Below are positions 1-58,238 of a DNA stretch of 58,238 nucleotides, piece after piece. Location: contig MGCU01000019.1 of the NCBI GenBank assembly GCA_001790525.1, positions 1-58,238 on the forward strand, read 5' to 3'. The position numbers and the translations under genes are program-made. The first letter of the stretch is position 1, and every line of letters begins with the position of its first letter. The stretch is from Candidatus Saccharibacteria bacterium RIFCSPHIGHO2_12_FULL_47_16b. Lineage in GTDB: Bacteria; Patescibacteriota; Saccharimonadia; Saccharimonadales; UBA10212. The notes beneath the pieces are model-generated. The model saw only the letters and a program-made list of their open reading frames with translations. It was not told the DNA's origin and ran no database searches.

Positions 1-53
1 ACCCCTTTTGGTGCTCTGGGACAGCCAGCGCAAAACCGCACAACTTCAGTCAT
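1..53 (-). CDS. possible 5' end of a hypothetical protein running off the window edge (MTEVVRFCAGCPRAPKG...)
   Basis: ATG at 53-51 with open frame to position 1; CATAAT -10-like box a few nt upstream; too short to classify. Confidence 0.3.
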   Translation of the reverse strand, partial: MTEVVRFCAGCPRAPKG

Positions 54-90
54 TGTTTTTATTATGATAGATTAACTTCATTTCTACGAA

Positions 91-2127
91 TTAGTTTAAG
101 TTGGTAATGGCTCGGAGTTGTTTGACTCTATAAGCCAGATGCTTGTATTTTTTGATGTCTTCGCCGGCTTCGATGAATTTTTGAGCGGCATTGCGGGCGG
201 CGGCAATCAGTTTGGTATCTGATAAATTAGCTACTCTCAAATCTAGGGCGCCATGTTGAAGGGTGCCATAAATGGCCCCCGGGCCGCGCTGCCTAAGATC
301 GATCTCGGCCAGTTTGAAACCGTCAGTGAGTGTTTCGAGTGCCCTCAAGCGCTGAGATGGTGCTCGGGAATCTGACAACATTATAAAGCAGTAGCTTTGA
401 TGGGCACTCCGGCCGACACGGCCGCGCAGCTGATGAAGCTGAGCCAGACCAAAGCGCTCGGCTCCCTCGATTAACATAATAGTGGCGTTGGGCACATCGA
501 CACCAACTTCTATAACTGTGGTGCTGACTAAAATGTCGTACTTCTTTTTGATAAAGTCTTGCATGACTTTTTCTTTATCGGCCGCCTTCATTCGGCCATG
601 CAGCAGCGCTACACTCCGATGTTTGAAATCATGGTTGGACAGTTTCTCGAAAACCGCCTCAGCCGATAGTCCTTTCTTGAAATCTGCTTCTTTGATAAGT
701 GGGCAGACAACGAACATCTGTCGGCCAGACTCAAGCAGCTTATCGAGCCGCTCATACAAACCGGCGCGTGAATTAGGCGAGCAAAGCTTGGTTTTGACGA
801 CTAACCGGCCGGGCGGTAATTCGTCGAGAATTGAAATATCCAGTTCGCCGTACAGTGTCAGCGCTAGACTCCGAGGAATCGGTGTGGCACTCAGGTGCAG
901 TACATGGGGCATATGGCCGGCCTTGGCCTGCAGTTTTTTACGCTGCTCGACACCGAATCGATGCTGCTCATCGACAATGATCAAACCCAGTTTATGCATG
1001 TCTAATTTTTCGGCGATCAAAGCGTGGGTGCCGATCATAAATTTGACTTCGCCGGCACGAATTTTAGCTTGAACTTGGTCTTTAGCCTTTGGCTTTAGTG
1101 AACCGATCAACAGTGCCACATGATGGCCGTAGCCAACACTGGCCAGCAAGTTGTATAAAGTCTCGGCGTGCTGGCGGGCTAGAATTTCGGTCGGCGCCAT
1201 CAGCGCCACCTGGAATTGCTCCTCCATGGCCATTAGAGCGGCCATAGCGGCAACCACCGTTTTGCCAGAGCCAACATCCCCTTCTAGCAAACGGTTCATC
1301 GGCTGGGTTTTAACCATATCCTGATAAATCCGCCAAGTAGCTTTACGCTGGGCGTCGGTTAGCTTAAATGGCAGTTTAGCGACAAAACTTTTAGCTAAAC
1401 TTTCCTTAAACGGGATAGCCAGCGATTTTTCTTTATAAAGTTCATATTTGTTAAGTAGGGCCGCTAGCGTTAGCTCGAAGATTTCCTCAAAGGCTAGGCG
1501 GCGGCGGGCCTTATCCAAAACCGGTGACGAAGATGGAAAGTGAACTTCTAGTACAGCTTTATGAAACGGCATCAGTTTATGTTCGACCAGAAGCCAGCCT
1601 GGCAAATGTTCGGGCAATTGTTTAGTTTGGCTCAAAACCTCGCGAATTAGTTTGCGAGTAGTGAATGACTTTAGGCCCTTGGCCTCATGATAGATTGGAA
1701 TAATCCGGGCGGTATTAATTGGGAAGTTACTAACTTGCTCAACTGATGGATTATTAATGGTAAATCGGCCGCGGTGCAGCCCGTAATCACCAGCAATAAA
1801 ATAGGCTTGATCGGCTTTTATAGCAGCAGCCCGGTATGGTTGATTGAACCAAACTAGCCGAACGCTGGCTGAACTATCAGTAGCGATGGCTTCGGTAATA
1901 TGAAGTCCGCGCCGAACGTAGCGGCCTTTAGCTTGGCTGATCTTGGCCTCGATAGTAACTTGGCCGGGCTTGAGCTTGGCAATCGGCAAAACTTGTGAAT
2001 AATCATCATAGCGCCGCGGAAAGTTATTAATAAGATCGGCCGATGTTCTAATACCAAGGCTATCGAGCATTTTGGCAGTCTCGACGCCAACTCCCTTTAA
2101 CTCGGAAATAGATGTTGATAGATCCAC
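91..2127 (-). CDS. recG: ATP-dependent DNA helicase RecG
   Basis: N-terminal wedge/OB region, MNRLLEGDVGSGKT, MAPTEILARQH, DEQH box, SATPIPRSL, QLHQLRGRVGR, TRG motif DGFKLAEIDLRQRGPG. Confidence 0.97.
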   Translation of the reverse strand: MDLSTSISELKGVGVETAKMLDSLGIRTSADLINNFPRRYDDYSQVLPIAKLKPGQVTIEAKISQAKGRYVRRGLHITEAIATDSSASVRLVWFNQPYRAAAIKADQAYFIAGDYGLHRGRFTINNPSVEQVSNFPINTARIIPIYHEAKGLKSFTTRKLIREVLSQTKQLPEHLPGWLLVEHKLMPFHKAVLEVHFPSSSPVLDKARRRLAFEEIFELTLAALLNKYELYKEKSLAIPFKESLAKSFVAKLPFKLTDAQRKATWRIYQDMVKTQPMNRLLEGDVGSGKTVVAAMAALMAMEEQFQVALMAPTEILARQHAETLYNLLASVGYGHHVALLIGSLKPKAKDQVQAKIRAGEVKFMIGTHALIAEKLDMHKLGLIIVDEQHRFGVEQRKKLQAKAGHMPHVLHLSATPIPRSLALTLYGELDISILDELPPGRLVVKTKLCSPNSRAGLYERLDKLLESGRQMFVVCPLIKEADFKKGLSAEAVFEKLSNHDFKHRSVALLHGRMKAADKEKVMQDFIKKKYDILVSTTVIEVGVDVPNATIMLIEGAERFGLAQLHQLRGRVGRSAHQSYCFIMLSDSRAPSQRLRALETLTDGFKLAEIDLRQRGPGAIYGTLQHGALDLRVANLSDTKLIAAARNAAQKFIEAGEDIKKYKHLAYRVKQLRAITNLN

Positions 2128-2158
2128 TTATTCTAGTCTATCAACTATGTAGTTTATA

Positions 2159-2602
2159 TTACGCTGCTAGTTTTATTGGGTCTCGAGTATCACGATTTAT
2201 CCATTCACAGGTAGGCTTCCAGAAAACTGCATTCCGTTTAGGGTCGTAGGTCTCGCCCCGGCCATCAACATAAGTTCCCTCTTCCTGCCAATTCTTGAAG
2301 ACAGGGGCTATATTCCAAAACCTAGAAATAAGGTCGGCTGCCCGCATGACAGTTTCGAAGCTGTAACGGAGTGGCTGGTCAGTTTCAGGTTCAAAGCTCC
2401 ATGGGTCTATACCTTGCGCCTTTTGTAGCCCTGTCAAAAACGTTTCTTCAAACACTTTCCGATGACTTGTCTGCGAAGACGCTGACCATACCCATGAGTT
2501 TGCGCACTCGACTGCCTTAACTATATCTTCACTTCCCGCTAAACCAAGGATGTACTTACTATACTCTGGCGCGTTCATTATATGAGGAGCAGTTTCACTC
2601 AT
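2159..2602 (-). CDS. hypothetical protein
   Basis: 147-aa ORF filling the tyrS-recG gap, GGAGG SD and TATAAT upstream; no recognised motif. Confidence 0.65.
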   Translation of the reverse strand: MSETAPHIMNAPEYSKYILGLAGSEDIVKAVECANSWVWSASSQTSHRKVFEETFLTGLQKAQGIDPWSFEPETDQPLRYSFETVMRAADLISRFWNIAPVFKNWQEEGTYVDGRGETYDPKRNAVFWKPTCEWINRDTRDPIKLAA

Positions 2603-2657
2603 ATGACCTCCTAATTACACCTGGATTATATACCTATGTTACAGACGGTAAAATTGG

Positions 2658-3905
2658 TTAAGGTAATTCAATAAGAGCCGAATCTTTATAAGCCTTGCCG
2701 CGGCGGATTAGTGCCTTACCGCCAACAAAATCAGCCGCCGCTAACAGTTCTCGATCAACCGCTTGGCCGTTTACGTAGATGGCGCCACTAGCTAGCAGAC
2801 GGCGGGCTTCAGTTTTAGAAACCGCCAGTCCAGTCTTAACAAGAATGTCAATTAATGACATGCCGGCCTTGACTTTGAGATTGGGTATTTCTTGTCTGAT
2901 TTGGCCGATTTCGGCCGGGCTTGCTTTATCAAGAGATACTTGACTTGTTAAGTATTTTGTAACCTGCTGCGATAGATCTCCCCCACCGCTGCCATGAACC
3001 AGCTCGGTCACAGCTTTAGCTAATCTGGTTTGGGCCAATCGTTTAGAAGTATCTTTGGTATGGTCGGTCATCACCTGCCCTATCTCGTCCTTAGATAGAA
3101 AGGTAAAGATTTTTAAATAATCCTCAACATCCCTGTCATCGGTGTTTATCCAAAACTGATAAAACTGGGTTGGCGAAGTTTTGGCTGGATCAAGCCAAAC
3201 TGCCCCGGCCTCACTTTTGCCAAATTTAATTCCGGTTTGTTTACTGACAACCAGCGGCATCGATAAAGCCTGAACCTCCTGGCCTTCCTTTTTACGCACC
3301 AAACTGACACCGGAAAGCATGTTAGCCCACTGATCCGAGCCGCCAACTTGCAAAACCACGTCGTGGTTTTTAAATAAGTGCCAATAATCATAGCCTTGAA
3401 CCAGCGAGTAGCTAAACTCGGCATATGAGATGCCCGAACCATGTTCACCCATCCGTTCGGTCACGAATTCCCGGCCCATCAACTCGGTCATTGAAAAATG
3501 CTTGCCGACGTCTCGTAAGAAATCAAGGTATTTTAGATCAGCTAGCCAATCATGGTTGTCTACCATGGTGTAATTTTCGCCGGCGAAGAGCTGGGTCACC
3601 TGCTTACGAACAGCCGAGATGTTTTGTTTGATCTCTTCACGATTTTTCAATTGCCGTTCCTCGGTCTTACCGCCGGGGTCCCCGACTAGTGACGTACCGC
3701 CGCCCATAACGATGACGGCCTGCCAGCCAGCGTCAATTAATCGCCTATCCATCAATAGTGCGGCTAGGTTGCCAATAGTTAAGCTGTCGGTTGAGGCATC
3801 ATAGCCGTGGTAAAAGGTTTGTGGTTTATCCAGCCACTCGGTTTTACTAAAAGTTTTGTTCTTAATCAGGCCACGGTAGGTTAAATCATCACTTAACTTC
3901 ATCAT
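2658..3905 (-). CDS. tyrS: tyrosine--tRNA ligase
   Basis: YHGYDAS..SLTIGN (HIGH-like), GDPGGK, QVGGSDQWAN, KFGKS (KMSKS), C-terminal S4 domain (SKTEARRL..GAIYVNG). Confidence 0.97.
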   Translation of the reverse strand: MMKLSDDLTYRGLIKNKTFSKTEWLDKPQTFYHGYDASTDSLTIGNLAALLMDRRLIDAGWQAVIVMGGGTSLVGDPGGKTEERQLKNREEIKQNISAVRKQVTQLFAGENYTMVDNHDWLADLKYLDFLRDVGKHFSMTELMGREFVTERMGEHGSGISYAEFSYSLVQGYDYWHLFKNHDVVLQVGGSDQWANMLSGVSLVRKKEGQEVQALSMPLVVSKQTGIKFGKSEAGAVWLDPAKTSPTQFYQFWINTDDRDVEDYLKIFTFLSKDEIGQVMTDHTKDTSKRLAQTRLAKAVTELVHGSGGGDLSQQVTKYLTSQVSLDKASPAEIGQIRQEIPNLKVKAGMSLIDILVKTGLAVSKTEARRLLASGAIYVNGQAVDRELLAAADFVGGKALIRRGKAYKDSALIELP

Positions 3906-3976
3906 ATCATTTTCACCTTAACTCTTGTAAGTATAGTATACCGACATAGCGGTTTTGTTATAATTATTGTCACTAT

Positions 3977-6973
3977 ATGATAAATCCGCTTAGGAGAGCT
4001 AAGTTAAAGCGAGCGAGGCGCAGAAGTAGAAACATAATCAAAACCCGCAGCGGCCGAGTACTTAAAGTCCATCGAACACTCGGCGAGAGGTGGCTAAACA
4101 GACGCGACTTAAAATCCCGCCGCAAAATTGAACGGATGAGAGGTTTACCAAAGTCGCGCTTCAAGCGCTTTATTTGGCGGCTTCATCCCAAGCGACTAGC
4201 GGCATATTGGTTTAGCCGCGACGGCGCCATTATGGCCCTGAAAATTGTCGGCGTAACGATTGTCGTAATGTTTGTGCTGACCATGGCGGTGTTTGCCTAT
4301 TTTCGTAAAGATTTACCCAACATTAAAGATATATCCGGCAGCGCTCTGGGTGGCAGTATTAGTTACTATGACCGCACCGGTAAGACCTTGTTATGGGAAG
4401 ATTACGATGCCGTTAAACGGGTGCCGGTTGAGGGCAGCGAAATCTCGCAGTACATCAAGGACGCCACAGTTGCTATCGAGGACCGCGACTTTTATAAACA
4501 CCGTGGCTTTGACTTAAAAGGCATTGTTAGAGCGGCCTTTAACGACATTTTCAGCCGCGGCGCCAAGCAAGGCGGCTCAACCATAACTCAACAGTTGGTT
4601 AAGCTAGACCGAGGTTGGAGCGAACAACGAACTGTCACCAATAAAATTAAAGAAATTATCCTGGCCGTTGAACTAGAACGTACTTATACCAAAGACGATA
4701 TTTTAACTGGATATCTCAATGCCGCCCCGTATGGCAGCGTTGACTATGGCGTTCAGGCGGCCGCCGGTGATTATTTTCATAAGTCGGCCAAAGATTTAAC
4801 CTTGCCGGAGTCGGCCATGCTGGCGGCCATTCCTAAATCACCGTCGATTTATTCGCCATACAATAAAGAATTCTTTGACCGCGAGGCCTTTATTAGCCGC
4901 TATAGCTACGTGCTTGATTCGATGGTTGAAATCGGCAAACTCAAGAAAGAGCAAGCCGAAGAAGCCAAGAAATTTGATATTTTAGCTACTGTTCAGCCGC
5001 AGCAAACTAAATACGCTGGCATTAAAAACCCCTACTTTGTTTTGGCGGCCAAGAATGAACTAACTGCCCGGTTTGCACCTAGCGGTTCCTCAACTAAAGC
5101 TAGGATTGGCGGCTGGAAAGTTATCACCACGCTTGATCTAGGTTTGCAGGCCGAGGCCGAAAATCAAGTTAATAAGGGTTTGGCACAGGTCAGACGTCAA
5201 GGCGGAGATGTGGCCGCTTTTGTGGCCGAAGACGTGCAAACTGGTCAAATGGTGGCACTAGTTGGTGGCACCGATTTTGCCAACCCTGAATATGGCCAAA
5301 TTAACTATGCCCAGACGCCGATTCCACCCGGCTCCAGCTTTAAGCCATATGATTATACGGCCCTAATCGAAAATGGTAATGCCGGTGCCGGCTCGGTTTT
5401 ATACGACATCGTTGGGCCACTGCCCGGTTATCCATGTACTAACAAAGCCCATCCCCGCTCTGGCGGAAATTGTCTGCAAAATTACGATTTTCGCTCGCCT
5501 GGCCCAGAAACTTTGCGCTACGCCCTTGCCGGCTCGCGCAATATCCCAGCAGTCAAAGCCATGCTAATTACCGGCGTCGATAAAACCATTGCTACGGCTG
5601 AAGCCATGGGGCTGCGCAGCGGCTACAAATGTTACGCCGATACGGCTTTGACTAAGACTACCCAGTGTTATGGCGCGTCGGCAATCGGCGACGGCGCCTT
5701 CCTGCACTTAGATGAGCACGTTAACGGCTTTGCGACACTTTCGCGTCTAGGCGTTTACCTTAAGCAAACTTATATCTTGGAAGTCAAAGATTCGGCCGAT
5801 AAAAGCTTGTATAAGTGGCAGCAGCCAACTAAAGAACCAGACCGCAAGCAGGTTATTCGGCCGGAAACAGCTTATATTGTCACCGATATGGTATCTGATC
5901 CGAACGCCAGTTATCTGTCTGGCGGCCGTCCTAAACCACAGCGTTACAACGGCTGGAATTTCGGTATCAAAACCGGCACCACTAACGACGCTAAAGATGG
6001 ACTGATGATGGGCTTCTCCACCAAATACGCGGCCGGTGTTTGGGTCGGCTATCACACTCGACAAAAAGCCATGAGCGGCTTTATGGAAAATATGACCCAG
6101 CCAATTTTGACTGGCTGGATGAATGCCGTTCACAAGAACATTAAACCAGTCAATTGGAGCCAACCGCCGGGTATCCAAAAGCTGCCAGCCTTTGTGGTAA
6201 CCACTCATGTTGGCGTTGGCTCGGTTGAACCAAGCCCCAGTACTGATATTTTCCCCTCTTGGTATAAAGGACGAGATGCCAGTTCTGGCGGTACAGCAAT
6301 AATTGATAAGGTATCTAACAAAAAAGCTACTAGCTGTACACCACCGCTAGCTAAGCAAAATACTTCTGGTAATACCAATGCCGAGAAATTCTCGGTTGAC
6401 ACTTTTTATGGCTCATTGGCAGCCGCCTCGGGGAATGCCAGCCAACAAGACGATGTCCATTCCTGCTCCGATGTTTTACCAGCCATAACTCTGACAATAA
6501 GCGGTAATACGCTGACCGCGGCAGCCACCGCTGGCACCCACCCGTTCGCTGACGCCAAATACCCACAATTTCCTGGCACTATAAATTTCATTGTCGATGG
6601 TAATGTAGTCAAGTCCTACAACGATTTAAGCGATTCGCCAGCCACCCGTTCATATGACTGGACCGGTTCCGGTGGTGTACATTCGGCAACTGTTCAAGTA
6701 ATCGATAGTGTGCTTTATGAAGCTTCGGATAGCGGTACGCTTAATGCCAGCCAAGGCCTGACCTTTGACTCGGCCAAAGCCGACGGTGGCCAAACCAAGT
6801 TTAAATGGTCCGGCGGCGCGGCGCCTTATACAGTAACTAGAACCGACACTAGCACAGTTTTATGTTCATCAAATGGCAATGACTGCGAAGTTTCAGTCGC
6901 GGCGGCGCCGGATGGTACGCCAGTTAGAGTGACAGATGGCAATGGCAGCTCGGCCGATACTACCGTCAGCTAA
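3977..6973 (+). CDS. class A penicillin-binding protein (transglycosylase/transpeptidase, PBP1A family)
   Basis: TM anchor; EDRDFYKHRG and GGSTITQQL glycosyltransferase motifs; SSFK (SxxK), SRN (SxN), KTGT; Cys-containing Ser/Thr/Gly-rich C-terminal extension. Confidence 0.93.
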   Translation: MINPLRRAKLKRARRRSRNIIKTRSGRVLKVHRTLGERWLNRRDLKSRRKIERMRGLPKSRFKRFIWRLHPKRLAAYWFSRDGAIMALKIVGVTIVVMFVLTMAVFAYFRKDLPNIKDISGSALGGSISYYDRTGKTLLWEDYDAVKRVPVEGSEISQYIKDATVAIEDRDFYKHRGFDLKGIVRAAFNDIFSRGAKQGGSTITQQLVKLDRGWSEQRTVTNKIKEIILAVELERTYTKDDILTGYLNAAPYGSVDYGVQAAAGDYFHKSAKDLTLPESAMLAAIPKSPSIYSPYNKEFFDREAFISRYSYVLDSMVEIGKLKKEQAEEAKKFDILATVQPQQTKYAGIKNPYFVLAAKNELTARFAPSGSSTKARIGGWKVITTLDLGLQAEAENQVNKGLAQVRRQGGDVAAFVAEDVQTGQMVALVGGTDFANPEYGQINYAQTPIPPGSSFKPYDYTALIENGNAGAGSVLYDIVGPLPGYPCTNKAHPRSGGNCLQNYDFRSPGPETLRYALAGSRNIPAVKAMLITGVDKTIATAEAMGLRSGYKCYADTALTKTTQCYGASAIGDGAFLHLDEHVNGFATLSRLGVYLKQTYILEVKDSADKSLYKWQQPTKEPDRKQVIRPETAYIVTDMVSDPNASYLSGGRPKPQRYNGWNFGIKTGTTNDAKDGLMMGFSTKYAAGVWVGYHTRQKAMSGFMENMTQPILTGWMNAVHKNIKPVNWSQPPGIQKLPAFVVTTHVGVGSVEPSPSTDIFPSWYKGRDASSGGTAIIDKVSNKKATSCTPPLAKQNTSGNTNAEKFSVDTFYGSLAAASGNASQQDDVHSCSDVLPAITLTISGNTLTAAATAGTHPFADAKYPQFPGTINFIVDGNVVKSYNDLSDSPATRSYDWTGSGGVHSATVQVIDSVLYEASDSGTLNASQGLTFDSAKADGGQTKFKWSGGAAPYTVTRTDTSTVLCSSNGNDCEVSVAAAPDGTPVRVTDGNGSSADTTVS

Positions 6974-8316
6974 TCTTTTTCAAGATATGAATTTAGGGCG
7001 GAGCGCACGTCTGTAACTGACTGCAGCAGTGGCGGTTTTTTACCGGAAAGCACGCGCGGGCCGATCGCCGCCTTAAAGCCCAGTTTTTTAGCTTCGGCAA
7101 TTCGTTTTTCAAGATAGCTAACGTGGCGGACTTCGCCGGATAGGCCGACTTCGCCAAAAACCACGGCGTTTTTCTTAAGTTGTAAACCTTTGGCGGCACT
7201 GCCAATCGCCATACAAACCGCCAAATCGGCGGCCGGTTCGCTTAATCGAATGCCGCCTACCACATTGACATAAACGTCTTTGTCGGTCAGTTTGAGTTTG
7301 GTTCGGCGTTCCAGCATCGCAATCAGCAGGTTAACCCGATTAAGATCAATGCCGCTGGCTGTTCGTTTAGGGTAGCCATAGCTGGTTGGGTTGACCAGCG
7401 CCTGAATTTCAACCAGCAACGGCCGGCTGCCTTCCATGGCGGCATGGACGACAGAACCGTCAGTCACCTGCCGCTCGGCTAGTAGAGCGGCCGATGGATT
7501 AGCTACCGGCATCAGGCCTTTTTCGGCCATCTCTAAAATGGCCGTCTCGGTGGTAGCCCCGTATCGGTTTTTAGTAGCCCGCAATAGTTTAAAGCCACCA
7601 TAAGTTTCGCCTTCCAGCTGCAGTACGGTATCAACCATGTGTTCCAGCACTTTTGGGCCGGCAATCGAGCCTTCTTTGGTAACATGGCCGACCAAAATTA
7701 GGGCCGTATTAGCGGTTTTGGCGGCCGCGCCAATCAGCCGTGTGGCATTTGTTATCTGGCTAACTGTGCCGGCCGAGCTGCTAATTTCGTTGACCGCCAT
7801 GGTCTGAATTGAATCAATTATCACCGCATTAAAATTACCTCGGCTGATGGTGGTAGCTACGTCATTGGCGACTGTCGAGATAGCCAGTTGCAAATTTTTT
7901 GCCGTGACGCCTAGGCGTTCGGCCCGCATAGCCACTTGACGGGCCGACTCTTCACCGCTGACATAAAGAACCTTATTTTTGGCAGCTACATTATGGGCGA
8001 CTTGCAGCAGCAGTGTGCTTTTGCCAACCCCCGGCGGGCCAGCTAACAAGACAACGCTGCCGGCTACCAAACCGCCGCCTAAAACGGCATCTACATCAGC
8101 TATACCGCTGCCAAGTCTCGGCACTTTAGTGGCCGCCGCTTCGGCTACCGAAACAGCTTTGAGCATATCACCGCCGGTTTTGGCTGCCGTTTCGCTAGTT
8201 GATACTTGTTCTTCTAAACTATTCCATTCACCGCAGTTAGAACAGCGGCCAGTCCAAGTAGAAGTGACATTGCCACAAACACTGCAGACGTACCGAACTC
8301 CCAGTTTTTTCATCAT
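6970..8316 (-). CDS. radA: DNA repair protein RadA/Sms
   Basis: C4 zinc finger CSVCG...CSNCGEW, Walker A GPPGVGKS, KNRYG motif, Lon-like C-terminus (GEVGLSGEVR). Confidence 0.97.
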   Translation of the reverse strand: MMKKLGVRYVCSVCGNVTSTWTGRCSNCGEWNSLEEQVSTSETAAKTGGDMLKAVSVAEAAATKVPRLGSGIADVDAVLGGGLVAGSVVLLAGPPGVGKSTLLLQVAHNVAAKNKVLYVSGEESARQVAMRAERLGVTAKNLQLAISTVANDVATTISRGNFNAVIIDSIQTMAVNEISSSAGTVSQITNATRLIGAAAKTANTALILVGHVTKEGSIAGPKVLEHMVDTVLQLEGETYGGFKLLRATKNRYGATTETAILEMAEKGLMPVANPSAALLAERQVTDGSVVHAAMEGSRPLLVEIQALVNPTSYGYPKRTASGIDLNRVNLLIAMLERRTKLKLTDKDVYVNVVGGIRLSEPAADLAVCMAIGSAAKGLQLKKNAVVFGEVGLSGEVRHVSYLEKRIAEAKKLGFKAAIGPRVLSGKKPPLLQSVTDVRSALNSYLEKD

Positions 8317-8340
8317 CTAGATAGTTTAACAAAATTTGTA

Positions 8341-9324
8341 TCAGCGAGGCTGTACAGCTTCAGTACGTGTATCAATCGCCTCGAATAGAACATCCAGTTC
8401 GCCCTTTAAATTATTAAATTCGTTGACAATGCTATTAAATTGATTCTCGACTCTCTTGTATTGCGAAAAGAGGGGTCGATATCTTTCAACCATCGCATTA
8501 AAGGCAGGTACACCAGCATTATATTCAGCTGTTTGACCATTACTCTTTAACGAATCAAGGCGCCGACTTTCTTCATCAATTTGAGCACCAAGTGCATTTA
8601 GTTCTGCGATTCTTGAATTAAGTATTGGTTTTAAATCATTAAGCTGGGCGTTGAGTGCATCGAGCTTATCCCTACGACCGCTAAACTCCCCTTCGTAACG
8701 TGTCGAAAAACCGACCACTGCCTGTCGGTCCTTGAAATAGCGTTGGTAATACGTCTCCAGCGGCTGTGGCAGGCTGGCGATTTCGGTGGCGAAAATAGAA
8801 TGCATTTCGTTAATCAGCTCATCCGGTTCGGTCTGTTTGTATAAATTAATGTTTTTTTTGATCCGTTCATCATTAAGCTGATTTTTGTAATAATCTTCTA
8901 TCTGGGCATTAATGTAGGCTTTGTCTTTGACACTTAGACGATCGTAGGCGGCGTGCAGCATCTCGTGAGCAGCTGTAACTTGAGCAATACCAGATAATCT
9001 TTCATCTTTGACGCTATAAACATATACGCCCTGTTGAATGGGCTGATAACAGCCCAGCACAATGGTCTTTTCGCTGATGGTGCATTGAGCACGAAAGTCT
9101 TCAACTTTATCAATTAGCTGCGGCCGATTGACATAAAAGATGTGTTTGGCCTGATCGGTCATTTGGGTATCGGTCGTCAAACTACTGATAGCTGGCGGTG
9201 GATTATAGCCGCGTAGCCGCCACCAATCTAAAATCGCCTGCCGCTGCCAATAAACAACTAGCGGTATCGCCAATATAGCCGCGACCGCCAATAGTTTAAT
9301 TAATCGCTTGAAATAGCCTGACAT
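8341..9324 (-). CDS. membrane-anchored protein with HExxH zinc-metallopeptidase-like motif and C-terminal coiled coil
   Basis: N-terminal TM helix, AAHEMLHAAY, downstream NEMHS, heptad-rich C-terminus. Confidence 0.7.
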   Translation of the reverse strand: MSGYFKRLIKLLAVAAILAIPLVVYWQRQAILDWWRLRGYNPPPAISSLTTDTQMTDQAKHIFYVNRPQLIDKVEDFRAQCTISEKTIVLGCYQPIQQGVYVYSVKDERLSGIAQVTAAHEMLHAAYDRLSVKDKAYINAQIEDYYKNQLNDERIKKNINLYKQTEPDELINEMHSIFATEIASLPQPLETYYQRYFKDRQAVVGFSTRYEGEFSGRRDKLDALNAQLNDLKPILNSRIAELNALGAQIDEESRRLDSLKSNGQTAEYNAGVPAFNAMVERYRPLFSQYKRVENQFNSIVNEFNNLKGELDVLFEAIDTRTEAVQPR

Positions 9325-9409
9325 TAAATATCAGTATAGCAATTAGAGATTTTAATTATCGTTAAGAGTCAACCTAACCTAGATTTGATTTGTGTTATTA
9401 TTTCATTAT

Positions 9410-9691
9410 ATGGGATGGCTTGCCGAAGAGTTTGGATCAATCGATTGGATTGTGCCGGCAGGTCGATGGTGGGATTTAGGACCAGACGATCCAGACCGCG
9501 GGCGGATGATTCTTGTCGATACACAAGCCCATGCCGAATACCCATCATTTCCTTTAGGAAGTGATTACCTTCTAACGCCCGAGAGTGAGGCAAGGTTTAA
9601 AGAAGCAGCTGCAGAGATAATTGCCTGGACTGCAATATTACCACCTTTGACCCAAGAAGATTTCCGAAGAGTTTTTGAAGAAGTAGCCTAA
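9410..9691 (+). CDS. hypothetical protein (cassette 1)
   Basis: ORF 9392..9691; ATG 9410 preferred; stop lies just before repeat R1. Confidence 0.55.
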   Translation: MGWLAEEFGSIDWIVPAGRWWDLGPDDPDRGRMILVDTQAHAEYPSFPLGSDYLLTPESEARFKEAAAEIIAWTAILPPLTQEDFRRVFEEVA

Positions 9692-9693
9692 AT

Positions 9694-9752
9694 AAATCTG
9701 GCGGGCTCCGCCAATTCGGCGGACAAAGTCTATTCCCTCCGCCCCTCCCCGC
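9694..9752 (+). repeat. cassette-boundary repeat R1
   Basis: ctggcgggctccgccaattcggcggacaaagtctattccctccgcccctccccgc; last 34 nt identical to R3. Confidence 0.9.
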
Positions 9753-9761
9753 GTATATTTC

Positions 9762-9798
9762 TTGACATTGTGGCTACATAAAGTGTATGATTTATGTA
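9762..9798 (+). promoter_or_regulatory. sigma70 promoter and operator of the RHH-RelE TA pair
   Basis: TTGACA-18-TATGAT-6-ATG; inverted repeat TACATAAA(9775-82)/TTTATGTA(9791-98) flanks the -10. Confidence 0.7.
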
Positions 9799-10079
9799 TG
9801 AGTAACAATTCTAAAGCCATAAACATTACGTTGCCAGATGAGCTACTAGAGGCAATCGACAAAGCTGCCAAGAGTGAATATGCCAGCCGCAGTGATTTTA
9901 TTCGTGAATCGATTGTTCGTCGCCTAAAAGGCCAGCGAGTGGTTGACGAATGGGGTGATGAAGGTAATTGGGAAACGGTTGTCGATTTTCGAGATTTGCC
10001 AGGGGGTGGAATGCCTGCAGAAGAACTTCTGGAACGCCTAAAACACCTCAATGGACAAGATAAACAAAAACCTTCTTAA
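9798..10079 (+). CDS. CopG/ribbon-helix-helix antitoxin
   Basis: INITLPDELLEAIDKAAK...SRSDFIRESI RHH pattern, acidic C-terminus, overlaps downstream RelE-like gene; start refined from 9762 to ATG 9798. Confidence 0.85.
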   Translation: MSNNSKAINITLPDELLEAIDKAAKSEYASRSDFIRESIVRRLKGQRVVDEWGDEGNWETVVDFRDLPGGGMPAEELLERLKHLNGQDKQKPS

Positions 10080-10293
10080 AATCCCTCTCAAACAAAGGTC
10101 TCAAGTTGAACGTGTTGTTGAGCAGATAGTTAATAATCGGTTAGAAGGTTTAGACTCAAAGAAGATTAAGGGAACAAGCAATGTTTATAGAGTTCGTGTC
10201 GGAAATTACAGAATCATTTTCGCAAAAGAAGCACGGCAAAACATCGTAAGCATGATCAACAAACGCGACGAAAAAACCTACAAAGATTACTGA
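10051..10293 (+). CDS. RelE/ParE family type II toxin
   Basis: Basic 80 aa, KKIKG..NVYRVRVGNYRIIF...KRDEKTYK. Confidence 0.88.
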   Translation: MDKINKNLLKIPLKQRSQVERVVEQIVNNRLEGLDSKKIKGTSNVYRVRVGNYRIIFAKEARQNIVSMINKRDEKTYKDY

Positions 10294-10616
10294 ACCCGGC
10301 GGACACCGCCAATTGGGCGGACAAAGTCTATTCCCCTTCCCCTAATTGGATTTCTATTTGAGCGTTTCGAAAAGAAATTACCCTTGCCGTTAGAGCTTCT
10401 ACAGACATATTTCCTATATCGCCTGCTTCTATGTGCGGCGATTTCCTGTTCATATGCCCTCATATGTTCGCTAAGGAATTTAGGAGAAATTTGCTGTACT
10501 ACCGGGTTAGATGAATCGTAAAAGAAGGATAATCTATTTCTTAAATGTTTAACCCATTCCTGAAGAAGTTCTCCTTCCGTAGTTGAATCAATTCCAGTTT
10601 CTCCAATATATGGCAT
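10287..10616 (-). CDS. hypothetical protein (cassette 3); C-terminus reads through repeat R2
   Basis: TTGTTT-17-TGTAAT-6-ATG upstream; last ~18 aa (RGRGIDFVRPIGGVRRVQ) are translated repeat, so possibly truncated. Confidence 0.5.
   Translation of the reverse strand: MPYIGETGIDSTTEGELLQEWVKHLRNRLSFFYDSSNPVVQQISPKFLSEHMRAYEQEIAAHRSRRYRKYVCRSSNGKGNFFSKRSNRNPIRGRGIDFVRPIGGVRRVQ
10293..10343 (+). repeat. cassette-boundary repeat R2
   Basis: aacccggcggacaccgccaattgggcggacaaagtctattccccttcccct. Confidence 0.88.
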
Positions 10617-10648
10617 CCGCGAATTACACCACTAATTATTAAATCAAA

Positions 10649-10733
10649 CAAGCACGAGCAATTTCAAACCCGGCGGGCTCCCACCTTCGCCAAGGCTTTG
10701 CGGACAAAGTCTATTCCCTCCGCCCCTCCCCGC
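10649..10733 (+). repeat. cassette-boundary repeat R3 (longest copy)
   Basis: caagcacgagcaatttcaaacccggcgggctcccaccttcgccaaggctttgcggacaaagtctattccctccgcccctccccgc; 5' part shared with R5, 3' part with R1. Confidence 0.9.
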
Positions 10734-10746
10734 AACTAATTTGGAC

Positions 10747-11019
10747 TTATTTCCTATAAACTTCGCGTCTATGTTGAACTCTCACGATATAGATCGTTTT
10801 ACCTTCGACAATCAAAATAACTCTGTAATCGCCAATTCGAAAACGATAATCACCAGCTTTATGCTTAGTCAATTTTTCTGCAAATTGCAAAGGGTCGTCA
10901 TGCTCAATAAAATACTCCAGTTTCTTGCCGATTCTACTACGAACCACCGTCGAAAGGCGATTTATATCTTGTTTGGCTGTCTTGGTAATCTTGTAGCTGT
11001 AGCTTCGCGAGGCTGACAT
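10747..11019 (-). CDS. RelE/StbE family type II toxin
   Basis: ITKTAKQDINRL...YRFRIGDYRVI...VRVQHRREVYR. Confidence 0.92.
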   Translation of the reverse strand: MSASRSYSYKITKTAKQDINRLSTVVRSRIGKKLEYFIEHDDPLQFAEKLTKHKAGDYRFRIGDYRVILIVEGKTIYIVRVQHRREVYRK

Positions 11020-11271
11020 TTAGAGATTCCCGAAAACTTCTTCGAAGCTATAGACCTCACCCTTTTTAATTTGTTCTCGCGCTTCAGCAATGGATTCTAG
11101 GTACTTAGGATCACTTGCTGCGAGCAAATCCTCCAGTTTATCCAAATCAACAATAGCTCGCTCTTTTTTACCGCGACGAGTCACAATCAATACTTCATCA
11201 TCTGATATTGAATCCAAAGCATCAGCTAAATTATTACGTAATTTGCTAGCGCTAATTGTTTTTGTTCCCAT
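11020..11271 (-). CDS. Phd/YefM family antitoxin
   Basis: TISASKLRNNL..ALDSI...VLIVTRRGKK; AAGGAGG SD upstream of ATG 11271; abuts toxin start. Confidence 0.9.
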   Translation of the reverse strand: MGTKTISASKLRNNLADALDSISDDEVLIVTRRGKKERAIVDLDKLEDLLAASDPKYLESIAEAREQIKKGEVYSFEEVFGNL

Positions 11272-11280
11272 TTTTTCATT

Positions 11281-11329
11281 CCTCCTTATGTACAAACTAA
11301 TTGTACATTTAATTAGTACGTAATGTCAA
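11281..11329 (-). promoter_or_regulatory. promoter/operator of the Phd-RelE pair
   Basis: TTGACA-18-TACAAT; TGTACA palindromic cores at 11289-94 and 11302-07, the core known from YefM operators; SD AAGGAGG. Confidence 0.75.
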
Positions 11330-11354
11330 GCGGCGGACAGGCTATTCCCTTTCC
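11322..11354 (+). repeat. cassette-boundary repeat R4 (internally deleted)
   Basis: aatgtcaagc-ggcggacag-gctattccctttcc: left end as R5, core as R1/R2. Confidence 0.7.
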
Positions 11355-11373
11355 AAAGTAAACAAAGTTTTAT

Positions 11374-11682
11374 CTACTTAGTTATAAGTAGAGGTATTTT
11401 CGTAGGTGTCAAAAGCTCTTTTGGTATTCGTATTACTGCCGGCTGCAAAGGTTTTTCGTCACAAATAGGCGTAGTGGACTCCCGGCTTTCCCGTCTTATT
11501 TCGTCCATCTGTCCAGCTATTGGTATTAAACAAATTCCAGGAGAAGAGAATGGAACTCGCACAATCTCTGTCCTGCCTCCAAAAGTATAAGCAGACCAGA
11601 AACCAACAACTGATGCTGCTACTGTTCCTAGCGCTCCTATTGCCAAAGTTCTATTTCGTATACCTGGTAAAACTTCTCTCAT
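11374..11682 (-). CDS. small membrane-anchored hypothetical protein (cassette 5)
   Basis: N-terminal hydrophobic helix, two Cys; TTGACA-17-TAAAAT-7-ATG upstream. Confidence 0.6.
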   Translation of the reverse strand: MREVLPGIRNRTLAIGALGTVAASVVGFWSAYTFGGRTEIVRVPFSSPGICLIPIAGQMDEIRRESRESTTPICDEKPLQPAVIRIPKELLTPTKIPLLITK

Positions 11683-11710
11683 TTTTCATATTTTAACCAT
11701 TAATTTATAA

Positions 11711-11783
11711 AATGTCAAGCACGAGCAATTTCAAACCCGGGCGCCAAGGCTATGGTAGACTATGCCACTGGCCCCTCCCCACG
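11711..11783 (+). repeat. cassette-boundary repeat R5
   Basis: aatgtcaagcacgagcaatttcaaacccgggcgccaaggctatggtagactatgccactggcccctccccacg; caagcacgagcaatttcaaacccgg identical to R3. Confidence 0.88.
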
Positions 11784-12338
11784 CTATTTCCTTTCAATCA
11801 CATGATCAGCAAACTTTACTATTGAGCCATCCAAGTCAAAATGATCATTTATATTATCCTCGAGTTTCTCAGCTAAGACTATCAAGTCAGCTAGTTCTTT
11901 CATTGTCTCTTTCAGTTGAGCCTTGAAGCTCTTCTCGTCGAGCTTTATTTCACCTTGCAATATACGGTGAATGTAATCATTTCTCCGATTAACAAAAGGA
12001 GATAGCTTATCCATGAGATCTTTCATAAAATCCTCATTATCATTCGAGAAGAATTTAATGGCTTTTAACTCTTCTTTCAGATTACCGAGCGTGAGATTTT
12101 CAAACCTTCTTTCTGCTATTAAAGTAACTCCTTCCCTGGTGACTGCCGATTTATGACTATAGATTTTTAAGAGAGACGTTTTCAATTTCAATTCAAGGAA
12201 TTGCTCATACACTACAAATATACCTATTAAGCGTACGGTGTTATCTTTCTTTTCGAGAGGCTCGTCTAAGATTCTTTCCAAAAAATCTGCTCGGCTTTTT
12301 GCCTTTTTGATTGCATCAAGGTTGGTTTTATTAGTCAT
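11784..12338 (-). CDS. hypothetical protein, HEPN-like
   Basis: Helical-looking, RRNDYIH (RNxxxH) motif, upstream EQFLE helix and LTLG motif; AT-rich. Confidence 0.6.
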   Translation of the reverse strand: MTNKTNLDAIKKAKSRADFLERILDEPLEKKDNTVRLIGIFVVYEQFLELKLKTSLLKIYSHKSAVTREGVTLIAERRFENLTLGNLKEELKAIKFFSNDNEDFMKDLMDKLSPFVNRRNDYIHRILQGEIKLDEKSFKAQLKETMKELADLIVLAEKLEDNINDHFDLDGSIVKFADHVIERK

Positions 12339-12394
12339 AAGTATATTTTACCTCTAATTGTCCGCTCGTTCCCTTCCAGCGTATAATTCGAACT

Positions 12395-12703
12395 ATGAAT
12401 AATTGGATTGCAGCAGCTGGTGTTTTCGTTGCACTTCTCGGTTTTGTTTATAAAGTTTGGGAGAAGAGCCATAGAAAATTAAAAATCATAAAAGCAGTTT
12501 ATGGTAAGAATAATTTAACTCAAGACATTGCTAAAAATCTCAATAGGAAGATTAAGAATAATAAATTACATGTACAACTTACTAATGAAATTGGGGGAGA
12601 TCCTGCTAAAGGAGAGCGTAAGATTGCCAGAATAAAATATTGGTATGATGGTAAACGCCATAAAGTCGAATACGTTGAACTGGAGATAATTGATCTTCCC
12701 TAA
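12395..12703 (+). CDS. small membrane-anchored protein, DUF3395/lectin-like
   Basis: N-terminal TM; IIKAVYG...DI...GGDPAKGERK.ARIKY pattern; TATAAT-7-ATG. Confidence 0.55.
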   Translation: MNNWIAAAGVFVALLGFVYKVWEKSHRKLKIIKAVYGKNNLTQDIAKNLNRKIKNNKLHVQLTNEIGGDPAKGERKIARIKYWYDGKRHKVEYVELEIIDLP

Positions 12704-12720
12704 ATCGGACTCTCAAAAAC

Positions 12721-12789
12721 AGAGGAAGCGTTTGGGTCCGGGCATCTGGCGAGCCCCAGAAGTAGAACAAGTTCACTACCGGGCAGGCC
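12721..12789 (+). repeat. second-type boundary repeat (blocks shared with 13513-13767)
   Basis: agaggaagcgtttg (also 13754-67), tgggtccgggc (cf. 13513), catctggcgagcccc (cf. 13617), agtag...actac..ggcaggc (cf. 13527-62). Confidence 0.65.
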
Positions 12790-12843
12790 TGATTTGATGT
12801 TGCCGTGCCTGAAGTTCGATGAGATCATATTCTTACGTCTACG

Positions 12844-13512
12844 ATGAGCTATTACCAGAGGTTTGGGCCCGTGCTAAAAACCAGAATCTTTAAACGATAC
12901 CTGCGGTGGGCCTATAAAAAAGGTGCAGAAGATTTAGTCAAGCTCAATTTTAAGCCAGGCTTCAAAAAAGAAGATTTTACGTGCTTACTGTGCGGAGTTG
13001 GCAGTGAGCAAACCGCAAATGAATTTATTAGGTTTGTAACAAACAGAAATCCACGAGCAAAAATTTGGATCATTGATTTGGGTGAAAAACAAGTAACGGC
13101 AGTAAAAAAACTAGTAAAAGAACGGCTTGCCAAGTTCGATGTAAATATAAGAAGAGTCAATGCTCTTGAGCTCAATAAGCTATTGCCGGAAGCCAGTTTG
13201 GATTGGATAGAAACCGATGGTTTCTTAGAATATTTTGACCGTCAGTCTTTAAAAAGACTACTCACTATTTGGCATGGTCTTTTAAATGCCGACGGATTTA
13301 TAACTACCAGAGATTTTGTGAGCAGCAGTAGAATTACCATAACTACTGATGCTTTTAGAATTTGGTTAGCCAAACGTTGGCTTGGTGTTAGTCTGTTTCG
13401 GCACACCAAAAAGGAACTTGTCAGTCTTTTTAAAAGCTCTGGTTTCAATTTTGTGGTGGGTCCGACTCCTTTGCCAACCTACAAAAGGTTTACTCTTGTT
13501 AAGCGCAGTTAA
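12844..13512 (+). CDS. class I SAM-dependent methyltransferase-like protein
   Basis: LLCGVGS motif I variant, WIIDL, LDWIETDGFLEYF, LNADGFI. Confidence 0.7.
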   Translation: MSYYQRFGPVLKTRIFKRYLRWAYKKGAEDLVKLNFKPGFKKEDFTCLLCGVGSEQTANEFIRFVTNRNPRAKIWIIDLGEKQVTAVKKLVKERLAKFDVNIRRVNALELNKLLPEASLDWIETDGFLEYFDRQSLKRLLTIWHGLLNADGFITTRDFVSSSRITITTDAFRIWLAKRWLGVSLFRHTKKELVSLFKSSGFNFVVGPTPLPTYKRFTLVKRS

Positions 13513-13630
13513 TGGGTTCGGGCCGCAGTAGTATCCGCCTGAGGCGGAACTACACGGCAGGCATTAGCCGGAAAACAGATGAATTAAAGATAAAGCGAGT
13601 CCCTAACTTGCGAAAACATCTGACGAGACC

Positions 13631-13757
13631 CGAGTAGATGTTGTTGAAAAGAGGCGACCTTGGGTGCGAGAGCTGTTTGACGAACAAAGCTGCCGGTGGC
13701 AAGTTTGTGAGGAGTTCTCGAGCAAGCCTGTTTCCAACAACAGCTACATCGAGTAGA
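13631..13757 (+). repeat. long imperfect palindromic element flanked by CGAGTAGA direct repeat
   Basis: gtagatgttgttgaaaa/tttccaacaacagctac outer stem, cgagagct/agttctcg and tgcc/ggca inner stems; CGAGTAGA at 13631 and 13750. Confidence 0.7.
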
Positions 13758-13787
13758 GGAAGCGTTTGAGGAAGGTAGGGGCGAGTG

Positions 13788-16256
13788 CTACTCGGTGGTG
13801 GCGGCGTAGGTTAGTTCTTTGGCTTTGGCACCGACGGTTACCACATCGCCTTTTTGGTAGGATTCATCCAGCATGCCGGCGGCAATTGAATCTTCCAGTG
13901 TTTCCTGTAACAGCCGGCGCATTGGCCGAGCACCGTTTTTAGCGTCATAACCTTCTTTTAGCAGATATTCTTTGGCATCTTTACTTACTTCCAGACCAAG
14001 GCCTTTTTTAACCAAACGGGCCCGCAGATCATCAAGCTGTATGTCTAAAATCTTGAGGGCATCTTTTTTAGTCAAAGCCCTAAACACTACAATTTTGTCA
14101 ATCCGGTTAAGCAGTTCCGGCCGCATCATCCTCTTAAGTTCGTCCAGAACTTTTTTCTTGTTAGCGTTATGCAATTCATCCAGTTTTTCTGTATCGGTCG
14201 CGCTAAAGCCAAAGCTAGCTTCTTTTTGCAACTTCTCCGCTCCAATATTAGAAGTCATAATCACAATCGTGTTGGTAAAATCAATCTTACGGCCCTTAGC
14301 ATCAGTTAACGAACCATCTTCCAGAATTTGCAGCAGCATGTTAAAGACGTCCGGATGGGCTTTTTCGATTTCATCAAACAGCACTACCGAATAAGGGTGA
14401 TGGCGGATTTTATCAGTTAATTGGCCGCTGTCATCATAGCCAACGTAGCCGGGCGGCGCGCCGACTAAACGTGCAACAGTGTGATGCTCGCCAAATTCAC
14501 TCATATCAATTTTGACCAGCGCTTCATCTGAACCAAAGAATTCGCGGGCTAACACCCGGGCTAGTTCAGTCTTGCCAACGCCGGTTGGTCCCATGAAAAT
14601 AAATGAGCCGATCGGGCGCTTTTCGCTGGAGATACCAGAGCGGCTACGCCGCACGGCGCTGGCTACCGTTTTGACAGCCTCGTCTTGGCCAATAATGTAG
14701 CGGCCCAGATTTTTTTCTAAATTAATCAGATATTTGGCTTCGGAACGAATAACTTTAGCTACCGGAATGCTGGTTATGCGCGCCACGGTTTGGGCCACAT
14801 CATCGGAAGTTATCGGAATTGGTTTGCCGGTTTTGTGAGTCGCTTCCAGCTGTTTAATTTGCTCTTTTAGCTGGCTGGCTTTTTGTTTTTCGCGGGCAGC
14901 TTTTTCATAATCCTCGTTATCAACGGCTTCATCAATCCGACCGTTGACTAGCTTCAGTTCTTTTTGCAAGGAACGCATCTCCGGCGGAGTTTTGCCCTTA
15001 TTGACCCGTAAATAAGCGGCTGTTTCATCTAAAAGGTCAATCGCTTTATCCGGCATAAAACGATCAACGATGTAGCGTCGGGCAAACTGAACGGTATCAC
15101 TTAAAACCTCGTCATTGAATTTAACGCCGTGGAATTCTTCGTAGTAAGAACTCAAGCCTTTTAAGATAGCCAGCGTTTCGGGTGAGGTTGTTTCGGGCAC
15201 TTGAATGGGCTGGAAGCGTCGCTCTAAGGCGGCGTCTTTTTCAACGTAGCGGGTGTAATCATCGGTAGTTGTGGCGCCGATCATCTGGATGCGACCGCGG
15301 GCCAGTGATGGCTTGAGGATATTGCCGGCATCCATGCTGCCCTCGGCGGCGCCAGCGCCAACAATCAAGTGCAGCTCATCAATAAAGATAATTAGGTTTT
15401 TGTCATTTTCCAGCTCGGTAATAACCTTCTTGAGACGGTCTTCAAACTCACCGCGGTATTTGGTGCCGGCAATCATGCCAGCCAAATCCAGCATAATGAT
15501 GCGTTTATCAAGCAGGCTATCGGGTACTTCCTCTTTGACGATACGTTGAGCGATGCCTTCGACGATGGCGGTTTTACCAACCCCCGGCTCGCCAATCAAA
15601 ACCGGATTATTTTTAGTCCGGCGGTTAAGAATGGTGATAACTCTTTTAATTTGGGCCTCGCGACCAACCACCGGGTCCAGTTTGCCGTCGCGGGCCATCT
15701 GCGTCATATCAGTGCCAAAAAATTCCAAAGCCGATTTTTTACCGCGCTTGCCACGCTGGCCAGCTGCCACACCGCCGCGACCTTCTTCATATTGCTGTCG
15801 GTTAAGAAACTGCTCAACTTCGCCGCTTAGCCGGTCAAGATCAATGCCCATATCGCGCAGCAGCGTCGTAGCCCGGGCGTTCTTTTGGCTCAAGATGCTG
15901 TATAAAATGTGCTCGGTGCCGCAGACATCCTGATTAAATTCCTGGGCAATTTCCCAAGCCATCTTAAGTGTTAATTTAGCGGTTTCGGATAGCCCTTTGC
16001 CGCCCATGCTAATAATCAAGGTTTTTGGAGTTAGATTAAGCGCTAAGCGGGCTCGATCTAAGGTAATGCCCTGTTCTTCTAAAATTTTGGCGGCCATTGA
16101 ACCATTTTGGGCCAGCAGTCCTAAAAGTAGGTGTTCAGTGCCGATGTAGGCGCTACCGGATGCTCTGGCGATGGCATCGGCATGACGCAAACTTTGAAGT
16201 GCGTTGTTAGTTAAATGGCTCAAAAAATCTTGGAAATCTGGCGAATTTGGAATCAA
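13788..16256 (-). CDS. clpC: ATP-dependent Clp protease ATP-binding subunit ClpC
   Basis: Clp N repeats, GEPGVGKT and GPTGVGKT Walker A motifs, short UVR middle domain, FGF ClpP-docking loop; TTG start with AGGAG SD. Confidence 0.95.
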
Positions 16257-16364
16257 AAAATTACTCCTGTAATTTTTAGTTGCTAGTCGCTTGTCACCAG
16301 TGACTAGAGACTATTGACTAGTGACTAGCGGATGCGTACTGCATCCGCTCCATTATACCACAAA

Positions 16365-16391
16365 CTGGCACTCTTGGGTCAAGAGTGCCAA
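16365..16391. promoter_or_regulatory. CIRCE (HrcA operator) upstream of clpC
   Basis: CTGGCACTC-N9-GAGTGCCAA versus consensus TTAGCACTC-N9-GAGTGCTAA; adjacent minus-strand TGgTATAAT at 16352-60. Confidence 0.85.
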
Positions 16392-16475
16392 TTACGCCGT
16401 CCAAGAAGATAGATATTTGGTTGATAGTTGATTGAGCTGTATTATGTGTTCATAAATTAAGGAGGTTCAACAAAC

Positions 16476-16967
16476 ATGTTAAGTCAGCTGGAGGCCAGCC
16501 TTGAAGGATTATTCAAAGGCGCGCCCAAACTACCCGAGAAAGCCAAAGACGCTATCGTTCAGTGGCTACCTTGGATAAATCTAATTCTTGGACTGCTTAC
16601 TCTATGGGCAGCCTACTCCCTGTGGCGTTGGGCCGATGTCGCTAACACTATCGTCAATTACGCCAACGAACTGTCTCGAGCCCTAGGTGGCACTGGCGTA
16701 TCAGTTGACCGCTTCACGGTTGGCGTTTGGATAGCGATTGGTGTGTTGGTGGTGGAGGCCATATTGTACCTAGCGGCCTTTCCCGGCACGCGAGATCGCA
16801 AAAAGTCAGGTTGGAATCTGCTGTTTTATGCCCTACTTGTTAACATCGTCTACGGCGTAGTCGTACTATTTACCGACTATGGCGGCGTTGGTAACTTTTT
16901 GGGTTACGTGATTGGCTCGGTTATTGGACTATACTTCTTGTTCCAGCTAAAACCCAAGTACAACTAG
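16476..16967 (+). CDS. integral membrane protein (about 4 TM), unknown function
   Basis: AAGGAGG SD; hydrophobic helices; RKKSGWNLLFY. Confidence 0.85.
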   Translation: MLSQLEASLEGLFKGAPKLPEKAKDAIVQWLPWINLILGLLTLWAAYSLWRWADVANTIVNYANELSRALGGTGVSVDRFTVGVWIAIGVLVVEAILYLAAFPGTRDRKKSGWNLLFYALLVNIVYGVVVLFTDYGGVGNFLGYVIGSVIGLYFLFQLKPKYN

Positions 16968-16984
16968 AAGCTAGAAGTACTTTT

Positions 16985-17013
16985 AAGAAAGCGGCCGATT
17001 CGGCCGCTTTCTT
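16985..17013. terminator. bidirectional intrinsic terminator
   Basis: aagaaagcggccg-att-cggccgctttctt between convergent genes. Confidence 0.85.
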
Positions 17014-18302
17014 TATTTGTCTTCAACGGTTTTTTGTTGGCTATCCGGACTCACGACTTCTTCTTTTTCGTTTGGTTTTTCTTGTTTGGCCTGCTCTTGC
17101 TTCTTGCTTCCTGTTTCTTGCTTCACTTCCTCACCGTGTTCTTCTATGGCTTTAAGCAATGATTCTTCAAGTTCAGTTTTCTTCTTAACTTTTTGGGTAA
17201 CTGGCTTGGCTTCTACCTTCTCGGCCTTGACTTCTTTAGAGGCGGTTTTGGTTTCTCCGGCGGCGGCTTCGGCCTCCACATCCAGCTCATAGCCCGTCAG
17301 TTTGCCGGCCAGTCGAACATTTTGGCCATTTCTGCCAATTGCAATACTTAGTTGATCGGTCGGTACAATCACCGTCGCCTTTTTATTTTTTTCATCAATT
17401 TTGACGGAAGTGACGTTGGCCGGCTTCATGGCATTGGCAATATAGGCCGCTGGATTTTCATCCCAGACGATAATGTCAATCATTTCGGCCGAGCCAATTT
17501 CGTCGCGAACGGAATTAATGCGCGTGCCATGACCGCCAACAAAAGTACCAACCGGATCAACACCCGGCACATTGCTGGTTACAGCAATTTTAGAACGGGC
17601 GCCGGGTTCGCGGGCAATCTCTTTAATCTCAACCGCACCATTGGCCATTTCTGGCACTTCGTTTAAGAACAACTGCTGAATGAACTCTTGCGAACCACGG
17701 CTGATAATTAACTGCGGCCCCCGGCTGCCTTTCTCAACTTCTTTGAGATAAAACTTAAGTCGCTGTCCAGGATAATAGCGCTCGCCGTGAATTTGTTCGG
17801 ATATTGGCATAATGCCCTGGGCTCGACCCAGTTCAACCCTTATTAAGCGGCCTTCAACGCGACTAACTGTGCCTGATACCACCGAATTGACCTTATCTTC
17901 AAATTCGGCCATGACAATCTCGCGCTCGGCTTCACGCAAACGCTGCAAGATAACTTGTTTGGCGGTTTGAGCCGCTACTCGGCCAAAATCCTCGATCTTT
18001 TGAATTATTTCAATCTGGTCGCCAAGCTTGGCATTCTTCTTCATAACTTTGGCTTCGGCCAGACTCAATTGCGTTCGAGGGTCCTCCACTTCGTCGACAA
18101 TTTCTTTAGTAACGTAAGCAATTACTTCGCCGGTGTTTATGTTCATGGTGACACGGACTTCCTGTTCGCGGTCGCCATAGTCACGTCGCCAAGCCGCCGC
18201 TAAAGCCTGCTGAACAATATCTTGAACCTGATCTTCGGGCAGATTCTTTTCTTCGGCAATAACTCTGATGGCTTGGGCCAGTTGTTTAAAATCCATTTCC
18301 AT
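17013..18302 (-). CDS. nusA: transcription termination factor NusA
   Basis: FGRVAAQTAKQVI, S1 domain, AREPGARSKIAV, KH motif AIGRNGQNVRLA; charged C-terminal tail. Confidence 0.97.
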   Translation of the reverse strand: MEMDFKQLAQAIRVIAEEKNLPEDQVQDIVQQALAAAWRRDYGDREQEVRVTMNINTGEVIAYVTKEIVDEVEDPRTQLSLAEAKVMKKNAKLGDQIEIIQKIEDFGRVAAQTAKQVILQRLREAEREIVMAEFEDKVNSVVSGTVSRVEGRLIRVELGRAQGIMPISEQIHGERYYPGQRLKFYLKEVEKGSRGPQLIISRGSQEFIQQLFLNEVPEMANGAVEIKEIAREPGARSKIAVTSNVPGVDPVGTFVGGHGTRINSVRDEIGSAEMIDIIVWDENPAAYIANAMKPANVTSVKIDEKNKKATVIVPTDQLSIAIGRNGQNVRLAGKLTGYELDVEAEAAAGETKTASKEVKAEKVEAKPVTQKVKKKTELEESLLKAIEEHGEEVKQETGSKKQEQAKQEKPNEKEEVVSPDSQQKTVEDK

Positions 18303-18443
18303 GTCGTTTCACTCCATTTCTCATTTAGCATTTGTCATCTCGCAATTATTTTTCATTAATCATTTTTCAGATGTTTGAAAATTGCAAATTGTTAATTAAT
18401 TGGTAAATGTAAATTGGTAATTGTTAAATGCTTTTTAATCCCT

Positions 18444-18474
18444 AAAAAGCGAAAATCCGACCTTTGTGGCCGGA
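18444..18474 (-). terminator. putative attenuator in the nusA 5' leader
   Basis: Minus strand TCCGGCC-acaaa-GGTCGGA-TTTTcgcTTTTT shortly after TATAGT (18487-92). Confidence 0.55.
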
Positions 18475-18538
18475 CATCAACTGTGACTATAGCTTATCTC
18501 TAACTAAATAGCAAGCGGCCTCTGATACAATAAACCAA

Positions 18539-21121
18539 ATGGCTAAAAAAGCTAGTCGGCTGTTTTTGAATTTTCAGCCGGAAAAATTCTTGCTTCAATT
18601 ATCAATTGATCCGGACAAAATGATCTTTGACGGCCATGTGGTAATTAGCGGCAAAAAAACTGGCTCGCCGTCAAAGCGGCTGACCTTTCATCAAAAAGAT
18701 TTAAAAATAACTGATGCTAAAATCAGCCGAATCGATAAATCAACGAACGACAATATTGAAATTGCTCGGATTAACCTTCATAAAAGTTTTGAAGAAGTCC
18801 GTCTGCATACCAATGAGATTTTATATCCTGGCCAATACCGCATTGAAATAACTTTTTCCGGCCGCGTTAGCGATGCCATGCATGGTATTTACCCCTGCTA
18901 CTATGACAAGCGTCGCCAGAAGTTAATCGCCACCCAGTTTGAAAGTCATTATGCCCGCGAAGCCTTCCCTTGCATTGATGAGCCAGAAGCCAAAGCCGTT
19001 TTTGAACTAACGCTGGAAACGCCGGCCGGCCAAACAGTTTTGGGTAATACGCCAATCAAAAATCAAAAATCAAAAATCAATAAACAAATAACAGAGTTTG
19101 AACCGAGCCCCAAAATGAGCACTTATCTTTTGGCATTTGCTTTTGGGAAACTTAAATATAAGGAATCCAAAACTAACAGCGGTATTAAAGTTCGCGCTTA
19201 TGCCACACCGGCCAACTATAAACTGCTGGATTTTGCGCTGGACACGGCTGTCCGCTGTGTTGATTTTTTTGAAAATTACTTTCAAACACCGTACCCGCTA
19301 GCCAAACTTGATTTTATTGGACTACCTGATTTTTCTTCTGGCGCCATGGAAAACTGGGGTTTAATTACTTTTCGCGAAAGCCTTTTTTTGGTCGATGAAA
19401 AGTCAACCTCGATTGAAACTAAGCAGCTGGCAGCTTTGGTAATTGCTCACGAAATTTCCCATCAGTGGTTTGGCAACCTCGTGACTATGCGCTGGTGGGA
19501 TGATCTTTGGCTGAATGAAAGTTTTGCCAATCTGATGGAATACGTTGCCGTTGATAGGCTTTTTCCAAAGTGGCGTATTTTTGAGCAATTCATCAATGGC
19601 GAAATGGCAGCCGCTTTTCGGCGCGACAGCTTGCCCCACGTTCAGGCCATTCGAACCAAAGTCCGCCACCCAGACGAATTGTCTACTTTATTTGACCCGG
19701 CCATTGTTTATGCTAAAGGCGGTTGTATTTTGCATATGGTTCGCAATCTAATTGGCGACGAAGCCTTTCGCCAGGGGCTAAAAATTTATTTTAAAAAACA
19801 CAAATTCAACAATACCGAGGCTAGTGATTTATGGCAGGCCTTAAGCTCGGCGACTAAAATCAATGTCGACAGTTTTATGGAAGGTTGGTTACATCAGCCG
19901 GGCTTTCCGTTGGTTGAGGTCGATTATCAGCCCGGCTCAATGACTTTTAAGGCAACTCAACAAAGGTTAGTAGCCGGCCGCCGTAGCTCAATCGATTCGA
20001 CTATTTGGCAGGTTCCGCTAGCGCTTTCTGCTCCTGATAAGCGACTACTTTCAGATAAAGAGTCCACTTTTAAATTAGGTGAGAGTCTACCGACACTGAT
20101 TTTTAATGATGAAGCTCAAAGTTATTACCTGCCTTTTTATCGTAATCAAGCTCATCTTCAGTCTATTATTCAAGCTGTATCCAAAAAATCACTTAGTATC
20201 GTCAACCGGCTGCAACTAGTAACCGCCTATAACTTATTGGAAAAGGCCCTGATTGTTCAAAATGCTGACAATCTAGAGTTACTTTTGGCTTACCAATCTG
20301 AAGTTGAAGAACCTGTTTGGAATGTTATGTCGGCTGTACTTGGTGATGCCAAGAGACTGATTATTGGTCAAAAGTCGGATGAGCAAAATCTCAATTTCTA
20401 TATTGCCGGCCTGGTAGATAGTCTGGTTAAGCAACTTGGCTTCGAAGGTCGGCAACCAGAAACGGCTCAAACTAAACGACTAAGAAGTCTGGCTTTGTCA
20501 TTAGCCGCCAGCGCCGAGGTAGCCGATGTCCTACTCGAAGGCCATAAACGTTTTGCCGCCTTTCAGAAACCGTCTGATCTAGCGGCCGACATTAGAGATG
20601 TTGTTTATTACATCACTGCCAGATTTGGTTCGTCAGCTGATTTTAATAAGCTGGTAAAGATTTATAAGGCTCTAGAAAATGCTGATGAAAAGAACGAAAT
20701 TGCTGGCGCACTCTCATCCACTAGAAATGATAACCAAATCAAAACGCTTCTAAGCATGATGACAACCGATGATGTCAGACGGCAAGACACAACTAGCTGG
20801 TTTATAAGTCTGCTAAGCAATTATTATGCCCGAGACTTAACTTGGCGGTGGTTAGTTGATAATTGGGATTTTATTGAAGTTAACTTTGCCGGCGATAAAA
20901 GTTATAGCACTTTTCCTAAGTACGCCGCAGCTGTTTTATCGCGACCAAATGAGCTAGTAAATTACAAAAGATTCTTTGAGCCGAAATTAAAAGTACTGGC
21001 GCTGGAACGAGCTATAAGCCTTGGCATTGAAGAGATCGAGGCGCGGATTGCCTGGCGTAAATATAACGAAGCCACCACTAAAAAATGGCTAGCTCGTTTT
21101 ACTGAAGGTCCGACCTTGTAA
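18539..21121 (+). CDS. pepN: M1 family aminopeptidase
   Basis: TQFE, AFPCIDEP, GAMENWG, HEISH-x18-E (LWLNES), YAKG, ERAP1-like C-terminus. Confidence 0.95.
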   Translation: MAKKASRLFLNFQPEKFLLQLSIDPDKMIFDGHVVISGKKTGSPSKRLTFHQKDLKITDAKISRIDKSTNDNIEIARINLHKSFEEVRLHTNEILYPGQYRIEITFSGRVSDAMHGIYPCYYDKRRQKLIATQFESHYAREAFPCIDEPEAKAVFELTLETPAGQTVLGNTPIKNQKSKINKQITEFEPSPKMSTYLLAFAFGKLKYKESKTNSGIKVRAYATPANYKLLDFALDTAVRCVDFFENYFQTPYPLAKLDFIGLPDFSSGAMENWGLITFRESLFLVDEKSTSIETKQLAALVIAHEISHQWFGNLVTMRWWDDLWLNESFANLMEYVAVDRLFPKWRIFEQFINGEMAAAFRRDSLPHVQAIRTKVRHPDELSTLFDPAIVYAKGGCILHMVRNLIGDEAFRQGLKIYFKKHKFNNTEASDLWQALSSATKINVDSFMEGWLHQPGFPLVEVDYQPGSMTFKATQQRLVAGRRSSIDSTIWQVPLALSAPDKRLLSDKESTFKLGESLPTLIFNDEAQSYYLPFYRNQAHLQSIIQAVSKKSLSIVNRLQLVTAYNLLEKALIVQNADNLELLLAYQSEVEEPVWNVMSAVLGDAKRLIIGQKSDEQNLNFYIAGLVDSLVKQLGFEGRQPETAQTKRLRSLALSLAASAEVADVLLEGHKRFAAFQKPSDLAADIRDVVYYITARFGSSADFNKLVKIYKALENADEKNEIAGALSSTRNDNQIKTLLSMMTTDDVRRQDTTSWFISLLSNYYARDLTWRWLVDNWDFIEVNFAGDKSYSTFPKYAAAVLSRPNELVNYKRFFEPKLKVLALERAISLGIEEIEARIAWRKYNEATTKKWLARFTEGPTL

Positions 21122-21184
21122 AAAGCAAAGTGATTTTATGCAAAATCACTAGATTTTACCTCTATTTTTACAAGGTCGGACCTT
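21105..21184. repeat. palindromic element with perfect 20-bp terminal inverted repeat
   Basis: aaggtccgaccttgtaaaaa / tttttacaaggtcggacctt; internal agtgatttt/aaaatcact hairpin. Confidence 0.9.
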
Positions 21185-21186
21185 AC

Positions 21187-21528
21187 CTAGTCGATTTCAA
21201 CTAGGTTAATTTCGCTAAAGTTAGAGCCTGAAACTTCGGCGCCGATTATTCGATAGTCGCCATCGTAATTATGGTCTTGATTCCAAATCCTAGCCGCAAA
21301 TTTTAGCTGGTTTAGTTTGTGTGGTGTGATATGTTCAAGACCGCCGCCTTGATCATCGGCCTGCCGGTATTTGACCTCGACAAAATATATCACGTCTTTT
21401 TTACGAGCGACGATGTCTAGCTCACAAACTTTGGTTTTCCAGTTGCGATTAAGGATATTAAAACCATCCTTCTTCAAATGTTCGGCGACAGCTGCTTCGG
21501 CTCTTGAACCAGTTGTTAATTTTGCCAT
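21187..21528 (-). CDS. YraN (UPF0102) family protein
   Basis: G..AE..VAEHLKKDG..ILNRNW...ELDIVA...FVEVK; canonical position after rnhB. Confidence 0.92.
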   Translation of the reverse strand: MAKLTTGSRAEAAVAEHLKKDGFNILNRNWKTKVCELDIVARKKDVIYFVEVKYRQADDQGGGLEHITPHKLNQLKFAARIWNQDHNYDGDYRIIGAEVSGSNFSEINLVEID

Positions 21529-22094
21529 AGCTCCAACTCGTACAGACGATAGATCGGTTCAAACAATTGGCGATGGATTCGTTTGAGTGCCCCAAACCGA
21601 TCTAGCGCCTGAAGGTGCTCGGGGGTAGCATAGCCAACATGCGATTCAAAGCCGTATCGCGGATGACGTTTGCCAAGTTCGATCATAAAGCGATCGCGCA
21701 GCACCTTGGCATAAATTGAGGCGGCCGAAACGATTGGAACTTTCAAGTCAGCATCAATCAGACACTGGATTCGTTTGTAGCGCCGCGAAAAATAATTTAT
21801 TGGCCCGTCCATGATAATTTCATCTTGATAGTTAACTTTTAATGACCGCAGAGCTCGTTTTAAGCCGAGCTTTTGGGCGCCGGTTAGCCCCAGGCGATCA
21901 ATCTCCACGGCTTTGACCCAACCCTCGCCGAATTGGAAGTTGGAAGTTAGAGGTTCGAATATGGTTTCTCTTTGAACTCGCGTCAGAAGTTTAGAATCTG
22001 TCAGGCCGTCGGGCAGCTCGCCGGTTTGGCGGGTGGCTACAACCAGTAGCGGACCAGCTAATGATCCTCTGCCCACCTCGTCGACGCCAATCAT
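21516..22094 (-). CDS. rnhB: ribonuclease HII
   Basis: GVDEVGRGSLAGP, LTDSKLL, SAASIYAKVLRD, GYATPEH. Confidence 0.96.
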   Translation of the reverse strand: MIGVDEVGRGSLAGPLLVVATRQTGELPDGLTDSKLLTRVQRETIFEPLTSNFQFGEGWVKAVEIDRLGLTGAQKLGLKRALRSLKVNYQDEIIMDGPINYFSRRYKRIQCLIDADLKVPIVSAASIYAKVLRDRFMIELGKRHPRYGFESHVGYATPEHLQALDRFGALKRIHRQLFEPIYRLYELELWQN

Positions 22095-22153
22095 AATTAT
22101 TAGGGTATAGGGTTTAGGGATTAGGGTCTATTGTTATTTTGTCTACTTGGCAA

Positions 22154-22786
22154 TTATTTTTCTTTGTTTTGAGGCTCGGCTGGACCTTGGGCGGCAGCTT
22201 TTTCTTTCGGCTGTTCTTCAATTTTGTCGGCTTCGGCTTTTAAGGGTTCAAGTGACTCTTCGGGGGTAGAAGTTGGTTCGTGCTTAGACAGCAATTCTTT
22301 AACTTTAGCTTCACGTTTGGCTTCTTCTTCGGCTTTGGCCGCTTCGGCTTCTTTATGGGCTTTGGCTTGTTCTTCCTTAATTTTAGTCTCTTCAGTAGTG
22401 GCAGCTTCATCCTCGATAGTGCCAACAGCCTCACGGTCAAACTTAACGCCCGTCAGTCTAGCACCTTTGCCGCGTAAGCCACGCATATAACTAAGGTAAT
22501 TACGGCGAACTTTGCTTCTTTTAGTAACTTCAATCTTGGTTACGCTTGGTGAATGAAGAAGATAGGTTTTTTCAACGCCCACACCGCTGGCAATTCGTCG
22601 AACTGTAAAGTTAGCGGTTGAACTGGCCATTCGTTTGGTCCTAATAACAGTGCCTTCAAAGACCTGAACCCGAGTTTTACCCGCCTCCAGCACCTTTTGA
22701 TGCACTCTAACTGTATCGCCGGACCGTACATCGACTGTCGACTTCCGCTTTAGGCCCTGCTCGATAAGTTGAATCGGATTTTCCAT
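22154..22786 (-). CDS. rplS: 50S ribosomal protein L19 with long charged C-terminal extension
   Basis: GDTVRVH, RVQVFEGTVI, FTVRRIASGVGVEKT, KVRRNYLSYMR. Confidence 0.96.
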   Translation of the reverse strand: MENPIQLIEQGLKRKSTVDVRSGDTVRVHQKVLEAGKTRVQVFEGTVIRTKRMASSTANFTVRRIASGVGVEKTYLLHSPSVTKIEVTKRSKVRRNYLSYMRGLRGKGARLTGVKFDREAVGTIEDEAATTEETKIKEEQAKAHKEAEAAKAEEEAKREAKVKELLSKHEPTSTPEESLEPLKAEADKIEEQPKEKAAAQGPAEPQNKEK

Positions 22787-22827
22787 AGGCTTTAAGTTAC
22801 GCTAATAGATTGTAAATCGCAAATCTT

Positions 22828-24426
22828 TTACTCAACAACCCTGTAAATTTCTTCGATAGCAGTTAGCCCGGCCGCAGCTTTTAATACACCGTCTTGCAGC
22901 ATAGTCCGCATACCTTCTGCGACAGCCTTTGCCTCCAGCGCTTCGGTAGTTATTTGATTGGCCGGCAGTTTGAGCATATCACGTACGCCGGGCGTCATAA
23001 TCAACTGTTCACGCAAGGCTAGCTGGCCGGAAAAGCCAAATGGATTCTCGGCCGACTTGCCCGGCCTATATAGGGTCAGACGATTGATGTCTGGTCTTTC
23101 AATATCCGGTGGCAAACTATCAATAACTTTCTTAAGTTGAGCCTTTAGAGCCTCATCGGGAACGTAGGGTTGCTTGGTCGCATCGTCCAAACGCCTGACC
23201 AAACGTTGAGCCATAATCAAGCGCATGGCGCTGGCAAACAGTGGATTAATACCCACCATATCGAGCATTCGGGTTAAGGCGGCAGCGGCGCTGGCAGCGT
23301 GGAAAGTACTCATTACTAAATGGCCGGTCAAAGCGCCTTGCAGGGCCGTTTTAGCGGTATCTTGGTCGCGAATCTCGCCGACCATGACTACATCCGGGTC
23401 CAGCCTCAAAACGGCTCGTAGTTTCTCGGCAAAACTTTGGCCTTCCAGTTCGCCGTGGACCGGAATTTGGGTGACGCCGGGCATATTATATTCAACTGGG
23501 TCTTCCAAGGTGATAATTTTCCGCTCCGGTTGATTGAGGGTGTTAATCAGCGCATAAAGCGTGGTGGTCTTCCCCGAGCCAGTCGGTCCAACCACCAGTA
23601 CCATGCCGGTTGGATGTTGAATAATATCATTAACAATGACGGACTCTTGCTCACTTAGACCAAGATTAGCTAAGACAAAATAGTCAAGTTTGAGATTAAA
23701 CAGGCGCATGACCACATCCATGCCATAGACGGTAGGAATAGTCTCAACCCTCAAGTTGAGAGTAACCTCCTGGTCGGTAGCCAGTTTATAAGTACGGCTA
23801 ATATGGCCAGATTGAGCCTCGGCCGCGTCGGTTGAAACATCGGCCGCGCTGGCCACAACTGACAAAAGATGGCGGTATTTTTCATAGGCAAGATAAGCTA
23901 CCGGGTGTAAAACGCCATCCACCCGAAAACGAATTCTGACATTTTGGCGCTGGCACTCTAAATGGATATCACTGGCCTTCAAACGAAAAGCCTGCTGGAC
24001 AAGATAGGCCAGCATGTCATCCGGCCGGACCTTTTCTAGCGTGGCGCTGACGTCGGCCACAATATCAGTAGTTTCGACTGGACTGATGGAAATGTTCTGA
24101 TATTCAACCTTTTTGGGCGGATCATATAGCAACATGTACTCGCGATAGCCGGCTTCAGAAATGATAAAGAAATCCGTTCGAAAATCGGAAAAGCGATCGC
24201 GTAATTTATCGATTGTCTGTTGAGCAGTCGTAGTGGTTATGCCAAAACGGATATGATGCTCATCTCCGTAAAGCGGAATAACCTTTAGCTCGTACATCTC
24301 TTTGACAGGCAAAATGTCTTTATAAAGTTGTTTAGTTAGCTGACGGGTATCGGCATAGTTTAAACCCAACAGATGCGCCCGGCGCTGGGTCAGCTGCTCA
24401 TCTTTGGTTCGTTGATCAACAGGCAT
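22828..24426 (-). CDS. GspE/PulE/PilB family secretion/pilus ATPase
   Basis: ASDIHLE, RFRVDGVL, GPTGSGKTT, TLEDPVEY, LRLDPDVVMVGEIRD, TGHLVMSTFH. Confidence 0.93.
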   Translation of the reverse strand: MPVDQRTKDEQLTQRRAHLLGLNYADTRQLTKQLYKDILPVKEMYELKVIPLYGDEHHIRFGITTTTAQQTIDKLRDRFSDFRTDFFIISEAGYREYMLLYDPPKKVEYQNISISPVETTDIVADVSATLEKVRPDDMLAYLVQQAFRLKASDIHLECQRQNVRIRFRVDGVLHPVAYLAYEKYRHLLSVVASAADVSTDAAEAQSGHISRTYKLATDQEVTLNLRVETIPTVYGMDVVMRLFNLKLDYFVLANLGLSEQESVIVNDIIQHPTGMVLVVGPTGSGKTTTLYALINTLNQPERKIITLEDPVEYNMPGVTQIPVHGELEGQSFAEKLRAVLRLDPDVVMVGEIRDQDTAKTALQGALTGHLVMSTFHAASAAAALTRMLDMVGINPLFASAMRLIMAQRLVRRLDDATKQPYVPDEALKAQLKKVIDSLPPDIERPDINRLTLYRPGKSAENPFGFSGQLALREQLIMTPGVRDMLKLPANQITTEALEAKAVAEGMRTMLQDGVLKAAAGLTAIEEIYRVVE

Positions 24427-24501
24427 AGCACTATTATATGCTTACGCTTATAAAAACCTCAAAGCTTTAAGCTTTTGACTTTTTTGCTTTAAGCTAGAAC
24501 C

Positions 24502-24996
24502 ATGACTAAGCTGGTTTTAATTATTCATAACGTCCGTTCGGCCCATAACGTCGGTTCAATGCTAAGAACCGCCGATGGTCTTGGGATTGAAGAGGTTTAC
24601 CTGACTGGCTATACGCCGTACCCACCGGCCGTCAATGATAAGCGCTTGCCCCACATCAGACAATCAACTGGCCGCCGGATTCATAAAACCGCGCTTGGCG
24701 CTGAAAAAACAGTCAAATGGCAACATACGTCCAATGTCAAAAAATTAATCAAAGATTTAAAACTCAAGGGTTTTACAGTCGCCGCCCTTGAGCAAACCGC
24801 CGGAGCCTTAGACATAAGCAAATACCATTCAGACTCGGCCATGGCTCTTTTAGTTGGCACTGAAACAACAGGCTTAGTCGCCGAAATTATTGCTTTATGC
24901 GACGACGCCCTAATGATTCCCATGCTCGGCCAAAAAGAATCATTTAACGTTGCCGTCGCGGCGGCCATAGCGCTCTACCATTTGCGCTACAAATAG
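24502..24996 (+). CDS. TrmH/SpoU family RNA methyltransferase
   Basis: HNVRSAHNVGSMLRTAD, LLVGTETTG, IPMLGQKESFNVAVA. Confidence 0.93.
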   Translation: MTKLVLIIHNVRSAHNVGSMLRTADGLGIEEVYLTGYTPYPPAVNDKRLPHIRQSTGRRIHKTALGAEKTVKWQHTSNVKKLIKDLKLKGFTVAALEQTAGALDISKYHSDSAMALLVGTETTGLVAEIIALCDDALMIPMLGQKESFNVAVAAAIALYHLRYK

Positions 24997-25099
24997 CAAT
25001 CAACAATCAGCAATAAATAATAAACCGGATCTTTGATTTTTTGCCTTTTATAGATAAATGTTTTTTGTTTATTGTTTATTGTTTATAATCATAAGCAAG

Positions 25100-26008
25100 A
25101 TGCCGGCTAAAATAAAAACCTATCAACCCCATTCCCACTACCATCCTTACAGGCCAAGGGGTGTTTCCAAAAGAGCCTTTCATCAAGTTTATTGGCCGTA
25201 CCTGCCACTTATCCTAATAATCGGTCTATTTTTGGGTTTGGGTCTACGAAATTCAGCCTTGCCGCAAGCCGCAAGTCAGCCTTTGGCAACAACCTTGTCT
25301 TATGCAGACACCATGCAACCTAACAGACTGATAGCCCAAACCAACCTAGAACGTCAGCAAGCCCAACTGCCAACTTTGCGATTCAGCGCCAAGCTGGCTG
25401 CTGCCGCCCAAACCAAGGCTGATGATATGGTTAGCCGCAATTACTGGAGTCATGATACGCCTGATGGCAGCCCGCCGTGGCTATTTGTGGCCAGGCAGTC
25501 ATACGGCTACAACAAACTCGGAGAGAATTTGGCCGCCGGCTTTAACGACGAGACTTCAACTGTAGCTGGTTGGATGGCCAGCGTAGCTCATCGCGATAAC
25601 ATTCTCGATCCCGGCTTTAGTGAGGTTGGCTTTGGCGTCGCCGAGAGCCAAAATTATTCTTCCGCCGGCGGCGGTCCGATGACTGTCGTTGTAGCCTTTT
25701 ATGCCCAACCTAATCAATTAGCTGGGCCAAAAATCAGTTTAGTCAAAGGCGCTCAAGTTTCATCAGAAACAACTGCAGCTCAACTTGCCTTTGCCAACTT
25801 GCCGGTCGCTGGCGTAGCCACCAATCTAGCTGTGGCTAGCTTGCTGGCAGCTATTTTCTTCTGGTTATCTCGTCACGTTCGCTCTTTTAGACGAGCCGTC
25901 AAACAAGGCGAAAAATTCTTCTTCAGACATCCGCTTTTTGACCTAGGGCTTTTAGTAATTGCCGCTATCGGCTATCTTCTAACCCAAACCACCGGACTAA
26001 TACACTAA
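25100..26008 (+). CDS. CAP (SCP) domain membrane protein
   Basis: TNLERQ, AAQTKADDM...YWSH, GENLA, WMASVAHRDNIL; start refined to ATG 25100. Confidence 0.88.
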   Translation: MPAKIKTYQPHSHYHPYRPRGVSKRAFHQVYWPYLPLILIIGLFLGLGLRNSALPQAASQPLATTLSYADTMQPNRLIAQTNLERQQAQLPTLRFSAKLAAAAQTKADDMVSRNYWSHDTPDGSPPWLFVARQSYGYNKLGENLAAGFNDETSTVAGWMASVAHRDNILDPGFSEVGFGVAESQNYSSAGGGPMTVVVAFYAQPNQLAGPKISLVKGAQVSSETTAAQLAFANLPVAGVATNLAVASLLAAIFFWLSRHVRSFRRAVKQGEKFFFRHPLFDLGLLVIAAIGYLLTQTTGLIH

Positions 26009-26088
26009 GCAGCAGTTAGAAACTAGGAATTAGTAACTAGCTTTCCAACTTCAATTCTTGCCATTTGCTACTTTCTAGCTGCTAATTA

Positions 26089-29000
26089 CTATTTTACGAT
26101 AACGTTGGTGGAACCAAAGATGGCAGCCAGGTCCCTTAAGGACTGCTCATTAACCTCAACAGCTTGGGGCAATTTGATGGCCTGCTTTTTTTCGCTCGGA
26201 CCGGTAACAATAATCACCTCGGTATCACCGCTGTGAACATCGAGTTTGGCTTTTAGGGCGGACAGGCGACCGTGGTCTTCGCTGTCTAACACCCGAATAT
26301 ACAGCTTTGCCTTGGGCTGATTGGCTACAGGCGTTGGCTTAGCCGAATTCTTTTTCTTAGCGGATGGCTTGGAGTCTTTGGCCTCATCGGCCGAGACTTC
26401 CTTGATTTCCTCGACGATAATTTTTAGCTCGCCCGCCCCCATTCTGGAGCTGTTATCAATTCGGCCTTTGACTAAAACAACTTGATCGAATTTAAGTTCG
26501 GTTGGCAGTTGTTTCAGGATCTTTGGGAAAACTATCAGCTCAATTTCGCCGGAAATATCAGCTATTCTAACAAAGGCCATCTTAGCACCGGAGCGAGTAA
26601 CAATCTCGCGCAGGCCATTAACAATGCCACCAACCGTAATCGACGAACCGTCTAAATTTGGCTCCAGCTCGGCAATGGCGATTGTATTACCTAAAAGAAA
26701 CTTCTCGTAATCTTTGAGCGGGTGGCTACTTAGATAAATTCCTAGCAGTTCCCTTTCCCAGTTAAGCTGATCGCGCGGCTTAAGTTGAGGCACGTCGGTT
26801 TGCAGGCTAAAGCTCGGCATTAGTGATTCAATCTGACCATTATCAAATAGATCGACTTGGCCGCTGGCCGCCGCCCGATGCAAACGCGCCGACAAAGCTA
26901 AAATATTATCAAGGTTATAGATTAGCTGGCTGCGATCGGCCAAGCTATCCAGCGCGCCGGCTTTGATTAAACTATCTAAGCCTTTGCGATTAACAATGTG
27001 CGGATCAACGCTTCTGCAAAAATCTTCAATTGAGCTAAAGCGGCCACCTAAACTTTGGCGGGCTCGCAGGATTTCCTCGACTGTCCCGTGACCAACATTC
27101 TTGATAGCGTCCAAACCGAAGCGGATTTGGTCTTTACCGGGAACGACCGCAAATTCATGAAAGGATTCATTTACGTCTGGTTGAAGTACTTCAATGCCGC
27201 GGTTGCGACACTCGGTAATTTCAATTGCCAGTCGATCAATATCATCGTAATCACTGGTCATTAAAGCCGCCATAAAGGCTGCCGGCCAGTTGGCCTTAAG
27301 ATAAGCCGTCTGATAGGCGATTAGGCCGTAGCAGGCGGAGTGCACTTTATTAAAACAATAGGCCGCAAAGTCCTCTAATTGTTTCCAGAATTTTTCCATT
27401 AACCGGCGGCTGACGCCTGATTTTTTAATAGCCCCTTCAATGAAATCAGCTTTTAGCTTAGCCATTACCTCTGGGTCTTTTTTGCCGATGGCTTTTCGTA
27501 AAGTGTCAGCTTGACCGCCGCTAAAGCCGCATAGTTCTTTTGATATCTGCATGACTTGTTCCTGATAGACGATTACGCCGTAAGTGTTTTCCAAAGCTTG
27601 TTTCATGAGAGGATGTAGATACTTGGCTTGGCGGTGACCGTGTTTGCGGGCAATAAAATCTTCAATCCACTGCATCGGACCCGGCCGATAAAGCGCCACC
27701 ATAGCGATAATATCCTCAAAAACAGTCGGCTTAAGCTGTTTTAAGTAGCGGCGCATGCCGTCCGATTCCAACTGAAAAACGCCAGTTGTCTCGCCGGCCT
27801 TGAGTAGCTCGAAAGTTTTTTTATCATTTAGCGGGATCTGGCTAATGTCAACCTCTTGGCCATAGACCTTTTTAACAATCCGCAGCGTATTTTTAATGAT
27901 GGTCAGGTTAGATAATCCCAAAAAATCAATTTTAAGTAAGCCTAGGTCTTCAACCGGATACATTGAATACTGGGTAGCAATAACGCCCTTTTGGGCCATT
28001 TCCAAGGGCACGAACTTGACAATCTCGTCAGGCGCAATAACTACGCCGGCGGCGTGAACGCCGTGAGAACGGATGGTGCCTTCTAGCTTCATAGCTAAAT
28101 CGAAAACCCGAACGGCTTGCGGGTTGGAGCTATATTCGGCCATCAGTTCCGGTACCTGCTCGAGGTGCTGGCTTAGCGGCGTGTGCCGGCCTTGAACTGG
28201 TGGTGGTATCATTTTGGCCAACCTATCGGCTTCAGCATAAGCAACTTGCAGGACCCGGGCGACATCACGAACCGAGTTACGAGCTGCCATCCGGCCAAAG
28301 GTAACAATATTAGCCACTCGGTCGCGGCCGAACTTGTCAATACAGTAATTAATCACTTCGTCACGGCGGTTATCCTGAATGTCAATGTCCATATCCGGCA
28401 TGCTAATGCGGTCTGGGTTTAAGAAGCGCTCGAACAACAAATCATACTCCAGCGGATCAATTTCGGTGATGCGCAGGCCGTAGGCCATAATTGAGCTAGC
28501 CGCACTGCCCCGGCCGGGACCAAAGACAATATCTCGGTCTTTGCCCCAGTTAATAAAATCAGCCACGATTAAAAAGTAGCCATTAAAGCCCATTTTATTA
28601 ACCACGCCAAGTTCAAACTCGGCTCGTTTGATAACTTCAGGTTTGAGTAATTTTTTGGTTTTGGCAACCGTTAATTTGGCGGCTTTGTCACGAGCCACAC
28701 CACCATAGCGCCAAGCCAAGCCTTGCCAAACCTGCTTTTCCAAAAGCGTTTTTTCGGTCTCGCCTTTGGGTGTCAGGAATTTGGGTATCAAAATTTCACC
28801 AAGTTTAATTTCGACGTTGCATCTTTCTGCTATAGCTTTAGTGTTAGCTATCAGTTCTGGGTGTGTAGTCTGCCAGCGTTCAATAATATCTTTTGGATCA
28901 GTTACAAACAGCTCAAAATCGGCTAGTGAAAACCGCTCTTTATCATCTAGGTAGGCGCCAGTTTGAATGCAAAGTAGAACCTCGTGGGCTTCCTGGTCTT

Positions 29001-29679
29001 CGGTTTTCAAATAATGAGCGTCGCAAGTTACGACAGCTTCAATCTTCAGCTCTTTGGCTAACTTAAGCAACAAGTCATTGACCTTTTGTTGCTCGGCCCA
29101 GGCCGATGGATGACTGCTGTGGCCATGATCCAAAATTTCAATATAGTAACGATCGCCAAAAATTTTTTTGTACCATCTAGCAATGGCTTTAGCCTGGTCA
29201 TATTGACCTTGGCGCAGGGCATCGGAAACTTCGCTACCCATGCAGCCAGATAAGACGATTATGCCGCTGCTATACTTGGCAATCATTTTACGGTCAATCC
29301 GCGGTCGATAATAATAACCTTCTAAATTGGCAATTGAGGAAAGCTGCATTAGATTTTGGTAGCCATCCTCGTTTTCGGCCAACATCGTCAAATGGTAGTA
29401 TTGCCGATCGCGAGTTGGGTCTTTATCTTTGTAGCTACGCGGAGCAATATAGGCCTCCATGCCGATGATTGACTTTAGACCTCTATTTTTGGCCTGTTTA
29501 TAAAATTCAATCGCGCCAGATAACGTGCCATGGTCAGTTATAGCTACCGCTTCCATACCAAGTTCCGCAACTCGGTTAACTAAAGCCGGCACTTTGGTTA
29601 AGCCATCAAGTAGTGAGTACTGCGTGTGGGTATGCAGATGAACAAAATCACTCGGACTAAAAGCCGAACTAACCCTCAT
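26089..29679 (-). CDS. dnaE: DNA polymerase III alpha subunit
   Basis: PHP HLHTHTQYSLLDG, GPGRGSAA, FERFLNPDRISMPDMDID, FNKVHS, OB fold. Confidence 0.97.
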   Translation of the reverse strand: MRVSSAFSPSDFVHLHTHTQYSLLDGLTKVPALVNRVAELGMEAVAITDHGTLSGAIEFYKQAKNRGLKSIIGMEAYIAPRSYKDKDPTRDRQYYHLTMLAENEDGYQNLMQLSSIANLEGYYYRPRIDRKMIAKYSSGIIVLSGCMGSEVSDALRQGQYDQAKAIARWYKKIFGDRYYIEILDHGHSSHPSAWAEQQKVNDLLLKLAKELKIEAVVTCDAHYLKTEDQEAHEVLLCIQTGAYLDDKERFSLADFELFVTDPKDIIERWQTTHPELIANTKAIAERCNVEIKLGEILIPKFLTPKGETEKTLLEKQVWQGLAWRYGGVARDKAAKLTVAKTKKLLKPEVIKRAEFELGVVNKMGFNGYFLIVADFINWGKDRDIVFGPGRGSAASSIMAYGLRITEIDPLEYDLLFERFLNPDRISMPDMDIDIQDNRRDEVINYCIDKFGRDRVANIVTFGRMAARNSVRDVARVLQVAYAEADRLAKMIPPPVQGRHTPLSQHLEQVPELMAEYSSNPQAVRVFDLAMKLEGTIRSHGVHAAGVVIAPDEIVKFVPLEMAQKGVIATQYSMYPVEDLGLLKIDFLGLSNLTIIKNTLRIVKKVYGQEVDISQIPLNDKKTFELLKAGETTGVFQLESDGMRRYLKQLKPTVFEDIIAMVALYRPGPMQWIEDFIARKHGHRQAKYLHPLMKQALENTYGVIVYQEQVMQISKELCGFSGGQADTLRKAIGKKDPEVMAKLKADFIEGAIKKSGVSRRLMEKFWKQLEDFAAYCFNKVHSACYGLIAYQTAYLKANWPAAFMAALMTSDYDDIDRLAIEITECRNRGIEVLQPDVNESFHEFAVVPGKDQIRFGLDAIKNVGHGTVEEILRARQSLGGRFSSIEDFCRSVDPHIVNRKGLDSLIKAGALDSLADRSQLIYNLDNILALSARLHRAAASGQVDLFDNGQIESLMPSFSLQTDVPQLKPRDQLNWERELLGIYLSSHPLKDYEKFLLGNTIAIAELEPNLDGSSITVGGIVNGLREIVTRSGAKMAFVRIADISGEIELIVFPKILKQLPTELKFDQVVLVKGRIDNSSRMGAGELKIIVEEIKEVSADEAKDSKPSAKKKNSAKPTPVANQPKAKLYIRVLDSEDHGRLSALKAKLDVHSGDTEVIIVTGPSEKKQAIKLPQAVEVNEQSLRDLAAIFGSTNVIVK

Positions 29680-29804
29680 ATCGTCCTAATATTATACCTT
29701 AATTACAGAGGTCCACGGATTAAAGTTTACAATTTACGATTTACCGTTTACCGTGTGTTTACCGTTAACAATTTACATTGAAAACTGAAAACAGAAAACG
29801 GATC

Positions 29805-30203
29805 TTATTTTTTGAGATATTTAGCTAAATTCTTACGGGCTAACTTGACTTGTTTAATAGCCGAGTTCAGCTGTCGATCTTCGGAACTGCCGCTCTTGAA
29901 GGCCTTAAAGACATGCACAGCTTTATTGCGGGCATCTTTAGCTCTAATCACCGCCTCATTGAATTCGCTGCGAGCTTGGGCGCTTAAAGCTAAAGATTTG
30001 TCTTTGGCGGCTTTTATCATGTCGGACAGTTCATCAGTAGCTTTCTTTAAATCAGCCGCCGTCTGCTCTTTTAACTCATCGGTCTTTTCGGCTAGCTCTT
30101 TACGAGTTTCTTTGCCGCTTTTAGGAGCCGTTAAAATACCGGTGATGAAGCCAGCAGCGCCGGCCAACATTGCTCCTAGCGCAAATTTTCGACTATTTTT
30201 CAT
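29805..30203 (-). CDS. YtxH domain protein
   Basis: FALGA..GAAGFITGILTAPKSGKETRKEL. Confidence 0.88.
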   Translation of the reverse strand: MKNSRKFALGAMLAGAAGFITGILTAPKSGKETRKELAEKTDELKEQTAADLKKATDELSDMIKAAKDKSLALSAQARSEFNEAVIRAKDARNKAVHVFKAFKSGSSEDRQLNSAIKQVKLARKNLAKYLKK

Positions 30204-30435
30204 TCTTGACCTTCCCCTTCCTTTTCCTATTTACAATAGCAGATATTAGCCGAATAAAAGGCATGACCGCCGCGCCCTTTCTAACAGCCGAGGCGGCCGA
30301 TTCCATGCTGTCGGCAACTTGTTCGGCTCGGCGCATCAGGCGGATTATGTAAATCAAAGCGATAGTAAAGACAATTAAAAATACCGCCAAAACCGAACTA
30401 ACTATAATTAACAAAACTTCAGCCGCTGTGTCCAT
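30193..30435 (-). CDS. small single-TM protein (DUF948-like context)
   Basis: Long hydrophobic N-terminal helix, overlaps ytxH start. Confidence 0.75.
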   Translation of the reverse strand: MDTAAEVLLIIVSSVLAVFLIVFTIALIYIIRLMRRAEQVADSMESAASAVRKGAAVMPFIRLISAIVNRKRKGKVKNEK

Positions 30436-30457
30436 ACTATGATTACTATACCATATA

Positions 30458-30633
30458 TACAGGAGTTACGCACTTGAGTGCTGGGTGCGATTTCTTGCCG
30501 AGGAGTGGAAGGAGGCGTACAGGAAGGTACGTTGAGTGAGCACCGTAGGCAAAAATCGTGCTCCAGTGCCAAGAGCGCCAGTCCAAGCCGAGCTTGGCTT
30601 GGCTGAAACTGGCGCGGTGCGTGGGTCCTGTTA
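30458..30633 (+). repeat. long palindromic element, family A
   Basis: acaggagttacgcac/gtgcgtgggtcctgt outer arms; core GAGGCGTAC-6-GTACGTTGA; extra hairpin gcgccagt...actggcgc. Confidence 0.85.
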
Positions 30634-31518
30634 GAGTTGTAGGCTTCGCAAATATCTGGCAAAGTCGTCTTTAACTTCCGGATGATCAAGCGCAAAATCA
30701 ACTACCGTCTTTAAGTATTCCAATTTGTTGCCGGTGTCGTAGTACTTACCGTTGGCGATTTCTAAGGCGTAAAAGTTATGGCCGTCTTTAATCATGTTTT
30801 GCATTGAGACTTGCTGGATAAACTCTTGGTCTTTGGGCCAGCTTGCCAATTGTTTTTGCAGGTATGTAATTATAGTCGGTTCCAAAATGTAACCGCTGAC
30901 GGTGGCGAAATCCGAAGGCGCGGCTGCTTTGCCCGGTTTTTCAACAATTGAATCGACCTTTATGAGTCGCTCGTTAATTGCCTTTCCGCCAACAAAGCCA
31001 TAACGCTTGTAATCGTCGTCGGCTTTGGCCCGCACACAGCCCAGAACGCTGCCGCCATATTGTTCATAGACCTCTAAAAGCTGCTTAAAGCGGCTGGGCT
31101 CGGCTTTAACAAAATCGTCAGCAAAGGCATAAATAAACGGCTCGTTATTAATTAGATCGCCGGCATTTAATAGCGGCGTGCCATTACCTTGCGGGCCTTT
31201 TTGACGAACGTAAATAAAGTTAGCTAAGTTGGCTATTTTTTCGACATCTTCAATTTGGGCGTCTTTACCGCCAAACTTCAGATTGTTAATCAAATCGTGG
31301 CTGGGCCGATCGAAATGATCCTCGATTGACCGCTTGCCATAACCGGTAACTATAATAATATCTTCGATACCTGCATCGACTAGCTCTTCAACTACAATCT
31401 GAATGATTGGTTTATCGACGATTGGCAGCATTTCTTTGGGCATAGCCTTGGTTTGGGGTAAAAAACGGGTGCCAAAGCCGGCCGCCGCAATCACCGCTTT
31501 TCGAATCTTTTGAGCCAT
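30631..31518 (-). CDS. galU: UTP--glucose-1-phosphate uridylyltransferase
   Basis: KAVIAAAGFGTRFLPQTKAMPKEMLPIVDKP, VRQ, VEKP, YYDTGNKLEYLK. Confidence 0.93.
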   Translation of the reverse strand: MAQKIRKAVIAAAGFGTRFLPQTKAMPKEMLPIVDKPIIQIVVEELVDAGIEDIIIVTGYGKRSIEDHFDRPSHDLINNLKFGGKDAQIEDVEKIANLANFIYVRQKGPQGNGTPLLNAGDLINNEPFIYAFADDFVKAEPSRFKQLLEVYEQYGGSVLGCVRAKADDDYKRYGFVGGKAINERLIKVDSIVEKPGKAAAPSDFATVSGYILEPTIITYLQKQLASWPKDQEFIQQVSMQNMIKDGHNFYALEIANGKYYDTGNKLEYLKTVVDFALDHPEVKDDFARYLRSLQL

Positions 31519-31527
31519 GGCTATATT

Positions 31528-32970
31528 TTACTCCACAAGATCCAGTTGTTTTTTAATCAATTCTTGGGCAACTTTGGGATTGGCTTGGCCTTGGCTTTTG
31601 GTCATCACCTGTCCAACCAAAAAGCCAATCGCCTTCATTTCGCCTTGTTTGATATCTTCGGCGACTTTGGGATTTTCGGTAATAACCTCCTCGACGATTT
31701 TTTCAATCGCGGCTGTATCAGTGACTTGTAGTAAATTAAGTCTTTTGGCGATGGTCATAGGATCTTCAGGCGAACTAAGCAGTTCATCAAAAACTGCTTT
31801 GGCGGCCGTAGAACTAAGCTCGCCGCCGTCAACCATTTTAGATAAGCTAATCAATCGAGCAGAATCAATCTCCGGCTCGACAATACCAACTTTTTCAGTC
31901 TCGGCCGGCTGGGCATGAATTAACCAAAAGGCCACCCGCCGGGCATCGGCTGGCGAGCCAGCGGCCAGAACATCCAGAATTGGTTTGACAATTGACTGTC
32001 TATCCAGAATGTCTTCGGTCACTTTTTTATCGATGCCCAACTTATCTAACTGCCGGCGAAGTTGTGGCGGCAGTTTTGGCAGCTCGGCCTTAACATCCTC
32101 AATAAACTTATCGGTCAGTTCGAGGGGCGGGATGTCCGGCTCGGGCATATAGCGATAATCTTCGGCTTCTTCTTTGCCGCGCTGGGCGACACTTTTTTGC
32201 TTGGCTTCATCCCAGCCGCGGGTTTCTTGGATAACTTTTTGGCCTTTTTCCAGTAACTCGATCTGTCTTTTGATTTCATAAGCCACGGCTGCCTCGACAC
32301 TACGGAAGCTATTTAAGTTTTTTATTTCGCTTCTAGTACCTAGCTTATCGCCGGCTCTGGCCACACTAACATTTATGTCAAAGCGCATGTGTCCGTGGTA
32401 TAGATCGCCGTCGGTTACATCAGCATACTTCATTAGCAGCCAAAGTTCACGCACGTACGCCTTGGCTTCGGCGGCACTATTAATTTCCGGTCGGCTAACA
32501 ATTTCGAGTAAGGGCGTACCAGCTCGATTGAGATCAATCAGTGTGTAGTCAGCACCAGCCGGATGAATATTTTTACCAGCATCTTCTTCCAGGTTGGCCC
32601 GCTCAATCTTAATTTTTTTGGTTCGGCCACCTGCCTCAATCTCGAGGAAACCGCCCTTAATAATTGGCGCTTGATACTGGGTTATTTGATAACCTTTGGG
32701 TAAATCCGGATAAAAATAGTGTTTTCTTTCAAACCAGCTAAATTTCTGTGGGTCTGTATTAAGGGCTAAGGCTGCACGCGCACAAAGCTCAATGGCTGCT
32801 TGATTAAGCACCGGCAAAGCCCCGGGCAAGCCAACATCAATATGACTTATGAGAGTATTTGGCGGCGCCTGCCGCGCATCATTTCCCACTGCTGAAAACA
32901 ACTTAGTTTTGGTCTTAAGCTGCACATGAGTTTCGATCCCAATCGTTGGCACGTATTGGCTGTTGGTCAT
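31528..32970 (-). CDS. gatB: Asp/Glu-tRNA amidotransferase subunit B
   Basis: IGIETHVQL, RKHYFYPDLPKGYQITQ, LEEDAGK, DLNRAGTPLLEIVS, EIKNLNS, DYRYMPEPD. Confidence 0.97.
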   Translation of the reverse strand: MTNSQYVPTIGIETHVQLKTKTKLFSAVGNDARQAPPNTLISHIDVGLPGALPVLNQAAIELCARAALALNTDPQKFSWFERKHYFYPDLPKGYQITQYQAPIIKGGFLEIEAGGRTKKIKIERANLEEDAGKNIHPAGADYTLIDLNRAGTPLLEIVSRPEINSAAEAKAYVRELWLLMKYADVTDGDLYHGHMRFDINVSVARAGDKLGTRSEIKNLNSFRSVEAAVAYEIKRQIELLEKGQKVIQETRGWDEAKQKSVAQRGKEEAEDYRYMPEPDIPPLELTDKFIEDVKAELPKLPPQLRRQLDKLGIDKKVTEDILDRQSIVKPILDVLAAGSPADARRVAFWLIHAQPAETEKVGIVEPEIDSARLISLSKMVDGGELSSTAAKAVFDELLSSPEDPMTIAKRLNLLQVTDTAAIEKIVEEVITENPKVAEDIKQGEMKAIGFLVGQVMTKSQGQANPKVAQELIKKQLDLVE

Positions 32971-33055
32971 GCTGGCCTCCAGCTATGAAGAATGAGTAAT
33001 GAATTATGAATTATGAAATTCTTAATTCGTAATTCTTGATTCTTAATTCTGTTGC

Positions 33056-33400
33056 TCATAAAGCTCCCAAATCCGTTAAGGCCTGCTTAAAACCAATTAG
33101 TGCTTTCTTAGCCTCTTCTTTCTTTAATCGAATATGCGGCTCATGAACTAAACGATTGCTTAACTTATGGGCATACCAAACCGCATCATTATCACTTAAG
33201 GCCTTTTGAGCGGAAACTAGTCTTTCACCTGCTGTTTTGCCTTTAAAGCGTTTTTTGATTAGCGCTTCGTCAAGTAATCTATCGGCGTCGATGATAGCCA
33301 GCATCATGCCCTCATAGGTCTTAACTCTAGCCAGTAGCTCCAGCCATTTAGCCTGAAAGTATTTTTTATTGACTCGACCACGTAAGCTAAGTAGCTTCAT
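33056..33400 (-). CDS. hypothetical protein, degenerate HEPN/DUF4145-like
   Basis: LAIIDADRLLDEAL, GKTAGERL, WYAHKLSNRLVHE; ATGA overlap with gatA stop. Confidence 0.75.
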   Translation of the reverse strand: MKLLSLRGRVNKKYFQAKWLELLARVKTYEGMMLAIIDADRLLDEALIKKRFKGKTAGERLVSAQKALSDNDAVWYAHKLSNRLVHEPHIRLKKEEAKKALIGFKQALTDLGAL

Positions 33401-34827
33401 GCTAGTAATTCCTCAACCGACTTAGCAAATGCCAAAAGCTGCCGATCGGCGTGCATTGGCGCAATGATTTGCAGACCAACCGGAAGATTGTTACTGAACC
33501 CGGCTGGCAGGTTTATTGCCGGATTGCCGGATATATTGGCCGCCACTGTCATAATATCGCTTAGGTACATTTTCAGAGGATCTTTCGTTTTGGCGCCAAT
33601 TTTAAAGGCGGTGGTTGGTGAAGTTGGCCCAATCAAAAAATCAAATTTCTTAAAAGCGCTAGTAAATTCATTGATAATTTTAGTCCGAACAGTTTGAGCT
33701 TTTTGATAGTAAGCCTCAAAATAACCACTGGAGAGTACGTGAGAGCCAATCATAATGCGACGTTTAGCTTCGGCGCCAAAGCCGAGCTCGCGGCTTAGCA
33801 TATAGCTTTCTTCGAGATTTTTGGCGTCTTTGGCAAATAAACCATAGCGCTGGCCGTCGTAACGGGCTAAATTACTGCTGACCTCGGCTGGACAAATAAT
33901 GTAATAAACGGCCAGAGCCAGCGGCAAGCTCGGCAAGCTAATTGGCTCAATTTTAGTACCGGCTTGTTTTAATTTTTGGATGACTGCATCAACTTGTTTT
34001 TCGACTCCCGGTTCTAAATCTTCAGTCAAATATTCATCAATCACACCGATCTTTGCATTCTGAAGTTTGAATTTTGAAGTTTGAACATCGTAGCCTTCAG
34101 TATCGCGCTCAATAGTCGTACTATCTAGCTCATCGCGACCAGCCATCACATCTAGAATAATTGAGGCTTCGGCTACGCTAGCAGCCAAAGGTCCAATCAC
34201 GTCAGTGCTCGAGGCCATAGCCACCACGCCACTACGACTAACTAAACCGTAAGTCGGCTTGTAGCCAACGATGCCACAAAAAGCGGCTGGCAGCCGAATC
34301 GAACCGCCGGTATCAGTCCCCAGTGCAAACGGAGCAATCTTCAAGGCCACAGCCGCAGCCGAGCCGCCGGAGCTACCACCCGGCACACGCGTTTTGTCAA
34401 ACGGATTTTTTGTCACAAAGAAATCACTGTTCTCGGTACTACTTCCATGAGCCCAGGCGTCAAGGTTAGATTTGGCGACGCAAATCGCGCCTTCGACTTC
34501 TAAACGATTAATAGCCGTAGCTTGGTATGGCGCTTCGAAATTTTCCAGCATATGGCTAGCGGCAGTAGTTTTTCCGCTAAACGTCAAAAAATTATCCTTG
34601 GCCACAAATGGCACGCCGGCCAGTCGATCAACCTTTTGGCCTTTGGCAATTTGAGCGTCAATTTCCTTAGCTCGTTCGATGGCTCTAGCTTCAGGTACCG
34701 AAATAATGGCGTCGAAGTCTTTTGTCCGGCCGATCATGTCAAACGAACGCTTCACCAGATCAACCGCTTTGAGTTCACCTTTTTGGACTTTATCAGCAAT
34801 GACCGAAATTGGTTCCCAGTCTGCCAT
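33397..34827 (-). CDS. gatA: Asp/Glu-tRNA amidotransferase subunit A
   Basis: Amidase signature PGGSSGGSAA, GTDTGGSIRLPA, SSNLARYDG, KRRIMIGS. Confidence 0.97.
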   Translation of the reverse strand: MADWEPISVIADKVQKGELKAVDLVKRSFDMIGRTKDFDAIISVPEARAIERAKEIDAQIAKGQKVDRLAGVPFVAKDNFLTFSGKTTAASHMLENFEAPYQATAINRLEVEGAICVAKSNLDAWAHGSSTENSDFFVTKNPFDKTRVPGGSSGGSAAAVALKIAPFALGTDTGGSIRLPAAFCGIVGYKPTYGLVSRSGVVAMASSTDVIGPLAASVAEASIILDVMAGRDELDSTTIERDTEGYDVQTSKFKLQNAKIGVIDEYLTEDLEPGVEKQVDAVIQKLKQAGTKIEPISLPSLPLALAVYYIICPAEVSSNLARYDGQRYGLFAKDAKNLEESYMLSRELGFGAEAKRRIMIGSHVLSSGYFEAYYQKAQTVRTKIINEFTSAFKKFDFLIGPTSPTTAFKIGAKTKDPLKMYLSDIMTVAANISGNPAINLPAGFSNNLPVGLQIIAPMHADRQLLAFAKSVEELLA

Positions 34828-34829
34828 GA

Positions 34830-35123
34830 TTACGTGATTACTCGCTTAACCTTAAATTGTTTATCTAAAGTATCCGGGGCCCGCTTTAATAAATCATCCG
34901 GCTTTGCCTGATAATCTAGCGGCTTGTCAGCCCGCGTAACGTTCTTTAGCCCGGTCACTTGATAGGTCGGTTCTAGTCCTTTGGTGTCGGCATTTTCCAG
35001 TTGTTTGACATAGTCAAGAATTTCGGCCAATTCTTCACGAAAACGTTCGATTTCCTCTTCAGATAGCTTCAACCGGCTCAAATGCGCCAATTTTAAGACC
35101 TGGTCCCTCGTCAGCTTGCTCAT
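34830..35123 (-). CDS. gatC: Asp/Glu-tRNA amidotransferase subunit C
   Basis: VLKLAHLSRL, ILDYVKQL, EPT, RAD, FKVKRV; upstream of gatA. Confidence 0.95.
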   Translation of the reverse strand: MSKLTRDQVLKLAHLSRLKLSEEEIERFREELAEILDYVKQLENADTKGLEPTYQVTGLKNVTRADKPLDYQAKPDDLLKRAPDTLDKQFKVKRVIT

Positions 35124-35205
35124 CTATCTGATAAGTATAGCAAAGATATTCTGGCTTGTCGGCAGAGAGATTTTATGGTTTTATATAAATGAGCGGTTGA
35201 GACCA

Positions 35206-35499
35206 ATGAAAAAAGAATTGCCTTTTACTATTCACGTCGATCCTAAGAAAATGGCCAATAGGTCTTTTCATTTTGCTGACCTAGCAACAGCAGAACTTGT
35301 TTATCCTCGAGCTATTAGCCTTGTTGAAAGAGATCATGGACTGGCTGATTTACAACTGCAAGTCGGTACAGATAACAGCAGAATCATTACGATTTCGGCA
35401 TCTGAGGCTAATCTCTGGGTAAGTTCCTCCCAAGAGACGCCGGGCGCTGATCGCCAATCCTTTGTCGTTTCAGAGTTAGCTAAAGCCGCACTTCATTAA
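35206..35499 (+). CDS. hypothetical protein
   Basis: ORF 35116..35499 fills the uvrB-gatC gap; ATG 35206 avoids overlap with gatC. Confidence 0.45.
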   Translation: MKKELPFTIHVDPKKMANRSFHFADLATAELVYPRAISLVERDHGLADLQLQVGTDNSRIITISASEANLWVSSSQETPGADRQSFVVSELAKAALH

Positions 35500-35561
35500 A
35501 ATTTAAGTTAGTCAATTATTTTTGAGGAATTTTAAAAGCCAGCATCCGTAAAAAGAATTTC

Positions 35562-37520
35562 TTATAGTTTACTTTTAACCACGGCTATCAGATCTCTTAA
35601 TTCCGCGGCTTTCTCAAACTCCAAGTTGGCTGCAGCTAAGTCCATTTGAGCCGTCAAATCACGAATCAAAAAATCATATTCTTCTTTCGGTATTTTCTTA
35701 AGGTCAATCTTGGGCTTTTCTTCTTTGACAACACGTGGCAACATTTCGGTGACCTCGCGTTTGATGCCTTTGGGTGTAATCTTATGTTTCCGATTGTAAT
35801 TTTGCTGGACTTGGCGGCGGCGGTTGGTTTCGCCGATTGCACGCTGCATGCTGCCGGTTACTCTATCGGCATACATGATCACCCGGCCTTCTTGGTGACG
35901 GGCTGCCCGACCGACTGTCTGAATTAGCGCTTGAGTTGAGCGCAAAAAACCTTCTTTATCAGCATCCAGTATCGCCACCAAACTAACTTCCGGCAGATCA
36001 ATTCCTTCGCGCAGCAGATTAATCCCAACCAAAACATCATAAACTCCAAGCCGTAAATCTCGCAGAATATCAGTTCGTTCCAAAGTATCGATCTCGCTAT
36101 GCAGATACATAACCTTAATATCAATTTCGCCTAAATATTCGGCTAGGTCTTCGGCCATCCGTTTGGTCAAAGTCGTAATCAACACCCGCTGTCCTTTGCC
36201 GACTGTTGATTTAATTTCGCTGATTAAGTCATCAATTTGGCCGGCGATAGGACGAACGTCAATTCTAGGGTCAAGCAGCCCGGTGGGGCGGATAATCTGC
36301 TCCACCGGCTTAGGGCTGCGATTTAGTTCGTATTCGGCTGGCGTGGCGCTAACAAAAACAACTTGGTTAAGCTGCCGCTCAAACTCCGAAAAAGTCAACG
36401 GACGATTATCGAGCGCGCTTGGTAAGCGGAAGCCATGTTCGACTAACACTTCCTTACGCGATCGGTCGCCATGATACATACCTCTAACTTGTGGAATTGA
36501 CATATGCGATTCATCAATGAACATCAAAAAATCATCCGGATAATAATCGAGCAAGGTGGCTGGTTGTTCACCGGGTTCACGATCGGTCAAATAGCGGCTG
36601 TAGTTTTCGATACCTTTGACAAAACCGGTTTGTTCAAGCATCTCTAAATCGAACTTAATCCTTTGGGCTAATCTTTGAGCTTCTAAAAGCTTGCCGTGTT
36701 TTTTAAACCAGCTGATTCGTTCATCGGCTTCAGCTTGGATTTTACCGAGAGCTTTCTCAAGTTTTTCTTCGGGTGTCACAAAATGGCTGCCCGGATAAAT
36801 ACTTAACAAGTCAAGTATCTTCTCTACTTCCCCGGTAAGGGGATTGATGGAGGTGATTTTCTCAATTTCGTCGCCAAAAAACTCAATCCGATAAGCTGCT
36901 TCATCGCCGACCGGAAAAATATCGACCACATCGCCGCGAACCCGAAAGTTGCCCCGCTCAAAGGCCATGTCGTTACGACGATACTGGATATCGGTTAGTT
37001 GGCGTAATAATTTATCACGTAGCCGCCGCTCACCTTTTTTAATCCGAACCGTCATGGAGGTATAATCTTCAACCGAACCAATGCCATAAATGCAGGAAAC
37101 ACTGGCCACGATAATAACGTCCCGTCGGGCCAGCAAGGAATTAGTGGCGGCGTGGCGCAAGCGGTCGATTTCTTCATTAATATCACTGTCCTTTTCGATG
37201 TAGGTGTCAGTTCGCGGAATATAAGCCTCTGGCTGGTAGTAGTCAAAATAACTAACAAAATAATGGACGGCGTTATCCGGAAAAAACAGACGAAATTCAT
37301 TATAGAGCTGGGCGGCCAAAGTTTTGTTATGGCTTAAAACCAGCGTCGGCTTTTGACGCTTGGCGATAATGTTGGCCATCGTGAAGGTCTTACCGCTGCC
37401 GGTCACTCCGAGCAGCACCTGGTTTCTGGCACCCTTTTCAAGGCCTTCCGTCAGTTTTGCAATCGCGGTCGGCTGATCTCCAGTCGGCTGATATTCAGAT
37501 ACCAATTTAAATTTGGCCAT
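35562..37520 (-). CDS. uvrB: excinuclease ABC subunit B
   Basis: [41 protein letters not shown]-terminal UVR. Confidence 0.98.
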
Positions 37521-37536
37521 CTCTAAATTGTATCAG

Positions 37537-38115
37537 TCAGACGCTAAACAGTTTGTGGTAAGGTTTATGTTCTTTGTCTAATAACCGAGTTAATTTGGCA
37601 ACTAGCTCATCGGCATCAGTCTCAAAAATTATCAAACCTCGATCTAAATTGGGCAGCGTCTCGAGCAGCTGCTCAATCTGCGCACTGACACCACCAGCGC
37701 CCTGCAAAAAACCAATCGGTGTCTTGGTTTCCAGCGCAATAGTTAACTCATGCAAAGTTCCCATCCGACCGCCAATGCTAATGACCGCATCGGCTGAATT
37801 AATCAGTAGTGAATCGCGGCCAACGTAATGCAGACCAGTGTATAAAATGGCATCGAACGGTTTGGTTGGCAGACGATACTTGATGACGTGCTCCACTTTG
37901 GTAGCGGCCGGCGAAAGACCCAAACTCATCTGACCGCCAGCCTTTTTGTAGGTGATAGCGGCCTCCTCGGGTAAGCCAGTCGTTGCACCGGTAAGCAGCG
38001 AGTGGCCGGCCTTAGCTACAGCCCGACCAGCCGCGCTGGCCAGCTGTTTACCCTCGTCATAGCTTTCACCTTTGGCCGCACCAGAAATACAAAATTGATA
38101 GCTATTAGAGCTCAT
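37537..38115 (-). CDS. LOG/SLOG family protein
   Basis: LLTGATTGLP, GLHYVGRD, IGGRMGTLHE; start refined to ATG 38115. Confidence 0.85.
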   Translation of the reverse strand: MSSNSYQFCISGAAKGESYDEGKQLASAAGRAVAKAGHSLLTGATTGLPEEAAITYKKAGGQMSLGLSPAATKVEHVIKYRLPTKPFDAILYTGLHYVGRDSLLINSADAVISIGGRMGTLHELTIALETKTPIGFLQGAGGVSAQIEQLLETLPNLDRGLIIFETDADELVAKLTRLLDKEHKPYHKLFSV

Positions 38116-38268
38116 TTCATTGACCTTTTTCGTTAAGCGAATCGGCAATATTGGAAGCCGAAAGTGTTATCAGGTGAGGAGGCATATCTGAATTGATACG
38201 TCGACGAGCGGTATAGCACTTGCAGGCACAAGATTGCCGATGAGGCTGAAATGAGGTCATGAATTGAG
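38111..38268 (+). repeat. long palindromic element, family A
   Basis: ctcatttcattgacc/ggtcatgaattgag, atcggcaatattg/caagattgccgat, aagtgttat/atagcactt; core GAGGAGGCATATC-6-GATACGTCGACGAG. Confidence 0.85.
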
Positions 38269-38270
38269 GT

Positions 38271-39281
38271 CTATACAACATCGGCATCCTCGGCAATCGC
38301 CATTTGCGGCGCTAACTGCTGGCTATGGTCTAAGCCGATGCTTTTAGCAGCTGTAATCATCTGCTCGGACGAATAAGCTCGATATTGCTCTAGTAATTTA
38401 TGCCAGAGGTGCTGGCCGGCGTGTTCAAAAGATCGGCCTTCATAGTCTTGAACTTGGAAAGAAGCTGCCACGTCAAATAAATTAAGCGAAACTGGCTGAT
38501 CGTCCAACCAAGCAACCAGATGTGAATTATCAGCCCACCAGGCAGCCGGCGGATAAATGGTACCAAGTTGGGCCATCATATCTTTTCCAACTAACTGCGA
38601 GGCTGATTGTAGGATCTGAGCCAGACTAACTAATGTCGGCTGATCGTGATAAAAAACGGCGATACTGCCAGACGGCTGATTGGAGACAACAGTCTGGTTG
38701 GATTCTGGCGACAGGTTTAAGGCCATTATGGTAATCGGGCTAAGCTGCCAATCGCTTGGCATAGACTGACTAAGCTGCTTGTCAAATTTCGCTTGCCAAG
38801 TTGGCGATTCGATTAATTCAGCTATTAGTAAAACCAGTCTGATGTCTGCCCGTTTAAGCATTGATTCTAGGGAGCGAAACTGAAGCAGTTTTTTAGTCTG
38901 GACTGGCGGCTGGGCCCTTAGCATCTGCTTGATATGACTATTTTTCAGTGTCCAAAGCATCTGGCCTTTTAAGCATAGCTTTGCAAGTTCTACGGCGATG
39001 TGAATTTTTTGGCTATATGTTGCCTGCCCGATTTTAAGCGCCTTATCAAGGTTTTGGCAGTCGGTGCTAAAGCGAGTTGCTAGTGCATGGTAGAGTTCTT
39101 TTGGCCTGGTGTCATCTGGATCAAGCCTAAGCTGCTTGAGCTTTTGCCGAACTTGACTATGGCTTAAAGCCAATAGGCGAACGTCCTCGCTCGGCCAACC
39201 AAGCGCCGTTTCCAGTTTGGCGATTTCGGCTGCCGCTTTATCGCCTAAGTCACCGAGGATATGAGCTATTTTATGAGTCAT
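38271..39281 (-). CDS. hypothetical protein
   Basis: 336-aa ORF, GGAGGT SD; no family recognised. Confidence 0.75.
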   Translation of the reverse strand: MTHKIAHILGDLGDKAAAEIAKLETALGWPSEDVRLLALSHSQVRQKLKQLRLDPDDTRPKELYHALATRFSTDCQNLDKALKIGQATYSQKIHIAVELAKLCLKGQMLWTLKNSHIKQMLRAQPPVQTKKLLQFRSLESMLKRADIRLVLLIAELIESPTWQAKFDKQLSQSMPSDWQLSPITIMALNLSPESNQTVVSNQPSGSIAVFYHDQPTLVSLAQILQSASQLVGKDMMAQLGTIYPPAAWWADNSHLVAWLDDQPVSLNLFDVAASFQVQDYEGRSFEHAGQHLWHKLLEQYRAYSSEQMITAAKSIGLDHSQQLAPQMAIAEDADVV

Positions 39282-39413
39282 CCCGGTTAGACCTCCGCTC
39301 CGCGGCAGATTGTAATAACAATCTTAGGTCTAACGGGATAGACCACGTTAGAAATCTGATTCGCTAAAAGCAAGTCAGAAATTTTTGATAAAAAGTTATT
39401 TCTAAGCGTGGTC
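39280..39413. repeat. tandem double-hairpin element, family B
   Basis: atcccggttagacct...aggtctaacgggat then gaccacgttagaaat...atttctaagcgtggtc; homologous to 46106-46290. Confidence 0.9.
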
Positions 39414-40424
39414 ATTGGTTAGCCTCCTTGGATGGTAGTTCTTTGGTGCTACTCTTAAATATTGCTCAATTTCGGCAAGCCTTAAAAGACCAGCTTGAGC
39501 GCCGATTCTTTGGACCACGCTCATCGAATTAATTGGCGCCCAAAGCAGCGCGCCTTCGATGTCGGCTCCTAGCATGATGGCAGCAACAAAGGTTGAGCTA
39601 AAAGCATCGCCGGCGCCAGTCCTATCATATGGCGGCGCCGGATCGGGATAAATCGGCATTTTGTATCGATTGGCTCCATCGCTAGCATAAGCTCCGGCAT
39701 GACCATCGGAAATCACCACAATCTTCGGGCCAAGTTGATGCAGTCTATCAAACAAATCATGAATATCTTCATGCTGGCCGCCAGAGATGGTCACCGCTTC
39801 TTCGCGATTAACCGCCAAAACCTCGGTCCGCTGGTAAATGTCTTTTAAGCGGCGTGGGCCGGTGGCAATTTGAAAAGTTCCGGGCTGAAAAGCCAGCTTG
39901 ACCGACTGATGAGCTGCCAGCCAATGGGCAATTTCATCGTGATACTCCATGGCCTGCTGACTGACAGAACTAAAATAAATCCATTTTGGAATATCGATAA
40001 TCCGAAAGCGCGGCCAGTGATAGTCATATTCCTCATGTTTAATCAAAATCGTCCGATCATCTTTGTACCAAAGCACGTAATGGTAGTTGGTCTTTTTACC
40101 ATGATTGATATGAACAAAACGGCTGTCAACCTTGGCAGCCTCCAGGGCTTTGATAATATCGCGACCCCAAGCGTCACTGCCAACATTGCTAACTAGTCCT
40201 GACTTTAGGCCAAGTTTGGCAAAAGCCACCGAGGCATTACTGGCATTACCAACAGCCGGAATAATCTCGGCAAAATCGTAGGGAATCTTGGTACCAAAAG
40301 GAATAGATAGGTCGGGCAAGCCGTCTTTGCCATATTCAATTTTTTCCTGGTCAGGTAAAAGTCGAATAAAAGCATCAATTACCACATCGCCTACTGATAA
40401 GACATCCAACTGCTGCTCTGCCAT
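39402..40424 (-). CDS. PfkB family carbohydrate kinase
   Basis: GNASNASVAFAKLG, VGSDAWG, NREEA, DRTGAGDAF. Confidence 0.93.
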   Translation of the reverse strand: MAEQQLDVLSVGDVVIDAFIRLLPDQEKIEYGKDGLPDLSIPFGTKIPYDFAEIIPAVGNASNASVAFAKLGLKSGLVSNVGSDAWGRDIIKALEAAKVDSRFVHINHGKKTNYHYVLWYKDDRTILIKHEEYDYHWPRFRIIDIPKWIYFSSVSQQAMEYHDEIAHWLAAHQSVKLAFQPGTFQIATGPRRLKDIYQRTEVLAVNREEAVTISGGQHEDIHDLFDRLHQLGPKIVVISDGHAGAYASDGANRYKMPIYPDPAPPYDRTGAGDAFSSTFVAAIMLGADIEGALLWAPINSMSVVQRIGAQAGLLRLAEIEQYLRVAPKNYHPRRLTNDHA

Positions 40425-40515
40425 AGTACTTACGGTTATTCTAGCACAGCCTTATCTATAAATTGTCCGAAGCTGTTGTAAAAATTATTAAACTAACTTG
40501 ATCCGCGCTGAAAAA

Positions 40516-40559
40516 GCAGCGTCCATAATTTTGACATATGTCAAAATTATGGACGCTGC
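40516..40559. terminator. perfect 44-bp palindrome, probable terminator of fba
   Basis: gcagcgtccataattttgacatatgtcaaaattatggacgctgc followed by T5 on the minus strand; homologous to 57661-57696. Confidence 0.75.
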
Positions 40560-40566
40560 AACACCT

Positions 40567-41475
40567 CTAAAGTTTGGCTTTGCCGGCGGAGTTAAACATA
40601 TCAATTTTGTCTTCCACAACTTTTTGAACTTGCTCAATTACCTGGCCCATTAATTTAACCACGGCGTATTCGGTTTTATTCTCGGCTAAAACCTTTTCCA
40701 GGGTGCGCCGGTAAGCCACTCGCATATCACTGTTGATGTTAATTTTGGTAACACCGATTTTAACCGCTTCGGCAAAATAATGGGCCGGCGTACCACTGCC
40801 GCCATGCAGACTGATATGGCAATTAATTGCCTGCCGAATTTGTTTTAATAAATCAAGATTTAACTTTTTAGGTACTGGATAAAGCCCGTGTAGGTTACCG
40901 ACTTGGGCGGCAAATGTGTCGATGCCGGTTTGTGCGACAAAGTCGGCAGCCTCGGCTGGTTTGGTCTCAAATTTCTTAACTTCATCATAATCAATTTTTT
41001 CGGTATGGACATTAGACGAACCCATAAAATAGTGCTCCTCGGCTTCAACCAGCGCGCCGGTTTTCTTTGCGGCTGCCACAACCTGCTTGGTGCCGGCAAT
41101 AATTTCGGCCCGCGTAGCGCTATGCTTAGCTTGCGAAATATCAATGTGAATGCATTCAAAACCGGCCTCAATACCAGCGATGGCGGCTTCGACGCTTGGG
41201 CTGTGATCCAAATTAATATACATTTCAATGTCATAATCAGCTTTGTAGTTATCAACTAGGTCGCGAACATTGTTAAGCCCAATGGCCTCAACTTCGCCTT
41301 GACTAACCTCGACCAGCACCGACGCTTTTTTGGCTAGAGCCGCTTTGACTACCGCTACCAGAGTTTCTTGATTATCCAAATTAAAAGCGCCCAGCGCGTA
41401 ATGTCCTTTCCGAGCCCGGGCCAAAGCATCCCGGGCGGCCCGGCAGTCTTTTTTAATTTTTGTCAAATTAGCCAT
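40567..41475 (-). CDS. fba: class II fructose-bisphosphate aldolase
   Basis: LGAFN, NLDH, VGNLHGLY, LHGGSG, KININSDMR. Confidence 0.93.
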   Translation of the reverse strand: MANLTKIKKDCRAARDALARARKGHYALGAFNLDNQETLVAVVKAALAKKASVLVEVSQGEVEAIGLNNVRDLVDNYKADYDIEMYINLDHSPSVEAAIAGIEAGFECIHIDISQAKHSATRAEIIAGTKQVVAAAKKTGALVEAEEHYFMGSSNVHTEKIDYDEVKKFETKPAEAADFVAQTGIDTFAAQVGNLHGLYPVPKKLNLDLLKQIRQAINCHISLHGGSGTPAHYFAEAVKIGVTKININSDMRVAYRRTLEKVLAENKTEYAVVKLMGQVIEQVQKVVEDKIDMFNSAGKAKL

Positions 41476-42454
41476 CAGTGCGAGCCTTCCGGTGAGTCGT
41501 CAACATATGCTGGGCGGCTTCGGCAATATGGTTAGCGTCCAAACCAAAATGCTTGATCAGTTCGTCTGGATTGCCGGACTCGCCAAAGCGGTCGGCCATG
41601 CCAATTCTAAATAGCCTAGTCGGCCAATGTTCGCTCAAAACCTCGGCTACGGCACCGCCGAGTCCGCCGGCGATTTGGTGCTCTTCAACCGAGATAACCA
41701 AACCGGTTTTTTTGGCGCTGGCTAGGATTGTTACCTCATCCAGTGGTTTGATGGTAGGCACATGCACAACTTCGGCCTTGATACCGTCGGCAGTTAAAAG
41801 CTTGGCGGCGGCCAGAGCTTGATAAGTCATCGTGCCGGTAGCGGTTATCGAAATGTCATTACCAGATTTATAAACGTAAGCCTTACCAATTTTGAACGGC
41901 GTTTTATCAGTTGTAATTATTGGCGTGGCTTCACGGGCTAAACGCAGATAATTTGGCCGCCTGTCAACCGCCATGGCTAAAGTGGCTTTGGCTGCCTCAA
42001 TGCTGTCGCAAGGAGAAATAACTACCATATTCGGTAGCACTCTCATCAAAGCAATGTCTTCCAGCATTTGGTGCGTGGCGCCGTCTGGACCAACACTAAC
42101 TCCAGCATGCGAGCCAATTATTTTAACCGGCCGATCATTTAAGGCAATGGTGGTTCTAATTTGTTCCCAGTTGCGGCCGGGGCTAAAAGCGGCGTAGCTG
42201 GAAACAAACGGAATTTTGCCCATCGCCGCCAGTCCTGCTCCGGCAGTCACTAAATTTTGTTCGGCCACGCCAACTTCGATAAAGCGGTCAGGAAAAGCTT
42301 CGGCAAATAGATGCATTTGGGTGGATTCGGTCAAATCGGCACAAGCTGCCACTACATTGTCATAGCGCTGCCCTGCTAGCAGCAGACCGCGGCCGAAGCC
42401 TTTGCGGATGGGCTCGGTCACCTTCCAATCGCGCCTAAGATGCATATCAGGCAT
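41468..42454 (-). CDS. transketolase C-terminal subunit
   Basis: ADLTEST, EVGVAEQN, GPDGATHQ, TIKPLD, EEHQIAGGLG; start near 42454/42457 (GAGGGAG SD). Confidence 0.93.
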   Translation of the reverse strand: MPDMHLRRDWKVTEPIRKGFGRGLLLAGQRYDNVVAACADLTESTQMHLFAEAFPDRFIEVGVAEQNLVTAGAGLAAMGKIPFVSSYAAFSPGRNWEQIRTTIALNDRPVKIIGSHAGVSVGPDGATHQMLEDIALMRVLPNMVVISPCDSIEAAKATLAMAVDRRPNYLRLAREATPIITTDKTPFKIGKAYVYKSGNDISITATGTMTYQALAAAKLLTADGIKAEVVHVPTIKPLDEVTILASAKKTGLVISVEEHQIAGGLGGAVAEVLSEHWPTRLFRIGMADRFGESGNPDELIKHFGLDANHIAEAAQHMLTTHRKARTDG

Positions 42455-42547
42455 CAAGACGCTCCCTCGATGCAATTAACAATAAACAATCAACAATAAA
42501 CAGGCTTTTATGTTTTTTGCTTATTGTTTTTTGCTTATTGTTCATTA

Positions 42548-43408
42548 TCATTGGTGCTCGCCTTTTATTTTGCCACCAAGCGTTCGCAGTTCATGTATCG
42601 CCATCTTGGCTTCGGCATGCGATGGCGGTTCGCCGTGCCAATGAAAGTCGTACTCCATAAAATCAATACCTTTGCCCGGAATGGTATGAGCCAAAATCAT
42701 GACCGGCTGGTTGGCCACGGCTTTGGCCATCTGACAGGCATTAATGACGGCTTCAATATCATTACCGTCAATCTCGATGATATACCAGCCAAAAGCTTCC
42801 CATTTACGCTTAAGATTTTCTAGCGGCATAACCGTTTCGGTTGGACCGTCTATCTGAATATTATTGCGATCGGTAATCGCGATGAGATTACTCAACTTAT
42901 ATTTGGCGGCTAGCATGGCCGCTTCCCAAGTATTGCCTTCGTCTTGTTCGCCGTCGCTCATGACCACGTATACAAACCGATGGCTGATCTTATCCATCTT
43001 CAGGGCCAAAGCCATACCGCTGGCTTGGGATAACCCGCAGCCCAAAGGACCACTGGTTGTCTCCATGCCAGGCAGTCGCAAGCGCTCCGGGTGGCCTTGC
43101 AGGCGCGAGCCGAATTTCCTTAAGGTTTGTAACTCTTCCAGCGGAAAATAGCCGGCTCGAGCCATTGCCGCATAACGGACTGGAACGCAATGACCGTTAC
43201 TTAGTATTAAAATGTCGCGATGCGGCCAATCTGGGTTTTTGGGATCATGAGTTAAAACAGAAAAATAAAGGGCTGTAAAAATATCGGCTAGACCTAAGGG
43301 GCCAGCCGAATGGCCGCTACCAGCCCGCTCTAGCATTTTAATAATGTCTTCACGCATTAGTTCGGCAATTTTTTGCAGTTCGGCAGTAGAATATTCCCTC
43401 TGAACCAT
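42548..43408 (-). CDS. transketolase N-terminal subunit
   Basis: GSGHSAG, LSNGH, LQGHP, SDGEQDEG ThDP motif, DRNNIQIDG, KGIDFME..WHG; start refined to ATG 43408. Confidence 0.93.
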   Translation of the reverse strand: MVQREYSTAELQKIAELMREDIIKMLERAGSGHSAGPLGLADIFTALYFSVLTHDPKNPDWPHRDILILSNGHCVPVRYAAMARAGYFPLEELQTLRKFGSRLQGHPERLRLPGMETTSGPLGCGLSQASGMALALKMDKISHRFVYVVMSDGEQDEGNTWEAAMLAAKYKLSNLIAITDRNNIQIDGPTETVMPLENLKRKWEAFGWYIIEIDGNDIEAVINACQMAKAVANQPVMILAHTIPGKGIDFMEYDFHWHGEPPSHAEAKMAIHELRTLGGKIKGEHQ

Positions 43409-43523
43409 CTTGCTAATGATTATACAGAAAAATGCCTGCGGCATTTTTAGTCACCAGTCATCAGGCATCAGTCTCTAAGCTAGCGACTTGCGACTAGTGA
43501 CTAGTGACTAGTGACTACAACCG

Positions 43524-44168
43524 TTAGGTTGTGCCGGTTTCGTCGGCGATGCGCTGGAGGACTTTAAAGGCTTTAGCTGGGTTGTCGCTATTTTGAATGT
43601 AGCCGCCAACGCTTAGAACATCAACGCCACCATAAACCAATTCGGCCACGGTTTGATCATTCACCCCGCCATCCCAACCGACTTCCACATCCGGCTTGAG
43701 ACTCTTTAGATATTTAACTTTCTCTAACAAGCTAAAATTAGCTCTGCCACCGAAGCTGCCAAAAACACCGCTAAAAATAAGCACATGGTCCAGCCTTGAT
43801 AGAACACTCTCTATCACGGTTGGCGGTGTTGACGCCAAGAGGGCTACGCCAATTTTGGTCTGGTGCTCGGCACAAAGTTCGGCAATATCTTCAAATATTC
43901 CCTCGGCTTCAGCATGAACGATAATCAAATTGGGCCGATGTTTAATTACAGCCGTAGCAGCTTTGAGCGGATAACGGTACATCAAATGAATATCAGCCTT
44001 CATACCGGCCGGCCACCAAGCCTTTGTCGGACTAATGGTTTTGCTCTTGGCGAGATCGCCATCGGTTAAGTCAATTTGTAACCTATGAGCCACATGAGCA
44101 ATTTTTTTTATCTGCCAAGCATAGTCTTCGGTATTGTCTGCTAAAATCGTCGGGCAGATGATCGGCAT
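43524..44168 (-). CDS. rpe: ribulose-phosphate 3-epimerase
   Basis: PTIL, QIDLTDG, DIHLM, VHAE, WDGGVN; pentose-phosphate cluster context. Confidence 0.9.
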   Translation of the reverse strand: MPIICPTILADNTEDYAWQIKKIAHVAHRLQIDLTDGDLAKSKTISPTKAWWPAGMKADIHLMYRYPLKAATAVIKHRPNLIIVHAEAEGIFEDIAELCAEHQTKIGVALLASTPPTVIESVLSRLDHVLIFSGVFGSFGGRANFSLLEKVKYLKSLKPDVEVGWDGGVNDQTVAELVYGGVDVLSVGGYIQNSDNPAKAFKVLQRIADETGTT

Positions 44169-44304
44169 ATGTCGCTCCCTTAGTCGCTCCCAAACTCTAA
44201 GTTCGAAATTCTAAATTCTAAGGTTTGAAATTTGGGATTTAGAACTTGGGATTTGTTTAGAAATTCGGACTTAGGAATTAAAATTTGAAATGACGTAGTC
44301 ATTT

Positions 44305-44796
44305 TTAGGCCTCGTCAAGTTTTTGGTGTCGTCTGATATGGCGCGGTTCGTTTGAAAAAGGTGTTTCTAGCCATGCTTTGATAACTTTTTTCATCTCGTC
44401 AACGCTAACGTAGCTGGCCGCTATAGCAAACATATTGGCATCATTATGTTGACGGCTTTTTTTAATAACTTCGTATGGATCAGTACTGGTCTCACCGCTG
44501 GCGTCAACCGCCTCGATTGGCACAGCCGGGCCATAATAAAGGCCGCAACGGACAGCCTTAATTCGATTAGCAGCCATGGCCTCGGCTTGACCGCTTCGCC
44601 CTAGAATAATGCCAAACTGACATTGGCCGGCAGCTACGGCTTTGGCAGCCGGCATAATAAAATCCGGATAATCGTCGTCCGGATCATACTGTTTTGGTCC
44701 AAAGTCCTCACACTCGTGACCAAGGGACTGTAAATAACTTTTAAGCTCTTTGAGCTGCTCGTAACCAGCATGGTCGGTCGCTAGCGCAATCTTCAT
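44305..44796 (-). CDS. rpiB: ribose-5-phosphate isomerase B
   Basis: ATDHAG, DDYPD, GRSGQAE, ANRIKAVR, RQHNDAN, RHIRR. Confidence 0.92.
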   Translation of the reverse strand: MKIALATDHAGYEQLKELKSYLQSLGHECEDFGPKQYDPDDDYPDFIMPAAKAVAAGQCQFGIILGRSGQAEAMAANRIKAVRCGLYYGPAVPIEAVDASGETSTDPYEVIKKSRQHNDANMFAIAASYVSVDEMKKVIKAWLETPFSNEPRHIRRHQKLDEA

Positions 44797-44814
44797 AGTT
44801 TTATTATGACATGC

Positions 44815-46107
44815 CTAGAATTTGTGAAAACCGTCAATGTTGCTTGGTCGGGCGCCCGGGTCTTTAAATTCGTCCTCCGGTGATTTAGGTGGTTCCGGTT
44901 TTGACGGCAAGGGCGCATCTTCGGCCAACGGTTCTTCTTTAACTTCGGCGTCGGGCATGGGCTCGGTCTTTTCTGGCTCGGGCAAAAAATCTTCAGTTTC
45001 CGGAGCCTCCAATAACTCTTCTTCGGTTGCTTTTGCTTCTGGCTCGTCCGCTACCTTAGCTGGCTTATCTTCGTCGGCCGCAGCTTCGGCAGAATCCCCG
45101 CCAAGCGTTTTGGCGGCATCGGCCGCAACTTCAACTAATCGGTTGGAGTAGCCCCACTCGTTGTCATACCAGGCTACTACTTTTAGCAAGTTGCTGCCAA
45201 CGACATCTGTCAATCCTAGATCGACGATAGCTGAATGGCTGTTGCCGATAAAATCGCTACTAACTAGCGGCTCTTCGGTGACGGCTAAAATCCCTTGATA
45301 GTACGGGTCGGCGGCGGCTTTTTTGAAGGCTTCATTAACCTCTTCTTTAGTAACGTCACGCTTGGTGACTATGACAAAGTCGGCCAATGAAACAACTGGC
45401 GTAGGCACTCTGATAGCCAGACCATTAAAGATACCCTGCATTTCTGGAATGGCCTCGGCTACAGCTTTGCTGGCACCAGTAGTTGTCGGCACAATGTTGG
45501 TGGCCGCATTCCGCGCACGGCGCAGATCCTTGTGCGGTGCATCTTGAAGTCGTTGATCGGCAGTGTAGCTATGGATGGTCGTCATCATGGCCTTTTCAAT
45601 GCCAAAACTCTCTTCTATCACGGCTATAACTGGAGTTATACAATTGGTAGTACAGCTGCCGTTGTCGATGACATCGCTGGCGCCCTCAAGCTTATCCTCG
45701 TTGACACCTAGAACAATGGTGGTCGCGCCTTCGCCTTTGGCCGGGGCCGAAATTATAACTTTCTTAGCTCCAGCCTCAATGTGAGCTTTGGCTTTCTCGG
45801 GGTCCACAAATAGACCAGTTGATTCAATGACGACAGCTACTCCCAGATCTTTCCAAGGCAGTTTAGACGGCTCCTTTTCGGCCAGCACTCGAATTGATTG
45901 ACCGTCAACAATGATGTTCTGGTCGTCAAAGCTAACCTCACGCTGATATTCGCCGTAGTTGCTGTCGTGCTTGAGCAGATGGGCTAAAGTCTTGGTGTCG
46001 GTAATATCATTGATGGCCGCTACTTCAATATCATCGCGTTCAAAAGCTATCTTAAAGGCACAACGACCGACTCGGCCAAAGCCATTAATACCAATTTTGG
46101 TCTTCAT
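44815..46107 (-). CDS. gap: type I glyceraldehyde-3-phosphate dehydrogenase with acidic C-terminal tail
   Basis: GINGFGRVGR, ESTG, SCTTNC, WYDNEWGYS. Confidence 0.97.
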   Translation of the reverse strand: MKTKIGINGFGRVGRCAFKIAFERDDIEVAAINDITDTKTLAHLLKHDSNYGEYQREVSFDDQNIIVDGQSIRVLAEKEPSKLPWKDLGVAVVIESTGLFVDPEKAKAHIEAGAKKVIISAPAKGEGATTIVLGVNEDKLEGASDVIDNGSCTTNCITPVIAVIEESFGIEKAMMTTIHSYTADQRLQDAPHKDLRRARNAATNIVPTTTGASKAVAEAIPEMQGIFNGLAIRVPTPVVSLADFVIVTKRDVTKEEVNEAFKKAAADPYYQGILAVTEEPLVSSDFIGNSHSAIVDLGLTDVVGSNLLKVVAWYDNEWGYSNRLVEVAADAAKTLGGDSAEAAADEDKPAKVADEPEAKATEEELLEAPETEDFLPEPEKTEPMPDAEVKEEPLAEDAPLPSKPEPPKSPEDEFKDPGARPSNIDGFHKF

Positions 46108-46290
46108 CCCGATTAGACCTCAGCCTTCATCATCATAATTAGTTTTACATTGAAGTTAATCACGTTTTCTGGTGCCAATAAACAACCGCCAGCTTTTAGG
46201 TGAGGTCTAACGGGATAAACCCCGTTAGAAATCTGATTCGCAGTTAGCGAATCAGAAATTTTCGCAAGAAAGTCATTTCTAATCGGGGTC
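46106..46290. repeat. tandem double-hairpin element, family B
   Basis: atcccgattagacctca...tgaggtctaacgggat then accccgttagaaat...atttctaatcggggt. Confidence 0.9.
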
Positions 46291-46357
46291 ATCGGTGCCC
46301 ACTTTTATCATGTGGCTTGATTATATACTGCTTAAGTTGCGCCTGCCAAGATTTTTG

Positions 46358-46948
46358 TTAGCGATCAACTTCTTGACCGTCAAATTCCGGTAGATTTTTT
46401 AGCTCGCCCAAGGAATTAACATTCTCAAATATCTCTTTAGAAGATTTAAGAAAGCCTGCCCCGCTTTGCACCAGACTTTTAAGCTCATCAAAGCTAACCA
46501 AACGAACAGTGATTTTCTCGCCGGAATCCAGTTTTGGTTCAGTCTTTTTCTGCCCGTCCAAGGCTAAATAAAAATAAACAAACCATTCCAGTTTAACGTG
46601 CGGCTGATAAACGTAAACCAGTCGCCAGTCACTAAATTGATAGCCGGTTTCTTCTTTGACTTCGCGCTTGGTAGCCTCGAGTGTTGAGCTATCGGACTCA
46701 TCAACTCGGCCGGCCGGAAAAGCCACTCTTTCACCAACATTGGGCTGTTCATAATCAATTACTAAAATTCGATCTTCAACAATGCAAATAGCGATGACTG
46801 TGTCCGGCCGTTTGAGCATTTCGAATGTTGCACTGCTGCCGTCAAACATTTTCTGCGGCCATTGATAAACATCAAAAATCTGACCGGCAAATACTTGCTT
46901 GGCCTGCTTCGGAATAAGCACGGCATCTTTAGGCGCGGTTTTTTTCAT
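46358..46948 (-). CDS. Nudix hydrolase (ADP-ribose pyrophosphatase-like)
   Basis: FPAGRVD...ATKREVKEETG Nudix box. Confidence 0.9.
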   Translation of the reverse strand: MKKTAPKDAVLIPKQAKQVFAGQIFDVYQWPQKMFDGSSATFEMLKRPDTVIAICIVEDRILVIDYEQPNVGERVAFPAGRVDESDSSTLEATKREVKEETGYQFSDWRLVYVYQPHVKLEWFVYFYLALDGQKKTEPKLDSGEKITVRLVSFDELKSLVQSGAGFLKSSKEIFENVNSLGELKNLPEFDGQEVDR

Positions 46949-46951
46949 CGA

Positions 46952-47482
46952 TTAGGTCTTAGCGCGTTCAATGCACTCGGCGATGATTTTTTTAGCTTCT
47001 TCAACATTACCCCAACCTAAAACCTTAGCCTTACCCGGCACGTAAAGATCTTTGTAGTGATTGAAGTGATGTTCGACCTTTTCTTTCCATCGTTTGGGCA
47101 AATCATCAAGTGTTTTAATAGCATCACCACTGTTTCTATCATCGGCCGGCACGACGACAATTTTGTGATCCATGCCCTTCTCATCTTGAAAGTTCAAAAT
47201 ACCAATAATTCTAGCCTCCAACCAAACGCCTGTTTCCAGAGCATTTTTAGTCACGATTAAGCTGTCAAGTTCATCACCATCTTCATCGAGTGTCTGTGGG
47301 ATAAAACCGTAGTTGGCCGGTTTTGGAAAAATCGAAGGTTCAACCCGGTCTAAGACAAAAGCGGCGCGCTCACGGTCCCACTCGATTTTATTGGTTGAGC
47401 CCTTAGGAATTTCTACGACGGTATTCACCAAGCCTTGCTGGTAATCGCCGGGTTCCAAAACCTTGTTAAAATCAGGCATCAA
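46952..47482 (-). CDS. ppa: inorganic pyrophosphatase, family I
   Basis: VEIPKGS.NKIE, LDRV, NYGFIPQTLDEDGDELD, DHKI, FNHYKDL. Confidence 0.95.
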   Translation of the reverse strand: MMPDFNKVLEPGDYQQGLVNTVVEIPKGSTNKIEWDRERAAFVLDRVEPSIFPKPANYGFIPQTLDEDGDELDSLIVTKNALETGVWLEARIIGILNFQDEKGMDHKIVVVPADDRNSGDAIKTLDDLPKRWKEKVEHHFNHYKDLYVPGKAKVLGWGNVEEAKKIIAECIERAKT

Positions 47483-47633
47483 GTACTCCTTTTAGTCGCT
47501 TCAAGCACGAAGCTCGAAGTTCTAAACTCTAAACCTTGTAATCTAGAATTTGGAACTTGGGATTTGTTTAGGTTTTCGGATTTAGAATTTAGAGTTTGCA
47601 TATTTCACTACTCATTATTGTACTATAAGAAAT

Positions 47634-48341
47634 ATGTTAGTTATCGGTCACCGCGGCGCCCGCGGTCTTTTTATCGAAAACAGCTTAGATTTGTTCAGAG
47701 CAGCTCTGGAGTCAGGCGCAGACATAATTGAATTCGACATTCAGGCCACCAATGATGATCATTTAATAGTCTGCCATAGTATGGGTTCTCCAAAGAAAGT
47801 TTTTGGAATCACTCGACCGATTGATGATTTATCATGGAGAGAATTACAAAAATATAAAAACAAAGACGGCGAGCAAATACCTATTTTTGATGAAGTTATG
47901 GATGTAATTGGCAAAAAACAGGTGATGGTCGATATAAAAAATCTCGGCGCAGCTAACATATTTGTCGAAGCCCTAAAAAACAAAGGCTATAAAAATGTTT
48001 GGCTGGTAAATTCATTACTGCCTGAAGCTCTGGCAATAGTTAAAAAAAGTTATCCGAATCTCAATTTGTCTCTTCAAGCGTACAAACGTCCATTTAAAAC
48101 GATTCGGCTGGCTAAAAAGATGGGGCTATCCCACATCGGCTTAGTTTTATATTTACTTAACCCTCTAACGTACTGGGTAGCTAGAAGACTGGGTTTACAA
48201 ATTTTGGTTTATCAAAATTATGCTTCGTTTCTACTAACTTGGCCTTGGTTTGTTAGGATTTTAATTTTCTTATATCCCAACATCGATGTAATTACTGACC
48301 GTCCGGATAAACTAGCTCTGCTAAGCGAGAAGTCTCAATAA
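47634..48341 (+). CDS. glycerophosphodiester phosphodiesterase family protein
   Basis: IGHRGA, ENS, IEFDIQ.T.D..LIVCH, ITDRP. Confidence 0.9.
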   Translation: MLVIGHRGARGLFIENSLDLFRAALESGADIIEFDIQATNDDHLIVCHSMGSPKKVFGITRPIDDLSWRELQKYKNKDGEQIPIFDEVMDVIGKKQVMVDIKNLGAANIFVEALKNKGYKNVWLVNSLLPEALAIVKKSYPNLNLSLQAYKRPFKTIRLAKKMGLSHIGLVLYLLNPLTYWVARRLGLQILVYQNYASFLLTWPWFVRILIFLYPNIDVITDRPDKLALLSEKSQ

Positions 48342-49312
48342 AGCGTTGGGTGGCCGACGACTTCCGGCATTGGGCCGCGCTTCATCGCGTCTAAATACTC
48401 CCGAATCATCAGCGCCGCCGTGGCGCCCTCGCCGCTAGCACTGGCAATTTGCAAGGTCGCGCCGGAGCGGACATCGCCGGCTGCGAACACGCCGCGTATC
48501 TTGGTCATCAAATGCTGATCCGTCTTAATAAAGCCTCGCTCGTCAAGTTCGATATCGGTGTCTTTAAGAAAGTCTGTGTTAGGTTTCAACCCCACAAAAA
48601 CAAATACCCCGTCAGTCGGAAACTCAACTTTTTGACCGGTTTTGCTATCCGCCCCAATTACTTTGGTAACTTTGCCGTCCTCGCCAACAATTTCATCGGT
48701 GGTGACGCCTAAATGAATAGTAATTTTATCCTTGTGTTTTTCCAGCTCTTTGATAAGGACATCACTGGCTTTGAGCGTACTACGCACCAACATATCGATG
48801 TGACTGGCGAACCGCATTAAAAACAGAGATTCCTGGGCGGCCGAATTACCGCCGCCAACTACCACCAGTTTTTTGTCCCGATAAAAAGCACCGTCGCAGG
48901 TAGCACAATAGTGGACGCCGCGAGCATAGTATTCTTGCTCGCCCGGCACATTAACTTTTTTATAATCACTACCGGTTGTAATTAAAACCGTCTTGGCGTA
49001 AATGTTGCCACTGGTGGTGGCTAATTTCTTAAGCTCGCCTTCATCATGGATGGATAAAACTTCGCCAAGCTCAATCTTGGCACCAAAGCGTTCGGCCTGC
49101 AGACGCATTTGATCGGCCAGTTCCAGCCCAGCCACGCCTTTGGCGAAGCCAGGGTAGTTATCAACCCACTCGGTGACGGCCGCCAGCCCGCCAATGGCGC
49201 CTTTCTCAAATAATACTGTATCAATGTCCTCACGTGATGTATAAAGCGCTGCCGAGAGGGCAGCTGGTCCAGCGCCGATTATAACTAAATCATGAACTAC
49301 TTTATTTACCAT
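48335..49312 (-). CDS. trxB: thioredoxin reductase
   Basis: IIGAGPA, NYPG, CATCDG, VVGGGNSA, VFAAGDV. Confidence 0.95.
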   Translation of the reverse strand: MVNKVVHDLVIIGAGPAALSAALYTSREDIDTVLFEKGAIGGLAAVTEWVDNYPGFAKGVAGLELADQMRLQAERFGAKIELGEVLSIHDEGELKKLATTSGNIYAKTVLITTGSDYKKVNVPGEQEYYARGVHYCATCDGAFYRDKKLVVVGGGNSAAQESLFLMRFASHIDMLVRSTLKASDVLIKELEKHKDKITIHLGVTTDEIVGEDGKVTKVIGADSKTGQKVEFPTDGVFVFVGLKPNTDFLKDTDIELDERGFIKTDQHLMTKIRGVFAAGDVRSGATLQIASASGEGATAALMIREYLDAMKRGPMPEVVGHPTLY

Positions 49313-49412
49313 TAAGCATTTCCCAATTCACAATTATTTATCATTGTACATTTACCAAGACAGTTTTTGAAAATGCCAAATGAAAAATAATTAGGCAAAT
49401 GAAAAATTTTTT

Positions 49413-49661
49413 CTAGGTTACCGCTGGAGCAAGTTGGGTTAGATTGTAACCAACTACAACCTGCTGGCTGTCATCCTGTTGAGTCACTACTGTAATTGGC
49501 ACGGTCAATGAACCACTAATTTGCAATGCCTCGGCTTGACGTTCAGGGTGCTGCTCCAAATTGACGATTTCATATTTGAGCGACTTGGAGTCTAAATAAC
49601 GCTCCACCATGCCACAGTAAGAGCAGGTGTTAGTAGTATAGATAATGATTTTTTTGGGCAT
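49413..49661 (-). CDS. glutaredoxin/NrdH-like protein
   Basis: IYTTNTCSYC, TVP, VVGY; upstream of trxB. Confidence 0.9.
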   Translation of the reverse strand: MPKKIIIYTTNTCSYCGMVERYLDSKSLKYEIVNLEQHPERQAEALQISGSLTVPITVVTQQDDSQQVVVGYNLTQLAPAVT

Positions 49662-49775
49662 TGCTTATTTCCTTTTTTGTTAACTTTGCTTAGTCTGCCC
49701 ATTGATATTAAATGGTGGCTGGCTAAAATGCAATAGCCCTATATATTGTGGTTTTTGCACCAGAATTCCACAATT

Positions 49776-50312
49776 TTAATTACTGACGTTAAGTAGCGAA
49801 ACCGTAAAAACTAAATCAGAATTCGGTGGTATTCCAGTAGTCCCCTGCTCGCCATAGCCGAGGTCTGAAGGAATCAATATTTGGCGCGTACCGCCAACCT
49901 TCATACCGATAATGCCTTGCCGAAAACCAGGTATGACTTCATTCAGATTAAATGCAGCTGGCTGGTCTGTGTCTAGGGAAGTGTCAAAAATGATTCCGTT
50001 GCTAGCTAAAGCGCCAATATATTGAACTATAACGTTTGAATTCTCCGCCGCGGTTTGGCCATCACCGACGGTTTTATCCGTGGCTTGTAGTTCGCTGACA
50101 TCGCCGACAGGCGTAAATTCCGGCATTGTTGTGCCTTTGAGTTTGGGGGTTTGATTAGTCTTCGAATTATTGTCCTTGGGATTAGTGGCTTGAAAAAAAC
50201 CAATTACACCAACGCCAAGTCCGGTCACAAGGAACGTCACGGCTATGAATATCCAACCGGCACGTTTAAAAAAACTTTTGGTTAATCTTATTCGAAAATT
50301 CGGTAGCATCAT
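49776..50312 (-). CDS. membrane-anchored FKBP-type peptidyl-prolyl isomerase
   Basis: VQYIG, FDTS, VIPGF..GI.GMKVGG.R..LIPSDLGYG, IPPNSDLVF. Confidence 0.93.
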   Translation of the reverse strand: MMLPNFRIRLTKSFFKRAGWIFIAVTFLVTGLGVGVIGFFQATNPKDNNSKTNQTPKLKGTTMPEFTPVGDVSELQATDKTVGDGQTAAENSNVIVQYIGALASNGIIFDTSLDTDQPAAFNLNEVIPGFRQGIIGMKVGGTRQILIPSDLGYGEQGTTGIPPNSDLVFTVSLLNVSN

Positions 50313-50316
50313 TTTG

Positions 50317-52809
50317 CTAAACTCGCTCCGCCTTCAATTTATTTTTGGCAGCTTTGGCAATTATATCAAGTAGTTTGTTGGCTTCCTCGGTAGTTAATGT
50401 CCGGTCCGGATGCCAGAGTGTTATTCGCCAAGTCGTCTGTCTAAGATTTTTATCGGCTGGTTTTTGGAATATATCCAAGGCGGCAATATCGTAATTTATG
50501 CCGTGGAGACCGGCCAATTTATCAAGCTGCTGGCGCATAAAATCTTCCAGTTCGGCATAGCTATACTTGGTCGCCGAGCGCAAACAGAAATCCTGCTCAA
50601 GGCTGGGAAAACGATTAAGCGGTTGATAAATATTGGCCGAAGCATTGGTCAGCAATTCCTCAACGTGCAGATCAAAGCCGGCACAAAACTGTGGCAATTT
50701 AAATTCTGCATTCACCTGAGGCTTAAATTCGCCCACCCATCCAGCCATATGACCGCTAATTTTTAGATGAGCTGAGCGGCTTGGTTCGTAATAAGTGGCC
50801 CTGGTTGGTTTGTAAGCCGCTGCAACCGGTTCATATACGAAACTATCAATACCCAGCTCTTTCAATAAATAATCGCAAAACTTTTTAGCCTCAAAAAAGG
50901 ACGAACCACTACTATTTTTATTGGCTACGACTAAGGCGATTCGCTCTAGCTCTTTTGGCAAACCTTCTTTGTCGAGTTCGCCTTTGAAGTAGCATTTGCC
51001 GATCTCAAACAAAGCAAAATTGTCATAACCGGCTTTTATGTTGGGGTGGACTTTTTCGATTAAGTTCAGCCCTAGAGTTTGGCGATAGTATTGGAGCTGG
51101 GGGCTTAAAGCGTTGCGAATGTGGTAGGAATTTTTTGGGTCTTGGCCAACTTTTTCCAATAAAGAACTGGGCACGAAACTATAACTAAGAACTTCATTAG
51201 CGCCGGCAGTCGATAATATTTGCCGAATTTGTTGTTTGAGCTCAAGTTTGGTATTGCTGTCCGGTGACGAAAGACTGCGTTCTGGCAAATCGAGTTTTAA
51301 ATGGTCATAGCCATACAGCCGACCGACTTCCTCAACAATATCTTCGGCGATAGCAATGTCCGTCCGCCAAAATGGTACTTTGATGCTTAGGTTGCCATCA
51401 GATATACCCACACTAAATTCAACATTTTCTAAAATGCTTTTGATAGTAACTGGGCTTAGTTCAAGGCCGAGCCGTGAATTCACAAATTCACTGTTCACGT
51501 GGATTACTCGTTCATCATAATCGGAAACTTTTTTGTCTATAATTTGACTGGCCTGTCGGCCGCCGGCTAGCTTTTTAATTTCATCAATCGCTTTTATCAG
51601 CACGGCCAAGTTTTGCTTGGAGCTCTGGTTTTTGGTAAAGCGGCTGGCAGCTTCGGTAAAAAGTCCGTGCCTCATGGCCGTTTTGCGCACACTGTTCATA
51701 TCAAAATTAGCCACTTCAAGAACAATCTTAGTTGTATTATTACTAACTTCCGTGTCTGCCCCGCCCATTACTCCGCCTAGGCCAACTACTCTATCACCAG
51801 AGGTAATAACAATGTCTTCCTTAGCCAGTTTTATTTTTTTACCACCTAGAACCGTCAGTTCTTCGCCAGTTTTGGCTAACCTTGCCCCTAAATTACCGTT
51901 CGTCAATTTGTCATAATCGTAAGCGTGTAATGGTTGGGCGGTTTCCATCATTAAAAAATTAGTGATGTCAACAATGTTATTGATGGATTTAATGCCAACG
52001 GCAGCTAAACGGGTTCTAAGCCATAGCGGACTCTCGCCGATTTTGACATCTTTGATAACTACACCACAAAACCGCGGTACCAGTTTTGGGCTCTGATTGG
52101 TAATTGAGAGTTTAAGAATTGCTCGGCCATTTGGCTTAGATAAAGTCGGGTTTTCCTTGTACCAAGCCGGGCTTTTAAAAACGTGGTTCTGGATACCGGC
52201 TAGTTCACGAGCAATGCCCAGTTGACCGAATAAATCGGGACGATGGGTGAACATCTTGTTCTCAATATCAATGATGTAATCATCCAGCCCAAAAACTTTG
52301 GCAAAAGCCTGACCCGGTTTGGCAGATTCATCAATCACAAGTATGCCGCTATGGTCGTCGCCAAGACCAAGTTCTTTAGCACTGGCTATCATGCCATGGC
52401 TAACCACGCCTCGTAATTCCTTCGCTTCCAAAATGAATGGATCTTTGTCATAGGTGCTGGGAACAGTTGCGCCCGGCGGCATCCAAGCTACCAGTTGTCC
52501 AGCTATCACATTTTTCGCGCCATGAACAACTTGGACCAAGCCTTGCTTATCACGTTTTACAGTTTTGATTTTTTGACCATCATCAATTAAGGCGATATTG
52601 AGTTTGTCGGCGTTGGGATGTTTTAAGCACGACTCTACTTTGGCTACGACAATGCCCTCATATTTTTTGCCAAGGTCGATAACTTCTTCGACGGCACCAA
52701 GTTGGGCGCCGATTTTTTCAACCAATGTGTCTATACCGATTTTAGTCGGGTCGGCCGAGCATTGGTCGCGCTCGATAATTGATTTAATCCAGTTAAGGCT
52801 AATCTTCAC
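50317..52809 (-). CDS. pheT: phenylalanine--tRNA ligase beta subunit
   Basis: MKISLNW, HPNADKL, HRPDL, QPLHAYD, RTDI...DIVEEVGRLYGY, FDX-ACB. Confidence 0.96.
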   Translation of the reverse strand: MKISLNWIKSIIERDQCSADPTKIGIDTLVEKIGAQLGAVEEVIDLGKKYEGIVVAKVESCLKHPNADKLNIALIDDGQKIKTVKRDKQGLVQVVHGAKNVIAGQLVAWMPPGATVPSTYDKDPFILEAKELRGVVSHGMIASAKELGLGDDHSGILVIDESAKPGQAFAKVFGLDDYIIDIENKMFTHRPDLFGQLGIARELAGIQNHVFKSPAWYKENPTLSKPNGRAILKLSITNQSPKLVPRFCGVVIKDVKIGESPLWLRTRLAAVGIKSINNIVDITNFLMMETAQPLHAYDYDKLTNGNLGARLAKTGEELTVLGGKKIKLAKEDIVITSGDRVVGLGGVMGGADTEVSNNTTKIVLEVANFDMNSVRKTAMRHGLFTEAASRFTKNQSSKQNLAVLIKAIDEIKKLAGGRQASQIIDKKVSDYDERVIHVNSEFVNSRLGLELSPVTIKSILENVEFSVGISDGNLSIKVPFWRTDIAIAEDIVEEVGRLYGYDHLKLDLPERSLSSPDSNTKLELKQQIRQILSTAGANEVLSYSFVPSSLLEKVGQDPKNSYHIRNALSPQLQYYRQTLGLNLIEKVHPNIKAGYDNFALFEIGKCYFKGELDKEGLPKELERIALVVANKNSSGSSFFEAKKFCDYLLKELGIDSFVYEPVAAAYKPTRATYYEPSRSAHLKISGHMAGWVGEFKPQVNAEFKLPQFCAGFDLHVEELLTNASANIYQPLNRFPSLEQDFCLRSATKYSYAELEDFMRQQLDKLAGLHGINYDIAALDIFQKPADKNLRQTTWRITLWHPDRTLTTEEANKLLDIIAKAAKNKLKAERV

Positions 52810-53008
52810 TGCTGATTCCTTTTGGCTGATGCTCTACCGAATGACGCATAAGTTCAACGCTGCAGGCATTATGTTCGCTACAATAAGCCTCACAGTCTTT
52901 GGCTAGCCGCTGTGTGTAATAATGCAGACCGCAAATCGGACAACGATAAACTTTCGGCTTCTTCCCGCTTCCAGTTTCCTGCTTCTTGCTTCTTGCTTCT
53001 TTCCTCAT
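52799..53008 (-). CDS. small Cys/His metal-binding hypothetical protein
   Basis: CPICGLHY...CEAYC..H..CS; GGAG SD; overlaps pheT start. Confidence 0.7.
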   Translation of the reverse strand: MRKEARSKKQETGSGKKPKVYRCPICGLHYYTQRLAKDCEAYCSEHNACSVELMRHSVEHQPKGISSED

Positions 53009-53019
53009 TTTTTATCTCC

Positions 53020-53144
53020 TAGGACGTTCGTATATGAGTGCAGAACGAGGAAAAACCGAGCATCGCAAACGAGGCGTACGGGAATGTACGTTGAGTGCGA
53101 AGCGGAGATTTTGACAAAGTTATGCGCCATATACGTACGTCCTA
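53020..53144 (+). repeat. long palindromic element, family A
   Basis: TAGGACGTTCGTATATG/CATATACGTACGTCCTA arms (1 mismatch); core GAGGCGTAC-6-GTACGTTGAGTG. Confidence 0.88.
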
Positions 53145-54182
53145 TGTGAATTGCCTCAAGAATTTTAAATTACCGGAGTGGAAGTGACGGATGTCTTCGA
53201 TACCATATTTCAACATCACTAGGCGATCAATACCGAAACCCCAAGCAAAACCGCTATATTTTACGGCGTCGATGCCGGCTTCTTTTAGGACATTCGGATG
53301 GATCATGCCGCAACCGCCTAATTCTATCCAGCCGGAGTGTTTGCAGACCGAACAGCCTTTTTTATCACAAAAAGGGCAGCTGGCAGCAAATTCGAAGCTT
53401 GGTTCGGTAAATGGAAAATAGAAAGGTTGGATTTTAATCTCAATTTCGCGACCGTAATAATTTGATAGCCAGGCTTTGATAGTGGCAGCCAAGTTGCCGG
53501 CGTGTATGCCCTTAGCAACATAAACGCCTTCTAATTGATAGAAGGTATGCTCGTGGCTGGCATCAACATCCTCGTTACGGAAGGTGCGGCCCGGAATAAC
53601 AACTGCGATCGGCTGGCCTTGGTCTAGTTGTTTTTTGCCGGCCTTAAGCACTCGGTTTTGCATAGTCGAAGTATGGGCCGGCGCCACCAGTTCTTCATCG
53701 GTTACAAAGGTGTCATAATCATCACGGGCCGGATGTCCGGGCGGAAAATTGAGTGAACCGAACATATGCCAATCATCGTCCAGCTCGCGCGACTCCACGG
53801 CTGTAAAACCCATCCGAGCGAAAATATCTAATATTAATTCAAGTTCCGTCATTAATGGATGACGGCTGCCATTTTCGGCCGGCAGTAATTTTGGCCGATC
53901 TTCGGCTGACAGATTGGTATCAAACGGAGCCGTAACATCTATAGGGGTTAGGGTCGAGGGTTTAGGGAATAGGGATTCTCGGACAAGCTTTTCGAGTTCG
54001 GCCTTAAGCAAATTGACTTCTTTGCCAAAAGTAGCCCGTTTGCCGACCGGCAGTGTCTTAATCCGCTCAATTAAAGCCAATAGTTCAGGAGCCCGCAGAA
54101 CTGCTTTTTTGTCTTGAGTTTGCTTAAGTCTGGCTTTTAACTGCTTGGCAACGTTAGCAATTTCCGGATGTCTGTACTCCAT
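53142..54182 (-). CDS. pheS: phenylalanine--tRNA ligase alpha subunit
   Basis: HPARD, HTSTMQ, PGRTFRNE, HTFYQLEG, YFPFTEPS, GCGMIHPNVL, GFAWGFGIDR. Confidence 0.97.
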   Translation of the reverse strand: MEYRHPEIANVAKQLKARLKQTQDKKAVLRAPELLALIERIKTLPVGKRATFGKEVNLLKAELEKLVRESLFPKPSTLTPIDVTAPFDTNLSAEDRPKLLPAENGSRHPLMTELELILDIFARMGFTAVESRELDDDWHMFGSLNFPPGHPARDDYDTFVTDEELVAPAHTSTMQNRVLKAGKKQLDQGQPIAVVIPGRTFRNEDVDASHEHTFYQLEGVYVAKGIHAGNLAATIKAWLSNYYGREIEIKIQPFYFPFTEPSFEFAASCPFCDKKGCSVCKHSGWIELGGCGMIHPNVLKEAGIDAVKYSGFAWGFGIDRLVMLKYGIEDIRHFHSGNLKFLRQFT

Positions 54183-54223
54183 TGTCAATCAGTATAACAG
54201 TTTGAAAGCAGGTTAAGGAACGG

Positions 54224-55285
54224 TTAGTCTTCGTCCAAGTTAGGACGATCCAGCAGCTGCGGCTCGACGGTCGGATTGGTGCCGGCGATTTTGACAACGT
54301 CCTTGTCGATCTTGCCAAGCTCCTTGTAGGTCGTATTAAAGTGGCCTACGGTTGTGCCAAGCGAGCCGCCTAGTTTCTGCATATAACCGTGGTGTGCGAC
54401 CAGATGCTTGCCAAGTTGCTCGATATTTTTACGAATTACTTCAGTATCTTGATTGATCTGGATTGAGCGCAGGCCTTGGATTATTATCTGCAGATTAGCA
54501 GCTAGCGTACTAGGACCAACTATCGTAACTTTCTTTTCAGCAGCTGCATATTGCATTAGGTCGCGACCACTTACCCCGCTAGTGCCAACTTTGTTAGCCA
54601 AGAGATCATAATAAATGCCTTCGCTCGGAATATACATCATGGCCAGATCTAACGTACCTTTATTAGGCCGGATATACTTGGCGGTTTCGTCGATCCGACG
54701 CTTGAGATCTTCTTTGAAGGCACGTTCAAGGGCTGATCGCTCTTCGGCCTTAGCCTCGATCAGGCGATTGTAATTCTCCAAGCTGAATTTGCTATCGATG
54801 GGAATCAGTTTATCGCCAAGTTTAATCACTGCATCAACTGTTAAGCCTTCGCCCAGCTTGTATTGCAGTTCATAAGTCCCCGGCGGCAGCATATTTTTGA
54901 GAGCTTGCTCCAAGTAAAACTCACCAAGTACGCCGCGCTGTTTGGGATTTTGCAGAACGTTCTGCAGCGACTTTAATTCTCCGGCGATATCGCCGACATT
55001 CTTGTTGGTTCTCTCAAGATGTGTTAACTGTTTAGTAACTTCTTTGACTGTTCGCATGCTTTCGGAATGTTGGGCTGCCATTTGCTTGTTGCTGGTACCC
55101 AGCTGTTCGCTCAACTGTTTCTGTAAATCGTCTTTAAGCTGGCCCATCGACTTGGTCAGTTCGATCATGTCGGTTTTTAGCAACATTGCCGTGCCTTCAT
55201 CAACTTTCGGTCGGCGATTTTGCCACAGGATAAAACCAGCCAAGGCCAAACAGATTATACCTAAAACAATCACTGCCACTAACAT
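54224..55285 (-). CDS. rmuC: DNA recombination protein RmuC
   Basis: N-terminal TM, coiled coil, NPKQRGVLGE, IDSKF, KYI, MYIPSEGIY. Confidence 0.92.
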   Translation of the reverse strand: MLVAVIVLGIICLALAGFILWQNRRPKVDEGTAMLLKTDMIELTKSMGQLKDDLQKQLSEQLGTSNKQMAAQHSESMRTVKEVTKQLTHLERTNKNVGDIAGELKSLQNVLQNPKQRGVLGEFYLEQALKNMLPPGTYELQYKLGEGLTVDAVIKLGDKLIPIDSKFSLENYNRLIEAKAEERSALERAFKEDLKRRIDETAKYIRPNKGTLDLAMMYIPSEGIYYDLLANKVGTSGVSGRDLMQYAAAEKKVTIVGPSTLAANLQIIIQGLRSIQINQDTEVIRKNIEQLGKHLVAHHGYMQKLGGSLGTTVGHFNTTYKELGKIDKDVVKIAGTNPTVEPQLLDRPNLDED

Positions 55286-55312
55286 ACTTATATTGTACCG
55301 CGCAGGAGGAGG

Positions 55313-55561
55313 TTAATCTCTATCTTGGATTTTTATGACGCAAATAGTAATGGCCAGTAAGCCAATAGTTATATTTGTCAGATAAATCGCTGGCTTCTCA
55401 ATACCGAAGCCGTAAATCGACCACAGCGTCGCGCTGCCGATTAGTATCAGATAAGTCGGCAGTGATATGTCCCTGGTTTTACGGGTTCTTATGGCTTGGT
55501 AGACCTGCGGCAAAAAAGCACTAACCGTAAACAGCGATGCCACATATCCCAAAGTTTCCAT
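55313..55561 (-). CDS. SemiSWEET/MtN3 (PQ-loop) transporter
   Basis: AFLPQV...RTRKTRDIS, LWSIYG, 3 TM. Confidence 0.9.
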   Translation of the reverse strand: METLGYVASLFTVSAFLPQVYQAIRTRKTRDISLPTYLILIGSATLWSIYGFGIEKPAIYLTNITIGLLAITICVIKIQDRD

Positions 55562-55580
55562 TTGTATGACTATAACATTT

Positions 55581-56306
55581 TTAAGCCAGACGGGTGATGA
55601 GGAACATGAGAACAGTTCCCAAGACCGTCAAGAGAATTGTCCAGCGCGAAGATCCTTGACTGTGAGCTTGCGGCAAAATATCAGCCGCACCAATGTAGAG
55701 TAAAAAGCCGGCAAAGAAGCCAAGGTAGATACCAAGGATGCTTTCTGACAATGAAAATAACAAAGAAGTTAGACCGCCAATGATGGGCATAACTGCGGCA
55801 ATCATCAACATCAATTTGGCGCGGCTAGGTCTGTTTTGGTGATAAAGCATGACATTAGTGGTATTAAAGCCATCCGCAAAACGGTGGCCGATAACGGCAA
55901 TCGCCACGGCTAGCCCAACAGCCGTGCTGACTTGCCAAGCAATACCGATGCTCAAACCATCCAAAAAACTGTGGCCACTTAAAGCGGCGGCTCCAGCCAC
56001 ACCGACATATGGGTGTTGATGCGGGCCGTATTGCGATTCAGTACCATAGTGAATCAGAATAAACTTCTCAATGATATGAAACAGCAAAAAGCCGCTGACT
56101 AGTGAAATCATCGGCCAGATAATATCCAGACTTTGACTGATACTTATATCGAAAATCTCCGGCAGTAAATCAAAAGCTACTAAACCTAGGATCAGACCAG
56201 CCGTAAAGCCTAAGGCTAGACTTAGTTTTTGGCGACTGCGAAAAGCCACATAACCACCAAAAAGTGCAGCCATTGAGGCAGCAGCAGAGAATAAGAAAAC
56301 TTCCAT
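55581..56306 (-). CDS. ZIP family metal transporter
   Basis: DLLPE, His-rich loop, HSFLDGLSIG, HRFADG, DILP; TTGCAA-17-TATGCT-7-ATG favours start 56306. Confidence 0.92.
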   Translation of the reverse strand: MEVFLFSAAASMAALFGGYVAFRSRQKLSLALGFTAGLILGLVAFDLLPEIFDISISQSLDIIWPMISLVSGFLLFHIIEKFILIHYGTESQYGPHQHPYVGVAGAAALSGHSFLDGLSIGIAWQVSTAVGLAVAIAVIGHRFADGFNTTNVMLYHQNRPSRAKLMLMIAAVMPIIGGLTSLLFSLSESILGIYLGFFAGFLLYIGAADILPQAHSQGSSRWTILLTVLGTVLMFLITRLA

Positions 56307-56336
56307 AGATAAAAGCATATGGTTAGCCATAATATT

Positions 56337-56364
56337 TTGCAAATTTGTCGCAATTTGCTATGAT
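56337..56364. promoter_or_regulatory. divergent ZIP/fur promoter region with candidate Fur/Zur operator
   Basis: Self-complementary TTGCAA could serve as -35 for both strands; imperfect dyad TTGCAAATTTGTCGCAA; plus-strand TGcTATGAT. Confidence 0.45.
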
Positions 56365-56370
56365 TTTGCT

Positions 56371-56526
56371 ATGGGCTCATCTTATATCTCAGGTTCGTTA
56401 AGAGAGATTTGTCCTAATGAGACAGAGACAGTCATCAGGCGAGGAGGTGTACTTACTACGTACACTGACGAGCGGCATGACTGGCGTATGTCATTAGGAA
56501 AAATCGAAGCTGAAGCGGAGATATAA
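56371..56526 (+). CDS. putative 51-aa element-encoded uORF
   Basis: Hand-translated MGSSYISGSLREICPNETETVIRRGGVLTTYTDERHDWRMSLGKIEAEAEI*; -10 box 6 nt upstream; stop 1 nt before fur ATG. Confidence 0.4.
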   Translation: MGSSYISGSLREICPNETETVIRRGGVLTTYTDERHDWRMSLGKIEAEAEI

Positions 56527-56535
56527 AATGAGCCC
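56373..56535 (+). repeat. long palindromic element, family A
   Basis: gggctcatcttatatctc/gagatataaaatgagccc arms (1 mismatch); core GAGGAGGTGTAC-7-GTACACTGACGAG. Confidence 0.88.
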
Positions 56536-56962
56536 GCTGGATCGCTATAAAGACCTTAAGGCACTGCTTAAGAAAAAGGGCTTTAGTTTAACCAAACCGC
56601 GCCAAAATGTCTTTGATTTACTGCAAAATCAAGGGCCGCAAACTACCCAAGTGCTGATTAAACGGGCCGAAGGCCAGATCGATCGAGCCACCGTTTATCG
56701 AACGCTGGAATTATTTGAAAGACTCGGCATTGTTCACCGCTTAAACATTGGCTGGAAATATAAATACGAGTTATCTGATATCTTCTTAGCCCACCACCAT
56801 CACTTTTACTGTAGCAACTGCGGCAAAAGCTACGATTTATCGGCCAATGCCATGCTGGAAACCATGATTAATTCTTTGGCTTCGAAAGAGGGTTACTCGC
56901 CTCGGGGCCACCAATTAGAAATCTATGGCCTCTGCCCCGCCTGCCAAGGCCAATTGACCTAA
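56528..56962 (+). CDS. Fur family transcriptional regulator (probably Zur)
   Basis: LTKPRQ, IDRATVYRTL, HHHHFYCSNCG, GLCPAC; divergent from ZIP gene. Confidence 0.93.
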   Translation: MSPLDRYKDLKALLKKKGFSLTKPRQNVFDLLQNQGPQTTQVLIKRAEGQIDRATVYRTLELFERLGIVHRLNIGWKYKYELSDIFLAHHHHFYCSNCGKSYDLSANAMLETMINSLASKEGYSPRGHQLEIYGLCPACQGQLT

Positions 56963-57033
56963 TTAACCTAATTGCTCTAATTGACCTAAAAAATGACTGA
57001 ATGACCTAAAAGAAGTTATAGAATGTTTCTTGG

Positions 57034-57651
57034 ATGAGGCTTCGAGAAAATATTTCAGTTTATGCTTGGTCGCTAAGCCTGCTGGTGGCGGTCTTAGCTT
57101 TTATAGCCTGGGGTCAAGGTTTGCATTGGCATTTTTCTAACCTCTCTTCATATCGTTTATTCCCTTTGTTTGGTCTGCTGGCTTTTAGTCTAATGTGGTC
57201 AATCTACATCGTCGGTCGGGCTCGACACTATCTCAAGCCGCCAGCCAAAAAATTATCGAATTATTACAAATATTTATCCGTGACCGTCTTGGTGCTGATA
57301 TTGGCACACCCCGGGCTATTAGTATGGCAGCTGTGGCGTGATGGTTTTGGCTTACCGCCCACCAGTTACAAAAACTACGTCGGTCCGGCAGCCGTTTGGG
57401 CGGTGATTGTTTCGTCCATCGCCTGGTTTATTTTTCTAGCCTACGAGCTAAGGCGGATTTATCGAGACCGGCCGTGGTGGAAATACATGGAAATCGCCGG
57501 TGATTTGGCCATAGTCGGCATTTTCTTACATTCGCTGAGGCTGGGTACCAATCTCCAAGCTGGCTGGTTCCGAATTGTCTGGATCACCTACGGTCTAATA
57601 TTGGCCGTGGCACTGTTTGATATATATCGATCAAAGCTACGCCCCTCATAA
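57034..57651 (+). CDS. multi-pass membrane protein, ferric-reductase-like TM domain
   Basis: About 6 hydrophobic helices, GLLAFSLMW, ILAHP, FLHSLRLG. Confidence 0.65.
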   Translation: MRLRENISVYAWSLSLLVAVLAFIAWGQGLHWHFSNLSSYRLFPLFGLLAFSLMWSIYIVGRARHYLKPPAKKLSNYYKYLSVTVLVLILAHPGLLVWQLWRDGFGLPPTSYKNYVGPAAVWAVIVSSIAWFIFLAYELRRIYRDRPWWKYMEIAGDLAIVGIFLHSLRLGTNLQAGWFRIVWITYGLILAVALFDIYRSKLRPS

Positions 57652-57660
57652 CTCTCGCCA

Positions 57661-57696
57661 TGTCCATAATTACGACATATGTTGTAATTATGGACA
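57661..57696. terminator. 36-bp palindrome, probable terminator
   Basis: tgtccataattacgacatatgttgtaattatggaca followed by gTTTTT; homologous to 40516-40559. Confidence 0.75.
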
Positions 57697-57774
57697 GTTT
57701 TTCTCCTAACTGTGAGACAAACGGCAGCTGTTAAAGCGCTAATGATGCTATAATAGTTTTCCACTGAAGCTAAG

Positions 57775-58238
57775 ATGAATTTTCTGATTATTTTGGAGGT
57801 CTTTTTATTAGTCTGCTTAGCGGCCATTGCTTCTGGTTTAAACGTAGCCTTGCTGGCCCTCGATCGGTCTGATCTAGAGCGCAAAGTTAAGCTAGGCGAT
57901 ACCCGCGCTAAGTTGGTTCTGCCGCTTAGGAAAAACACTCATTTAAGTTTGGCTAGCATTCTGTTGATGGGCGTGGCAGTGGCGGCCACCACCTCGTTGG
58001 TGCTCAATAGCCATCTAAATGCCGTGGCTGCCGGGGCGATTACCACCATTCTGATTGTCTTGTTTGGCGAAATCATACCGCAAGCCATCTTTGCTCGCTA
58101 CGCCTTAACTTTTACGGCCTTTTTTGCACCTTTCTTGCGCCTAGCCATAATTGTCACCTACCCGGTGTCAAAGCCACTGCAGCTTCTGTTGGACGCTATG
58201 TTAGGTGACGAACAGGCTCGTTTAACAAGCCGTCGCGA
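57775..58238 (+). CDS. CNNM/DUF21 (CorC-like) membrane protein, 3' truncated by window; absent from ORF track
   Basis: Hand-translated MNFLIILEVFLLVCLAAIASGLNVALLALD...LPLRKNTHLSLASILL...VLFGEIIPQA. Confidence 0.9.
   Translation, partial: MNFLIILEVFLLVCLAAIASGLNVALLALDRSDLERKVKLGDTRAKLVLPLRKNTHLSLASILLMGVAVAATTSLVLNSHLNAVAAGAITTILIVLFGEIIPQAIFARYALTFTAFFAPFLRLAIIVTYPVSKPLQLLLDAMLGDEQARLTSRR

Follow-up and report, generated by a model that had tools for sequence, protein, structure and literature searches.

In the window, i.e. the whole 58,238-nt stretch analysed here from a Candidatus Saccharibacteria genome, a conserved gene encoding a 327-aa protein without any Pfam family (8341-9324, - strand) forms the left flank, and clpC (13788-16256, - strand; Pfam AAA_2, Clp_N and ClpB_D2-small) the right flank, of a row of eight small cassettes. 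Each cassette is made of one gene or one toxin-antitoxin (TA) pair lying between repeats, as a preliminary description of this DNA had stated: two are TA pairs and the others are single ORFs.

Cassette 1 (9410-9691, +) is a 93-aa ORF (99 aa when read from the GTG at 9392) that belongs to no family. It is followed by cassette 2 (9762-10293, +), in which a promoter-like site (9762-9791; TTGACA-18-TATGAT, an 11/12 match) precedes an RHH antitoxin (9798-10079; RHH_1, 2e-8) and a ParE-family toxin (10051-10293; ParE_toxin, 3e-5). Cassette 3 (10344-10616, -) is a small ORF of no family; the ORF originally listed there, 10287-10616 (-), reads through the second repeat and is corrected here. The other TA pair, cassette 4 (10747-11329, -), consists of a ParE-family toxin (10747-11019; ParE_toxin, 2.6e-8), a Phd/YefM antitoxin (11020-11295; PhdYeFM, 5.2e-11) and a promoter-like site (11329-11300; TTGACA-18-TACAAT, also 11/12). 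Cassette 5 (11374-11718, -) carries a 102-aa ORF (11374-11682) and a promoter-like site (11718-11690) whose -10 hexamer ends 7 nt ahead of the ATG, and cassette 6 (11784-12338, -) a 184-aa ORF with no family above threshold. Cassette 7 (12395-12703, +) is a 102-aa ORF with one weak match below the cut-off, DnaJ-like_C11_C, and cassette 8 (12844-13512, +) a 222-aa methyltransferase-like ORF (Methyltransf_25, E 0.0016, below the cut-off). Most cassettes have their own promoter-like site, and half of the units in the window face the opposite way. The cargo of such arrays is diverse: when 112 ORFs of 12 array regions were compared, 99 had no relative within the set.

The five related repeats previously described are all present, all on the + strand, and a sixth, degenerate copy, absent from the earlier list, was read at 12359-12383 against the alignment of the sites. 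Junction site 1 (9694-9752) is a long form, with a left arm, a CCGCC-N5-GGCGG hairpin insert and a right arm ending in CCCCGC. Site 2 (10293-10343) has a decayed right arm; it is 88% identical to site 1 over 43 nt (9695-9737 vs 10293-10335). Site 3 (10649-10733), the longest copy, is composed of a left extension, a left arm, a 30-nt insert and a right arm; its last 34 nt (10700-10733) are 100% identical to 9719-9752 in site 1, and relatives of this 34-nt repeat are found at 10317-10350 (68%) and 11749-11782 (62%). Site 4 (11322-11354) is truncated and matches site 2 over 16 nt at 88% identity (10325-10340 vs 11339-11354). Site 5 (11711-11783) shares 25 nt at 100% identity with site 3 (11716-11740 and 10649-10673), its right part being diverged, and site 6 (12359-12387) runs into a TATAAT lying 7 nt before the next ATG, within a TTGTCC-18-TATAAT at 12358-12387. 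Three copies of the 19-nt right-hand motif and two of the 25-nt left-hand motif occur in the window, against 0.01 and 0 expected from shuffles. The distance between a gene end and a repeat is 0-19 nt, in line with the 0-20 nt first reported: on the + strand, the stop at 9691 precedes a repeat by 2 nt and that at 10293 by 0 nt, and on the - strand the stops follow a repeat by 13 nt (10747), 19 nt (11374) and 0 nt (11784).

The array had been drawn over 9369-13787. In its last 1.1 kb (12704-12843 and 13513-13787), different repeats, neither of them a junction site, were found. Element E1 (12704-12843, +) is GC-rich and belongs to a second repeat family; its stretch 12733-12802 has 84.5% identity with the region on the clpC side in another genome, G070. 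Element E2 (13513-13787, +) is a copy of a dispersed, structured-looking repeat, whose positions 116-273 match six other contigs of the genome at 74-82%. Neither E1 nor E2 has an Rfam match.

The junction site is a short (~30-45 bp), asymmetric sequence in which a G-rich left arm and the core GGGCTCTATTCC are followed by a pyrimidine-rich right arm, which often has CCCCGC at its end and continues into the promoter of the following cassette. Among 24 aligned sites from five genomes, TCT is invariant and GGC..A is conserved at 90% or more. Dyad symmetry is weak, many right arms being of the CCTTTCC kind, which is unusual for the core sites of tyrosine recombinases. A variable hairpin had been proposed as a part of the repeat; this is not a general feature, because seven of the eight folded sites have a z-score above -1 relative to shuffled sequence, only site 1 folding better (z -2.28). 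The site resembles the T-arm plus acceptor strand of a tRNA, the core corresponding to five G/C pairs around the equivalent of the 7-nt loop. In 31 of 43 tRNAs, the site matrix matches best at a point 30 nt from the 3' end; the mean best score is -1.46 vs -8.35 +/- 1.61 for column-shuffled matrices, none of 300 reaching -1.46. Tyrosine integrases that target tRNA genes exchange strands at the T-loop position. The arrays are not anchored at tRNA genes: none lies in the 11 array loci scanned nor in the window, and the repeat of the tRNA-Tyr array of this genome (C23) differs from the junction site.

A model of the site, R1, gives 37 matches in 14 sources, 24 of which are its training sequences. 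Both of its matches in the window (9729-9757 in site 1 and 10710-10736 in site 3) fall within the array, and site 6 scores below its threshold. In the nine loci with at least two matches, the 34 matches all keep one strand per locus, whatever the orientation of the genes. The site family is found at three loci only of this genome (contigs C19, C9 and C10), so that the repeat is not scattered genome-wide. Of 49 family genomes, 33 lack it, although probably all of them have a Xer gene; the junction site is therefore not the chromosomal dif. No site-bearing viral contig that could be a donor was found in our search.

The hotspot next to clpC first suggested from this single sequence is borne out by comparison of relatives. 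The 327-aa gene is present in 46 of 49 family genomes and directly adjoins clpC in most of them, the interval measuring 15-104 nt in 21 of 30 family loci and 187-712 nt in three more. In five genomes (G000, G001, G070, G072 and G008), 3-6 kb separate the two genes. Both genomes of the genus, as well as a second genus, carry the same site family in this interval together with unrelated genes, and the gene content is not kept among relatives; between congeners, the flanks are 77-80% identical and the interior has only the repeats in common. In other genera, the empty loci have no junction site at the insertion point. Against an assembly artefact, independent assemblies share the architecture, and the cassettes recur with 0 differences in contigs of another study. 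In the four clpC-locus arrays, scoring sites always lie towards the 327-aa gene, and none is found in the 1.4-3.6 kb beside clpC.

The limits of the cassettes fall within the core. A duplicated cassette of G072 (94% identical) starts at GCTATTCC and ends at CGGGCT. Another cassette is found, at 70% identity, both in the G001 array and on contig C9 of G000; its homology stops at the core, and the C9 copy has, precisely between GGGCTC and CTATTCC, an insert of 43 nt. G001 and G070 also have a TA cassette in common, which is flanked on the left by a site. Boundaries and small inserts fall at one core point in the three cassette pairs examined and in the long-form sites. Neither an excised circle nor a strain-level gain or loss was seen in public runs, where contig joints, with at most 34 letters on one side, are explained by paralogous loci.

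As initially noted, no recombinase lies in the window, whose contig has no match to Phage_integrase, Resolvase or Y1_Tnp. The only Phage_integrase match of the genome is a Xer-like protein on contig C24; Resolvase has no match in the genome (95% complete), and IntI is found nowhere in it. No recombinase domain was detected in the 10 largest ORFs tested from array regions, and in G001, G070 and G072 tyrosine recombinases are encoded on contigs other than those of the arrays. Y1_Tnp has three matches in the genome, and Y1 transposases are found in 13 of 49 family genomes. The presence of these HUH transposases does not track the arrays: they are missing from the array-bearing G070 and G029, and at the G012 array the neighbouring copy is part of an IS605-like element that has unrelated hairpins of its own.

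All these results are best explained by an array of about eight mobile cassettes between the 327-aa gene and clpC, and on balance we lean towards a site-specific accretion of cassettes by a recombinase acting in trans. Cassettes, each a single gene or TA pair, would accrete at this chromosomal hotspot, each being delimited by one half of a short, asymmetric site of recombination type whose core mimics a tRNA T-arm, with the boundaries within the 7-nt loop equivalent. A recombinase encoded elsewhere would insert and remove cassettes at the core; it could be the single Xer-like tyrosine recombinase of the genome or an enzyme that a transient element brings in. The entry point of new cassettes appears to be beside the 327-aa gene, older sites decaying towards clpC. 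Against this reading stand the lack of any recombinase linked to the arrays, the weak dyad symmetry of the sites, the empty loci of other genera, which have no site, and the failure to find an excised circle, a strain-level change or a donor.

A rather unlikely alternative is that cassettes are swapped, duplicated and lost without any recombinase, the conserved junction-plus-promoter modules serving as portable homology arms. The route would be natural DNA uptake followed by homologous, homology-facilitated or RecA-independent recombination, and gene conversion would keep the repeats alike. Such exchange is consistent with the failure to find a recombinase at the arrays, with copies up to 100% identical over 25-34 nt within the genome, and with a conserved stretch that passes the core into the -10 box and, in many cassettes, up to the start codon; the conserved right flank might stem from common ancestry of a promoter module. 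Natural competence has been reported for Saccharibacteria (PMC10187176), and RecA-independent deletion between short direct repeats has been reported for an integrase-less island of E. coli (PMC5426353). However, the homology between the sites of different cassettes spans ~12-35 nt and is often interrupted, arms that double as promoters need no strict co-orientation, the junction as read in the window is not a copy of the clpC end, and boundaries and inserts fall at a single core point.

It is still less probable that the repeats serve to punctuate expression, as modules of the insulator, terminator or promoter type or as an RNA motif of the 3'-UTR, and travel with accessory genes, in an array built by unrelated insertions where they play no role in DNA movement. 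Promoter-like hexamers do adjoin four of the six sites in the window, site 1 has a terminator-like hairpin on the - strand, and the T-arm likeness could reflect a signal for RNA processing or stability. But the sites keep one orientation while the genes face both ways, so that the same site strand would be a 3' trailer for some genes and lie upstream of the promoter for others. Besides the lack of a stable fold in most sites, the + strand hairpins are not followed by a T-run, the repeats have no Rfam match, and the end of cassette homology inside the core would be left unexplained. Finally, an origin of the repeats as MITE-, REP- or REPIN-type small selfish elements, moved by the Y1 transposases and piling up in a permissive variable region, is very improbable: the genome has the three Y1_Tnp matches and the short hairpin motif of the site 3 insert recurs in other genera (G021, G031 and G032), but the family is restricted to three loci and occurs nowhere else in the window, its copies are always co-oriented, without terminal inverted repeats or target duplications, G070 and G029 have arrays and no Y1_Tnp match, and the IS605-like element beside one array has different hairpins.

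Site-specific accretion in trans has partial parallels. In Neisseria, minimal mobile elements likewise fill a fixed interval between conserved genes with different genes per genome, but they lack internal junction repeats and are moved by homologous recombination in the flanking genes; in the present array, a junction site accompanies each gene. The pdif modules of Acinetobacter plasmids are small Xer-dependent modules, often TA pairs, between short sites thought to be served by the chromosomal recombinase in trans. Their TA-type units resemble those described here, and the one tyrosine recombinase of the present genome is Xer-like, but pdif sites are 28-bp dif look-alikes with an 11-6-11 dyad symmetry and alternating orientation, whereas ours are asymmetric and all co-oriented. 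The CIMEs of streptococci accrete in tandem at tRNA-type attachment sites. In the Prochlorococcus tycheposons and their remnants, repeated integration at one site is described as pushing older units along the island and leaving att repeats that are partial tRNA copies (10.1101/2020.12.28.424599). The T-arm-like site and the decay of older sites with distance from one array end recall both; in contrast, no tRNA gene anchors the array loci, the units (0.3-1 kb, one gene each) are far smaller, and no integrase-bearing family member was found in any locus.

A further likeness in build is with integrons, above all sedentary chromosomal ones and CALINs, i.e. attC clusters lacking an integrase: a row of mostly single-gene, very diverse cassettes of mostly unknown cargo, with self-promoted TA pairs interspersed as in sedentary chromosomal integrons, one conserved co-oriented site per cassette that contains the cassette boundaries, a site similarity highest within the lineage, and no adjacent integrase. 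The locus is nevertheless not an integron. As first observed, the RYYYAAC/GTTRRRY (R''/R') ends are lacking (0/6 sites, within +/-15 nt on both strands); there are no stable hairpins and no IntI, and the sites are shorter than attC (57-141 bp). Unlike in integrons, most cassettes have their own promoter and half of the units in the window are reversed. Our literature search found no published description of such arrays. The locus looks like a gene-collecting platform of integron-like build, with different sites, in a Saccharibacteria bacterium with a tiny genome.

The five repeats in one orientation claimed by the preliminary description are all present on the + strand, at 9694-9752, 10293-10343, 10649-10733, 11322-11354 and 11711-11783 (sites 1 to 5), within an array (9369-13787) that lies between a 327-aa gene (8341..9324, - strand) and clpC (13788..16256, - strand). 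A sixth, decayed site, additional to these, occupies 12359-12383 and continues into a TATAAT box. According to a repeat search in the window, 9719-9752 and 10700-10733 are identical over 34 nt, with weaker copies at 10317-10350 (68%) and 11749-11782 (62%); 10649-10673 and 11716-11740 are identical over 25 nt, and the identity is 88% both between 9695-9737 and 10293-10335 (over 43 nt) and between 10325-10340 and 11339-11354 (over 16 nt). Of two conserved motifs, one is present three times and the other twice in the 58-kb window, versus 0.01 and 0 expected from shuffles.

As initially claimed, the repeats separate single ORFs or toxin-antitoxin pairs, and the measured distance from gene end to repeat is 0-19 nt, where 0-20 nt had been given for the stop codons. 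The pairs are RHH_1 with ParE_toxin on the + strand and PhdYeFM with ParE_toxin on the - strand, all above Pfam cut-offs, and the array contains four units in each direction. Its G+C content is 40.9%, compared to 46.0% for the window and 55-64% for the sites. One ORF (10287-10616, - strand) remains open across site 2 (window 10287-10343) and extends over the ParE stop codon; some 19 codons at its end are probably not genuine coding sequence. In many cassette promoters, a -10 box lies 6-7 nt before the ATG without a Shine-Dalgarno sequence (window 9786-9800, 11682-11695 and 12382-12397; many cassettes of the fetched locus L038), a spacing that suggests leaderless transcripts. A PADLOC search with 10 cassette proteins gives nothing better than an E-value of 0.006.

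In the alignment of 24 sites from five genomes, the site consists of a left arm rich in G, the core GGGCTCTATTCC and a right arm rich in pyrimidines, often with CCCCGC at its end; TCT is invariant and GGC..A is at least 90% conserved. On the 3' side of the right arm stands either a TTGCAA-type -35 box or a TATAAT box that precedes the next ATG by 6-7 nt. The sequence model built from this alignment (R1) gives 37 hits from 14 sources, 24 of them being its own training sequences; the 34 hits located in nine loci with at least two hits are all co-oriented within their locus, with genes running both ways. In the array of G072, a genome of a second genus, eight units run in one direction and three in the other. 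The "variable hairpin" of the preliminary description is only partly retained: when eight sites are folded as single-stranded DNA, site 1 is more stable than its shuffles (z -2.28), and the other seven are not (z -0.90 to +0.53). The "variable hairpins" of sites 1-3 are all located at one identical point of the core. The insert within site 3 (window 10681-10707) carries a short hairpin motif centred on CTTCGCCAAGGCTT, which recurs in intergenic DNA of other family genera (L003, L004 and L008, from genomes G021, G031 and G032) and could represent a very small mobile hairpin inserted into the core of the site. With Rfam, nothing in the window reaches the gathering thresholds, a search of 9000-14000 at E up to 10 gives only chance-level matches, and the loci of the congener G001 and of G070, from the second genus, have no match.

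The studied genome (794 kb, 29 contigs, 95% complete, the window being contig C19) contains this site family at three loci. BLAST of the five repeats gives strong matches solely within the window array, and motif scans followed by reading of the hits reveal diverged copies at two more places (C9:7512-8563 and C10:43440-43545) and none elsewhere. The family is therefore not dispersed; a genome-wide scatter, which would have spoken against the preliminary description, is not observed, and the sites are co-oriented within each locus. Further copies are present on two other contigs of the congener. Among 49 family genomes, the right-arm pattern is found in four, including G070 and G072 of another genus (0-1 control hits), and a scan of genome contigs with a 21-nt right-arm pattern retrieves G001 and G072 only. 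R1 at E <=0.1 matches 16 of the 49 genomes and none of the remaining 33, with clusters of 4 to 9 matches in G001, G029, G035, G012, G070 and G072; at least 12 sites in a row are present in G072. In a search of the whole order, the exact 12-nt core is no commoner than expected by chance (hits in 16 of 401 genomes versus 12 hits of a reversed-pattern control), with the exception of two hits 1.1 kb apart in G029. A cassette array following tRNA-Tyr (C23:33800-35700, - strand) has a junction repeat different from that of the window, so that one genome harbours at least two site families.

The GC-rich repeats at 12704-12843 and 13513-13787 represent a second repeat family, with at least six further copies on other contigs. 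The latter, which adjoins the clpC stop codon, holds (especially at 13628-13785) one copy of a repeat that is dispersed in the genome and measures some 130-160 nt; six or more other copies, 74-82% identical, are found there (C15:12297-12423, C7:163-321, C8:21952-22097, C4:1547-1675, C22:4709-4871 and C25:50496-50638), a further one is present in a G063 locus, and the repeat has no Rfam match. The former recurs on the clpC side of the G070 array (84.5% over 71 nt); part of it also recurs in G001, and the entire 319-nt clpC gap of G027 is an element related to it. An exact 14-nt direct repeat (12721-12734 and 13755-13768; two copies in the genome, 0.01 expected) flanks a methyltransferase-like cassette. 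The region 12704-13787 was also considered as RNase P RNA or tmRNA and rejected, as the tmRNA gene is on contig C20 (Rfam match; missed by ARAGORN) and bacterial RNase P RNA (RF00010) has no match in the 95%-complete genome.

A capture hotspot beside clpC had been proposed, and the comparison of this interval across relatives bears it out, as it is tight in most of them and filled with differing content in some. The 327-aa gene is present in 46 of 49 family genomes, and in 21 of the 30 loci examined it starts 15-104 nt from the clpC stop codon; the array is thus inserted in a clpC / 327-aa gene / radA cluster that is normally tight. The gap is 187-712 nt in three loci, one with a single cassette and one with a second-family element alone. 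clpC is beyond reach in the last six: the studied genome, G001, G070 (array of 3.7 kb), G072 (about 7.7 kb), G008 (3.2 kb with degenerate sites) and a locus cut by a contig end. The flanks of the congener align at 77-80%, and its 6-kb interior has the repeats alone in common with the window. No pre-existing site is found at the insertion point in empty loci. In G001, G070, G072 and G008, the promoter region of the 327-aa gene is directly adjoined by the first site, which the window lacks at that position. In all four clpC arrays compared, the scoring sites lie towards the 327-aa gene, with none in the 1.4-3.6 kb beside clpC, a polarity that suggests cassette entry at the 327-aa gene end and decay with age.

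Several cassettes behave as units whose boundaries fall in the site. A 0.7-kb cassette is present twice in G072 (94% identical, two other cassettes between the copies), with homology extending from GCTATTCC in the left site to CGGGCT in the right site. A cassette of contig C9 recurs in the clpC array of the congener (70% identical); homology is lost at the core, and in the C9 copy a 43-nt insert lies exactly between GGGCTC and CTATTCC. A toxin-antitoxin cassette, with a site on its left, is common to G001 (contig C3) and G070, and a gene 67% identical to the Phd gene of the window is found in the G070 array, the two facing the same way with respect to the sites. The cargo is very diverse: in a set of 112 ORFs taken from 12 array regions, 99 lack a relative within the set. 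One cassette in the clpC array of G001 (L021 10918-12354) encodes a 478-aa protein with HATPase_c_3, a MORC / paraMORC-like ATPase, adjoining a DUF6309 protein; this could be cargo of a defence type.

The arrangement was also sought in public runs, examined as Logan contigs. That the repeats could be an assembly artefact is not borne out, since a run from another study contains 10704-13608 with 0 differences. The contigs reproduce the cassettes and break at the repeats. Joints are seen at 9755>13619, 10339>10670, 10697>11754 and 11352>13523, with 21-34 letters on the shorter side, and at 13649>12706, with 16 letters in between, which is the arrangement of a paralogous locus (G001, contig C12); given the short sides and the paralogous locus, none is counted as an excision event. 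A metagenome scan with the 327-aa protein gives four loci and no usable strain variant.

The site resembles the 3' portion of a tRNA. In 31 of the 43 tRNAs of the genome, the best match of the site matrix lies 30 nt from the 3' end, in a register where left-arm GCGGG, 7-nt centre and right-arm CCC correspond to T-stem, T-loop and T-stem; the mean best score on tRNAs is reached by none of 300 column-shuffled matrices. Tyrosine integrases that target tRNA genes cross over in the T-loop and use the T-stem as binding arms. No particular tRNA of the genome is copied, the best single matches being Ser-GGA (12.0 bits) and Gly-TCC (11.4 bits), and both were rejected, with no array downstream of either. 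tRNA genes are found neither in the window nor in 11 array loci of six relatives.

Among known systems, integrons and CALINs are similar in their array of co-oriented sites, each closing one cassette. However, as the preliminary description stated, the repeats lack attC ends: none of the six sites has an R'' (RYYYAAC) or R' (GTTRRRY) motif within +/-15 nt on either strand. Furthermore, attC is an imperfect hairpin used as a single-stranded substrate, whereas only one of the eight sites folded here beats its shuffles, and integrons, unlike CALINs, require an IntI-type recombinase, none of which is found in the studied genome. The junction site is not attC; the array is integron/CALIN-like in its working, yet has neither attC nor IntI. 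Xer-dependent dif modules (IMEX) differ from it as well, dif having two inverted 11-bp arms and a 6-8 bp spacer where symmetry is here weak, and the site being absent from 33 of 49 family genomes; this comparison is with the general dif layout. Tycheposons are, in the outline of the work describing them, islands resulting from repeated integration at tRNA attachment sites (10.1101/2020.12.28.424599). The array resembles islands of this outline, and CIME accretion, but it lacks both a tRNA or tmRNA anchor and an integrase-bearing member, and it is made up of single-gene units. In the literature on Saccharibacteria and Patescibacteria, supplementary files being outside the search, no description of such arrays was found.

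The window had been said to contain no recombinase, in agreement with our domain searches: the genome has one Phage_integrase match (contig C24) and three Y1_Tnp matches, all on other contigs, and no Resolvase match at 95% completeness. From its model scores, the C24 tyrosine recombinase is Xer-like (239 bits on an XerA-type model, cut-off 220; 135 bits on an integron-integrase model, cut-off 265), and no junction site is found near its gene. G001, G070 and G072 each have one or two tyrosine recombinases, off the array contigs. No recombinase domain is detected in the 10 largest ORFs from array regions, and no integrase-bearing family member in the loci fetched. Y1 transposases are patchy (13 of 49 family genomes) and absent from two array-bearing genomes, and HUH transposases were therefore rejected as the enzyme for want of consistent co-occurrence with arrays. 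In G012 (L073, C1, about 765.0-767.0 kb), an IS605-like tnpA-tnpB unit, made of a 206-aa Y1 transposase and a 440-aa ORF assigned to tnpB by position, immediately adjoins an array with sites of this family, and is bracketed by its own perfect GTTTCCAAGG...CCTTGGAAAC hairpins. Viral contigs with the core pattern yield 31 and 3 stretches, whose R1 matches (<=18 bits) extend barely beyond the seeded pattern; these being partial and at chance level, they reveal no donor phage or plasmid.

Taken together, the array layout, the strictly uniform orientation of the sites within a locus, their restriction to arrays, the cassette turnover at the fixed hotspot and the boundaries at one T-arm-like core point lead us to lean towards site-specific cassette accretion by a recombinase acting in trans. 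Such an enzyme would add cassettes at the T-arm-like core, entry being at the 327-aa gene end and the sites decaying with age towards clpC. The main rival, which draws on the failure to find an enzyme and on the weak symmetry of many sites, is that cassettes are exchanged without recombinase, through conserved junction-promoter modules after natural transformation; we consider it rather unlikely. The idea that the repeats are pure expression punctuation is improbable, as it fits poorly with both their orientation and their distribution. The same data make REP/MITE-type elements very improbable, since REP, REPIN and MITE sequences are dispersed in both orientations, whereas the sites are found at three loci and co-oriented within each.

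Beyond the accretion reading itself, we tentatively raise the possibility that Saccharibacteria, and perhaps CPR bacteria widely, have their own integron-like gene capture, with sites mimicking the tRNA T-arm and acceptor and a moonlighting single Xer-type or an unrecognised recombinase as the enzyme. If true, this system is not tied to tRNA genes and can seed arrays between housekeeping genes, with cassettes passing from array to array and from genus to genus. Should the enzyme turn out to be the lone Xer-type recombinase or a protein not yet known, the range of known cassette systems would reach past integrons. A site of ~30-45 bp with a defined crossover point is a testable substrate for genetically tractable Saccharibacteria strains. 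CPR bacteria have tiny, streamlined genomes with few recognisable mobile elements. Within one genus, the cassettes described here are completely replaced from species to species, and cassettes are also held in common by different genera and by different loci. For these epibionts, a compact array in which single-gene cassettes are self-expressed would offer an uncomplicated way to gain and exchange genes.
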